64,000 nucleotides of DNA, taken from assembly GCA_028534125.1 (NCBI GenBank), contig CM052822.1, forward strand, positions 25,792,001-25,856,000, written 5' to 3'. Positions 1 to 64,000 of this stretch are shown here, piece by piece (the stretch's first letter is position 1; every line of letters starts with the position of its first letter). The DNA is from Lama glama (lineage: Eukaryota). Both the position numbers and the translations under genes were made by a program. The notes under the pieces were generated by a model. The model was not told the origin of the DNA. It searched no databases and worked only from the letters and a program-made list of their open reading frames with translations.

Positions 1-159
1 TTGGCATGAGGGATGAGGGGAGTCAACAAGAGAGATGGGCTTGTGGGTGAGGTGAGAGGAAAGAGCTGTGCAGGCTCTTGCTCACTTTCCCAGCCCTCCT
101 GACAAGCTCTGATTAGAGAGATCATCTATTCAGTCATCTAGCTTGTACTATAAAGTTAC

Positions 160-405
160 TAGCCTATTTCTTGGACTGAATGAACTCTTTTGGTGAAAGC
201 ATCATCTATTAATGGGGTTAATACTAGTATATTTGTCTGAAGGCAGGGGATGAAAGTGACAGACATTCAGTAACCCATCAGGGTCTCACCTCTTCCTGGT
301 GAGGCAGAGATGATAGTATCTGCCCTGCCAGTCAGTAAAGCTATGTGAAGTACTCTGCACAGTGCTTTGCCCTTGGTAAATGCTCCATAACTATGAGCTA
401 CTATA
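160..405 (+). mobile_element. MIR SINE, degenerate
   Basis: catctattaatggggttaatact core and aaagctatgtgaagtactctgcacagtgc...taaatgctcca 3' end. Confidence 0.55.
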
Positions 406-639
406 TGGTATAGTCCCTGGAAATTTGAACTAGTAAAACAAAAGTTATTGAGTGAACAACAACAGAAGTGTGATGTGGCGTTCAAAACAAGTCAATGTGT
501 GAAGTGCCGCAGCGGGAATAAGTATACTCTGTATATTGAATGAAGCAACAGTTGTACACACACAACAACATTGTAGAAAAATCCTCAAACATCTCTTTCT
601 ACCTAAGTGAGGTGGGTGGTGTAATTACTAGCGTGCTGC

Positions 640-915
640 CTTATATCAGAGATACCATCCCTCACCACCCTGTCTAAAATAGAACTCCCTCTACTTACTC
701 TCCACACTTTATCTGGCCTTACTTTCCATCTCAGCAAGTACTAACTCCTCACCGGTCTATTTGTATTTATTATCTGCCTCCCTCATCACTTTTGGAATAT
801 AAGACCCATGAAAGTATATCCTTTGGCCTATTTTTGACTTTTCTCACTACTATCAATTGCATTTGTAGAACAGTACATAACACATGGTAGGCATACAAGA
901 AAGATGTTGAATTAA
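640..915 (+). mobile_element. L2 LINE 3' end
   Basis: ccctcaccaccctgtctaaaatag...ttatctgcctccc...gaatataagacccatgaaag...tagaacagtacataacacatggtaggc. Confidence 0.75.
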
Positions 916-1669
916 TATCTTTTGAGGATGCTTCAGCTGTGACAGTGACTTTTCTTAAATGATCAGGTGCTTTTTACCCTACCTGATAATATATCGCATC
1001 TAGTTTTAAAGCAATAGCAGTACCTTTCCTAAGTGGCTCATAGTAGACATCATTGCATATAGATGGATCTTATGACAAGGACCTGGAAACTGTTTGTCTA
1101 TGATTGTTTGTCCTTTTAGACATAATCAGGAGAACTGCTTCTCAAATGGAGGTGCCCTCAATCCCAGCAGCTACAAAAGGTGTCTAAGTCAGGAGCAACA
1201 CCAGTAATTCTGCTCTGTGCACCATAAAAAATTAATAGCCATAAAAGTCAAATTGGCTTCCTCACTAGCAAATGAACTTTACTACCCGTTTTGGCTTACA
1301 GACTCTTAGTAACCAGTATGTAAAAAATACCAACTAGGGAAAGATATTTTCCTGCTTTATAGGCTTTAAAAAAACCCATTTAATTCAATCTGGCACCCAG
1401 GCTGAATGTAAAATAGTTGCAAAGCGCTATTGATGGGACAACACATGATATAATTAAATATATGTATCAATCCATCAAGTGTAAGATAAAAATCAATCAC
1501 ATGCAAACAGACACCTTTAGGTGGGAAAAAAGGCAGATGTTTGCTGCAGCCCTGCTTCTACATTGTGTCTGTTTGGGCTGTTTTGGAGCAATATCTCACC
1601 CGTGGCAAGATTATCCTTTGATATTTTTTGAGGGCCTGTTTTGTGAATAAAATTTCAGAGTTTTTGGGC

Positions 1670-1765
1670 CGGCATCTGAGGTCTAAAATTCACCTGGGGA
1701 ACTTGTTAAATATGCAGATTCTCAGGCCCGTTACAGAGGTTCTGATTATACTGATGGTGGTCCCA
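1670..1765. mobile_element. MER5-family hAT-Charlie fragment
   Basis: ttcacctggggaacttgttaaatatgcagattctcaggccc...gaggttctgatt. Confidence 0.7.
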
Positions 1766-1789
1766 GTGCCATAATTAGAAAAATAATGT

Positions 1790-2035
1790 CATCAGCCACA
1801 AGCCCTGGGTGAGAATCCAGGCTCCATCACTCACAGATTCTATGGTCTTGGGCAAGATAATGAATTTTTTTTCTAAACCTCAATTTTCTCATTTGTAATT
1901 CAAGCTTATGGATGATAAAGTATTCTGGATACATTACCATTTAATCCTACTTTATAGGCTAGTGTAGGAGTAAATGAGGCAATGTATGTAAAACATTTAG
2001 CTCAGAGTCTGATAAATACATTGTACTGTTGCTAC
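1790..2035 (+). mobile_element. MIR SINE
   Basis: ccctgggtgagaatccaggctccatcact...ttgggcaag...cctcaattttctcatttgtaa...taaatgaggcaatgtatgtaaaacatttag. Confidence 0.75.
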
Positions 2036-2039
2036 TGCC

Positions 2040-2270
2040 AGCAGCTAAAATGTTCTGAGTGCTTACTGTCTGAGGGGCACTGTTCTAAGTGCTTTACATA
2101 TATTCATTCTTTTAAATCTCAGGTAGGTACTGCTGTTATGCCTGTTTAATACAGTTGAGAAAACTGAGGCACAGAGAAATTAAGTAATCTGTTTGAGGTC
2201 ACACAGCAGTGAGGTGATAGACCAAAGACAAGAATCCTGGTTTCCGTGATGTCAAACCTCACACACTTCA
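2040..2270 (-). mobile_element. MIR SINE
   Basis: tgagtgcttactg...gcactgttctaagtgctttacata...gagaaaactgaggcacagagaaattaagtaa...aggtcacacagc. Confidence 0.85.
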
Positions 2271-5200
2271 TCTGCTATTATTATTTTCCACTGGAGCGCA
2301 CCTATCTTTATATTTGGTTCTTATCAGCCCCATATTGAAGTCATCCTACTGATTAGTCATCTGTTGTTCTCCTACGTGTTCTGGCACCAATATATTTATT
2401 GCTTAAGGGAAACTTTTAACATATACATTCTAAAATAAAAACCTGCCCTGTAGGTAATACCTGCCCCCAAAATATATATGTATAAAATCAACTTTAATTG
2501 ACAAATCAGAAGAACCAGCATAGGTTTTTTGACTCAGGCAGAATGCACCTCAAGAGGAATCAGTAAGGGAACATTTAAAAACCAAATTGTTAATTTAGTA
2601 TTGTTTATGGCTTAGCTATAGCTAGTGGAATTGTAAATGATTTCTGTCCTTTTTTTTAGAATTTTTACTGTTTCTGAATTTTGTATCACGATGAACTTAT
2701 AGGATTACTTTGCAATTAGAAAAAAATTCCTTTCTTCTGAAGAAAGCAAATTAACTGCAAATAGCACATCACAGTATTACTCTTGTGTTTCTTCAGGCTG
2801 CTGTTCACTCCTAGACATGCATCCTGGTCACCTCCATAGGACACTGAGAGAAAAATTGATCAATATTTTGGTGCCAAGGGGAGGTGGGAGGGGCTGGTGA
2901 GAGAGGGAATATTTTAAAACTCTGTGAGCTCTGTTAGAAGTATGCCTCAGTTCACTGACCTTGAAAATTAACCTAAGGTAACCAGAAGACTAAGCCCCAG
3001 AATAAACAAATAAGCAAGAAAATTCATTTCCAATTTTGAGCAAATGTTAACAACATGTTGTGTTTCCACAATGCCAAAACTTACTAATTTAATGAAAAAC
3101 AACATCAGTCAAGTCATTGGAAACACAGGAAAATCAATATGGGTGTTATTTTATAGATCAAACTATCACTTTATAGATGGAGTTTTTCTACTGTTCATGT
3201 ATTTGTTTTGTTACCACTTGAAATAGTTAGAGGTCATACTAGATTCTGAACAGATACTGGTGCTTCAAAGAGAAAAATTATGAAAACAACAAGTTGCAAA
3301 AGGAAATGTGATGAAAAAGGCTCTAGTACCTTTCAGGGCCATAGAAGAGCCACTGGAAACATTCCATTTTCTAATAAAGTGAATGCTAATGTATTTTTCT
3401 TTTTGATAGCACAGTGCAATCCATTTACTACTAGGTTGGAAACTTTTGGGTATAAAGAAATTGTAGACTATATGGAACAATTCTGCACGCCAATAATAAT
3501 CTCCCAGCCACATTGATGTGTTAAGCTACTTATAATAAGGGTTGCTTGGTATCTAATGGGAAAGGAGACTCTGGAACTAAGGTATTTCATAATCTTTTAT
3601 ATAAAAGCAAAGTTTCTAAAATGAGAAAAGATATTACTTGTAAGTTCTTGAGAATGTGGAGAGGAAAACCCTATTATACATGTAAGCCAAAAAAGAGATG
3701 ATACAATAATGGTATCTTACATTTATAAATTGTAATACCCTCAAATATTTGGTGTGTTTTCACATCTATTTTATCACTTTATTCCTGTCATAGCTCTATG
3801 TCAGGTAGGCATTTTCACCCAGATTGATGAAGAAACTAAGGCATGGTTGTGTCATTTGCTCAAAGTTACTGGTGGGGTAAAATTTAAAACATAGGCCATT
3901 ATACCTACTAAGTTGGGGCTGACTTGTACGCTATTTTTTGTCTGTCTTGAGAACCTGTCGTGGCACAAAATATCTGTGTGAAAAGTAAAAGCAAACAAGC
4001 AAACAAAAAGAAAAATAACCAGTGAAGCACCCAGTTTGCTTTGTCTACATCAACTTTCATGTCTAGAAGTGCTTAAATCAATGAATATGAATGGCAGGGT
4101 TCCAGGGAGCACGGGTCATTGATTACTATTGGCCTTTCATCCAGATTCTTCGAAATCCCTTATACTTAGCTGAAGTTAAGACGTGGACAGACATAGAAAT
4201 TCACAGCAAAGATTATCTGGATCAAATTATGCATTTTATAGTAGTTGTGATTTGGGTTTGAATATAGCTTAGATGCTTTTCACCTTCAGATCTGTACCAA
4301 AAAAATAATCAGTGGGAACAGGACAAATTCAGAGATACATAATAGAATGTTATGCCCCACTTGGGAGTTTTGGAAAAAATTTATTAGAAAGATTTTCCAA
4401 TTTAAGCCCTTGAGGATGTGTTGCTAACTACCCTTGGCTATTAACAGAAAAAGAGATTGAAATGAGGTAAGTGGGAATTCTGTCATACAGCTCTCATGAG
4501 GACATGTACTGACACTGTCTTGGTGACTGGGACTGACTGGGTTGCAGCACAGAAAAAACAGAAATAAGAACAAACCAAGACCCTGCTCCCATGGTGCTGA
4601 GAGTCTAGTGGGTGAAGAAAGAAAAAACGGACCCCAAATAACTAATTGCAATTTCAAATAGTAGTAAGTATTGGGATAGAAAATACAAAGGTGAGAAGAA
4701 AGAGATTGGAGTGCTTATTAAGATAGGGTAGTCAGGCAAGGCCTTTTTTTGACAAGGTAAAATTTTATTAATACATTTCGATCAATTTATGGTTCTGCAA
4801 AAAGGCTGAGTTTTTCAGAGGTGTGGGATATGAACAGATGAAGGTATATGTGATGGCAGAATCATGTCATGTTTATCTTATGGCCACCATGTTGCTTCCT
4901 CTACTGGAAGCTTCTCCTTTGCTCCCATGTTCCACCCAGCTTCCCCCTTTGCCCAGGTGATTCTGGTAACTTTTATTTATTCTTCGGTCCAAACATAGAT
5001 GATTCGTTGCTCAGATAGGCATTGCCTTTTCAGTTCTCCCTAAACACTAAATTCTTCCACTTTGTAATCACATTTGTAAGTATGTGTTTGATGTCAGTCT
5101 GTCCCACTTGACTGAGCTATCAGAATGCTAGGATCATGCATCTCTGTTTACCTTTGAGTTTTCTTCCTTCTATCCCTACAAATGTGGAGATTTAAGAAAA

Positions 5201-5664
5201 TAAAACTTTATCTTATTTGGGGAATTGGACTCGCATCCATAAACACATATAATAATATGGAGTGTTTTAAGTTCAGTTCTAATTACATATTAGGGCAGCA
5301 AAGATAGCTGACAGTAAGTGGATTCTAGGGTGAAAAGAAAATGGTTTTAGATTATTTAGATTATTGCACCGTGAAACTCTAACTAACAAGGAACTCTTCT
5401 GCTGCTGTTGTCTACTCTTCTAAAGAACCATGTCATGTAACATTCTGGTCACTGAAGTCACAAATGGCTCTTTTTTGCTAGTAGATTGAAGTTGATTAGG
5501 GATGCCAGTTGTATCTTCTTGGGTTTGTCTAGAAAGCCACTTAACAAGCTCAGTTGTAAACTACAGAAAGGAGGCTATTATGATCATTGGTAGGCTTAAG
5601 AAAGGAAGTGACATCATCTCGTTCACCTATTTTTGAATATATTCCACTTGCTAGGTAGAAAATA

Positions 5665-6000
5665 TATTGTGCGGGCCAGAGTGGAAGAAGAGAGACTATT
5701 TAGGAAGCTGTTATTAGTAGCCCAGACAAGAGAATAGGGTGACTTAGACTACAGTTGTAGGAATGGAGGAGAGAAGTGAGCATATTTGAGATGTATCTTG
5801 GAAATACAATCAAGAGAATTTATTTTCTGGATTGGATACAGGGTGTGAGGGAGCTGAAGGTGCCTGCTGATTTTTGCTATGAGTAACTGAGGCTGAACGG
5901 TGGTGCCCTTTACTGAGTTGATGACACTTAGAGGGTGAGTGAGTGAAATGGAGGGTTCCTTTACAGATACTTTAAATTCTAGGTGCCAAACTATACATCC
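5665..6000 (-). mobile_element. L2 LINE fragment
   Basis: gagactatttaggaagctgttattagtagcccagacaagaga...ggattggatacagggtgtgaggga...gagtaactg. Confidence 0.75.
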
Positions 6001-6211
6001 AACTCTCTTTTTCAGACTAAATCTGCCAATTATTACATTTGTTATTATGTGTTAAAATAATTCCTTACCCTATTCTTCTTTGTTTTTGAATGTGAGCTCC
6101 TTCTAAGGACAGAATACGTTTGCACTCACTTTTGTACTCCTTGTATTTCTGGGGGCTCTACATTAGCTGAATGAATGAATAGATAGTGGTTCCACATTGC
6201 TTACCTTTATC

Positions 6212-6372
6212 NNNNNNNNNNNNNNNNNNNNNNNNNNNNNNNNNNNNNNNNNNNNNNNNNNNNNNNNNNNNNNNNNNNNNNNNNNNNNNNNNNNNNNNNN
6301 NNNNNNNNNNNNNNNNNNNNNNNNNNNNNNNNNNNNNNNNNNNNNNNNNNNNNNNNNNNNNNNNNNNNNNNN
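6212..6372. other. Assembly gap (N run)
   Basis: Run of N. Confidence 1.
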
Positions 6373-6379
6373 TTTCTTT

Positions 6380-6550
6380 TCCAGTTTAAGAAAAAGCACT
6401 AAACTGAGAATCGTCGCATCTAGGTCTAGACTTCACTAGCTGTGTGACTTTAGAAGCTCCATTGAATATTTTTCTGAGCCTCAGTTTCTACATTTGAAAA
6501 ATGAGGTAATTAGAGGTGATCTCTAAACTTTCTTCCCATTTGAAAACTCT
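6380..6550 (+). mobile_element. MIR/MIR3 SINE
   Basis: cactagctgtgtgacttt...tctgagcctcagtttctacatttgaaaaatgagg...tgatctctaa. Confidence 0.75.
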
Positions 6551-7039
6551 GTAACTGGTATTTTTCTCTCTGAGATGTGCAAATCCAATAAGCACTTGTA
6601 AGTTTTACTATGTAATTGTTTCAAGGGAGTGTATTTTTAGAAAGAGACAATTTAGAGGTAATCAATTCAACTCACTTATGTGAAATGTGAGGGAAATAGA
6701 ACCCGGAAGTATGCTTCCCACTTATAAAGTGAGTCTAAAAGTGACAATAATAGCAACAATAATAGCAATAACCATAAGAACACCTACATCAAAAGATTCT
6801 TGTGGAACTACAATTAGATAAAACATGCAAAAGTGCCTAGCTTAGGGATAAATGTTCAATAAATGTTGGTTCTCACAATGATTGTTGTTGTTAGATGTCA
6901 TGTGACTTGCCCAAGGATGTCTGATCAGCTAGTGGCAGACCTGGGGCTCAGTTGTTTCCTTAAGAGGCAGAAGCCTTTGATTTATTTTCTAGGCCCTTCC
7001 TGTTTTCTCTCCCAGCAACCAGAGCTGAATATGCTTCAT

Positions 7040-7310
7040 ACTCTATGGAGACAGTGCACTAAAGTGGTTATGGACTTACCTTAGGGATGAGATAAAATCT
7101 AGGTTTGAAACCAGTTCCTTGTATTTTTATTATGTGACATTAGGTAAGTTATTGACCATTACTGAATCTCAGTCTCCTTATCTGTAAAATGGGGATGATA
7201 ATAATAATGGGTACCATTCTCAAAGAGATGTAGTGAGAATAAATGATGTAATGTATGTCAAATACTTGGTAATGTCCGCGGCATGAATAAGGTCAATAAA
7301 TATTACTTAT
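7040..7310 (+). mobile_element. MIR SINE
   Basis: tgtgacattaggtaagttattgacc...ctgaatctcagtctccttatctgtaaaatggggatgataata...gtgagaataaatga. Confidence 0.85.
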
Positions 7311-7579
7311 CCTAATTACCTACCCCTACCCGCACTTGCTAGTGATGGAAGTTCTCTACATTACCTACCTAGAAGTTATTACATGTATTTTTGATGGAAG
7401 GTCTGGCACTGCCAATCTGGCAAAGATGTCAACTCAAACATTTCCCTGGGAAATATTATCAGAGCAGGTCAATTTGGATATTAGAAGATGACAGTCCTTT
7501 AGGCCTGGATAGAAACTGGTATGGATTAAATAGGGTGGAGGGCCACTGGAGGGAGTTCTCTGGTAAAGAAACAAAATTT

Positions 7580-8090
7580 TTAAATTATCCAATGTGTTTG
7601 AACATGAAAAAAATTATTGGTGTTTGAAAGATCTGTGGAAACATTTCGAAAATATCAGTGATAGTTCATGTAAATCTATGTAAATGAGACAAATATCTTC
7701 AAGAAGATATGGATAGTAAGGGAAATGACATATCATTGGACCATTTGGCTTGATGGACAATAGTACATAGTTAGAATTATTTAAACAGAAATAGTAACTT
7801 CATTCTACTTAAAAAATAGGTGAGTGGAAGGAAAGAAGTTGAGGGTGGTGGTAAAGGAGAGCTAAATTCTCATCTAAAATGACAAGAAGTCAAAGAATAG
7901 TATCTAAGCTCAATAAATAAAAAGCAATAATTGTAGTTAGAAACATTAAGGAAATTAGAAAGAAAAATGGCAAAAGGAGAATAGGATGGGTGTGTAGGAA
8001 GGAGGCCACTATCTTTTCTTGTGTGCATTTATTTACTGTTTGACTTAAAATGATGATTACTTTGATTTAAAAAAGGTAGAAAAAAAGAGA
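7580..8090 (+). mobile_element. Old L1 (L1ME-type) 3' UTR fragment
   Basis: A-rich sequence with tagtacatagttagaatt...gagctaaattctcatct...agaagtcaa...tttactgtttgactt...tactttgatttaaaaaa, as in L1ME 3' ends. Confidence 0.6.
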
Positions 8091-9082
8091 TGATCTACAT
8101 CTGTCTTTACTTTTTGTATGTTTCTTAAATGAGATACATATGAGTTATCTGTAAACTTTATATAAAGCTTTTTAAAAAAATGCTTATCAAGGCTCTCACA
8201 GTAGTTGAGAACTGTAACTCCCCCACATTATATATAAGGATGCCTATAAAATGCAGTATTGGGCAATATAATTTTTCTGGCATTTAGATACAAACTTAAG
8301 GTATTATTAATGCTGGAAATACATTTGTATTGATTACTTTTCAATAAGCTTATGTTAATATTACCAAATACATGTTATCAAACATAAATACAAGTTACAA
8401 TTTTTTTGAAGTAAATGTCATAACACTTCTTATTATGTTACTTTATTACACTTAATTTAGCTCATGAAGGGCAGGAACTGAGTCTTTCTCATCTTCAATA
8501 ACTCTTAGAACCCAGCATTCAATATATGAATAACAGGCATTTCCATTAGGGACTTTAATTACATGGCATTTCTTACCATGAATTTAGGCAGGACAGTAAA
8601 CCTTTATATTTTATCTTAGATAACGGTTTACTTAGCCAAAAAGATAATTTTGATAGGCTCATTTTGCTGTTTTGTTTTATATTTTTTAGGAAAACATAAC
8701 ATCCTATCATATATTAATTTTTATTTATTAGTAGATCCTATACTCTTAAAAACAAATTACTAGAAATTCTTATTTGAGGTAGAAGGTGAATGATGTCACA
8801 CTGTAATCATAGAATCAGCTTGGATACTCAAAATATGTCTCCAGTACCATGGGAGACTTAGACGGTGGTTCTTATCAGAATCTGAGAAAAACAGTATTTA
8901 AAAATATTACTTAAGTTGATTCCATTAAGACCTTACTGAGAACTACATTATAAACTCAATCTATTGTTTCATAATTATAGTAAGAGCTGATATTCTCATA
9001 GAAGGCTTACAAGTAGTATTAATGGGATTAAGTCAAGTAATTTTTAGGCATGGTAATATATTTAAAGTAATTTATGTGAACT

Positions 9083-9295
9083 GGGACTTCTGCTTCTGGG
9101 AAAAATAAAGTGATGACTCGAATTTACATTTCTACCAAAAATAGCCAAAGTTAGTCAAAATGTATGAAACAACAATTTTGAAGACATTGGACATCATATT
9201 CTAAGCCATAAAACAGTTTCAATAAATTTAAAAGGATTCAAGTCACAAAAAAATATTCTCTGACCACAATGGAAATAAATCAGAAACCAATAAAA
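9083..9295 (+). mobile_element. Old L1 remnant: 5' UTR start joined to the end of the ORF2 endonuclease domain
   Basis: gggacttctgcttctggg...aaaatgtatgaaacaacaattttgaagacattggacatca (L1M 5' end) followed directly by tattctaagccataaaacagtttcaataaatttaaaaggatt...ttctctgaccacaatggaa (ILSHKT..NKFKRI...FSDHNG). Confidence 0.65.
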
Positions 9296-10225
9296 CAGTC
9301 CACTTAATAAATTAACAAATGAAATTATTTATTTTATGCAACAATTCAAGTGAAAGTGTCCTTGGATTTTAGGGGGATAAAACGTCTCAGTTCCCACCCC
9401 TGAAGAGGAAAAGTCATTTTAGACTGTATAGAATGGCCAGTGTAGGAATGTCATTTTATGTATGAGTTTACACTGGCAAAATAATGTGGGTACTAGTGGG
9501 AAATAAGACTTACTTGGCAAATAACCATGTGCTTTTGAGAAATAAAATGAGTTAGGAGACTTTGAAATCTAAAAGAGTTAATGCATGGAGTAATTTTATT
9601 TTCTTATCTAATTGAATATAGGGCCTAAAAATCAGTGAAATGCATTTCAGTCAGACAACACTTAATTAGGATTTAAGCATCTTTGAACTAATTTTTTTCT
9701 TGATGATTGTCCTTTGTGGGGGATAGACACTTTTTAACTGATTCTCCCATACATGTATACAACTAACTCACTTTACTTTTTATTTCTGCTCAACACAAGT
9801 TCTGCTGTCACAAGACCCTTCATTGACACCCAATTACATCTCATCCACTCCCACATCTGAGCCTTTGTTCATGTTGAAACTCCACATGATACCTTTCCTG
9901 GCTCTTTCCATCTTGCTTTCCAAAGCCCACCTATTTATACTTCCATCTTATCTGCTAGAGAATTTCCTTCAACTATTCTGACATGCCAAACTTTTTTCTC
10001 TGAATTCCTATAGAATTCCATATATAATAAAGACTAAAGAAGTATAACACAGACTCTCTAATTCATTAATTTTTAAATCAGTGGATTTTAAACTATGGTA
10101 TACATCATAATCACTTGGGAGTGAGTATAATAATGGTTTTGGGCAAAATCCTCAAAAATCCTAACGCACTAAGATATACCAAAGAGCTCAGGATAACTTG
10201 TTGTGATGGTCTGCATCACAGGGGT

Positions 10226-10252
10226 AAAAACAAAAAACAAAAAACAAAAAAC
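10226..10252 (+). repeat. (AAAAAAC)n simple repeat
   Basis: aaaaacaaaaaacaaaaaacaaaaaac. Confidence 0.85.
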
Positions 10253-10509
10253 GACTCTTTAATGGATTTCGATAATTCAATCTAGTTTACTCATAGAAAT
10301 ACACAATGTCTAATTATATCTTTATATCAACAAGTAGAATGCTAAGCATAAAATGAATTCTCAATAAATGCTCACCAATTTATTGAAGCAGTGCAGTTAC
10401 ACATACATTTAATGTATGTACTCTTCAGGATTTTTTGTTTTTAGTGATTCTATAGCCAGGTATGTTAATTTAACTTTTTTTCTAAACTTGTGATTTGGCT
10501 TCTCATTTG

Positions 10510-10690
10510 AATAATAGAATTTTAGAGCTGGAAGGGATTTCTAGAATTAGCTTTGTTCTCTCATTTTTCGATGAAGCAATTGAGGGCATGAGAGGTTAAG
10601 TGACTTACCCAAGTTCACACAGTTAATTAGTGAGAGACCTGCATCTACAGAAGCCAAGTCTCCAGGCTCCCAAGCCTCATGTTCTTGCTG
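10510..10690 (-). mobile_element. MIR3/MIR SINE
   Basis: tagaattttagagctggaaggga...gatgaagcaattgaggg...gagaggttaagtgacttacccaagttcacacag. Confidence 0.8.
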
Positions 10691-10820
10691 CTGTACGTGT
10701 GGTCTCTTACTAAGAAATCTGCCCAGTAATCCTACGTAGTAACACCAGAGACAAGATTTAAACACACATTTCTCAATAAGTTAAGTGACTGAAAACTTCA
10801 TGTCATTCCAAAGAACTTAC

Positions 10821-11035
10821 AGCAGCTGTTACTTTAGCTTATTTGATATGGATAATTTGGGGTCAGATAATTTTGCTGCGGGCCTTTCCTGTGTGTAGTA
10901 GGAATTTTAGCAGGATCCCTGGCGTCTATTCACTGGTTGCCAATAGCACCCTTTACCACAGTACCAATAAAAAATATCTCTGGACATCGCCAAGTCCTCT
11001 GGGAAACAAAATCGCTCCTAGTTGAAAGCCTTTGC
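10821..11035. mobile_element. MER20 hAT-Charlie MITE
   Basis: ttggggtcagataattttgctg...tgtgtagtaggaattttagcaggatccctggcgtctattcactggttgccaatagcaccc...tctctggacatcgccaagtcctctggg...aaaatcgctcctagttgaaa. Confidence 0.85.
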
Positions 11036-13104
11036 TTTATACAGACAAGGAAGTAGGTGCTTGGATTTTTGGATTCTTAGATTTTTGGAAAGACTCATAA
11101 AGGGTTTTTCAGTATCTTTGCCAGACAGAGATTTTCATAAGAGGATGCTTTGCATTTGAAGCAATCACTCTCTGAAGACCCTATACACATATATTGGAAA
11201 TAAAAGGCCAGAAAAGTTAAAAGTGCAGTGCAATGTTATAAAGTAAAATTACTAAGGCATATGATGGTATGATTTAGATAGATTTCTGTGGCTTTTTTAT
11301 TTGCATGAATTTTTATTATGCCTCTTTTAATTTTATTCCTCAGCATTACAGTGCCTATTATTTCTTTATGTGAAAGATTATGTTACGGTACAAAATGATT
11401 TTCATCATCTATAATCCAGTATATACATATTCTAGACATGAAGCATTTATCTTGTAGATTTTTTAAAAGTCAGGAAAAACTATGTAGATATACCTTTTGG
11501 AAAATGTAAATATATATAATGCTTTATCATATGCAGTATCTTATTCTTCCCCTCCTTTCCTTGAATATAGAAGCTTAGACAAGCCTATTTGACCACTTTA
11601 GTCAAGCTTGACATTAATGAAATAATTTCTTAATGGATATCTGCTCATCATTGCTGCTGTGCTGAAGGAAACAGCATCTTTTGACTCTTACGGGGTAGGA
11701 ATTATGAACTGAAGTTTAATGAATGAGCAACATATTACCAAACAGCTGTCAGAGAGACATCTCTTCAGTGTAAGTAAGGATATGAAATAAAGGGAGAGAA
11801 ATATTATTTAAGGAAAATTTTATCCCAGAGAATGGCTTGTGAAATAGAAGCATTATGGGGGGAGTGGAAGGTTGGGTTCCAGTCCTGCCTCTGTCACAAG
11901 GACACTCTCTGATCTTGGGCATATTTTTGTTCATCAGATAATAAGGGTATTGGGCTAGATGATCTTGTACTTGCGTATACTGCATATCTCTAGTAGAAAT
12001 TCCAATTATTTATATTGCTCAGAAGAAAATACGTTTCAGCAGAAAGAAAAAAAATAGCATTAGAGAAATGCTCCAAGTAATAGTGTAAACGTCATCATGA
12101 CAAACTGTCCTCTTCTAGAGCTGAACATGGGATTTTACTTAGAGGACATACATAGAAACCTCTAACTACATTAAAACAAAATACTAGCCTCCAAATGATT
12201 TTTTCTTCTTTAGCTAAAACAAAATACTGTATTCGCTCTTAGCAATATTTTACTCAATTAAGTCAATTAGTAGTTTCATATTCAAAGGAAATAATATTCA
12301 GTGATTATAATGTTGATGATTTTCATAATTTAAATATGGAAATTATAAATATCAACTGCTTAGACTTCAATTACCTTATTAACATGCAACAGAGACTACA
12401 CACCTACTCTATTGGTATCATTTTTCTTATTTAGTTCTGTGGCAACTAAGCACTGTCAACCTGTAATATGGTTTCATCAAGCTCTCATACTAGCTCCTGG
12501 CCAAAGTCTGACACAGACAGTCAATATCTAGGTTTAATTATGTTGATGAATTTTAAAAAGTCACCTTTTTGCGTGTGGGCTAAATGCTCACTGTGTGTAG
12601 GGAGATCAGCTGTTGCTCTTTTGATTTACTCTAAAGATTGGAACAGAAGAAGGTCAGGGATTCTTTGATGCAAGCTGATTAAAATGTGAATGATTATGTA
12701 TGCCTCGTTTAAGTTTGTTCTTGGACTAGTGAGTAAAGCAGAAATTTCTTTTTCATATATATTATGACTGTGCACGTTAGGGTAATGGTTTAGATGTCTA
12801 AGTGCCAAGAAGATCTACACGTTAACCTTTGAAAGAGTACTCAAACATACCTGGAGTTTTTTCTTCCTTTACAAAATTGAGTATCTTAATGTGTCTTACT
12901 CATGCCATAGGGCAACTGAGCGTGGGAAAGAAAACTGCAGACACAGAGAGAAGTAGGTTCCATCAGATCATTAATGAAACCAGATGGGGATATTCTTCAC
13001 TGGTGGTTGTCGGGCCTCTGGGCATGTATCTGTGGATATTTCTGCTCAACTGGAATACTTTTCTTAGAAATTTGTCTCTTTAGATCAAATGTGATCTATG
13101 GACT

Positions 13105-13265
13105 ACCTCTTTTGGAATCACCTGAATTTCTTAAAATGCATGTTCCCTGATCTCATCACCAGCTATTCTGTTTCTATAGGTCTAGAGTAGAGCTCAGGAA
13201 TAAACATGTCCTTACAAAAATTCCAGATGATTCTGATATGCATTAAAAGCTCTCAAACCACTAAC
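13105..13265. mobile_element. MER5A hAT-Charlie MITE
   Basis: ttggaatcacctg...ttaaaatgca...taggtctagagtagagctcaggaat...ccagatgattctgatatgca...aaaccact. Confidence 0.75.
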
Positions 13266-13369
13266 TAATGTAGCAGCAGGCAGAACTCCATCAGGACAAA
13301 CGTGTCTTTGTCTGCTTTTCCCAGTGACCCCTCATCCCTCTTCCATCCCCTACCATCAGCTCATCTAGG

Positions 13370-14010
13370 TTTCAGTGAACTGCTAGTAAGAGCTTAAAGT
13401 ATTAGACCCTCTAGGAGCATTTCTATTTTAATAAATTAAAAAATAATAGTAGTAGTATTAATATCTGGCTTTATACATTTCAAGCTTTGTATCTCTTTAC
13501 CCATGTAATTCTGGTGTCAGAGGCTGCAGGGCATTTTCACATTGTGAAATGACCTTGGCGCTGGACTCCTGGGTGATCACTACAGATGAGTGGGCACATT
13601 GGGAAGTAGTTCTCCTGGAAATGCTCTTTAACTGAGATGGTTAGCAAGAACTTAGATCTACATGGAGGTGACTGTAAGCCACAAAAAAAATCCCATTAAA
13701 ATCCAACTAAATGTAACTATTCACAACTCAGTTTCCCCTTAAGTGGAGGTACATGCCAGAAATCCATGCAGTTATTCCAATGCCGTGGTACACAAGGAGA
13801 GAAAGGGGGAGAAGGAGGGGAAATTCAAGAGGAGAAAGACAGTGGCCTTAACTAATTATAGTTAAAATATTTTCTTTTGCAAATTCTGGGAAGATACATG
13901 ATTATGAGAACACATTGTTATGCTCCAGTGTCAGCCTTTCCCTTGAAGGGACTCATTTAAGTGAGGGGCCCTGAAACTCAAGCTTCATTAGTGTCTCAGT
14001 AAACTCACTT
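13370..14010. mobile_element. Probable old hAT-Tip100-type DNA transposon fragment
   Basis: Right end gaggggccctgaaactcaagcttcattagtgtctcagtaaa resembles hAT-Tip100 (MamTip/MamRep-like) termini; left boundary uncertain. Confidence 0.4.
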
Positions 14011-14496
14011 TTTCCTAAACATAGCTCAGTGACAGACACCTGGCAGCTGTACAAAATAGATATATAATAAATGGATGAATGAATAGATGAGATATAAATC
14101 TTATTTTCCCAGCATTTCAGATGAGGAATTTGCAACAGTTTTAAAGACACATAACAATAAACTGACATTCATATTAAAAAGCAAGTTTCCTATTCATGGG
14201 CTTTGCTATAAACCTCAATGACCAATACTTCTAATATAGTCCATTGTTGCTTGGGTACCTTGTCTAGCATTGCCCTGGGTCCAGGGAGCAAGCTGTCCGA
14301 AAGTGATAGTCTCTCTCCAAAAAGATTTGCATCTGCGTAAGTTCTATTTTCTGTTAAGAGGCATCCAGAAGAATGTAATGGCTAACGATCAGGTTATTTT
14401 TCCAGATATCAAAACCCTCTGACTTAGTTAGCTTATAAACTCCTGAGAAGGCTATTGGGTGATTGTATAAGGCTAGGGGTAGAAACAGAAGGATAT

Positions 14497-14676
14497 ACTC
14501 GGTCCTCCTTACCTGTGGGATCTGCATCCGTGGATTCAACCAACTGATGATCAGACACCAAAGGCCAACTGTACCGCAGCTGTACCATGCCATTTATAAG
14601 GGACTTGAGCACTCGCAGATTTTGTTATCCACGGGGGTCCTGGAATCAATCCCCTGCAGATACCGAGGGATGACTG
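14497..14676. mobile_element. TcMar-Tigger MITE (MER2-like)
   Basis: tgcatccgtggattcaaccaac...ataagggacttgagcactcgcagattttgttatccacgggggtcctggaatcaatcccctgcagataccgagggatgactg, flanked by TA. Confidence 0.85.
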
Positions 14677-14764
14677 TATTCATATTTTCTAGTGGTTTTC
14701 CAATCAGATTGCATAATATGCCTCTGATTCTGCCTTTAACATGAGGACTTTCAGATCAGTTCAC

Positions 14765-15110
14765 TAGGCAATATTGTATAAGGATTGAGAGCATGGTTTT
14801 GGAGTTGGAGTTCCTAGGCTCCCAATACAGTCTGCTGCTTACTGTGTGACCTTTGGTCAGTCACTTAAACTTATGGTGCCATCATATTTCATCACTTGTT
14901 GAATAAGACTGTTTGAGGGTTGAACGAATTAACATTGTGATTCATTAAGTTGCTGAATAAATACTAACAATTACCATCGTTATACTTGGTCTTGTATTTT
15001 GACTCTAACTAGCTTGTGAAATTGGCAAGCCCATTATATTTGTGGACCTCAGTTTCCTCATCAGTAAATGGAGTATTTAAATGATAGTTGAGTCATAAAA
15101 TTCTATGATA
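14765..15110 (+). mobile_element. Two adjacent MIR/MIR3 fragments
   Basis: gagagcatggttttggagttgg...ctgtgtgacctttggtcagtcacttaaac, and ctaactagcttgtg...ggacctcagtttcctcatcagtaaatgg...attctatga. Confidence 0.65.
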
Positions 15111-15889
15111 GAAGTAGTCTTAGGTAACTCTACATCATACTCAGAAAAAATGACTTTAAGTCAAAACTGTTGTGGAACTCCTTTGTTTAGTAATCGAAAG
15201 ATAAAAGCCCAGTCATTCTCTAGCATCTTAAGAAATAAATGAAAAAATCAAAAAGTTAGCCTTTTTTTTTTTTCTGTTTGGAAACAAGTATATTGAAGAG
15301 CCAGTCTTGTTGCCTAATGAACCAAGAATCCAGACTTTGGATTTCATTATTGTTATGATTTCAGATCCCACCAGAGTCTCTTATCAAATGTGGCCTCATT
15401 AAGTGCAAAGGCAATGTACTTTCCATTAAATTGTACTGAGCTAACTTGTGGTTGATGTGAGCCAAAATGAAATGTAATTATTTTAAATCTGTTCTTATTG
15501 GACTGTGGTTGCACATTGCAGACAGATATAACCACATGCGAAACTACTTGGGATTCCTCATTTATCTAGGCTGTATTCTGAGTAAGTATACTGAGTATCA
15601 AGCCTATTTAATGAGGCTCTATCAATATAAAAACTAATATAAAACAACTCCAGGGTGTTATTCTGTTTTGAGTAAGATACACCTAAGACAAACCAATCGA
15701 TTGGGTTATTTTTTCCTTTGCGGAAGATGGAACTTTCTAGAAACAGAGCCTTCAACATGTTATCTGTACATTTTGGTAGCCAGGAATTTTGTAAATATGT
15801 CTATAATCTTGGAAAAAAGAAAACACATCGCTTTTATTTTGTGCCAGTTTTAGCCCATCCATAATCAGCATTGTGTCTCTACGGGCCAT

Positions 15890-16401
15890 TGTGGTTTTTA
15901 CTAAGATTGCAAGTCGCCCTCAGCACTAACTATCTGGAAAACTTTGGAAAAGCTTTTTATTTACAGGTCCTGGAAATTACGTGGCATACCTGAGGCCACA
16001 CTGTAAGGCTGCAGAGACAGAGAGAGGAGACATGTATGCTTAGGGTTTTACTTTTACTGGGGCTCAAGAAGTGAGGGCCTAGGATTTTGAGGGTTTACTC
16101 TTTATTGGTGAATTTAAATCACGGAATTAGAAACTTTAAGTGCAGAAAGGGAAAAGAAAACAAGTGGCCTAATGGTTAGTTATTGGAATTCAATCAAGCT
16201 CTCTAATATAAGGGAGCCTAGAAGGGAAGAAGGGCGGGGTGTGCCTTAGCTCTTTATCTAATACTGTGGCTGAAAATGTGTTTATTTGAGATAGCCATTT
16301 CTGAAGCAGATGTCCCTTTGAAGCAGATGCCTCAGCAGTCAAAACTTAAATCAAGCACCTGCATTAGAAAAAAAAAGCCAACTGTCAGGGCTTGCACTAC
16401 A
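15890..16401 (-). mobile_element. Solo LTR, probably ERVL class (MER73/MER74/MER88-like group)
   Basis: TG...CA termini (tgtggt...cactaca), about 510 bp, agctttttatttacaggtcctgg (AATAAA on the minus strand), possible degenerate 5-bp TSD gccat/gcttt; subfamily uncertain. Confidence 0.6.
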
Positions 16402-16414
16402 GCTTTCTAATCAT

Positions 16415-16612
16415 AAGTGCTAACATTTGCTCTATACTAGAAATGGTTTTAAGTGTGTATTGCGTTAACTAACTCATTTAATCTATTTTTACAGAGGAGG
16501 AAATAGAAGCACAGAGAGACTGTGCAGTTTATCAGGCTCATATAGCTAGTGAAGGACAAAGCTGGATTCACATCCAGGAAGTGCACTTTGAATATGTGGT
16601 TGTAACCACTAA
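16415..16612 (-). mobile_element. MIR SINE
   Basis: taactcatttaatc...ttttacagaggaggaaatagaagcacagagag...catatagctagtga...gctggattca. Confidence 0.75.
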
Positions 16613-16624
16613 ATTATTAGTATT

Positions 16625-17440
16625 TCTTTTTTTTTAATTTAAGTGTTAGTTTCTGGTATACAGCATAGTGATTCAGTTATACATATATATTTTCTTTTTT
16701 GTTATAGGTTATTACAAGATATTGCCTATGGTTCCATATGCTATCCAGTAGGAACCTCATTGTTTATTTTATATACAGTAGTGTCTATCTGTTAACCCCA
16801 AGGTCCTAATTTATCCCTCCCTCCCCACTCCTGCTTTTGGTAACTGTAAGTTTGTGTTCTGTATCTGTGAGTCTGAGTCTGTTTCTGTTTTGTAAATAAG
16901 TTCATTTGTGTCATTTTTTTAGCTTCCACATGTAAGTTATATTATATAATATATGTCTTTCTATGTCTGACTTACTTCACTTAGTATGATAATCTNNNNN
17001 NNNNNNNNNNNNNNNNNNNNNNNNNNNNNNNNNNNNNNNNNNNNNNNNNNNNNNNNNNNNNNNNNNNNNNNNNNNNNNNNNNNNNNNNNNNNNNNNNNNN
17101 NNNNNNNNNNNNNNNNNNNNNNNNNNNNNNNNNNNNNNNNNNNNNNNNNNNNNNTGCATGAGTCTTTTACAATTAGAGTTTTCTCCAAATATATGCCCAG
17201 GAGTGGGGTTGCTGGATCATATGGTAAGTTTATTTAAAGTTTTTTGAGGAATCTCCATACTGTTTTCCATAGGGGCTGCACCAAATTCCATTCCCGGTGA
17301 AAGTGTAGGAGGGTTCCCTTTTTTCCACACCCTCTCCAGCATTTGTTGTTTGTGGACTTTTTAATGATGTTCATTTTGACTGGAGTGAAGTGATACCTCG
17401 TTGTAGTTTTGATTTGCATTTCTCTGATAATTAGCAATAT
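16625..17440 (-). mobile_element. Young L1, 5'-truncated: 3' UTR plus ORF2 C-terminal (Cys-rich) fragment; spans an assembly gap
   Basis: ORF 17437-17234 [21 protein letters not shown]...[20 protein letters not shown]...[16 protein letters not shown] is the L1 ORF2 C-terminus; poly-T and 3' UTR at 16625-16995. Confidence 0.95.
16996..17154. other. Assembly gap (N run)
   Basis: Run of N. Confidence 1.
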
Positions 17441-18119
17441 TGTAAACTACAACTATTTGTCAAATTCCTCCTAAGTTATGTTGGTTTCTTAAGCACTGAA
17501 TAGTAAGAATTGAAACAACAGAATCCAAGTTTGTATCTGGTGATATTTATGTCTTATTTTGTTTCTCAGTTAGGAAGAATATGATATCAAATGCAACCCA
17601 ATTTTGAAATAGGAAAACCAGCTAATAAGTGGTTATAAAACTTGCCTGAAGCAACATGGAGATGTTAGTGAAAGCAGGAATAGGTACAAGCTTTTGACTG
17701 ACTCAGTTTCTTAACTAAAGCACTAGGGAATGTCTTTCCAGTGACAACCTTCAATGGCTGTAGGGGATAGAAGTAACTAGGAGACAATTAGTGATTCCAG
17801 AGGGAAGTGTCAGAACATGAAATGCTTGAGGGTGAAAGGAGGGTGCAAGGGTCTAGCTTATGGTAATAAGTTTGCTGGCAAGCCCAACTTGAAACAAAAT
17901 TAATGATATACTTTAAAATGGCATTCCAAAAGGATCTTACTATTCAACACTTTTGTTTCAAGCATCCATGTTATAGAGTTAGCTTACATTTTTCATCCCT
18001 GAAGTCTTTTTCCAGAGGCAAAGACACATGGGCAATCCTACAAACTCTTCCCTAGATTTACTGGGAAGTATAGTCCCTTTGTATTTTGTAGATTTCGAAA
18101 GTAGAGTATTAATTTATAT

Positions 18120-18815
18120 CAGAAGCAATGGCTCTTTAATAGATGTATTACATGCAAAACAAGCTGACATACCAACACAGATTGGAAAATAAAAATCATT
18201 TATAATCCCATTACTCAGAAACTATCAGCATCTTCTTATCCATATTTCTACTGATAACAACTATGGAATCATATGCATCTACAATTTAAAATCTTGTATT
18301 TCACTTTATGTGAATATTTCCCCAGATCATTACATGTTTTAAAATTTTTGGTCTGAAAACTCCATTGTATGAGTGGATAATAACTCATTGCACATTGTAC
18401 CATAACTTATTTGATGTGCTCCTATGTTGAACAATTGGGTTATTTACAGATGTTTGTTTTTTGAATAATAAGTACTTTTATAAGTGAATATTTGTTTGAA
18501 TTTTTATTATTTTTAGGATAGTCATCCACAAGGTAGGCATTTATTTTCAGACTGTACAGTTTAAAATAAAATCTTTAATATGTATTATAAAATTATTTTA
18601 CAGAAACATCTTGCTGATTTTTGTTTTATCAGCTGTATAAAAAGGATGTCTGTTTTTATCAAATCCTCACAAACATTAAGGATTATTATGAAAAAAGTCT
18701 CAGTTACTTTAATAGGGTAACCATCATATCCTATTCAGTTCCCATTTCTTAAATATTTATTTATCATCTGTGTTTCCTCTTTTGCAATAAATTTCCTGCT
18801 TACATCCTTTGTCTA
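18120..18815 (-). mobile_element. Old L1 (L1ME-type) fragment
   Basis: tataatcccattactcagaaa...ccattgtatgagtgg...taccataacttatttg...gttgaacaattgggttattt...tttcctgcttacatcctttg. Confidence 0.6.
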
Positions 18816-19096
18816 AGTTTTAAAATATTAAAGAAGTGTTTGCTATTATATGTTATGATCAAAACATTGAAAAGTCTGAGCAAACTTGTTGAAAGCAAAC
18901 ATACTAAATGCCAATCAAACAGCTTCATGGGAATTTAAAATTTGTCTTTACCAATCTTCTTTAACACTGTTTTCATGAGAAATGTGGAAAGATTTAGTCA
19001 GAACAAATAATATGTGTATAGTATCTTACACAAAGGTGATAAATTATAAATAGGGCAGAACTGTGGTTTACAATTTTGGAAAAGAGAAATGCATTC

Positions 19097-19145
19097 TGTG
19101 TGTCTGTGTGTGTATGTATATATGTGTGTGTGTGTGTATATATAT
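19097..19145 (+). repeat. Compound (TG)n/(TA)n microsatellite
   Basis: tgtgtgtctgtgtgtgtatgtatatatgtgtgtgtgtgtgtatatata. Confidence 0.9.
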
Positions 19146-22100
19146 TCCTGAGCCTTTTTCACTACTCTAAGTATATAATCCATTGCTTCTGCACTCCTAT
19201 ACTGCATGACAACAACTTAGAAGAGAAAACAAATGAGCAAGAAAACAGACTTGTACAAATACTGTCAAATGTCTTTTCCCATGTCCAACCCCTTGGGTTA
19301 AACAGTCTAATCACTTCTTTGACCCCATTCACCAAATTAGCTTTCAGTTTGTTCAAGTAGATCTGCAGCTTTGAAGATGTACATTTTGTTCCCTCTTTGT
19401 TCCCCACCCTCCGCCCTCTGGATTCTCCTTTTCTTAAGCAAAGGGCACAAGTTTGCTTAGATGCAAAATTTGTCTGTACTTTTCAGAAATTAAAATGAAT
19501 CTTCCCAAGTCTGAGAACAACAATTCCATTTGGCTTAACTCCAGTAATCTTCAGGGGGAAAAAGAAAAAAACCCAGCAACTGTAAGGAGAGTAATGATTT
19601 GTAGAAATCTGCAGGAGGCCTTGGTCCTTGGTCCAGGAGTATTACTGCTGACAATTACACAAATAGTGTTCCTATGCAATTATCCCTGCAATAACCGATA
19701 GCAAGCAAAAATTATAGAGGCCTGATGTGATTTATGCCCAGAGGTTTCTATGTAGCACTTTGTTTGAATCAAAATGGCTATCTTTTTTTTTTCTTTAAAG
19801 AAAAGAATCGGTCAACTCCTTAGGAGAATGTAATTTTCTTCCATCTAGTTTTAAATGGCATTAGCACAGCAATCAGATGTCAAGGTGAAAGATAAACATG
19901 TCTGCTCCAGGGTGCGTAAATGGTGAAAATATCAGGTAATGTGGAACCATCTCCCTGGCTTTTGCATTTTAAATAGCATTAACATTGTGTAGTGTACAGT
20001 TATGATTTCTTAAACTGTTTTCTCTCTACAATGGGCAATCAGTTACATGATTTAAAAATATACTGTGTTGTCAAGTTTTTCTATTGAATGTGAGTTCACA
20101 GAACAAAATTCAATTTGTTTTGTTTTTCATTTTTGTATGAGTAGTGCATTGTATTTATTTCCACGATTCCTTCAATGTCACCATTCAACTGCCCTTAATT
20201 GAAAACTGCTTGTGTTTACTCTTTGCCCAGGAGATTACATTTCAGGACATGAGCAATACATTTTAAGCAAATCAGACTGGGAGAAAAAAAATGTTTCTTT
20301 TTAAAGATGCCAGTATTAACGATCATGTGTGAAGTCCATTTAAGGACACTGGCAGCCATTTAACAAAAACTAAGTGCAGCTGCAAAATGGAAGAGTAGGG
20401 GAAAGTTCTTGGATATCAGATCCCCCTCAAGTGACCTCTACTATCAAAGACTAGAGACTGCAAGGCAGTTTTAGTGAAACTGCCTTTGGAGATTGTGCAG
20501 ACTCTGGGCGAAAGGGGAAAAGGCAGACCCGGACAAGCAAATCTATTTCTCTATCCTTAATGCACTAAATGGAAAATGGATTCCAGTGGACAAACAAGTT
20601 ACTTCCTCATTGGGGCTTAAAAAGAAGACAGCCCATATGATTGGAAATTTGGTAGCTTTTTATATAAGGACTCAAATTTTTTTCTGAGGGAGATGGTGCA
20701 CTTTATTTTGCTTATTATATCTGCTAGAAAAACAGAAACAATCAAATGTTTTTCTATATTTAAGTACTGGAGCAGAAATTGCCTGTTACATGATTATTGC
20801 TAAATAAACGCTTCTTAGATTAAATGCTACTGGACATAGCCTTGGCTTGAAGTGTGGGCCAGTTTCAAGACTATGTGGCTTATTAGGACTACATCCAGGT
20901 TTGAGTCCTAATCCAGAATTGATTTTATAGGAATAGAGGGGCTACTCAGAGAAATTTTGCATAGTTGCAGCTTCAGATTGATCTCTCCAGCCAAATCTCT
21001 TTTTCCTCTATCTTCCAACCAGCTTATTGCCATGGACTTAGTGAATCACCAGGAACCACCAGGCTAAAATGTACAAAGAAGGGAATCAATCATCCTGAGT
21101 CATGATCATCTGAATTCTTTGTTCTGTTTGATAAAGTCTCCAAAGTCTATTGGTCTTCCCCAGTTGAGTCATATTAATAATTCCATATCATAATGTAGTT
21201 CTCTGGTTAGTGTTGGAATTTTCTGTGGCACTGAGAAAACTTTTAAATATATTTCCAAGCACATTTCTTAGAAGAAATTCTTTGCTATAACTGTGGAATT
21301 TAGTATCGAATCTTTAGAGAGCTGAAAAGGTCATATTAATAGCCAGGGTGTGATTTTGATCCACAAAGCGTTAAAAGATACACAAGGTGTTTAGGATAGG
21401 AGCTAAACTTATGAAGAGCCAAAATCTTATTCCCAATAGGATGTGGGACCCAGGGAGCTTATCAAATCAAGAAGGAAATGAAAAAAGGATATGTAAATGT
21501 TTACACACTGTCATTGTTTAGGTCTTTGCCTGCTGGCATTTAGAGTGATGCTGAAGTTGTCTAAAAATACAGTACTAGCCAGGGGCAGTCCTTCAGTCTA
21601 ATGAGACAGATGTGATCCAAATGGAGAGATGATGCACTCATCAGTGGAGGAGAAAGGTGAACCATATGGTGTGAGATCAGCTCACATCCATCAGGATGAG
21701 ACCATCAGTGGTCTCTGGATTTGAAGCTGAGGGTGTGGTGCTTATGGGGTTGTACACATGTTTGGGAAGAGGGTAGGTAAGTGAGCAGAAGGTCTCAACA
21801 CCCTGAATTGTGATAAATAAATACACTTAAAATAGAAGAGTTCTTATTCTATTAGTATATGTTACTTATATTTTTTCTCATGCTTCCACGTCCTTTATCA
21901 TTTTCAAAATTCAGGGAAAGCAAAATAGTATTTGGGAAGGAAAGAGGTTCTAGAGATATCTTCTTTGACATTTGTAAATAAATAGAACATGGCTGATCTA
22001 TTTCTTGGATTCTTTAGCTTTTTCCATTTCAAGCCTCCTATTCCCTAGGAAGGCTCTTTGCTTGAAATGGTGACCAGAACAATAGGATTTGTAACAGTAT

Positions 22101-23396
22101 GTGCAGGAAGATTTTAAGGATTTTTTTTAAAAAAGAGAGAAAGAGTAAGACTTCAGCTCTTCTGATTGCAGTTTAAAATTTGATTTGATTCTGTTAGAAT
22201 TCCAGAGTGGGATCTCAGATTGGTGGGATATTGCCATGATTTCCTGATTCACATGGGCTTTAAGTCCCTTGTAGATCAGAACATATCTAGATGCCATTTT
22301 CTACCAAAGCTTGACAGTGGGATGGCTAGCCCATGCATGGTGTGTGGGAGGGCCCTGCAGTTTGGCTTCATTTCTGATAAAGCTAGGTCCATGATAGAAG
22401 GCATTGAATGAAAAGATAGCATGCAACCCAGGTATGCTGGTGTCAAGAACCTGCGGTCTGAATGGTCAGGAGTGAACACAGTCCACTGGTTTGGGAAAAC
22501 TGACACACAACTGATAGACTGAAGTCCAGTGGGAGTTATTTTCTGCTTAGCACTCCACTGGTGGCTGCATTTGTGAATCAACTAAGGGCAGCTTTTATTG
22601 ATATGGTCACTTTGCTGTTACTTTCCATTTTGAAGTGTGTCTCTTTGATGGATGTATAAGGAATCCACGTAGACACCTCTGACAGAAGACACCAGGCAGA
22701 AGATACAGCTAGATTTTGAGCAATCCTGAGTCCACAAAAGAGATGACACAGACTGCTGAGTAAAACACAGCAAGCCAGTTTGTAAAGAGACCAAGCGTTA
22801 TGTGACAGAAGCACCTAAGTCACTGTTCAGGCTGCTTGTCTTTGAGAGCTAGAGAGAAGGCTTCTGTCTGAAAGGAGAAAAGAAAAACTCTCCCAAGGCT
22901 AAAGCACACCAGGTTATAAAAGCTTCGAGTAGAGATTTGTTGACCCTTTGTCCTGATCTCCCCAGCCTCATTTCTTTGTTCTCTTGGTAAGGACCCTCTG
23001 CTAGAATTTAAGCAGTCTCCTTCACAGGTCTTGTCTATGACTTGTTCATTACTGGTTTTGAACCTTCACGTATGTCATTTCTAACTTACAGAATATATTC
23101 TCTGCCTGCCATTGGTATACCTACGCTATGTTTTTGCTCTCCTTCAAAAATCTGGCGTAAGTCTAACTGTACTGTCAGTTCGATCGTACTATTGCTGCCT
23201 GAGGGCAGGAATGAATGTGTTTATACAATGTATTCTTCCCTCCTCCCTCCATCCAGAACAGTCCAGTAATTGGCAAGCAGCAGGCACTGAGCACATGTTA
23301 CAGTTGTAGATTCTATAATAAGAAGTCTTTTTATGATGGACCCACTTAGAGAAGTGAGTGCCAGGAAAGTGCAATAAGAGTGATTATATAAAATGC

Positions 23397-23872
23397 TGTG
23401 TTCTGAGTGTCTACTACTGCGTAACTATCCCAAAACTTAGTGACTTGACACAACAATAATCTGCCATAAGGCAGAACTTCAAAGGAATTGCTTACCTCTG
23501 CTCCATGTGGCATTAGACGGACTCTAGATTCTGGAGGATCTACTTCTTTGATTGCTCACTGATCCGGTTGGCAAGTTGGCTCTGGTTGTTGGCTATGAGT
23601 TCAGCTGCAACTGTTGGCTGGGAGCCCTGGTTTCTCTCCTTGTGGGTACCTCCGCAAAGTTATCTGTGCTTCCTTTCAGCATGGTAGATGAATTCCAAGA
23701 CAGTGTGTTCCAAAGGCAGGAAGTAAACGCTAACAGGTCAGTTAAGGGCTATGTCTTACTTTATCAGACACAAATTCTACCCCTTTGTCGGGGAGTGTCA
23801 TGGTCATAGTGTAGAAGACCACATGTGATAGGAGATATTATTTTGGCCATATTTGGAAAATACTGTCTGTCA
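23397..23872 (-). mobile_element. MaLR solo LTR (MLT1 family)
   Basis: ctactgcgtaactatcccaaaacttagtgactt...cctctgctccatgtggc...ctggaggatctacttc...ggcaagttggctctggttgttggct...ggccatatttggaaaatac. Confidence 0.85.
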
Positions 23873-23954
23873 TGCTGCTTTACTAATGAAATTATTCAAA
23901 GTCACAGTACATCAAGGGAGGAAACACATTGATAGTGAACTCTTCTCACAATTA

Positions 23955-24185
23955 ATGATGATAGTTAATATTTATTTATCACTCTGTACCAGGCACTGGG
24001 CAAAAAGTTTATACATGATCATTTGATTCTCACAACTTATGAGTTGGACACTTATTATTGTCCCCATTTTACAGGTGAAGAAACTGAGATATAAAGAGGT
24101 AATATAGTTCGTTCAGGTCACAACTATTGAATGGCAAAGACACGATGCTAATCCAAATGGTCTAACCCTAGAACTTGTATTCTTC
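23955..24185 (-). mobile_element. MIR SINE
   Basis: ctctgtaccaggcactgggc...catttgattctcacaac...ttattgtccccattttacaggtgaagaaactgag...aggtcacaact. Confidence 0.85.
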
Positions 24186-26739
24186 TGTCTCTTGCTCAGT
24201 GATCATATAGAGTGAGACATTATAATGTAGCACAAAGAGACAAGAAATAGCAGCATTGTTAATCCAGGGGTTAAGAACCTAGGCTTGAGTTCATGTGCTC
24301 ACGGGGTTATTACACAGCATTGATCATGTGTGTGTGTCCTTTGTTATTACCAGAGTCATAAAAGAGTAACTCTCTAAACTCTTAAATGTTAAAAAAAGTA
24401 AGACATCCCCTTTTTCACAAGGCAGGCTTACTCTCAAATATCTTACAACAGAATCAGTTAAATTCTTCCTTTAAAATCTTCTGAAAGAGGCGTGCGTGTT
24501 ACACTGGGAGCATACCTGCTTTGGGGCCTGGGACAGACTTGGTCAAACTCCCAGTGACTCTTTTGCAATCCTTATAATTTTGGATAAATTACTGACCCCT
24601 CCCCTCAGAGCCTATTTTCCTGGTTTGTGGAATAGGGCTTTGTAGAATACCTTTAAGGGCTGGGAGGAAAACATAATATGCTATGTTTAATGTACCTGGC
24701 AGTAATAGGTTTTCATCTGGTGTTATTTTCTTTAAAGGTAATTTGAGTGTTGCACAGAACTAGTGCAGTAAAAACATTTCCTTCTCAAGTAGCTGCTACC
24801 CTTTAAAGGCAGGAAAAATCCCTAAAGAAATCCATATGCCAAATCGTTTACATGTGGCTACATAAAAGGACCAGCCTACATCTCTGTGTTCAGTAGCATG
24901 CCGAGTGCCATATTTTCTTCCTTTGTCTCTTATCTGAGTTCCCAAAGTTAACTTCCAGCAGTAAGTCCATATAATGCACAAGTTATTTTCCTCATGTAAA
25001 TGCAGTTAATCCATTCAGTGTTAATAGAGAGCCTGAGCTGGGTCTGGTGCCTAAGCAGAGCCAAGTGTAGTCCTTCTCAGTTTAGGTCTGTATATTTTAT
25101 CTCATATTCTCTTTCAAGGTAACTCTAAGAAGACAGAGTTCAGTCATAGAAACTCAAATATTTCAATGACTACAAAATGCCAATTTAAAGTGGGTGTGAC
25201 ATACTCGGCCAATTCTCAACTTGCTTGCCAACTCTGACCTATTTGTAGTGATTGCTGGAAGCACTGGTTTTCTGAAACTACAACCAGGCTGGCATGAAAG
25301 ATCGTCGGGATTGATGATTCCCTCCGTTTCTTCCATGGAGGGAGAGATGGTAATGGGAGAGCCATGTATTTGCCATGTTTATTCGAGGTATTCATTATTT
25401 ATTAAGAAGACAAAGAAGGGCTCCTTTTCATTTCATTTAGATGCCTCAGCTACAAAACAGGATTCTATTGAAAGGTTGACATTATTCGTTTCTGAACATC
25501 TTAACACCCACTTAACTTCCATAGATATATAGTTAGATCATATAAAAAAAACAGCATATGTAGACATTTATCATTATCAGAGGATTACAAGTTGTAAACT
25601 TTAACTTCTCAGACCCAACCTCATTTTATGAGACTAAAGATAGCCATGGACCCACTTTACTCCTTGGCAGTAGTTACCTCAAAGACTGCTGACATTTGGA
25701 AACCGGGGAAGCTGAACACTGACTCTCTAAAGAACACACTCTTAATTCTAGAACAAAAGGTGATCTGATCTGTATGACTGTGTTTGATGTGATCTACTGC
25801 AAGGGAGTATACCTTGTGGTCATAGAGATGCTTTCGTTTTGGAAACAGCCGCTCACTGAACCTACATTATTTCTGTTGCACCCTCCAATGGTAGGCTGTT
25901 GGCAAGTATTTATTGTCCTTTCTGCAAAGTGTTAGCTAAATTCCTTTTCCAAGGCAATGGGGCCCTGAGGGAACGTCAAGGAAAGGGGGAGAGGGAGAGG
26001 AGTCTGGGATGAGCTGTCTGGGTCTATAACTTCCTTCCAGGCCATTAGTTGATCTATTGGATCAGATTTTCTCAACCTTTTGTGTGTAACTTTCCTGGCA
26101 GAGTTGCTGAATTATGTGCAGCAACTTTCAGCAAGCTGTTTAGGTCAGGGGGCTTTTCTCTGGCATTTAGCTCCCACGTACTTAAACAAAACCTCAATTT
26201 GCTGAGGTTTTTAACACTAGAAGTTGTTCTCCTATCCACTTCTATTATTTCTTCCTCTCATTGTTATTCGTAACACATCTGGCTGCAGGTTATAGCATTT
26301 TGGCTGCGTTTCACCATGCTAACCTCTGTTACTTCTCCTAGGGTTTAGGAAACAGTTCCCTCTGGATTGAAATATTAATGATCATAAGTACAACAGCAAC
26401 CCCTCTGCTTTTCAAGTAATGCAATTCTAAGCCGAAGGGCAGCAGTGCCAATTATAACTACGGGAATCCTATATATTCTCCCAGTAGGATACGCAGATGC
26501 ACACACAGGGACTCAGCTGGGCTCTGATACTTGTAACTCGATGCTTCCTTGTGCTTTGGTGTTTTGAGGCTCTAAAAGAGAAAAATGATTCTAGCAAGGA
26601 GATTTGGTTGCTGAGGGAGAACCACTCACAACTGCTGAGCTAGCTGTGTAGGAAATTGCCCTTAAGTGTGTGGTGGGGTCTCCTCACCTCTTCTTGCAAC
26701 ACTCAGTTGCGGAGATGAGGAAAGCCTATGACTGAGTTT

Positions 26740-26766
26740 CTCTCTCTCTCTCTCTCTTTCTCTCTC
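26740..26766 (+). repeat. (CT)n microsatellite
   Basis: ctctctctctctctctctttctctctc. Confidence 0.85.
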
Positions 26767-27279
26767 AATTTCTCCTCACTCCTCTGGGCTGTTTTCAGTA
26801 ATCAGAATAGTGTGCAGGGAATGTAGTAGTAGGTTTTATTTTCAACTCAACTGCCACCTGAGAGACAGGCCCTCTACACCCTGGGACATTCAGCCCAAGG
26901 GTGAAAACAAATAAGCAAAGATTATGAAATGGGTCGAGTCACATGGTGTAGGGAGCCTCTTGGCAGAAACAGATCTACAGATAAAATCTTTTGAGGCTGA
27001 CTTTTCTGCTAGACTACTCCCTAGCTCCAAGCTGACAGTGAAAAGCCTTAGACTTTTAGATAGCACAGTCAGGTTTTATAAAGATCCATGAGTTCTCAAC
27101 AGGAAGAAAGGAGACAAAATGTAGAGCAGAGCACCGGGCAAGGAAAAACAGAGAGATTTACATAAAAAGAGAGTTGTGCCCAAAGAGTGAAACTACCAAA
27201 GGTGGCAAAATAGAAATAATTGCCAAGAAACAAAACCCTCAAACAATGTGTGATTAAGCGACCAAATGAGAGTTGCAGA

Positions 27280-27460
27280 TAATGACACTAAGCATTTATT
27301 GATCACCTGTAGTGTTCCAGGCAGCATTCTCAGTGCTTGATATACATTGACTTATGATCCTCGTAACAGTTTTATAAGAAAGGGAATATTTTCATCCCCA
27401 CTTTGCAGATGAAGAGCTAGAAGCACGCAAGATTTAAAAAAACTTGCCCAAGATCAACAT
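27280..27460 (-). mobile_element. MIR SINE
   Basis: catttattgatcacctgtagtgttccaggca...tttcatccccactttgcagatgaagagctagaagcac...aacttgcccaagatca. Confidence 0.8.
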
Positions 27461-27879
27461 TATATTCGTAACCATTATTCTTCAGCTTCCTCCCAAGACA
27501 TATAAGAGCCTTTCTAAGAAGAGGTTGGAGCAGCTAGCCAGATGGAGAAGATTGGTTCTTAAAAATCAGGCTAGGCATACAAGTAGTATTATCAAACACA
27601 CTCCAGCAAAAGGATATCTCCCAGAAGGGGGCCCCTGTGTATTCCGTTTTTAAATGTTGGTTAATTTCCTTAAAGATGAAATTACTTTCTTTTGCCTCCA
27701 TCATTTTGGATTTAGCTCTGGATACAGTGGAATGATGAGTCTTTTCTTTTCCTTAAACCATTAGTTTCTTGATGTGAGTTTTAGAAATATTCTTTGATGA
27801 TTAACATTTTGGGCTTTTGAGGAATGTTAACTGGAATTAAAAACTAACTTGAAAATAGATACAATTGATAGAATACTAT

Positions 27880-28110
27880 TAGGATAATACTTAACATAAT
27901 TGGGAATGCTCATAATATACAAATAGTATGTCTAGTATAAGCCCAATTTTATTTAAAAATGTATGTATGTATGTGCACACATTCTAAAAGACCAGAAAGA
28001 TATACCTTCACTTATCTCTGAGAGTATCAAGGATATATATGTGTTTCTTTCTATTTTCCTGAATTTCCCAGTTCTTAAAAATGACATATGTTACCTGAAT
28101 AAGCAGAAAA
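27880..28110 (+). mobile_element. Old L1 (L1ME-type) 3' end
   Basis: gggaatgctcataatatacaaatagtatgtctagtataagcccaatttt...aaagaccagaaagatatacc...ttatctctg. Confidence 0.65.
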
Positions 28111-31100
28111 GATGCTAGTAAAAGTGAAATACAGTTTGAGCATCATGTTTTAGAAATGGTCCCAGTGGATGCTTAATTAAATTATGAATCCTAATCAACC
28201 AACATAGGTGTATACCTATCTCTACTTTTTTTTTTTTACGTTAAATTTTCTGACTCAAGATAGAACATTGACTTCTGAATCTAAAACAGGACTAGGCAAG
28301 CTTCAGAAGGTCTATTCTCTATCACACATCACAGAGAAAACTGTCCGCTCCCATTCTAAACTTCGGATCCTTGGAATCGTTTGCTGCTTTCTTAGTGTAT
28401 AGCACTATTTAGGTAGGGAAAGAAAAAGAACATTGTGTGTTAAAAAGAGAATAAACTATGCCTATGGCAAAAATCGACCTTTTTTTTGAGGATTATATTC
28501 AGCTATTGGGTTTGAATTATTGGAGCTCTTTAAGACTGCCCACTCAATCAGGTATTTGAATATAGATGCTTCTGGTTTGTTCCTAGAATGGACAATAGAA
28601 CCGGTGAATAGTATCTGGAGACCAGAAAGCTTAACTTATGAAAATATTCTATGTTGATGTTATCAATTTCATTGATGGTATAAGAAGGGAGGAAGCAAAA
28701 GGAATTGAGAAGAAACTTTAGGAAGCACTTTCTATCACTAATAAAAAATGAAAAACATTGAGACGTAGTATGAGGGCTGGAAAAGAAAAAAAGGATTTCA
28801 GGAGAAGTAAAGCTACCTTGGGGTGATTCTGGCTGGGGGCAGGGGTTACCCTCGTGGAAATTCCTCCCTCATAGGCTGAGACAAGCTTCACCAGCAAATG
28901 CTTTATCTCTTTATTTGGAGTGCACAGTCACTATGCTCTCTTAGTAATGCTCACAGAGATTCCTCAAGAAATGCTCTTTATCGTGGTTAACTGGCCTGCC
29001 CAAACTATAAACCCTGGAGACAGCTTAGTTAACAATTGATGGGCCATTCAAATTAAAGGAGCAAAACAAACTGCCAAAACAAATGAATGAGTGATGCGTC
29101 TTCAGTTAGTTAATACCAGAACTACTCACTGCCAGACAGAACTTCTGCAAAGGGCAGGGGAAATATCCATCTCAATTCCATTGCATGGAACTAGGCCCCC
29201 CCCATTCTTCCTATTGCATTCAAAGCACAAAAATTTTTATAGGTTTAATTCATGCTTTATGCATAACTGCTCGCTCCTTAGAGCAGAATACCAATACCTT
29301 GCCAAACAGTTGCTCTGATGTGGCTGTGTAGTTTTTGCTTGTTCATTGTCTGCTCCCCATCCTAATCTCTTCTAGCAAAACATATTCATGCCAACTGCAA
29401 AAATAATAAAAACGTAAATATTTTAAACCAGTGTAGCAATAAATTAATTTCATGCCTATTCTAAATGATCCTGTTAGTAAAAATAGAACTCCTCTGGTGC
29501 TTGAGAATGACTGTACAGAAGATGTGATTTTGCTGGCTTTCTCCCTGGGGTTTTGTGACATTGCTCACAGCTCTTCCCAACTGTTGCCAGAAGCTGTGTC
29601 AGTCGTGGGTTGTGGGTGCGCAACAGCCAACTGGAAGGAAAGTTGGCATCACCTAGTTGAAGGCATATCTCAGATCGACGGATTGTGGCTGCCATCTCAG
29701 TTAGTAAACACTGTAGCTTCCCTGCTGGATTGAATTTCTACTCCAGACTCCTGACGGGAAGAGAAAATCAAGAGGGAGGGAAGAGGATAAGCATCACCTG
29801 AATGCTTTGCTGACTGGCAAGTCATTAAGGCAGGATGTTTTTCTTTGAGCCCAGAACTCAATCCAGGTGAAGTGTGACTCATTTTTGTTCTTAATGTCAG
29901 TAAGTAGAGCTAGTAAACTGCTTCCCATGCTTATAAAGTGTGTGTGGAGGACCATGCTCTTTAGAAACCAGAGTCTGAGACAATCTTTGCTGGATATAAA
30001 AGGAGTAGGAAGGCACAGAATTATTTTGTTCTTTGTTTACTTAACCTTTCATTGCCAGTTCCAGGAGGCATGGGCAGTCATCCTCCTGAATCACCTTCTA
30101 TTATTTTCTGGACTGTGTCCTCTCCGAAAGTGGACATCAAGAGTCCTGTTAAACTTTGGATCAGAGGTAGCAAACAGTAGAGATAAAATAGGACACTTTT
30201 GTGGAGAACTCTTTTCAGTCTGATCACCTCTGGCTTATAAAATGGTACCTCAAAGCAGATGTGACGTGGTGTGTTTTTCCTTACGATGATTCTCACAGAC
30301 TTTATGGTCATTCTCAGAAACCTGGAGAGAGAAGATGGATAGATTCCAGTCCACTGTCATCATGGGTGTGTCCTTTCAAAACAAGCAAAATGTGTTTTTG
30401 CTGTCAATAGAGTGTTCATTTCTTTTCTCTCAAGAGTATTTCCCAGAAAAATGGCTGGAAAGAGTTTTTCTTATACCCATCTTTCAAGCATGCATGCAAT
30501 ATAGGATCTTGGCATTTTTAAAGTCAAGAACATGGAGGAAAGCATAAGTCAACCGAAAAATTGAAACACAGAATCCGTGTTTTCTGCTTAAATCTGATAA
30601 AAGGGCTCTAGATTTCGTTGGTGTGTTTAGGTGCCCCTATCGCATATTTTGTGGAATGAGCTGACGTTGTCTCTTGGCCCACTGTTGCGTTTTACCGAAT
30701 TCTGAGAAAAACAACTTTACAGTGGATTTACATTTCTAAGGCCACAGCCTAGTGAACTGTAGGTTCACAAAATAAATAACAAAGTGGTTCTTTTGATTCA
30801 GTTTTCTCCCACAAATCTTGCGGTAGCCTAACACCTTTCATTGGTTTAGAGATCAGGGACTCCTTGTGTGCCTTAAAATGCTAACATTTATCTTGAAATT
30901 TCCATTGGCCTTGACCACCCCTAATTAGGTGGGATAATGCCAGATAAGGTTTTCACTGTCAAGAGAATCCATTCCTTATTGCTTCCTCTTCATCTGCTTT
31001 GGTTTCCAAGAAAGCAAAGCAATGTGTTTTCTGACTCTCCCATCAAGACCAGCGAGGGAGCTTTATTCTCTCTAGTTCCTTTGGCATCATCTCTTCTCCT

Positions 31101-33199
31101 GATGACTCAGGCATTTGACCATTTGGAATCACTGGAAGCTTTTCTGTGTGACTCTTTTGTATGACCATGAGAACTGATCCCAAACTAAACCTTCGCTTAA
31201 GCTCATCTGGGTGGATGAGACCCATTACTTACCCAGATTATTTCAAGGAAAAGAATATTTAGAGTAAGTATTCACGTGGCCCAGAATTTCAGTAACAACA
31301 CCGTGAGAAATCCCAGCCCCTCTCTTGACTAGTTGGCTACTTCTTTTCTCCTACATAGGTATCTCTGATGAAAGTTTTGCTTTTCTATTACCTCTATTAT
31401 ACCTTCTCTACTAATTGTCTTTACTGATTGTCTCTGGTTCTTCATGCTCCCAGCTTACTCCAAGTCTCATGATTCTAACTTTAACTATGCTTTTAGCTCT
31501 CCCAAATGATGGTTAAAATTCTTTTGGGTTTTCCAGAAACTATTTCCTGAGGAGCCCTGTTCCAGTTTTATTTTAAATAACAAGTCCTTTCATAGGCCAG
31601 TTGCTAAGTATGAATTATTTGCATTTGGTTCATGTTTCCACCTCTGGTCAAATCATCTCCAGCAGGGCTCTTGGTAAATAGCATGCCAGGGAAGTGTGAG
31701 CAGGACATTTCTTCATGGAAGAGGCTATGGGCAGGGCCTTCAGTGACTAATAACCTGTGTATATGACATGCCATCCTTAAAGTGGGTCTATTTCTGTAGG
31801 ACTACTCAGAGCCAGACATATATTTAAAAATAAAGGAGGCAAAATTTATATTATTCTAAACTTGGACATTTTTATCTGCGTTATCCTTTGAATAGCTCAA
31901 AAGAGAAATGTGAAATTATGAAACAAAATATTGAAATATTATGACTTACATCAGATCTTTTCAGATTCTATTATTCTCTTTGTCTTGGGTATTCAGTGCC
32001 ACTAGACTGCACATTTCTCTGAGGTGAACTGTATTTGCTGCTCTCTGAGGTTAGTTTTCTGCTAGTGAGGCTGTGTTGAGTGTGATGTTCATAATAGATC
32101 TAAACAGTTTAGTTCAAGGGGAACATATGGTCTTTTGGTGTTGCTCTGGGTATGATTTCATCGGTCTATTCAATCATGTACTTTCTCTCAGTAGCACTTA
32201 ACAAAATCATAGGCAGTTTGAGCTGGGAGTGGCTTTACATCACCTAGTCCAATATCTTCATATTTATAGGAAGGATTGGTTGAAAATCAGATAATTAGTG
32301 TCCGTGTGGAAATTAGGAGCTGAATTACAGAGCAAAGATTTTTCAAATGCTCCATGCTGTTTCCAAAGATGGGTAAACATTTCTTTAAAATTTATATTCA
32401 TCATCAGCTCTTTAAATACAGGTGAATAGAATAGAGAAGATTATGTAAATATTAACTAAAAAATATCCTGCAGATGTTAGAGACTTCTGTCACCTATGAC
32501 TGGTTGTGAACCAAGATATTGGGCTATAATTTCCTCAAATGCTTTCAGCCTAGAATTTCCCTTGTATGTTTCTCTTCGGGACCCAATTTCCTTTGTCAAT
32601 GGATAGGTAAACAAGAACTAATAATGTACTTTCATTAGCTACATTCTCCTCCTTGATGCTATGAATTTCTTTATCTGATGCTCTGTGCAAATGTTTTAGA
32701 TGATATTTTATACACAAACCCAGCATAGCAGCTTATTATGGGGCTTCTTAAGGAAAAGGCTATATTTTGTTGGGTAGGCTATGTTAATGCGATGAGGAGA
32801 ATATTTTTTATTTAAGTTTCTTTTCACAGTATTATTTTCTTAACTGTGGTTCTACTTTTGTGTGTATGTACCTCTCCAAATGCGATGTTTTGGTTAGTGA
32901 ACAGGTGATCAAATATCTCTTCCATAATGCATAAAAGTACGTTCACTTCCTCAGCAAAATCCTACTTTTAACAGGATAAATGTTTATTGAATCAGTGCCA
33001 AATGTTCTTTGAAGACCTCTGGTACTTGAGGTCTATGTCAACTATGCTTTGATGGAGGATGTTTTCTTTTGTCCTTATATGGATAATAATTTCCAAGACT
33101 AAAGACCTTTATCTGGCTCTAAGCCAATACTGAATGCAGTTTGGTATCTTTGCATTTGTATCCTGACCAATTTACTGAGCAACCTAACAGGGGCTGATA

Positions 33200-34010
33200 A
33201 TCAATAAGAATTTCAATTTACAAATGCCAAAGGAAATATAGAATCAGAAAAAAAATGATCATTTAAAAAATTCTAAAAATATTAGCCCTTGAAAATGAAG
33301 GTCAATGATTTCTGAAACTATTTTGTTGAATTTTTTGGAATTAGTGGATCAGGCTGACAATTCTTGACCCCATTGATTAATCTTAATCTCACTAAATTTA
33401 GGACCACCAGACATCCCATGCATCCTGATTGGTGTCATAGGACATATACAGCCCCATCTATGAAGATTTTTGCCCGAAATTATTAAACCTGGATTTAATT
33501 AGGCCCCTAGACATAGCTACCAGTTCAACAAATAAATGGCTTGAGGAAAAAAAGGAAAGAGAACCATTATAACCATTATAGATTAAAAGAAATTTAACAT
33601 TGATTAAAACAAAGTGTAATGAGTAGACATTGCTAGGATCCTAATTCAAACTCATCACTGTAAGAAGACATTTTTTTAACATCCACAGAAATCAAACATA
33701 GACTGGGCATTAGATTATATTAAGGAATATTAATTGATTTTGTTAAGTATGGTAACTGTCTTGTGGCTATTTTAAGATACCTGTTAGAGATATATACTGA
33801 TGAATTTACATGTGAAATGATATTTGGGACTTACTTTAAAATAGTTCAGTTACAAACAAACACATAAATAAAATGTGGGAAAGTAGGTGAAATCAAGAAT
33901 AATGTACTGTTGATGATTTTTGAAGCTGGGTGATGGATCCATGGGAGAGTAAATGCTCTTGTCTCTATCTTTGTGTATTTTTCAAATTAAAAAATAGAAT
34001 AAAATAATAT
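33200..34010 (+). mobile_element. L1ME-type 3' end
   Basis: tggatcaggctgacaa...attgattaatcttaatctcactaa...tatagattaaaagaaatttaac...ggatcctaattcaaac...agatatatactga...tgaagctgggtgatgg...ctatctttgtgtattt. Confidence 0.8.
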
Positions 34011-34559
34011 AACAAAGAGAACTTTATCTTCTTAGAATATGCAAGATTTTTAAAACCAAAACTCATATTTGACTTGGTGAGAAAAACAGGTATTCTTCAA
34101 AGTCTGACACTACTCAGCTCCGAAGGCTGACAGCTTGTCTCTTAGGACAGGCCTGCTTTTGGTACTACTTTGCTATGTTACTGGTTGTGTGTCAATAGGC
34201 ATTAACACCTATGAGCCAGAGTTACCATCTATATTATGAAAATGATAGTATCCACAGTGCACGTTGTAATGAGGTTTAAATATGACAATGTGTAAGAAAC
34301 ACTTGGTATGATGCCCAGCATGTGTTCACTCAGCATATAGAGCTGTTACTATCTTTGCTTCATTTAACAAAGACCGATGAAGTGTCAGGTATGTTCCAGA
34401 CTTGTGCTTAATCCAGGGAATATTTATAGAGACAAAGATGGGGCATCTTCCCATGAATGGTTCCAAATTTATTGAAAAAGTTGAATCATAGGAGATTGCT
34501 GTTTTACAGATGTCAGAGTGAAATATCAACAGTTTTATATGGTTCAACCCAGTATCATA

Positions 34560-34800
34560 GAGGTAGTGTGGTGCAATGGTTATGGTGAGAGACTCTGGTA
34601 TCAGACTCTCTGGGCTTGAAATCTGGCTCTGGCACGAACAAACTGTATGATCTCAGCAAAATCACCTTTGGTGCCTTGTTTATGATCTGTAAAATGGGGA
34701 TAGACTAGTACTTACCTGACAGGATTGTTATGAGGATTGCACATAAGATACATACAACAATACTTCATACATAATAAGTCCTGCGTATTATTGTCATTGG
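34560..34800 (+). mobile_element. MIR SINE
   Basis: ggtagtgtggtgcaatggtta...gactctggtatcagac...tgaaatctggctctggcac...atctgtaaaatggggata...ggattgttatgaggatt. Confidence 0.8.
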
Positions 34801-35230
34801 TGCATATGCTGATGGTGTATGAAGAGATCTGTGAATACACCCAGTTGTGGGAGGTACAGATAATCCTATTAGTTGTTGGGAGTTGATGCTGAGTGGTGAT
34901 GGAAAGTTTCAGAATAAGTATGACATGTGAACTTTAGCAGGAAGAAGGAGCCACTCAGGCCAAGAAAGTTTGCCCTAAGGACATTTTAGGGAAAGACCCT
35001 GAAAGTGGGAAAGGAGAGTTCCAGGAGCAGAAGGAAGTGGAGTGGGATCAGAGTTTAGAATAGGGGGCTGGGAGGTGGAAAGGAACTGGACATGAAACTG
35101 GGTGCTTAATGTCTTGGTAATTCAGGAGGCAGAAGGAGTCACACAAAAATTTTACCTAGTGTAGTGACAGCAGTGTGGCAACTAGTTGGAATAGAAGGAA
35201 GACTTGCTGGCAGTCTATAAAAATAACTTA

Positions 35231-35388
35231 CAGCCTTGCTATTCAAAGTTTGGTTCCTGAACCAGCAGCATCAGTATCACCAAGGATTCTGTTAGAAACA
35301 GGAATTCCTGGGCCCCACCCCATCTACGCAATCAGAACTTGCATGTAACAAGATCTGGAGATGATTCATGAGCATGTGAGAAACACTG
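35231..35388. mobile_element. MER5A hAT-Charlie MITE inserted in an L2 (L2 remnants about 34880-35700, minus strand)
   Basis: gctattcaaagtttggttcctgaaccagcagcatcagtatcacc...tgttagaaacaggaattcctgggccccaccc...aatcagaacttgcat...gatgattcatg...gagaaacactg. Confidence 0.8.
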
Positions 35389-36223
35389 GTCTGGAGACAG
35401 CCCCTGAGAGCCTAGGCTAAGGCAGGGACAGTAGTGATGGAAAGAAGAAACAATGACCATTAACAGATATATTTAAGATGTGAAACTGGGAAGAGTTGGC
35501 TGATAAGGTATGGAAATTGAGGACAGGGTGGTTGAAGAGGATTAATTGAGAATGAATCTGTGATTCCTTATTAAGATTTCTAGATGGATGATTGGGAACA
35601 CAGGAAAAGGGGAAGTTTGAGGAACAAAGGTGAGGAAAAAGAATTTATTTTATGGCATCCTGATTTTAAGCAGCCTATGGGACACAGAAGAAGATCCATA
35701 AAAAATAGACTGAGGAAAATGGAATCACATTAATAAGAAGAAAATCTGAAGAAAGCAGTTAGCTTAATGCGAAGGAAAAATCCAATGTAAATTCTAGACA
35801 TATCCCCTCTAACTGTTCTATAAAGAACAAAGGCACATTAGAATTGTCTCTCTAGTGTGCATTAAATGCTCTGAAAATTTTTCAAGTTGTAAAGTCAAAT
35901 ATTTCTGGCTCCTCTGTTAAGTATAAATGCATAAAAATAAAAGTGTAAGGCACAACAGAGCTTGATAATTTGTCTGTAATTCTCCCGTACAGACTTGGCA
36001 AGAATTCATGCTCCAGAATTTGGAGAGGTTAGGGAGTCCTGGCGATTTCTTGGCATCAGTATTAGTGGATTTTCTTTTTTAAACTTGGTTTGGAAGGATG
36101 TGGAGAATTCAGTTATCTGAGTTCACTATCTGCTGGGTTTAAATGAAATGCTACCCAGGGGTAGGTTTAAGAGGTTATGTAGCCAGATTGTGGAATCTGT
36201 AAATATGCAATCACTCTCCCACC

Positions 36224-36424
36224 CAGAGCTGCCAGATTTAGCAAATAAAAATACAGGACCCCCCCAGTTAAATTTGAATCTAAGATATACTTGAATAATA
36301 TTTTAATATAAAAATATTATGCCAAATATTGAATAGGAGATTATATATATATATAATATATATAAAGAATCACTATCTGAAATTGAAATTTAACTAGTGT
36401 CATTTATTTTATCTAGCAACTCCC
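36224..36424. mobile_element. MER53 palindromic hAT MITE
   Basis: cagagctgccagatttagcaaataaaaatacaggac...cagttaaatttgaat ... tatctgaaattgaaatttaact...tttatctagcaact (long inverted arms). Confidence 0.85.
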
Positions 36425-36456
36425 TCCAACATCCTAAGTGTAGTAAAGATTAGCTT

Positions 36457-36510
36457 ATGTATATATGTGTGTGTGTATATATAAATATATATATATATAC
36501 ATATATATAC
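36457..36510 (+). repeat. (TA)n/(TG)n microsatellite
   Basis: atgtatatatgtgtgtgtgtatatataaatatatatatatatacatatatatac. Confidence 0.85.
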
Positions 36511-37179
36511 TGAAAAGATAGCAAATTGTAGCAAATACTAATGTTTAAAAGTTAAGCTGAGAATTTGCAAGACTTTGTGTAGAAATTTATAACACTAATT
36601 CATACACTCATCTATATATCCAGTTTGGAGGAAAATAGCAGAACAGGCTTGCTAGGAGAGTTATGCCATGATTTTTCTTGCTGTGCTTATGGTAAAATTA
36701 CTGGTTTATATTTTTAACCCCTGCATCCATTTTAGCACCTTGTTCCAAAATGTTAATACAGCATTTAGTAGGAAGACAGTCTGTAATTAAAACATAAGTT
36801 TTCAAACAAACTGCAGATGTAGAGCTGGAAGTGTAGCCTTGATGCTTGGTTTGTAAAGGAGATTCTAATATTAGACAGATGTGCTTCTCCTAAGCAAGGC
36901 AATGTGAAAATAAATCTGTATTACAGGTACTGTCTAATATATATAGAAAACTCCTCTTCAATTGGGTCTGTTTTTAGAAATTCTAAGATATGGATCTATG
37001 TTAGGTCTTTTCTTCCCAATCAAATTCAATAATTATATTAGGCAGAAAATGATTTAAAAATAGTTGGAAGTACAAAGTATTATGGGATTACAGAGAAATA
37101 AGAAATTAATTCCATCAAGGTTCATTGAAGAAGTTTCACAGAGGGTGGCATGTGAGTATCTTAAAATATATGATTTTTA

Positions 37180-37710
37180 AAATATCTTTTTAGTGTGCTG
37201 TTTTTTTCTGGTTATTAAGGTAATATATGCAGAAATTTTGTAAAGCTAGGAGAGCTTATAAATGCAGCAGAGAAAATTACCCCAAATCTCAAGATGTAGA
37301 ATTATCTCAATATTATCTCAATATTATTGTTTTGATATATTCCCTTCCAGTCTTATCTGATTTTGTACATATTATGCAATTTGTATCCTGCTATTTCACT
37401 TAATGTATGTCTTAAACATTTATTCTTGTCACTAAGAACTCTCTGTTAACATCATTTAACAGCTAACCAATAATTCATAATATGGATGAATAATGATTTT
37501 TAATATAACCCTCTAACTTTGGGTTCTTAGTTACCTTCCAAGTTTTTTTCCCTTTTATGATAAGATACATTGTTGTACATTTTAAAAAATCTATAGTTCT
37601 TTTGATTATTTCTAAGACTTAGAAGTAGAATTACTGGGTTAAGTGTATAAAATAACATTAATGATCTTGATACACATACTACCTAACTGCCTTCTGAGTA
37701 GATTGTCCCA
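37180..37710 (-). mobile_element. Old L1 (L1ME-type) fragment interrupting L2 remnants
   Basis: gtaatatatgc...atattcccttccagtc...aatttgtatcctgct...tagaagtagaattactgggttaag...cttgatacacatact. Confidence 0.65.
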
Positions 37711-40364
37711 ATTTAGACTGGAAGAGTCAACAGAAAGAATAAAAGGGCAACCCTGGAGGACAGAGGTGGGAAAGTTTGTTATGTGGTCAGCAGTAGGAAT
37801 AATCAGATTTATGTGGAGTATAAGGCATGAGTGATGGAAGGGTGACATCAGGCTAAAAGAACCATTTAGGACCAGGTTATGCAAGATCTTAAATGCCAAA
37901 CTATTGCAATGAACCTTCCTTCTACAGGGAGTTGTGAGCCATAGAAGGCTTCTGAGCAGGAGAATGCCATGCATGACTTTAGAACTTTCTTCCAGTTAAT
38001 TATAGGTTATTAAATGCCTCTGAACTTTTGAATCATGCCCAAATAATATTTAAGGTCATCAGCTGTCAAAATTTGAATGTCTGGAAATAAACTATGCCAT
38101 TGGCTCATCATGTTTAAAGATATCATTGACATTTACCTTATTGAACATAAATTGATTTTTACACACTTCTGTCAGTGACTGCATAAAACACCTGGAAGGT
38201 AGAAAGTGCTAGGTCAACTCTATGTCATAGGAGCCTTTTAATGTGTACTGCGGTGGTATGTAGAACTGAGAGTGTTATAAAGATTTATTGAGGATTTAAG
38301 ATGTTTCCAGGACCTTCTTGTTTAATGATGTGCCCTGTAGCCATTCCTAGCTCAGAGCAGGACTAGAAGAGCAGAAATACTATAAAAGAGTCGATCCCAG
38401 TACATATCATCTACCTAAAAGCAGGATGATGCAGTATATTCTTTTTCCCCAAATGCTTGGTTTTGCTACGACACTAAATATTTATATGAAAAGATAAAGA
38501 AATAAGTTACTCAAATATTTAGTTTTATTTTTCATCTTGTAGGCAAAACTGAGTGATTTTATTATCTCCCATAACACAGATGCTTTCTGGAGCAAGTACA
38601 GACTCAGATTAGTGTTGCTCAGTCTGGTCAACAGAGATGGTCTCTTTTTGAAGGGAAGAGATGAAATCTGTTAACTTCTTTTATATGAAGCATGCCTACG
38701 CAAAGGAAGACGAGACACTGTCTGAGTCTGACAGTCACGTGATTCTTACCAGGGCTGTTTTCCTGGTGTCCTTGTGTCACACACACTGAGGCTGGGACAA
38801 TGCAAAGCCTTCCACATTTGGAATCTATTGAAACGCTGAAGGTTCTGAGTTTCAAATTCAACTTGATCTTTTCAGTCTTTGGATTCTATCTCCTGCTGTC
38901 ATAACATCACTTCTCGATTCAAAGGGGAAAAAAGTTTCATAGTACCGCAAATAGAGCTGCTCTGGCATGGCTATGCGTCAAGTGTAAATGAATCACAAAA
39001 CTGAGCATTAACTTTTACTTGAAATAGATAAGACTTTAAAAAATAGGGATAAAATTGCATTGATGGCTTGAAATAGCTATTCAAGTACTTTATGGCGCCT
39101 ACCACCAGGCATGCTTGGTTGAGAGCACAAGGCCGTCCTTCCACGTTACCGCAGTCATTGGAGACATTTCGTTAAATCTAAAATGTAAATAGCCTCTCCC
39201 TTTTATACTATTCTTGACTCTGTCATTAATGCTCTATCATTTAAGTGACGAAAAGAGTACTTCTGACCAGGTTTTCTAATTTTGTCATAAAACTTTGCCC
39301 AGAATGAATTTTTGCTTAAAAGGCCAACCGTTTAATACATTTTTCTTTTGGCCAATTTAAAGTGAATAAATCAGGTCAGTTCTTTTTATGACACAAAAGG
39401 GAAAAATGATAAGTTTTCGTACTCCAGACTCTTTTATTTTTAAATTCCTACAACTGAAATGTCTCTTCTCACCTTTAAGTACAAGCTGACAGGTCTTTAA
39501 TCCTTAATGTAGATTTGTACCTATGGGTATTTTGGGGAGAAAACTCATTAAAATTCTTTTGTTTTATATGTGACTGTCCTAAAAGAAATTTGGAATTCAT
39601 GTTTAGAGTTTGTTAAAATGAATAGAAAGCATATAAATCCTTTTTAAGAGTTAAAGTACACAAAATTACTTCTAACTATAGTCAATGCTGTCACTCTTTT
39701 CTTGAGTGTCTGCTACTATTCTATAGAAAGAACTTAAGTTCTGTAAGCTCCATATTTTCAATATGAGTATATTTATTCCATTTGCATTATCTGGGTAGGT
39801 CTCATATCCCTAATGTAATTTTCTGTAATGCTTTCCTGTATTTCTGAGAAGCACTGGCTATTTTTTATTTAATTCTACCAAAAGGTGAGGCATTTGGTAA
39901 TCATCCTGCTTTTCTTTTGAAGGAAATAGGCTCTTATTTAGTGAAGGTTAGCTAGCAAAAGTTTCGATGTAAGCAGTGAAGAATGTTTTCTGAATTCTGG
40001 TGAATCTATTGTGTATGGTTTTGCCACATTGTATTTTCCATTTTCTTCCTCCTTTCCCCTTTCCCTCTTCTACTGAATGTTTGAAGGCCTTCTAAATGGA
40101 GAAGAGCCGCCATCAACAAACTTACATTTCAAGCTGGTCTTGACAGATTTTACTATCTGCAGAAACTTTCCAACTACATTGTGGATTAGGATCCCCTTTT
40201 TCCTAATTGTCTAAAATAGATTTTATCTCTGATTATTCTAGCCATTGATAGTAACCCACCAAGAGACACATTATGCTTTTGCTTTTTACTTTATTTTGCT
40301 TAAATAAGTACATCATATTTTCCCACTGTCTAAGCTACATTCTGGGCATGCATTTGAAATTTTC

Positions 40365-41155
40365 ATTTATTCAGTCCATCTTCACACAGTGAACATCAAC
40401 CCTGTGTTGAGCTTGGGGTCGGGCACTGGAAGCACAACGATGAGAACGAACGCTAGTCACTGTTTGTGCCCTTGGGGTGAGAGTGAGGGGAACGGAGCAA
40501 ATGGGATGTCAACACGACTCAGTTTGTCCCTCTAGCAGTAAGCATTACAGCCGTGTTAAGAGCTACAAAGCAGACCACAGTGCTAAGAAGCGTATAATAG
40601 GAAGAGCTAATTTCCACTGAGGCCATTCCACTGAGAGGAGGCTTGCTTGAAGTGACTTTTAAGAAAGAATGTAATGATGGACATTGTAGACAGGTAGGCA
40701 GCAGAACAAAGGGGTGAGAGGACGTGTATCTGGGACTGAGAGAAAGCTGGAGCACAGTGTGTGAGGGGCGGGTCTTGTCAGGTGAAACAGGAGAGTTAGA
40801 TCTGGACCAGATCATACATGACTCTGAAGGTCCTGTTGACAGTGTTTAAACTTTAATCCATATTCAAGATGTAAAAGCCATTGAAGACTTTTGAAAAGGT
40901 GAGGGATATGGTAGATCTTTTTTAAAAGGTCAGTTTAGTTGTTAAGGGGAGTACAGATCAGCATCATTAGAGTATGTGTGTTGAAACCTGTGTGGGGCTA
41001 TTGTAATGATCCAGAGTGGTGGGAGCAGAGAGTAGGGAATGGATCTAGGGGATATTAATAATTGGATAAGGGAGGTGAAGGAGAGGAGGTGTCCAGGATA
41101 ACTACCAGGTTTCTGACTTGCTTCCTTTATGGATGGTGGTTGTTCTTCATTGAAA
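40365..41155 (-). mobile_element. L2 LINE fragment
   Basis: catttattcagtcc...gggcactggaagcacaacgatgagaa...gaagtgacttttaag...ggaccagatcatac...aagccattgaagacttttga...gtaatgatccagag...ccaggtttctgacttg. Confidence 0.8.
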
Positions 41156-41961
41156 TACTGTTTTGCTCTTGGAATCATTAGATCAAAAATCCCTATAGGG
41201 TCAGAGCTATTTTTCTGGAGTGAACTAATAAGCTTGAATATTAAAGTAATCAATTCTGGTCTTCAGTGTTCCCTTCCTACTCTGAATGGCCTTTACTGTT
41301 TCATGGTCATAATTTACAAATATTTACTGAAGTATTTAGAAAATCTTTCCAAAAACAGTGTCAAAGAAAATGCAAATAATGTTATTATTGGAACTTTGTA
41401 GTGATAATTATAGTAATGCTTGTATAAGTCAAGAATTCTAAAGGCTTACATCCCCCTTGTATTGTTTAATGTGTTTGCATAACATTCACGAGGGTAACTA
41501 AATTATAAATTTCCATAACAAGAATAATGCAGGAAAAAATTGGCAGTTTCTACGCCTTTCACCAAATTTTTCTTTGTAATAGGAAATTCCATTTATCTAT
41601 ACATTTTGTTCTCAGCTAGATGGTTAAGAGGAAGTAAGACTAGGTTTAGAAACTGAAGAATTACTCCAGGGCACACTCTTCCACTAACACTGACTCCTAT
41701 TTTGCATCTCTTCCCAAAACCAGTCATTACAATCTTTTGCTGTGGTGACTGGGGAGTACGTGTGTGCAGTCTTATTAACCGCTTTATCATTCCTTCTGAC
41801 TTTTCTATTGCTAGCCTCAGAAAGTAGGTAGCATTCACTCCTTGCCACCCCCAGTTCATCTGTTCATTCATGATTCCAGCCATAGATCCCTTCAAAGATT
41901 TATTTTAGACTACATACTGTGCACGAAGCTCTGTGTTAGTGACTTTGGTGGACAAAACGTC

Positions 41962-42497
41962 TGTGGGAGCCAGACTTGATGGCTACCAATGTCCCTTGCC
42001 TCCTGGTGTTCATGCCCTTTTGTAGTCTCCTCCTGCAGTGAATTGGGGCTTGTCTCTTTGATCCACTGAGTTTGACAGAGGTGACAACATGCCATTTTGA
42101 AGGCTTGTTTTTAAAGGGCATTGTGTCTTCCATCTTGTTTCCTTGGATCTCTTACTCTGGGGAAAATCAGTCACCATGTTGTGAGGACAGTTACCCTGTT
42201 TTGTGGAGAGACCCATGTGGGAAGGGAATGAGGCATCTGCTTGGTACCAGCTTGTCGGCCATGGGGGTGAGCCACCTTGGAAGTGGATCTCTCAGCCCTA
42301 CTGAAGCCTTCAGATCACTGCAGTCCCAGCTGACATCTTACTGCAACCTCACGAGATACTCCAAGCCAGAAACACTCACCCAAGTTACTCCCAAATTCTT
42401 TCCCCACAAAAACTGGGAAAAATAATAAAAATGTCTTGTTGTTTTAAGCCACTAAGTTTTATGGGTAATTTGTTATTCTGCAAAAGATTCTAATACT
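41962..42497 (+). mobile_element. MaLR solo LTR (MLT1E/F-like) inserted into an L2 3' end
   Basis: tgtgggagccagac...cctcctggtgttcatgccc...gccatgggggtgagccaccttggaagtggatc...ccttcagatcactgcagtcccagctgacatc...ttgttttaagccactaagtttt...taatac. Confidence 0.9.
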
Positions 42498-42779
42498 GGT
42501 CCTTGCTGTCATATTGTACTTCCTTCTATAGCAGGGGAGGGTAATGTTTCATCTCAGCCATGTCCCACTGAATAATAGAGAAAGCTCAAATCACAGCTTC
42601 AGCACATAGAGATGAAGTTACAATTTGAAATTTTTGGAATTCAAAACATGCATAGATAATAGTAGTGACCTAGATTTTTATAGCAGTTTGAAATTTACTT
42701 TTGCGGTTTACAAAGTGCTTTCACACAATAAATTATAACCATAGCCCTCTGAAAGTAGTGAGGATTTCAGAAGAGGAGC

Positions 42780-43260
42780 TAGTTACTAAATTTGAATTGA
42801 GTATCTACCATATTCCAGTCCATGAGCTAGGTACTGGGGTCGCAGCAGAGATCAAGTCAGGCAAAATCTCTCTGTTTTCACTGAAGGGGGCAGAAACACT
42901 TAAACGATTACAAGAGTCATGTTTGCTGCCAACGTTCAAGTACTAGTTTCTATGAAAGCATAAAATAGAGGGAAGCCAACGTAATATGAGGATAAAGAAA
43001 GGTTTCTCTGAAAATGCTATAGTTCAGCTGAGACAAGATTGAGGGAGTTTTCTAAGGAAAAAACTGTAGTAGGTAAAGGAGAGGCTAACTATTAGTAAAT
43101 AAAGCTCTGAGTCAAGAGTTGAGTATGCTCTGTTTGAAAAGCTGAAAGAAGTCAGGTATGGGTGAAGCAGGACAAGGAAAGGAACAAATGGTGCCCCATG
43201 GTGCTAGAGAAATAGGCAAGAGACAGCTCTTCATCACCTTAGACCATGTAGTACCACATG
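42780..43260 (-). mobile_element. L2 LINE fragment
   Basis: ttgagtatctaccatattccag...gagctaggtactgggg...aaggtttctctgaa...tgtttgaaaagctgaaagaagtcagg. Confidence 0.65.
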
Positions 43261-45084
43261 CTTGTAAGAGTTAAGGGGAATAAGTTGAAGTGCAAGGTTG
43301 TGCGTGGCTGAACTAAAACTCGCACTCGGGCGTTTTTTCCACTCCTTACATTTTACAGCAGTTACTCTTTATTACAGTATCCTGGACAGACAGAGAGCAA
43401 GCAACCAAATACCTACTTCAAAAGGGAGGAAGGAAACTAAGATTCAGTGAAGGCAAGGAAAGACTTACTTTAAATTATAACTCATCATAGTAGAGCCAGA
43501 ATCTTGGATGTTGGTCTAATGCTCATGGAATTCAGGTTTTATGACTCAAGATTTCAGAATGTAGTTTATTGTATCTGCTTGGTTTCATTTGATCCACATG
43601 ATGGTTCCACCTGATCACTGGAAGCATCTTCAGCGTGTATTGCAGGGGATAGATCATGAGTTGGCTATTAGAAAGCCTGAAGGCTTGTCCAGCTACAGCC
43701 AGCCCTGTCAAATCCCTCGGGGGCTTCTAGAAGGGAGTCAGGCATTAATCAGCATTGAATGTCCATGGTTTCAGAATCTATAGAGAGTGGACACAATGTC
43801 TTTATCTTGAAAAATGACTTACCTATTTGTCATCAGGAGCAGTGAGTGGAGATGGCTGGGAAGAGGCAATGCTACTCCACAGCTGTTTTGGCTGAGAACT
43901 GACAAGTGTAAAATGGGTGTTGGTTGCCAGTTAAGGAGTACAAATTAGGCTGAGTCCCTGTAGCCTGTTTCAGTGGGGAAGGGGGACATGAAGGTATGGA
44001 CTGGGCTTATGCCCTTTCACAGAAAGAAAGAAGGGTTCCCAAACACTCTAGAGAATGGGTATGGCTGAAAGATAGTGCTGATTAAATATGGGGTTTAGAG
44101 GAGACAGTCACAGTCTGCTATTATTAAGAGTTTACACTCTACTGTCTATGACACCTTGAAAGACTGAAGAGAAGAAGAGAAAGAGGGTTTTACATGGGGT
44201 CTTACATTTAACAAACATCATTGATTTATTCCTGGCAGGAAAAGATTAGGGAACCAAGGATTCTTGAATTACTAACTGGAGACTGCTTCCCTAGGCAAGG
44301 AGAAGCTATTACTTTGCTTGGAGATTAGGGGACTGAGAGTAGGAGAGGGGCTGATCCTTGGAAAATTGCAAAGCTGCTGAAGAGACAGCAGCTGAACACA
44401 TTTTCCTTTTATTTTTGAATGTTGCGATGTCTGAAGAAAAAGATATCAGTTATAGTACTGACTGGCAGCGATCCAGCCAAACCTCTGGATAGCTTAGAAT
44501 CCTGGTGATTGGCATTTGAGTGAAGTTCCCTGACATCCAAGCTGAATCTGCTCTATTCATGCAGGCTGACTGGTGTTGGTCTTTTTTTTTTTTTTTTTTC
44601 CTTCTTGTGGGGAGGGAGAAAAGTAGCTGTGCTTGATACTGGGCCCTATTAGGCTTCTCCACAGATCAAATTCCTTCCAGACCATTTAGGGAACCTCTTT
44701 CTTTCAAGCTCCAGCCCTTCTATCAGTGTAATATTTTATGTTCTGTCACTTGGCAGATGGAGTTATTCTTACATTCTTAACATTGCGCTTAGAGTTGGAG
44801 GTGTTTGTTTATTTGTTTGTTTAACTAACCATCAATCCATCCAGTCCTCTGAGGTTTGAAGATTGTATCTTCACCTCTGAGAAATGCCAAACCCTTGAGC
44901 AGGAAAAGGAATTGTGCTCAAGGACCAAATAGGGTTCACCTTTTACCTCTGCAATCATAGAAATTTTTGGTGTAACATCCTTGAATGCTCCGTATTTATT
45001 GAAATTTTCTCTACAGAGGAATTAGGATGAAACAGGAGAAAGCAAAAATTTTGTATTTTTCTTTTCTCATTTCCTTTCTTCTTT

Positions 45085-45625
45085 CCTTTTCATAAATATT
45101 TATTGAAGACATGTATGTATCAAGCACTGGGGGAAACAATGATAAGTGTGGCCTGCTAAAGTCCTCATAGAGCTTAGGGCCTAAAAGGAAACACAGATGT
45201 GAAATATACCATTACAGTCTAGGGTATTAAGAGCCTTACTAGAACATTGCAGGGAGCTGGAGGACAAAGCAGTGACATACAGCTTATTTTGGAGGAAGGT
45301 CAGAAGGGGGTCAAAAAAGACTCACCAGAGAAATGCCTTTTAAACTAAGTAATAGTGAGTCAGGTGAAATGGAGCTGGGCAGAGTGTTCTAGACAGAGAG
45401 AGCAATAAGTTGAAAAGATCCCGAATGGAGAGATGATTGGCTAGTAGTATATATACAAAGGTTTTGAGAGAAGTTCATGCAGGTGGGGTGAAGTTTAGTG
45501 ATCATGGTGTTGGGAGAGGGTGTTACTAAGGGTGGGGATGGAGATGCTGAGAAATGGTTCTGGAGGAATAAGCAGGGCCAATCCATGAAAAGCATGAGAG
45601 TCATGTGTAGGAATCTGTTCAGGCT
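45085..45625 (-). mobile_element. L2 LINE fragment
   Basis: aaatatttattgaagacatgtatgtatcaagcactgggg...cctcatagagcttag...gagtgttctagacagagagagca...gcagggccaatccatga. Confidence 0.75.
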
Positions 45626-45734
45626 GAGGCTAGAAGCTGTACTTACCCACAAGGGCATGAGGAGGACGCCCGCACTGACTTCTATATTGTCTGCCAGTAT
45701 CCAGATTCATTATGACTTCACAGTGGGTACAGAA

Positions 45735-46120
45735 ACCTAGCATTCACAGAGCACTGACTGTATTGCCAGGTATTGTGCCGTGGTTTGTACACTCTGGTAT
45801 CAGAATGTCTGAGTTTGAATTCTGGTGGTGCCATTTATCAGCCGTGTGGCCTTGAACAAGTTACATGACCTCTCCATACCGTGGATTCCTTACCTATATG
45901 TAAAGCTTGGATACTAACAGTACCTGTACCGTATGCTGGTGTAAATTTTAAATGATGTAAGATCAGCATCCAATAGATTCTAAGCATTTAGTACATGTTT
46001 GTACATGTTATTGTAGTTATTATCCCTATTTTACAGATGGAGAGACTGGGCTGCAAAGGGCTTCAGTTGTGTGTTGCACAACAGTAGAACTGGGATTTGC
46101 ATTATCCTGGTGAAGGATGC
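45735..46120. mobile_element. Nested MIRs: a + strand MIR (about 45775-46015) inside a minus-strand MIR
   Basis: cattcacagagcactgactgtattgccaggtattgtg | ctctggtatcagaatgtctgagtttgaattctgg...ccttgaacaagttac... | ttattatccctattttacagatggagagactggg. Confidence 0.7.
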
Positions 46121-46504
46121 TGCACTCCCTTTTTCTGCGAAGGCATTGAACCAAGGAATAGAAGAGCAAGTCTGGGAGGGGTCAGAGCAATAAGTGCAGT
46201 GACAGTGGTTCCCAGACATTTACCAGGTGATCAGGACTTGAGACATGATGGAGGAGGAGGCAGGTAGCCCCATCCCATTCCTTCTTCATCTCTGGTTGGG
46301 ACTCCTCTAGGAGGCGGCAGTGAGGAAGTTATTTCATGCTACATTGCCTGATCACAGAGCTCTCCTGCAGAGATGGAACGAGGTGTTCAAAATCCCAGTT
46401 GCTGATGGCATGCAATCAAAATGGTCTTGGACAGGGAATTTAACACATCTGAGCCTCTCAGTTCCCCTAAACTGTTAATAAGCTAATATGCTGACTTTTC
46501 TTTC

Positions 46505-46735
46505 AGCTATTACTCTGTATCAGGTGCTGCTTTATGTACTTTACATATATTAACTCAATGAATATTCATAACGAGTCTGTGAGGTAGTTATTATTATTAC
46601 CCCCATTTTATATATGATTAAACCGAGGCCCAGAGGGATTAAACAACTTGCTGAAGTTCGTACAGCTGCGAAGTGGAGCCAGGATGTGACCCTAGGCAGT
46701 CGGACTTGAGTCTGTGCTCTTAGCCTCCATACTTA
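46505..46735 (-). mobile_element. MIR SINE
   Basis: tactctgtatcaggtgctg...ctgtgaggtagttattattattacccccatttta...aaaccgaggcccagagggattaaacaacttgc...ggagccaggatgtgaccctaggcagtc. Confidence 0.85.
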
Positions 46736-48777
46736 GATCCTTTTTGGTTGTGAAAATTAGAAGATTACATTGCAGCATCAATAGCATTGTGCCCCAATCA
46801 CTGTTGGAGCTCAGAACAGGATAGATTTCCTTCTTTCCTTACAAACTTTCTTCCTCAGCAGAACAAATTAGTTTTTCCTGATTTAACAAATATGCATTCA
46901 TATTTTTATTATGTGTAAGTTATTACTTTAGGTTTCATAAGAGGATCAAGGATAAATGAGATGTCTTATTAGAAGATCCTGTGGGCCAAATATTCATACA
47001 GAGAGACTGATACACACCCAGAAGTCTAACCCAAAACAAAGTATTAATTTCTTTCATAGAGGGATGAAGTGATAAGGAAATATAATCCATATTTTGGGTT
47101 CTGAAGATTTGTTCAAAATGCATTTGTGACTTATTACATCGCTAACCACTGATTCCAAGTGGAATCTTTGAGATCAGAATGGAGACTGTCCTTAGGGTAT
47201 GAAACTGTCTGTGTCTATCTTTTTAACAACTAGTTCATTTCATGATTCTATTATGGTAAAGGTAGCTCTCTTCAAATTAGTGTTTATCTCAGTGGCCTTT
47301 TCTCATTATTCACAATCTTGTATTTCTTTGTGTTGTGGATCATGATATATTCTCTAGCTCATTTTGGTTTCTTTAGAGTGACTGGATAGAAATTGGTTAG
47401 GTAACCAATACAATCCATGTCTCTTTCTATGTTAGATAACAAAAACAAAAACAAAAACCCCCAAAACTGTCTTAAGGATGTCCGAAGCAAATTAAGTGTT
47501 ATCATTTTGCATTTTGATTGCTGTTCTTTATCAGAGATGTCAGTAGTGTTCAAAGTCTGGAGAATAGGTTTACACAGTGTTTTTATAGATTCCCCCTTCA
47601 TTGGGAAATATCAGTAATTTGTTTTTGCAAAATCATTCTGTTTCTGGTAACATGAGATACTTCATCTGGACTACTTATGCTTCAATAAGCTTCTTTCTTT
47701 TGTGTTTTTAAAATGTAAAGAGATGCATGTCTCTTTAATTGGTTGGTGCCCACCTCTACTTCTGGTGTCAAAATGAGCATGCTTGCTCTGCTCAGGGGTG
47801 AGGAATTCACTTGATTTTGTGTTTCTGCTACAAATAATTCTTCATTAGGGATCTCGAACTGGGGCTTTCATAAAACACAGAATTTCTTCCAAAGTAATTT
47901 AGTTGTTTCAATAAAACTTGATAAGCTCATCCATGGGTAAGCCATAACCAGGGTTTTGATGGCACAGTGAGATTTAGTAGAGGGGGTCTTAGGAACCAGG
48001 AGACCACGCTCCAGTCCATCCACTCTTTCATCTAAGTTTCTCATGTTTAAGAAGCCTTAAATCTTAAATCAGTTTTGTGAATCTGTTTTCATTTTTGTCC
48101 TCAATCTGGCAATGTGATATGCTTTGTCTGGACTGTTTCATATCAAGAAGCTTCTTTTGTGTTTTAAAAATAAAAGGATGAGTATGCATTGCATATGTGG
48201 AGCAATTAGTTGGTATTACTCTCTTAGTTTGGGCAGGGAAGGCAGACTGTCAGCATTGGCAAACTGTTCAGATTCTTTTTCATGCCAACTTGCAATTTGT
48301 GACAGTGCCACGGTTTTATCAGGAGGATTTTATTGAGCTTTGAAAATGACTATTTCTTGACCTAGCTAGGTAGATACTTGCCTGGAGTCATAAAACTGAT
48401 TCTTCTTCAAATATTTTTCCATGAGGATACTTGGTATAATAATTTAGGAAGCTCAGAGTGAAATAGATATTGTCACATTACCAGTAATCATGGAAGGATT
48501 TGGCATATAGAGTTTGCTATAGAGGTAGGGAAATAATGACATAGAAAATCTGAATGGACACACCCTGTTTTAGTTGATGAGATAGGAGTGGAACTAGTTG
48601 ACTAAAATAAAATAAAAATTCAATCCCCAAACAGTGAGGAACTTGAAACATTGAAATTTCTGATCCCAAAACACTGTTTGGGGAACTGTACTTCAGCCCC
48701 AGAGCATGAGAGTAGAAGGGGAGCAAATTGTGGAGGGAGACTGTAGTACATATGGGTTTAAGAACTGAATTCTGCAA

Positions 48778-48880
48778 AATGAACAAGAATATGAAAAGGA
48801 ATATATATATATGAATCACTATGCTGTACACCAGAAATAACATAACATTGTAAATCAACTATACTTCAGTAAAAAAAAAA
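48778..48880 (+). mobile_element. Very short young L1 3' end with poly(A)
   Basis: aagaatatgaaaaggaatatatatatatgaatcactatgctgtacaccagaaataacataacattgtaaatcaactatacttcagtaaaaaaaaaa; reverse complement of the elements at 53079 and 59245. Confidence 0.85.
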
Positions 48881-50099
48881 TTGTGATAAATGTATGAAGC
48901 CTTGTTACTGGATTTTGTGCCTGTGCTGAAGTATCTGTTGTCAAAATGTTAATCTTACCTTTAGCTTTATCTTTTGTTCTTTAACCTTGTCCTAAATTCT
49001 GTATCTTTTCCTTTGTTTTTAACCCATTTGAATTGCATGTATTTATATAAGTTACTTGAAACTCATTTTGGAAACAATAAGTAAATATATAAATTTGTAA
49101 ACAAAAAAAATGATTTCCAATTTCAAAGAGTAGATAATTTAGTTTGGAATTCAGGATTGATTCGTAGAAACTTGATTAATGGAATCTATGTCATATATTC
49201 AGAGCCCAGTTGCTGGAATGCAATAAGGGCTATGATGTGTGAAAGGAAATGAAATCCCTGAGATTGAGATGGTCAGAGGGGATTCCAAGGAAGATAATAA
49301 GCTTTGTTTATTCTTGAAGGGTAGATATAAGTTTGAAAGGTTGAAAGTAATTCATGGAAGACTATGACCACAAATTCCTGCAGTATGAATGACATGTTAA
49401 GGGAATCATGAGTAGATATATATTGAGCAAAAACTTTACATACTTTAAACTAAGTCAGAAATTTATCTTAGAATAAAAGTAATAATTATCAAAACTTTTT
49501 TTTAACCTCTTGCATTCTTGTTGGAGCAATACCAGGGTTTTGGAGGGGTTTGGGTTTTCTCCCTTGCTTATGTGTTCTCACAGAAGCCATTGTGACATGT
49601 TTAGGATAAGACATGTCAATTGATTTAAGCTGAGAATTTTAATTCATAAGACTTTGAAGAAAAAAGTAAAATACTATGTAATAACAAAGCCCTTAGGAAA
49701 AAAGGGTCATTGTTAGCCTGTGAATATTCAGGCAGTTCTCTATGAATATATAAATAGATAAGCAGATAAATAATTGATAGATAATCAGAAATAATTTTAT
49801 AAAATGGGATTATACTGTACATGCTTTAAAAATTCTATTCTTTATTATTTTTAGTGATATATAATTTCAAAATACAATTAAAAATTTACATGTCAGAGAA
49901 TTCAAAATGATACTTCTTTTCCTTGTCTAGTCATATCTCAAGCACCATGTTTCTCATAAACTTTAATATATATATGACTTTCATTTGTGTAGTGGCTGGG
50001 GGAGCCTTCATTTTTAATTTTCTAGGTTTGCCTGTGTAATTCCAATTTTACCCACAATGCTGCATTTATTCAGGTGTGGATTTTTTGAACTGTTAAAAA

Positions 50100-50480
50100 A
50101 TATTGTATTGATTGACACTCTTGATCTCAAGTATCAGGAAAATAACTCGAACTAACTCAGAAAAGAGAGAATTAACTGGAACTAATGGACATCTAATATA
50201 AAGCAAGAAATTACAGGGGAACCTGGGTCTTGGGACAGGAGGAAATGAAGAATTGAATTTCTGTTTCTCTCTGCACGTCAGCCTCCCCTTGCAAAGTAGA
50301 CTGTAATCCACATGGTAGAGAGCATGGTTTCTCAAGGCTGTCAGGTCTCATATCCCACAGCCCTCCAGAGAAGGACTGACTTGCTTCCCTTAGTTCTAGG
50401 TTGAGACCAAGTCTGATTGGTTTGACTTGGGTCAAGTGCCCAGTCAATTTTGAATGGAGTCACCTGGCACATGCGTGGTA
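50100..50480 (-). mobile_element. Old MaLR LTR (MLT1K/L-like)
   Basis: ctcttgatctcaagtatcaggaaaataactcgaactaactcagaaaag...ctgattggtttgacttgggtcaagtgccca. Confidence 0.6.
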
Positions 50481-51509
50481 CTCGGGAGTCTGTTTCTATA
50501 TATCTGGTGTGCTCCAAGATGAACAAGCTGAACAGCCCCTCTCCTCTAATTGGTGTCAAATATATTTATAAAACTACACTTGGCCTAAAGAATAGAGAAA
50601 CAGAGGAGGAGCAGTTAAAATGCTATTTTAAGATCATAGAAGTTCAGAGCATTCTAGCACTTCATTGTTTATAATTGTAGAAATAACGTTTGATAAATGT
50701 ACAATTTATTACATATATGCTATCATCTTTCTCTTTATCCCTTTACATATTAGCATTATATAGAAATTCATGGGGAAAATATCCAGGCTGTTCAGGTTTG
50801 TAATTTAGAATAAAGCGGTGTGTTGTTATCAGTGCAGGAAAAAAGATTCAAAACAAGTTTCTGGTGGAATAAAATTTGTCTGCTTTCATATCTGGATAAC
50901 TGACCTTTAAAAAAATTTTAACTTCTAAAATATTTTTCTTCTGCTCTAGGCTGTGGAAAGAAGAATATAGATAAATAGTCAAAAAGGGAGACTAATATTA
51001 TAGTATAAGATGAGAAAAGATGCCTAAAATAGAATCTGGGAATCAGGGAATTAGAGGTGGAGCTGAACTATCTTTGTTTGGCAGGCCTGACACTTCTATT
51101 GTATTAAGCCACAGGGTGTAAAGTTTAATAGCAGAACTTCTGGAAATTATAATTTTTTTTATGGGTACAGTATTGATTCCTAAAGTGAAGGAGGGAGAAA
51201 ATAGTTATGCTCACCAGTAGCCAGGAGAAGACAGCTGAGGACTGTGTAGGTCGATCAGCCCATGTCCATCAGAGGTGAGGATGACGAGATCAGCTTTGGA
51301 CACTGGACTCCAGAGATAGGAAATGGCAGCATGGGCCACATAAACAGGACAGGTCAATGAGTCAGAAGAAGGAAAAGATGATGAACTGACAAGAAGTTGG
51401 TGAATAAGTATTAAATTTTGAACCAAGTATGAAACTGAGGCTGACTGATGGCTGTTAAAGAATATGTTCATGGAAATGACAAATATATTGGATGGTGGGA
51501 CTAGTGTTC

Positions 51510-51705
51510 CAGCTGTAACCTGTCCAATAAGTAGCCACTAGCCACAAGTGTCTATTGAACTTTCTTAAAATTAAGTAAGATAAATATTCAGTTCCTGTTC
51601 CACTAGCCACATTTCAAGTGGCCAATAGCATGGGCTAGAGGCTACTGTGTCGAATAGTGCAGCTATGGAACATTGCCATCATAGCAGAAAGTTCTATTGG
51701 AAAGT
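51510..51705 (-). mobile_element. MER3 hAT-Charlie MITE
   Basis: ttcagttcctgttccactagccacatttcaagtggccaatagc...gctagaggctactgt...gaacattgccatcatagcagaaagttctattgga. Confidence 0.85.
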
Positions 51706-52789
51706 TCTGAGAGGTTCTGACAGTGGCAGTGAACCTGAAGGCTTGACTCAACATTATGGTTTCATTTTTCTTTTCATAGTTGGAGATTGACTATGTTGAG
51801 AATCTGCTTGGGTCCTAACATTTTAGGGCTACTGAAACTTGGTATCTAGCATCATTAGAGAAAAATGCTGATGTGGGTTTAGATAGGTTACTCTGCATCC
51901 AGAGTCCTCCACTTCTTCCTGAAAGAATCTATGACCCTCTGAGGGCCACCAGGCAAAGACTTGTGTTAGTTATGGTTAGCCAAACTCTAGAGCAAGTCCC
52001 CCTGCTGCTAGTCAAGGCTGCGCCTAAGCCTTACAAGACAATTGAATAGCCAAAATGTTTTCAGATGTTGCCTCATTTCCCAACAGAAATTCTTCCCATG
52101 TCTGGGATTTAGTGGCAAAATCAGATCCTTCCCTTATATCAGGAAGACATCTCTTTCTGTAGACGGACAGCTCCTGCCCTATTCCAATAATGCAGTAGTT
52201 TAAGATTCTGAAACTAAAGTCACATTTCTTGCAAAAACTTAATGTGTTCATTGGGGATAAAAAGATGCTAAAAAGTGGACTCTACATTTTACCTTTTGGA
52301 AATATTGATTCTTTTAACTTGGTGTATTTATTTTAGCTTAGATCTTCCTGAGATCAATGATTTTCCTAGGGATATAAACCTCTTTTCACAGTAATTGACT
52401 CCAATTTTGTTGAATTGATGAAGAATTTGGATTTGTGTATTTATTTTGGTTTTTGCTAGATTTTGCTGGTTTTTTTTTTTAAGGGTGTTGAGGAAGAATG
52501 TCAAAGCACCTCATGGAAGCTCATTCTCTCACTGCCTGAACTGTTCCTATTTTTAACTCAACTTTTTTTTTTAATTGCAGCAGCTTTCTGAGGCTATTAG
52601 GCTACTATTCAATTAGGTATTGCTTCTGTACACAATGGCACCCCAAGAGCTTTAAAGTGCTCATGCAGTTTCAGAAATGTTTAATTTGCTGCCAGGGAAC
52701 AGCTTAGTTCAGAATAGCATGAGGAAAGCAGAAAGGAGAGAACAGGATAGTATTTCTCATATGTAAGGGAACTAAGGAAAGATAGTAAG

Positions 52790-53020
52790 AAAAATGAAAG
52801 ATAACATTTGTTGAACTTTTATCATGAGATAAGAATTGTGTTTTATCTTCATGTGTTTTATTTGACCTTCTCAAGAATGACTTGAGGGAAGTAATATTAT
52901 TATTCCTGTTTTCTAATGAGGAAACTGGGATTTGAAGAGAGAGTAATTTTCCTAATGAAACAGAAAGAGTAAATGGTCACATTAGGATTTGTACTCAAAC
53001 TGTTTGATTCTAGATACAAC
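52790..53020 (-). mobile_element. MIR SINE
   Basis: gataacatttgttgaac...tattattattcctgttttctaatgaggaaactggg...ggatttgtactcaaactgtttgattctaga. Confidence 0.7.
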
Positions 53021-53222
53021 CTTTTGTGTGTGTGTCACTGGCTTCTTTTATTTTATTTTATTATTATTTTGAAGTGTCTTTTTTTTATTGAAGTACAGTC
53101 AGTTTACAATGTTGTGTCAATTTCTGGCATACAGCATAATGTTTCAGTCATACAAATACATACATATATTCATTTTCATATTCTTTTCCATTATAGATTA
53201 CTATAAGATACTGCATTATATT

Positions 53223-54133
53223 TTTTTCCACTGGCCACTGTTTATTCACTAATACCATTAAGTTGAACATAGAACTACCTTCTCTGAGACAGGTAGACTG
53301 CTGGGCTCCTCTGCATCTCTTGGCTGCTTTACAGAATCACATCCACACATCCTATTTTGAGAACATGAAGCTGAACATCAGGCATGTGCTGGTGCTGAGT
53401 CCGCTGAGGGCCTGTGGAGAGGGGCCCACCATGCAGATTTTGAGTCATACCAGCAAAAACACTGAGCACTGGCTCCACATGAGAATCTGTCTGAGAGACC
53501 TGTGGAGAAAATACAACACCTGGAAGGCTGATATACTGAGAGCTTTTCAGCTGACTCTTTAAAGCTTCAGACATGAGTTTATGCTCATTTCCAGGATGTA
53601 CAAGTGTATCACTGGTAGCGTTATCTACACGTTTCCTCTCCACTGTGCCAGAATGAAGAACCATAGGCTGTTGGAGCACAGTTTCCATTCTCTGTGATTT
53701 TTCAGTAGTTGCTTGAAGAGAACATGGGTTCAACTGTGGAATACTGGTCTGTATTACTGAAGGCTGCCCAAGCTGCTGAAATACTTGCTGAATTGGATGC
53801 TGAAGAATATTTGCTCTTCCAGAAGTCTGTGTCACCATAATTGGTACATTGACTTTATAAAGGTGACCGGATGCAGTCTGTAGTGTCACACCTGCTGGTA
53901 CATGAATAGGATAACCAGGTAAAGCAAAGTTTGCACTGGAGTTTGAGGTGCCCAGTTCTGCTGTGGTAAAACTGGGAAGAGTTCTACCAGCAGGAATAAC
54001 TACCGATGCTGTTGATGATTGCAATGTTTGGTGCAAGCTGTGTGGCAACTGAAAGGTGACCAGAGGTGAATGGACGCTATTTCTGAAGAAGTCTTCTGTG
54101 GCTTTAGATTGCAAAAGGATAGAAGTTCCAGTT
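53223..54133 (-). pseudogene. GTF2A1L: Processed, 5'-truncated retrocopy of GTF2A1L (ALF, TFIIA alpha/beta-like factor), covering about residues 48-326 of the parent plus ~50 nt of apparent intron, AATAAA and poly(A)
   Basis: ORF 54114-53329 (LQSKATEDFFRNS...GTSNSSANF...PGYPIHVPAGVTLQTASGHLYKVNVPIMV...YISLPGVVFSPQVSQT...QLHVLK) matches the mammalian GTF2A1L protein as I recall it, continuously across what are several parental exons. After a 1-nt frameshift at 53355-53358 the parental frame continues RMCGCDSVKQPRDAEEPSSLPVSEK. There is no ATG or N-terminal region I. A-tail at 53221-53227. Degenerate 15-bp TSD at 53208-53222 and 54134-54148. Confidence 0.95.
53241..53246 (-). terminator. Polyadenylation signal AATAAA captured in the GTF2A1L retrocopy
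   Basis: TTTATT on the + strand, with 13 nt between it and the start of the A-run at 53227 on the minus strand; it lies just after the TAA at 53260-53258. Confidence 0.75.
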
Positions 54134-54220
54134 ATACTGATCTATATTCTGTGCTATACAGAAGAAACTTGTTTATTTTACGTATAGTAGTTAGAAACGT
54201 TTTTAATGATCGCTTTTTTT

Positions 54221-54340
54221 GGCAGTGGCAGGGAGAGAGGCAATTAGATTTATTTATTTTTAGAGGAGATACTGGGAATAGAACCCAGGACCTCATGCAT
54301 GCAAAGCATGCACTCTACCAGTTGAGCTATACCCTTCCCC
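54221..54340 (-). mobile_element. tRNA-Ala-derived SINE, Vic-1 type (camelid)
   Basis: Minus strand reads GGGGAAGGGTATAGCTCAACTGGTAGAGTGCATGCTTTGCATGCATGAGGTCCTGGGTTCTATTCCCAGTATCTCC, with an A box, a TGC anticodon-like loop, a B box and an A-rich tail. TSD taatgat(c/t)gcttttttt at 54204-54220 and 54341-54357 (16/17). Confidence 0.9.
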
Positions 54341-54884
54341 TAATGATTGCTTTTTTTAAGTTGACCAAAATGGCTAAGGTGGTACTGAACACATTCTGTA
54401 CTTTCCTAAACTTTTCTCTAGTAGGACTGAAAACATGCTGCTCCTCCTAATTGCCCTATGAAGTTCTAACAATGCTTTAAGATTCAGATTGAATCTCATC
54501 TCCTCCAAGAACACTTTCCATATCTCTCCAGCCAAAATTAATATTCTCGCTTAACCCTATAACATTTTGTGTTTCCATTATTATCATTTCCAAAGTCTGC
54601 CTTGAAGTAGAATTTTGTGTCTGTCCTGTAAGCTTCTGGAGAGTCAGCACTTCAGCTTGTAAAAGTTACATTTCCCTCATATCTAGAATAGTGTCTTGAA
54701 ATAGCAGGTAGTCAAAATACTTTTGTTGCTGATGATTTTGAAAGTTCTCTAATAACTAGTGAACCTTGTGTTTTTCTGGTTCTGGGTTGAAAAAAAGAAT
54801 AAAACGGCTTTTTCTCCCTCCAATCCCTTCCATTGTTCTTTATTATGCTTGAGGACAAGTTGTGCTTTAAAGGTGACTTCCAGG

Positions 54885-55220
54885 CTTACAAACATTTATT
54901 CACCAGGCACTAATTGTCACCTTTCAGTGTTCTAGGAACTGGGTATATAATGATGAGAGAGGTAGACTGTATTGCTTTTCTTTAGGACTTTAGAATCTAA
55001 TGGAGAAGACAGATAATCATAAGTAAGTTGCCCCCTAAATATATAATTATAAATGTGCTATGAAGGAAACAAAGGAGATGCTAGGATGGAGTGACTGAAG
55101 AAGTGATATTGATGAGTGGGAAGGAGAGAGCCTGGGATGAGCAGAATGAAGAGTGTTCTTAGCAGATGGGACATCATATGTGAGAATCCCAAGGTAGAAA
55201 AGAGCTTGAAGAGCTGAGTC
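54885..55220 (-). mobile_element. L2 LINE 3' fragment
   Basis: caaacatttattcaccaggcac...gttctaggaactgggtatataatgatga...gactttagaatctaatggagaagacagata...gaagaagtgatatt. Confidence 0.7.
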
Positions 55221-55381
55221 TCACTCAAGTGTTACGGAACAAATGATACAGTAATGATTCCTTTCTGGCAGTCAGGTCTCCATCATGCATGCATGACAGT
55301 CTCTATATGTGTTTGCATGGTTATAGGTTAGACCATGCCAGCATTTGCATTTTTAAAGGAACCTTAGTGGCCAGTTACTTT

Positions 55382-55468
55382 ACACGTTGATCGCCATGGT
55401 GGCGCCCAATCTGGGTGACAGTTGTGTTTCCTCAGGGGCACCCGATCCACAGTGGGTGATCAACGTGT
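55382..55468. repeat. Short element bounded by inverted repeats (hairpin; possible ancient MITE)
   Basis: acacgttgatcgcc (55382-55395) versus ggtgatcaacgtgt (55455-55468): 13/14 complementary, and the mismatch is a G-T pair at a CpG. Confidence 0.7.
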
Positions 55469-55807
55469 GATGGGTAAGTCATGCCTTTTGTAGCCTTGTC
55501 TACCTTTGGTTATCAACTAATGACTTAGTGATCAAACTGTGCAGTACTTTGTGCGTTCTGGATTTTAAAAGATTTTTATTATGCATTGTGTCAACTCTGC
55601 TACTGTGTCAGTGGGAATTGACTATGTAGTTTTTATATAATATCTCTTCAAATAAATCTTTCCTATAAATAAAATGTTGTTTTTGAAGTTGTACATTTGG
55701 TTCAAATTATAGATTCTTACAAAAACACTCATAACATTTACTGTTTATTAACACATAATCTGCTTATATATGATTTCATCCGTATTATTTCTTTCAGTTC
55801 TCTACAA

Positions 55808-56129
55808 CAAGGGTCTTGGCAAATTTTTCTGTAAAGGGCCAGACAGAAAATAGTTCAGGCTTTGCCGGACACATGGCCTCTGTTGCAGCTATTCAACTTC
55901 GCTGTTTTAACAAAAAGCAGCTATGTACAATATGTAAATAAATGGACGTGGCTGTATTGGGTGATAAAACTTGATTTCTGCACACTTAAATTTGAATTTT
56001 ATATAATTGTAAAATATTCTTTAAAAAATTGATCTCACTTTTTGAAAAAAACTACTGTTAGCTCACAGCTCGTACAAAAACAGGCTCTGCTTAGGATTTG
56101 GCCCATGGGCTGTCACTTGCCTATTCCTG
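55808..56129. mobile_element. MER58B hAT-Charlie MITE inserted in a MIR
   Basis: ggcaaatttttctgtaaagggccagacag...ggcctctgttgcagctattcaact...aaagcagc...taaatggacgtggctgt...gtacaaaaacaggc...gatttggcccatgggctg. Confidence 0.9.
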
Positions 56130-59100
56130 TCCTCCTGATTTTTCCCATTTAACCGACAAGGAAGCTGAGGTCAGTGAGAAGTAATTTATAGCCTGAATTA
56201 AATCCCAGGTCTGGAAGATTCCAAGTTCTATGTTTTCAACCCAAATGCCTCATAGCACTAACAATTCTGTTGGATTCATGGAATGATTTCCTAATTGTTT
56301 CTGGTGTATAAATCTTATTCCTCAACCAGATTTCATGTTTCTCAGAGGAAGACACTCTTTCTTCTGTTTGTCTTATTTCCCTCGAAAGCAATCATGGGCT
56401 TGCAGCAGGCATTCAAAAGTGTCTTAACTCTCCTACAAAGAGTTTATCTGAAAGTGACTTCAAACTGTAGGATTTGGGGGAATACATAGCAATCGTATTT
56501 CTATTGCCAACATAGTTTAGCCCCATAAAATGTAGCCCTGAAGACTGATTACGAAATATGATTAAATTTCTAGGTGCAACTCTCATGTCACATTTGTAGA
56601 ATTAGTGTCATTTCATCTGTTTTCACATGCAAATCTTATAAAACACAAAAAAAGTTGATTTCTCTTCCTTTGTAGAATAAATTGCCCTTTAGTCCCCTAA
56701 ACCATGGGAGATTTCTTTAATTTCTTGTTCTGAAATTGTGCCTGTGGAGTCAATTAAAGGTGAATGTAAGAGGCTTTGAAACCTAAAAAATGAGTAAATA
56801 AATGGACAATTCTTGAAAGGATTTGTAATCATTAAATAATATGTAGGTAGACAGTCTTACTGTCTTGCTGTCTCTCTGTCTTTCTCTTCATCTCTCTCCT
56901 TAGTTACCTTAAAATTAAAATTCAGTTGTAACAAGGTTGTCACAGGAATGTATTAACATCTAGAATATAGCTGATTATTTTAAAAGCGAGAACTGACTTT
57001 TTTTCTTTTTGTCACTTTTTATTGAGTTACATCTTGAGATGTTCACTTTATTTTTTAAGGTTACACAGACATTTTCTATAAATCAAAAGACCTCAAATAT
57101 GTAGTACTGAGGTGTTGGTAAAAAGTATATTTAAATAGATATACAATATGTCACATGGCAGAATAAATATCTTTTACAAAGATTTCAGCTTATGATAAAA
57201 TTTTAAGATGCCAACTTAAAAATGTGTGAGTGGATACAGTGTTTCAAAATTCTTTTGGAGAGTACTACAGCAACAAATTTTGAAGTCCACTTGTTTAGAG
57301 AATTTCTTTTAAAAGGGTTCCTCTGAGAATGGACTTTTTTAAGATCCCTAATGATTATCTGCCATTAGAGGCATCTGTTTTACTGACCCACCCGCTCCAC
57401 CCCCACATTTGCTTGAATGGTAAATGTGAGTAAAAGAGGGTAAAGATGGAATGACATGCACACAAGCTACAGTCGTTTCAAAGTAAGTCTGTTCACTTTC
57501 TAGTATTTGCAGGAAATGGAAATGTGTTTCGATGGTTGCTTTGGATAGGGACATGAAAGGGCTGTTTTGAAGTTTCACGTATTTCAGACATGCAGAAGTA
57601 TTTATTGTTGAAAACGATAAACAGCTGGAGAAGATAACTGCCTTGAACAGCTGGAGAAGGGAGTTCACGTTACCCTGTTTAGAAGTCTGGAAACAGAAAG
57701 CATATTTTCTCATCTACGGTGTACCTCAGCAGCCCAGATGCATACATAGCCTATGTGCCTATAAAGCAGCCATTCAAGCCAAAAATACGTTCCTCTTTGC
57801 TTGTTTGTGGGACAGGCTGTGAAAAAAATTAAATTAAGTGAGTATGTTCTGATGTCAACAGCTGATTTCCACAAAAATGACAGCAAAGACTGCAGGGAAG
57901 AGAAATGAAGTTTCTTTGGCCTCAGTGGCATCTTCTTCAGGGAGACTTGGTAGCAAATTATATTTCTTTGGAAGTTGACTGAACTTTATTGTAGTCCAGT
58001 GAAGGAAGATTGTACTCAATGGAGCCCTCGTGTCTCCAAAGAATCAATGCTGCTTCTAACTGGCACTTTCAAATTTAAACAAATTATTGTCTTGTGGAGG
58101 CACAGCCTTCATTAGGTTTTCATGGGGAATAAACTTCCTGAATTTGCTGCTGGCTGAGTATGTATTTCCATTAATTAGCAAGGCAGGAAGCAAAGAAGCC
58201 AAAAGATGAGCTAGCCTAGGTAAGACTCAAGAGTTCAAGAACCTGACTAAAAGCCACCTAGGTTGACAAAAACAAACGTTTAACTTATACACCAGTAAGT
58301 AGAATTTCAAGGTCACTCTGGTGGATTATTGGGCCTCAATTTTCTAATTACAACACCATCGTGATCTTCTTGGAAACACACTTTTATCTGTAGTGATAGT
58401 AAGTTTTTTTGTGGTATAAACAAGAAGTGTAACTAAATAATAAATAAATAAGCATTTGATTTTAAGAATTTAGCCTTTTCTCATTTTGAGAAACTTGAGT
58501 ATAATAAGAAATAAAGACAATAAATACAGATTTAAAGAATGCATGGGAGACACTACTCTGGGAGAGATCTCTGGTGTCATATTTAATGCTACAAGTAATA
58601 ATAAATCCTTCCTTCTCCCCCTGCCAAAAAGAATGTGTGAACTGAATTTTAGAACATTTAAAATGTGATTGTATTTACAAATAATAATTTATTTTTGACT
58701 TGATAAAAAAATGGGTATAAAAATCATGTTTACCAAAATTTAAAAAGCTGAAAATGACAACCATTTGGAAATAATTTGGTGATATTGCCTAAAATTTTAA
58801 AAATATATGTCTATGGGGATATCATAGTTTAATCTATATTGTGGAAATCTTAATATTAAACACTGTAAGTTATAAATTGGTAATTGAGTACATGATAAGG
58901 ACAATCTGCTAGGTGTTTGCTTGGAAAGTGTTTAGTAAAATTCAGTTTCTAATGCTGGAACTTACCACATTTTTTGAAGGTATAACTTACCTCTGCAGAT
59001 TCTAGAGTGTATTTAGTTGAGCTTAGTATTTTTGTTGTTTGTATTTTTGAGGAAGGTGCTGTTTTTTTTTTAATTTTAAATTTCATGTCCTAATGAAAAG

Positions 59101-59244
59101 AGCATTGAAAAAAGACTACCAGTCACCACTTTTAATGGGTCATGTAACCATTTGTGCTTCAGTTTTACAAAGTACTGTCTATTCTTAAAAGGTTAGTTAT
59201 TGAGTACAGAAAAGTAATAGATTGGTTTTTTTCTTGAGCTTAGT

Positions 59245-59765
59245 TTCTTTTATTTAAAATTTTTTTTAAAAATTGTGATCAGTTTACAATGTTATGTTAG
59301 TTTCTGGTGTACAGCACAATGTTTCAGTTATACAAATATATTTCTTTTCATATTCCGTTTCATTATAGGTTATTATGAGATACTGAATACAGTTCCATGT
59401 GCTATACAGGGAACAGTAAAACCTGTAACAGTAGAGCCTTATTGTTTTTCTGTTTTATATATAGTAGTTAGTATCTGCAAATCTCAAACCCCAACCTATC
59501 CCTTCCCATCCCAACTCCCCCACCTGCCTGATAACCATAAATTTGTTTCTATGTCTGTGAGTCTGTTTCTCTTTTGTAAATAAATTCAATTGTGTCTTTT
59601 TTAGATTCCGCATGTAAGTGATATCATATGGTATTTTTCTCTTTCTGGCTTATTTCACACAGAATGACAATTTTCAGTTCTATCCATGTTGTTGCAAATG
59701 ACATTATTTTATTCTTTTTTATGGGTGAGTAGTATTCCATGGTATATATATACCACAACTTCAAT
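59245..59765 (-). mobile_element. Young L1 3' UTR, 5'-truncated
   Basis: cagtttacaatgttatgttagtttctggtgtacagcac...cattataggttattatgagatactgaatacagttccatgtgctatacag...agattccgcatgtaagtgatatcatatggtattt...gagtagtattccatggtatatatataccaca. Confidence 0.9.
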
Positions 59766-60629
59766 GATACTTACGTTACTCAGATGAATTAATTTAGAAA
59801 TTAGTATTGTTTTAACATTCAAAACTTAAAAAAACAGTATATAAGTTTGACATGTCCATAGTGTGCATATCCACAGTAAAGACAAAACGTGTATGTATGT
59901 ATTCACTTAAACATTCTGGTTTTTTTTTCTAGGGATCTTGTATTATTCCTTGTATAAAATTAGGTAAGGTTAAGGACTAGTGAAATTATGTTTTTTCCAA
60001 GGTAAGCAGTAAAGCTGAGATTGGGAAGTTATTTCCTGCTGAGTAAGTAAGCTCACTAGCTCTTTCTAAGTTACTTGAAGAAGTTCTGTTCAGGACAAGA
60101 AAGACAGCTTTGATACAAAAATAAGACCCTAGGAAGGATGAATGTGTGTGAAAATCAGAGTTTGAAAAGACACAGAATAGCAGTGCTGGAAGGAGTTACA
60201 ATGAAGACATGTAGGTATTAGGGCTCTTGAAAGAATGTTTCCTGCTTAAATGGCTTATAAAACCTAGCATCCACCACTGCCAGGGTGTTTCTATTGGAAT
60301 GAACTTTACCATTATTTCTTTCCTTAAGTCAGTTTCCACAGTCCAGTTCAACTATCATATCTAGATCTTTACCACGTGTTCACTGGAACTGAAATATGTC
60401 ACTGAATTTTCAATCTGATAAATAATAGTCATTAAAAACTGACTATACTTTATAGAAACCGGATTTTCTAATTGTCACGATAGCTCTCTAAGGTATATAT
60501 ATTGTCCTGAACCTCATTTTGCAGTTGAGGACACTGAGTCACAGAGAGGTTAGGTAAAGAGTGCTGCCAGAATTTGAAACCAGGTTGCTCCAGAGCCCAT
60601 ATCTCTCATCCCTGATTTACTTGAGGAGA

Positions 60630-61280
60630 AGCACTTGAAAAGCTCACCATTTTGTGGAAGAGAACAGGAAGCATGTGCTCATAATATGCTAATGATAAAT
60701 GCAGTCAAAGAACTGTGCATAAGATGCAGGAATACTCAAAAGGGGAGGGGACCTGCTAATATTGCTTATGGGGGTTGCTTTGTGGAAGGAATTTACAAAG
60801 CCAGTGACATCTAGCCAAATAACTGAGGATAAAGAGAAGCTTTCCAAGTGGGCAGAGCTGGGGTGATCATTCATAGCTGAGGGAAGAGTATATGCAAATA
60901 TGGGAGGCCTGGCACTGCAAGAAGAGTTTGTGTAGCTACAAGTAGTTCAGTAATGATAAATGTTAAATGGGGTGGGAGGTGTGGAGAGACCAGGAGATGA
61001 GAATAGAGATTGGCAACAAATAGGAGAGGTGGGTCTTTTCAGCCAGAGTCAGGGGCTTTAGCCATTAAAGCGTCAGATTTGTTAATTAGCTGGATTGCTT
61101 AAGTGGACACATTTGTAGTGGGCAAATGGGGTGGGTGAGAGACCAGTTAGGGGACAAATATAGGAATCTAACCAAGGGCAATATCAGCTCTGTGGTGGCA
61201 AGCAGGTAGATGGTGGAGCATCTGTGTTAGAGAATAAAGAGCAAGAGCAGGTTGGGGAAGATAGTGAGTGTGGTTATACA
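60630..61280 (-). mobile_element. L2 LINE fragment(s)
   Basis: aagctcaccattttgtggaagagaacagg...gtgacatctagcc...gagggaagagtatatgcaaa...gagaccagttaggg. Confidence 0.6.
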
Positions 61281-61373
61281 ATTACTAGTTGTGTCACTTT
61301 GGTAATATTTTGTATCTCCTTTTTATCTAGAATTTCCTTCAGTATACATTTTAATATGCAAGTGTTCTAAATA

Positions 61374-62208
61374 CAGTAATCCCCCCTTTGTTTTGCTTTC
61401 CACAACTTCAGTTACTCACAGTCCGAAACTGCGATCTGAAAACATTGAGTGAAAAATTCCAGAAATAAACAATTCATAAATTTTAAGTTGTGTGCCATTC
61501 TGAGTAGCATGGTGAAATCTCAGGCCTTGCTGCTCCATCCTGTCTGGCATATGAATTATCCCTTTGCCCAGCGCATCCTACCTGTTAGTCACTTAGTAGC
61601 CCTCTAGGTTATCAGATCAACTGTCTCACTATAGCAATGCTTGTGTTCAAGTAACCCCTATTTCACTTAATAATGTCCCCAAATCATGAAAGTAGTGATG
61701 CTGGCAATTCGAATATACCAAAGAGCAGCTTAAAGTGCTTCCTTTGAGTGAAAAGGTGAAAGTTCTTGACTTAATAAGAAAAAAATTGTATGCTGAGGTT
61801 GCCAAGATCTGCAGCAAGGAAGAATCTTCTATGCTGAAATGATGAAGAAGGAAAAGGAAATTTATGCTAGTTTTGCTGTCGCACCTCAGACTGCAGACAT
61901 TATAGCCACAGTGCATGCTAAGTGCTTAGTTAAGATGGAAAAGGCATTGAATTTGTACAATGTGATATTTGAGAGAGAGGGAGAGAAACNNNNNNNNNNN
62001 NNNNNNNNNNNNNNNNNNNNNNNNNNNNNNNNNNNNNNNNNNNNNNNNNNNNNNNNNNNNNNNNNNNNNNNNNNNNNNNNNNNNNNNNNNNNNNNNNNNN
62101 NNNNNNNNNNNNNNNNNNNNNNNNNNNNNNNNNTTCAGTATTATCTGCAGATTCAGCCATCCACTGGGGATCTCAGAGTGTATTCCCCCTGGATAAGGGG
62201 GGCTACTC
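61374..62208 (+). mobile_element. Tigger2-family TcMar DNA transposon, internally deleted, with a transposase N-terminal remnant
   Basis: TA|cagtaatccccc ... ggataaggggggctactc|TA termini; degenerate transposase remnant KVLPLSEKVKVLDLIRKK...KKEKEIYASFAVAPQTA...KCLVKMEKALNL. Confidence 0.9.
61990..62133. other. Assembly gap (N run)
   Basis: Run of N. Confidence 1.
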
Positions 62209-63624
62209 TACTGACTCTGAATGATCTATTTTGTGGGGACAGATACTCAGGGGACCCAGTATTGAAAACCAAACAGCCTCTCTTTATTTGCACATTCAGA
62301 CTTCAGAGCTGTTTAAGGAAGAATGGAAACAGTCTGAGTAAATGCCTCCAGCGCTGCTCCTACAGTCAGATCCAAAATATAAACGGAGGGTCCAGGGAGG
62401 GGTGAGTAGTAGCTATAACCTTTATATTTGACACCATGCCTTCCTAGTTGAAGCTAGTCCTTCTTTAGCTGCTGTTAATGCTGATTATACAGAAAATTGC
62501 ACAACACTTCACTTTGGTTTGGCCAATTGAAATACCCTTTTAGGAAACTAGTGGCATTACCAAATTGGTCAATTCCTGGATCAATGCAACTCTGAGAGTT
62601 CTTTTGCTGCAGACAGTGATCCTATCATCTCAGTGCAGTCAATTAGCAGAGGTGATATGAAAATGTCCAGCTCTGAGATAGAAAGCAAATAGGCTTTGGA
62701 TAATTATTAAGCAGTTTTTTCATGCATTCCTTCCTTGCTGGAGTTAAAGGCATTAGGATTTGAATCCTGCCCACGCTCACTGTATAGAGCATATGTCATT
62801 CTCTCCATCTTTATTGCTATTCATATTGAGGTCAATTATGAGCTGCTGTTTAATGTCACCATGAAATTGTTCAATTATTTTCTCTCAGCATCTAAACAGC
62901 TAACCTCAAAGGGATTTAGGAGGAGTAGTGTTAATACTGAGGAATTCTTAGGAAGCCGGTAGCCGTAAATGGATCTCCTTTTGTGTTTCACCCCTTCTCA
63001 ATTATGAGATCCAAAATGCCTGATAAGTTGTTAATGAATAACTTAGTATTCAATCTCCTCTTTGGTTACTACTGGGGAAAATAGGCATGGTTCCCTTCGT
63101 TGGTGGTGGAGTTGTAATTTAAAAAGAGAAGCTGTTATCTTTGCCACTTTTTCCCCTTTCCCTCATACCTAGACTTTTCTGGAGCTCTAAGGGCTTGTGT
63201 TTGTTCCTAACCAGGGAGTTTTCCTTCTCTATTTTAATGTTGGAATGGAGGGAGTGGAAAGGTAAAAAAAATTTTTTTGCAGTGAGTCACAAGTATCTTT
63301 GTATGATGCCAGTATTTTTTTTATTTTTTTATTTTTTTTTTGCAGTTTACAAATGAAACGCCCTTGAATCTCTGTGCCTATTGTCATGATTTGCAGGAAA
63401 TGCACTGAGAAGTACTTTGAGAAAGACACAAGTATCAGTGCTTACCAAGAAATAGCTCATGCTGCAGCAGTTACTCTCTTTTTCTCTGTAGCTGAGCCTG
63501 GATCTTCTAAAGCCAGCCCAATTGCTATGCATCATTTTATGTCTGCTCTTGGCTCTGGCATTTGGTTATCTCTATAGCAATGCAAAAAACCAGCAAAGTG
63601 TTTCTTTAAGGCATTTAATTGCTT

Positions 63625-63960
63625 TATTTATTCATCCGAACTATTATGTTGCGAGGCACCGTGCTAGATGTTCTTGGGTGAAGAGGAGTAACTGGGTGAA
63701 TTAGTGAAGGACCCTCTTTCAAGGAGTTCGTGGTGTGATGGAGGCTGTACACATATAAACTGCTAACTCGGATACAGAGCAGAATAAATCAAATGTTACA
63801 GAGGAGCAAACAAAAGTCTGTGGGAGAACAAAGGAACAGTTCTCATGAGGTGACTTCAGGGAAGAAGAAAACTTTGAGCTGAACGTTGAGAGTGAGAAGA
63901 CCTTTTACAGGCAGCTTGGAGTTCGGCATTTGGGCTGAGGGAGTGCCATGGTGGTCACAA
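63625..63960 (-). mobile_element. L2 LINE 3' fragment
   Basis: actattatgttgcgaggcaccgtgctagatgttc...ccctctttcaaggagttc...ttcagggaagaagaaaactttgagctgaacgttga. Confidence 0.7.
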
Positions 63961-64000
63961 GCGTGGTTACCCTCTAGGATTTCCTCTTCTTACCCATGCC

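Follow-up and report, generated by a model that had tools for sequence, protein, structure and literature searches.

In the window analysed here, that is, the whole 64-kb stretch of Lama glama DNA, the minus strand carries at about 54117-53279 an intron-free copy of camelid GTF2A1L (ALF), which corresponds to Camelus residues about 47-326 of 478 and is a 5'-truncated, dead retrocopy of this testis transcription-factor gene. Beyond the large exon of its parent, the copy continues for 51 nt that, judged from other mammals, open the next intron, and it ends in a short run of A preceded by an AATAAA hexamer (Table 1). On the evidence of these sequence features, the best reading is that the template was probably an RNA that had been spliced upstream and then cleaved and polyadenylated within this intron.

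Table 1. Features of the GTF2A1L retrocopy and its insertion site, listed along the minus strand in its 5' to 3' direction
Feature	Position	Strand	Basis
Upstream part of the target L1 3' end	54149-54203	-	Colinear with the L1 copy at 59255-59480(-)
Probable target-site duplication, 5' copy (AATATAGATCAGTAT), belonging to the 3' end of the older L1	54134-54148	-	12/15 match to the 3' copy
19 nt (AACTGGAACTTCTATCCTT) separating the duplication from the first recognisable ALF codon	54115-54133	-	Sequence
ALF coding sequence without introns, Camelus residues about 47-326, parts of three exons	53279-54114	-	tblastn, Pfam TFIIA; exon borders inferred
A4 run in place of the A5 required in the parent (LKNR); 1-nt deletion and frameshift	53355-53358	-	Sequence, frame comparison
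First 51 nt past the SEK exon, intron-derived (GTAGTT..., TAA stop in frame at 53260-53258)	53228-53278	-	Threading of read-through tails from other mammals
AATAAA poly(A) signal, 13 nt ahead of the A-run	53241-53246	-	Sequence; chance about 3%
A7, probable remnant of a poly(A) tail, of which the final 1-2 A could be part of the duplication	53221-53227	-	Sequence
Probable 3' copy of the target-site duplication (AATATAATGCAGTAT)	53208-53222	-	12/15 match to the 5' copy
Downstream part of the target element: remainder of the older L1 3' end, including the A-tail of the L1 itself	53079-53207	-	Alignment to 59255-59480(-) and 48700-48890(+)

The identification as a GTF2A1L retrocopy, made in a first-pass annotation of this DNA, is borne out by tblastn comparison with the ALF proteins of Camelus dromedarius (P0121; 93.8% protein identity) and Vicugna pacos (P0122; 91.2%), by a Pfam match of the region (PF03153, TFIIA large-subunit family; E 2.9e-21) and by the missing introns, and all letters quoted in that annotation were found in the places it gave for them. 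The nearest proteins are TFIIA-alpha/beta-like factor, ALF, the GTF2A1L product. The copy contains the longest open frame of the window (261 codons), and a single 1-nt loss switches the frame after LHVLK and before MCGCDSVK. In solved TFIIA structures (1NVP and others), the homologues of ALF residues 5-54 form the alpha N-terminal helices and those of residues 410-478 the beta part; a functional large subunit requires both, and the copy, which is frameshifted and holds only residues 47-326, encodes the unstructured linker and neither structured TFIIA domain. It shows no sign of a new function and is non-functional. With the start codon and structured domain both missing, it was dead on arrival, the frameshift having come later. 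The N-terminal TFIIA-gamma-binding helices, which the annotation had included in the encoded protein, are absent from the copy, truncated as it is at about codon 47, and would be encoded by a full-length RNA ending at the same place. Since the retrocopy starts at about residue 47, it is silent on the 5' part of its template and on the coding start of that template.

The exon borders of the parental gene were read from other mammals. Short genomic ORFs of several species pass from an intron straight into GHLYKV (P0055, a primate-like Logan ORF of which only the end was used, P0063 and P0094) and leave the exon after SEK, while exon-skipping models begin or rejoin at GTSNSS and LWETKV (P0070, P0039, P0194, and P0001). 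Because the window is continuous across TTAEL/GTSNSS and QTAS/GHLYKV, both of which are exon borders in other mammals, at least two parental introns are gone; the earlier statement that all upstream introns are absent holds for at least these two, at the borders before GTSNSS and GHLYKV. A motif scan and tblastn searches of the 64-kb window with full-length ALF and a stonin-ALF read-through protein found no further pieces of ALF or STON1, and with no second ALF or STON1 exon within 64 kb, the retrocopy sits apart from the parental gene. Runs of N occupy 6212-6372, 16996-17154, and 61990-62133 of the window.

At its 3' end, the similarity to ALF stops exactly at residue 326 of the Camelus protein (P0121), the K of PVSEK, at position 53279, as had first been noticed, and the mammalian ORFs leave the large GTF2A1L exon at the same SEK, codon 326, in agreement with the exon end that the annotation had given for the human gene. 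In the Vicugna pacos protein (P0122), V and not D opens the next exon (SEKVSNSQ), which by chance prolongs the tblastn match into the intron codon GTA. Following ...CCT GTC TCA GAG AAG (end at 53279), the window reads GTA GTT CTA TGT TCA ACT TAA, with the stop at 53260-53258, and the 51 nt past PVSEK (GTAGTTCTATGT...) are the start of the next intron as seen in other mammals. This comparison rests on the protein-level read-through of other mammals: translated tails were fitted to the DNA of the window by threading that tolerates frameshifts, and the match counts are upper bounds, codon choice not being fixed by the protein. The tail of the window after SEK, VVLCST followed by a stop, resembles those read from genomic ORFs of whale (VVLCSI), carnivores (VALCSS, VVLCSA, and VVLC) and ruminants (VVLCLTY(WY)), each likewise closed by a stop, and that of the sloth RefSeq model XP_037684759.1 (VVLCLSIGIRGQTVAGD, then a stop). 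The ruminant tail threads onto the window at up to 28/30 nt, the whale tail at up to 20/21 nt and the sloth tail at up to 44/54 nt, the last with one 1-nt indel and reaching 53227, the first A of the run. The ORFs of whales, carnivores, and ruminants and the sloth model leave the exon as ...SEK-VVLC..., which supports the proposal that the 51 nt derive from the parental intron.

The annotation had further suggested checking whether the intronic stop and the AATAAA are conserved across mammals. An early in-frame stop after SEK is present in all species seen, whereas the hexamer is not universal, as sloth appears to have GACAAA-like sequence at its position; in the Logan sequences P0094 and P0100, the stop codons fall on the TAA inside the hexamer. 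Metagenome contigs yielded no mammalian ALF DNA (large-exon alignment, 165 pattern matches, 0 ALF-related), and a search of the same kind of contigs for exon-intron junction DNA returned 5 matches, all of them chance microbial ones.

The arrangement of the 3' end argues for a polyadenylated template. An AATAAA placed 13 nt before an A-run has textbook spacing, and the probability of finding the hexamer by chance 10-30 nt upstream of a given point is about 3% (for a 21-26-nt span in this AT-rich window of 37% G+C). The A7 adjoins intron-derived sequence on one side and the 3' duplication with the L1 flank on the other, and its shortness is expected of an old copy. The hexamer, the A-run, and the abutting duplication thus fit the polyadenylated intronic 3' end that the annotation had proposed. 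As read from the sequence, the 5' splice site AAG/GTAGTT mismatches U1 at positions +4 and +5, and weak 5' splice sites favour intronic polyadenylation. The AATAAA lies 32 nt from this splice site; since a poly(A) signal at so short a distance is normally kept silent by U1 snRNP on the 5' splice site, a rare event is favoured over a regular isoform.

The formation of the retrocopy can be explained by the following steps, each of them conditional on this reading: (i) a germline ALF RNA would have lost its upstream introns and yet ended 51 nt into the intron after the large exon; (ii) this end, 13 nt past the AATAAA and bearing an A-tail, would most likely have been produced by intronic cleavage and polyadenylation, forming a composite terminal exon, with the weak 5' splice site helping the process; (iii) on the camelid stem, reverse transcription would have placed a copy of the RNA within the 3' end of an older L1, as happens with L1-mediated processed pseudogenes; and (iv) reverse transcription would have halted early, leaving a copy that begins near codon 47. 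The A-run would accordingly have been added after transcription, and the template RNA would have come from germ cells or the early embryo. Several points speak against this explanation, among them that the A-run is only 7 long, that the duplication is imperfect (12/15) and that the 19-nt 5' junction is unaccounted for; among camelid protein models, none ends at SEK plus intron codons.

The main rival explanation, which we regard as unlikely, is internal priming, in which L1 reverse transcriptase began on an intron-encoded A-run of a partly spliced or intron-retaining ALF RNA. The camelid intron may encode such a run at this point, and the run seen in the window is short (7), but the threaded sloth sequence reads GGN GAY and then a stop (TRR) where the window A-run begins, and with these pyrimidines there is no A-run in sloth. 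The sloth and colugo RefSeq models read into the intron, and unspliced forms may be common; against this, it is general knowledge that L1-mediated copies overwhelmingly begin on genuine poly(A) tails. Internal priming also requires the AATAAA at its textbook distance to be a coincidence of about 3%, and polyadenylation in the intron remains the reading that we prefer.

A different matter is whether the template belonged to a regular, functional isoform. The annotation had envisaged an 'alpha-only' ALF, and its placement of the Taspase-type site and the beta region downstream of SEK is correct, these lying at residues 348-351 (QIDG in Camelus, QVDG in Vicugna) and 410-478, respectively, as against 326. 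Judged from the sequence, a full-length RNA ending here would encode residues 1-326 plus VVLCST and hence the helices, no cleavage site and no beta part. That conserved and regulated intronic polyadenylation in germ cells regularly supplies such a protein, with helices and without the beta part, is in our view improbable. Between sloth and camelids, the first ~50 nt of the intron seem to be conserved (at most 44/54 nt), and the early in-frame stop is found in all species seen, but sloth appears to have no hexamer; three RefSeq models end in the intron after SEK, but the colugo models X1 and X2 both end in SEKV and a stop, which suggests an annotation limit; and the weak 5' splice site would favour such an isoform, but one retrocopy can stem from a rare RNA, and this one, being without its 5' part, does not record the coding start of the template. 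Our literature search found no paper on the isoform, and nothing relevant on GTF2A1L polyadenylation or isoforms or on retrocopies with intronic polyadenylation. The rat RefSeq isoform X4 (P0056; 288 aa) ends inside the large exon (...QYISLPELYF) and is unrelated to the SEK site. It would be bolder still to suppose that the intron harbours a conserved, weakly used poly(A) site yielding a germ-cell ALF of ~332 residues, with the gamma-binding helices and neither Taspase site nor beta domain, that acts as a natural regulator or decoy in TFIIA assembly, with the retrocopy as its oldest record, from before the tribe split; we hold this to be improbable, and any function of an 'alpha-only' ALF protein is speculation.

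The surroundings of the retrocopy bear on whether its 3' end is original. Both flanks come from a single older L1, of which they form the 3' end; they are colinear on the two sides of the insert and meet at one L1 point, which indicates that the retrocopy is nested in this L1 and that the L1 was the target rather than a later arrival. On the downstream side, 53216-53079 gives a good alignment with the L1 3'-end copies at 59255-59480(-) and 48700-48890(+), and on the upstream side the flank follows the copy at 59255-59480(-) colinearly as far as ...CTGTATAGCACA; these two copies are further L1 3'-end fragments of the family of the target element and served as references. The flanking 15-mers AATATAGATCAGTAT (54148-54134) and AATATAATGCAGTAT (53222-53208) are identical at 12/15, and both correspond to one L1 segment (...TATTCAGTAT). 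They likely, though not certainly, represent an imperfect target-site duplication abutting the A-run, the L1 being self-similar at the 5' flank, where MAFFT puts part of it elsewhere, so that the alignment of the duplication is not unique; the colinearity of the L1 flanks holds independently of the duplication. The 19 nt at 54133-54115, which may be decayed ALF codons 41-47 (KQLWETKV) or filler DNA, also resemble L1 GTATAACTGAAAC and match neither ALF nor the expected L1 position. The same old L1 contains a tRNA-derived SINE at 54221-54340(-), called by ARAGORN as tRNA-Ala (54263-54336) and flanked by a 17-nt duplication, AAAAAAAGC[A/G]ATCATTA, at 54341-54357 and 54204-54220 with one mismatch.

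Because the A7 lies directly between the ALF-derived sequence and the L1 target, the 3' end of the insert is original and was not cut later. It is very improbable that a longer retrocopy lost its 3' part by deletion or by L1 insertion and that the A-run is incidental: L1 sequence does begin right after the A-run, but the L1 pieces on the two sides form one colinear element that shares the duplicated 15-mer, with L1 as the target. A chimeric ALF-L1 copy arising by template switching was rejected, since L1 lies on both sides and is colinear. Finally, the idea that the insert is the parental GTF2A1L locus itself or a DNA-level duplicate, with which the retained exon-intron junction after SEK would agree, is to all intents ruled out by the two missing upstream introns, and also by the absence of N-terminal, C-terminal and STON1 exons from the 64 kb, the L1 flanks and duplication that border the insert, and an identity of just 91-94% to both camelid ALF proteins.

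The age of the retrocopy can be judged from its residues. At 13 of 13 sites that differ between Camelus and Vicugna ALF, the copy has the outgroup state (pig, hippo, and sperm whale), and at two further sites it carries the outgroup residues (ENATSDTL) where both camelids share the derived ENTTSDIL. It also carries many camelid-specific residues, e.g., ERKRV, SVFAGM, and PRDAEEP. The combination of ancestral and camelid-specific residues places its origin on the camelid stem, before the two living tribes split, and the retrocopy would thus predate the separation of the tribes.

Sequencing runs were compared through sampled words of the copy region (53150-54180). DNA runs of six organism codes contain 76-88% of these words, and a share of exactly 0.54 is present in each of four RNA-seq runs, which come from two studies and of which two carry the label reproductive system. 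The 54% found in RNA could consist of words shared with the parental ALF mRNA or could come from transcription of the pseudogene; that the share is identical in every run agrees with a fixed subset held in common, and 54% exceeds what would be expected from the protein divergence.

Intronic polyadenylation and composite terminal exons are reportedly the subject of a body of literature that includes Tian et al. 2007. What the present case has in common with such events is a weak 5' splice site, an AATAAA shortly downstream and an early stop, with a truncated product that would escape nonsense-mediated decay; it differs in that an unusually short distance (32 nt) separates the signal from the splice site and that use of the signal is inferred from the fossil only. 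With L1-mediated processed pseudogenes of germline-expressed genes, the copy shares intron loss, 5' truncation, an A-tail, a probable target-site duplication, a new site and decay by frameshift, whereas its 3' end lies 51 nt inside an internal intron and not in the normal 3' UTR of the gene. The sloth model XP_037684759.1 and the colugo models XP_008584562.1 and XP_008584564.1 offer a further parallel, as coding in them also runs from the SEK exon into the intron (EKVVLCLSIG... and SEKV with a stop, respectively); these RefSeq models are, however, automatic and may reflect limits of assembly or annotation, and the sloth one passes the camelid end point and appears to have no AATAAA there.

Alternative transcripts are known to leave 'genomic fossils' in the form of processed pseudogenes (Shemesh et al. 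2006, PNAS 103:1364, cited in PMC5470649), and retrocopies recording alternative 3' ends are an already known kind. As in such cases, the ALF retrocopy would record a variant of its parent, in splicing or at the 3' end, that lies outside annotation; here, in distinction, there is a single camelid case, and the variant is known from the retrocopy alone. What the present analysis adds to the annotation is that the copy lies in the 3' end of an older L1 and that the probable duplication abuts the A-run, so that the 3' end is intact.

In conclusion, the retrocopy is best taken as the fossil of a minor transcript and shows no new mechanism or protein function. For teaching, it offers a clear case of a retrocopy that lies within an L1 and whose origin can be dated. 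If our reading is true, ancestral camelid germ cells produced an ALF RNA whose 3' end lay within the intron after the large exon, and the retrocopy would define a precise site to examine in testis 3'-end data of any mammal.
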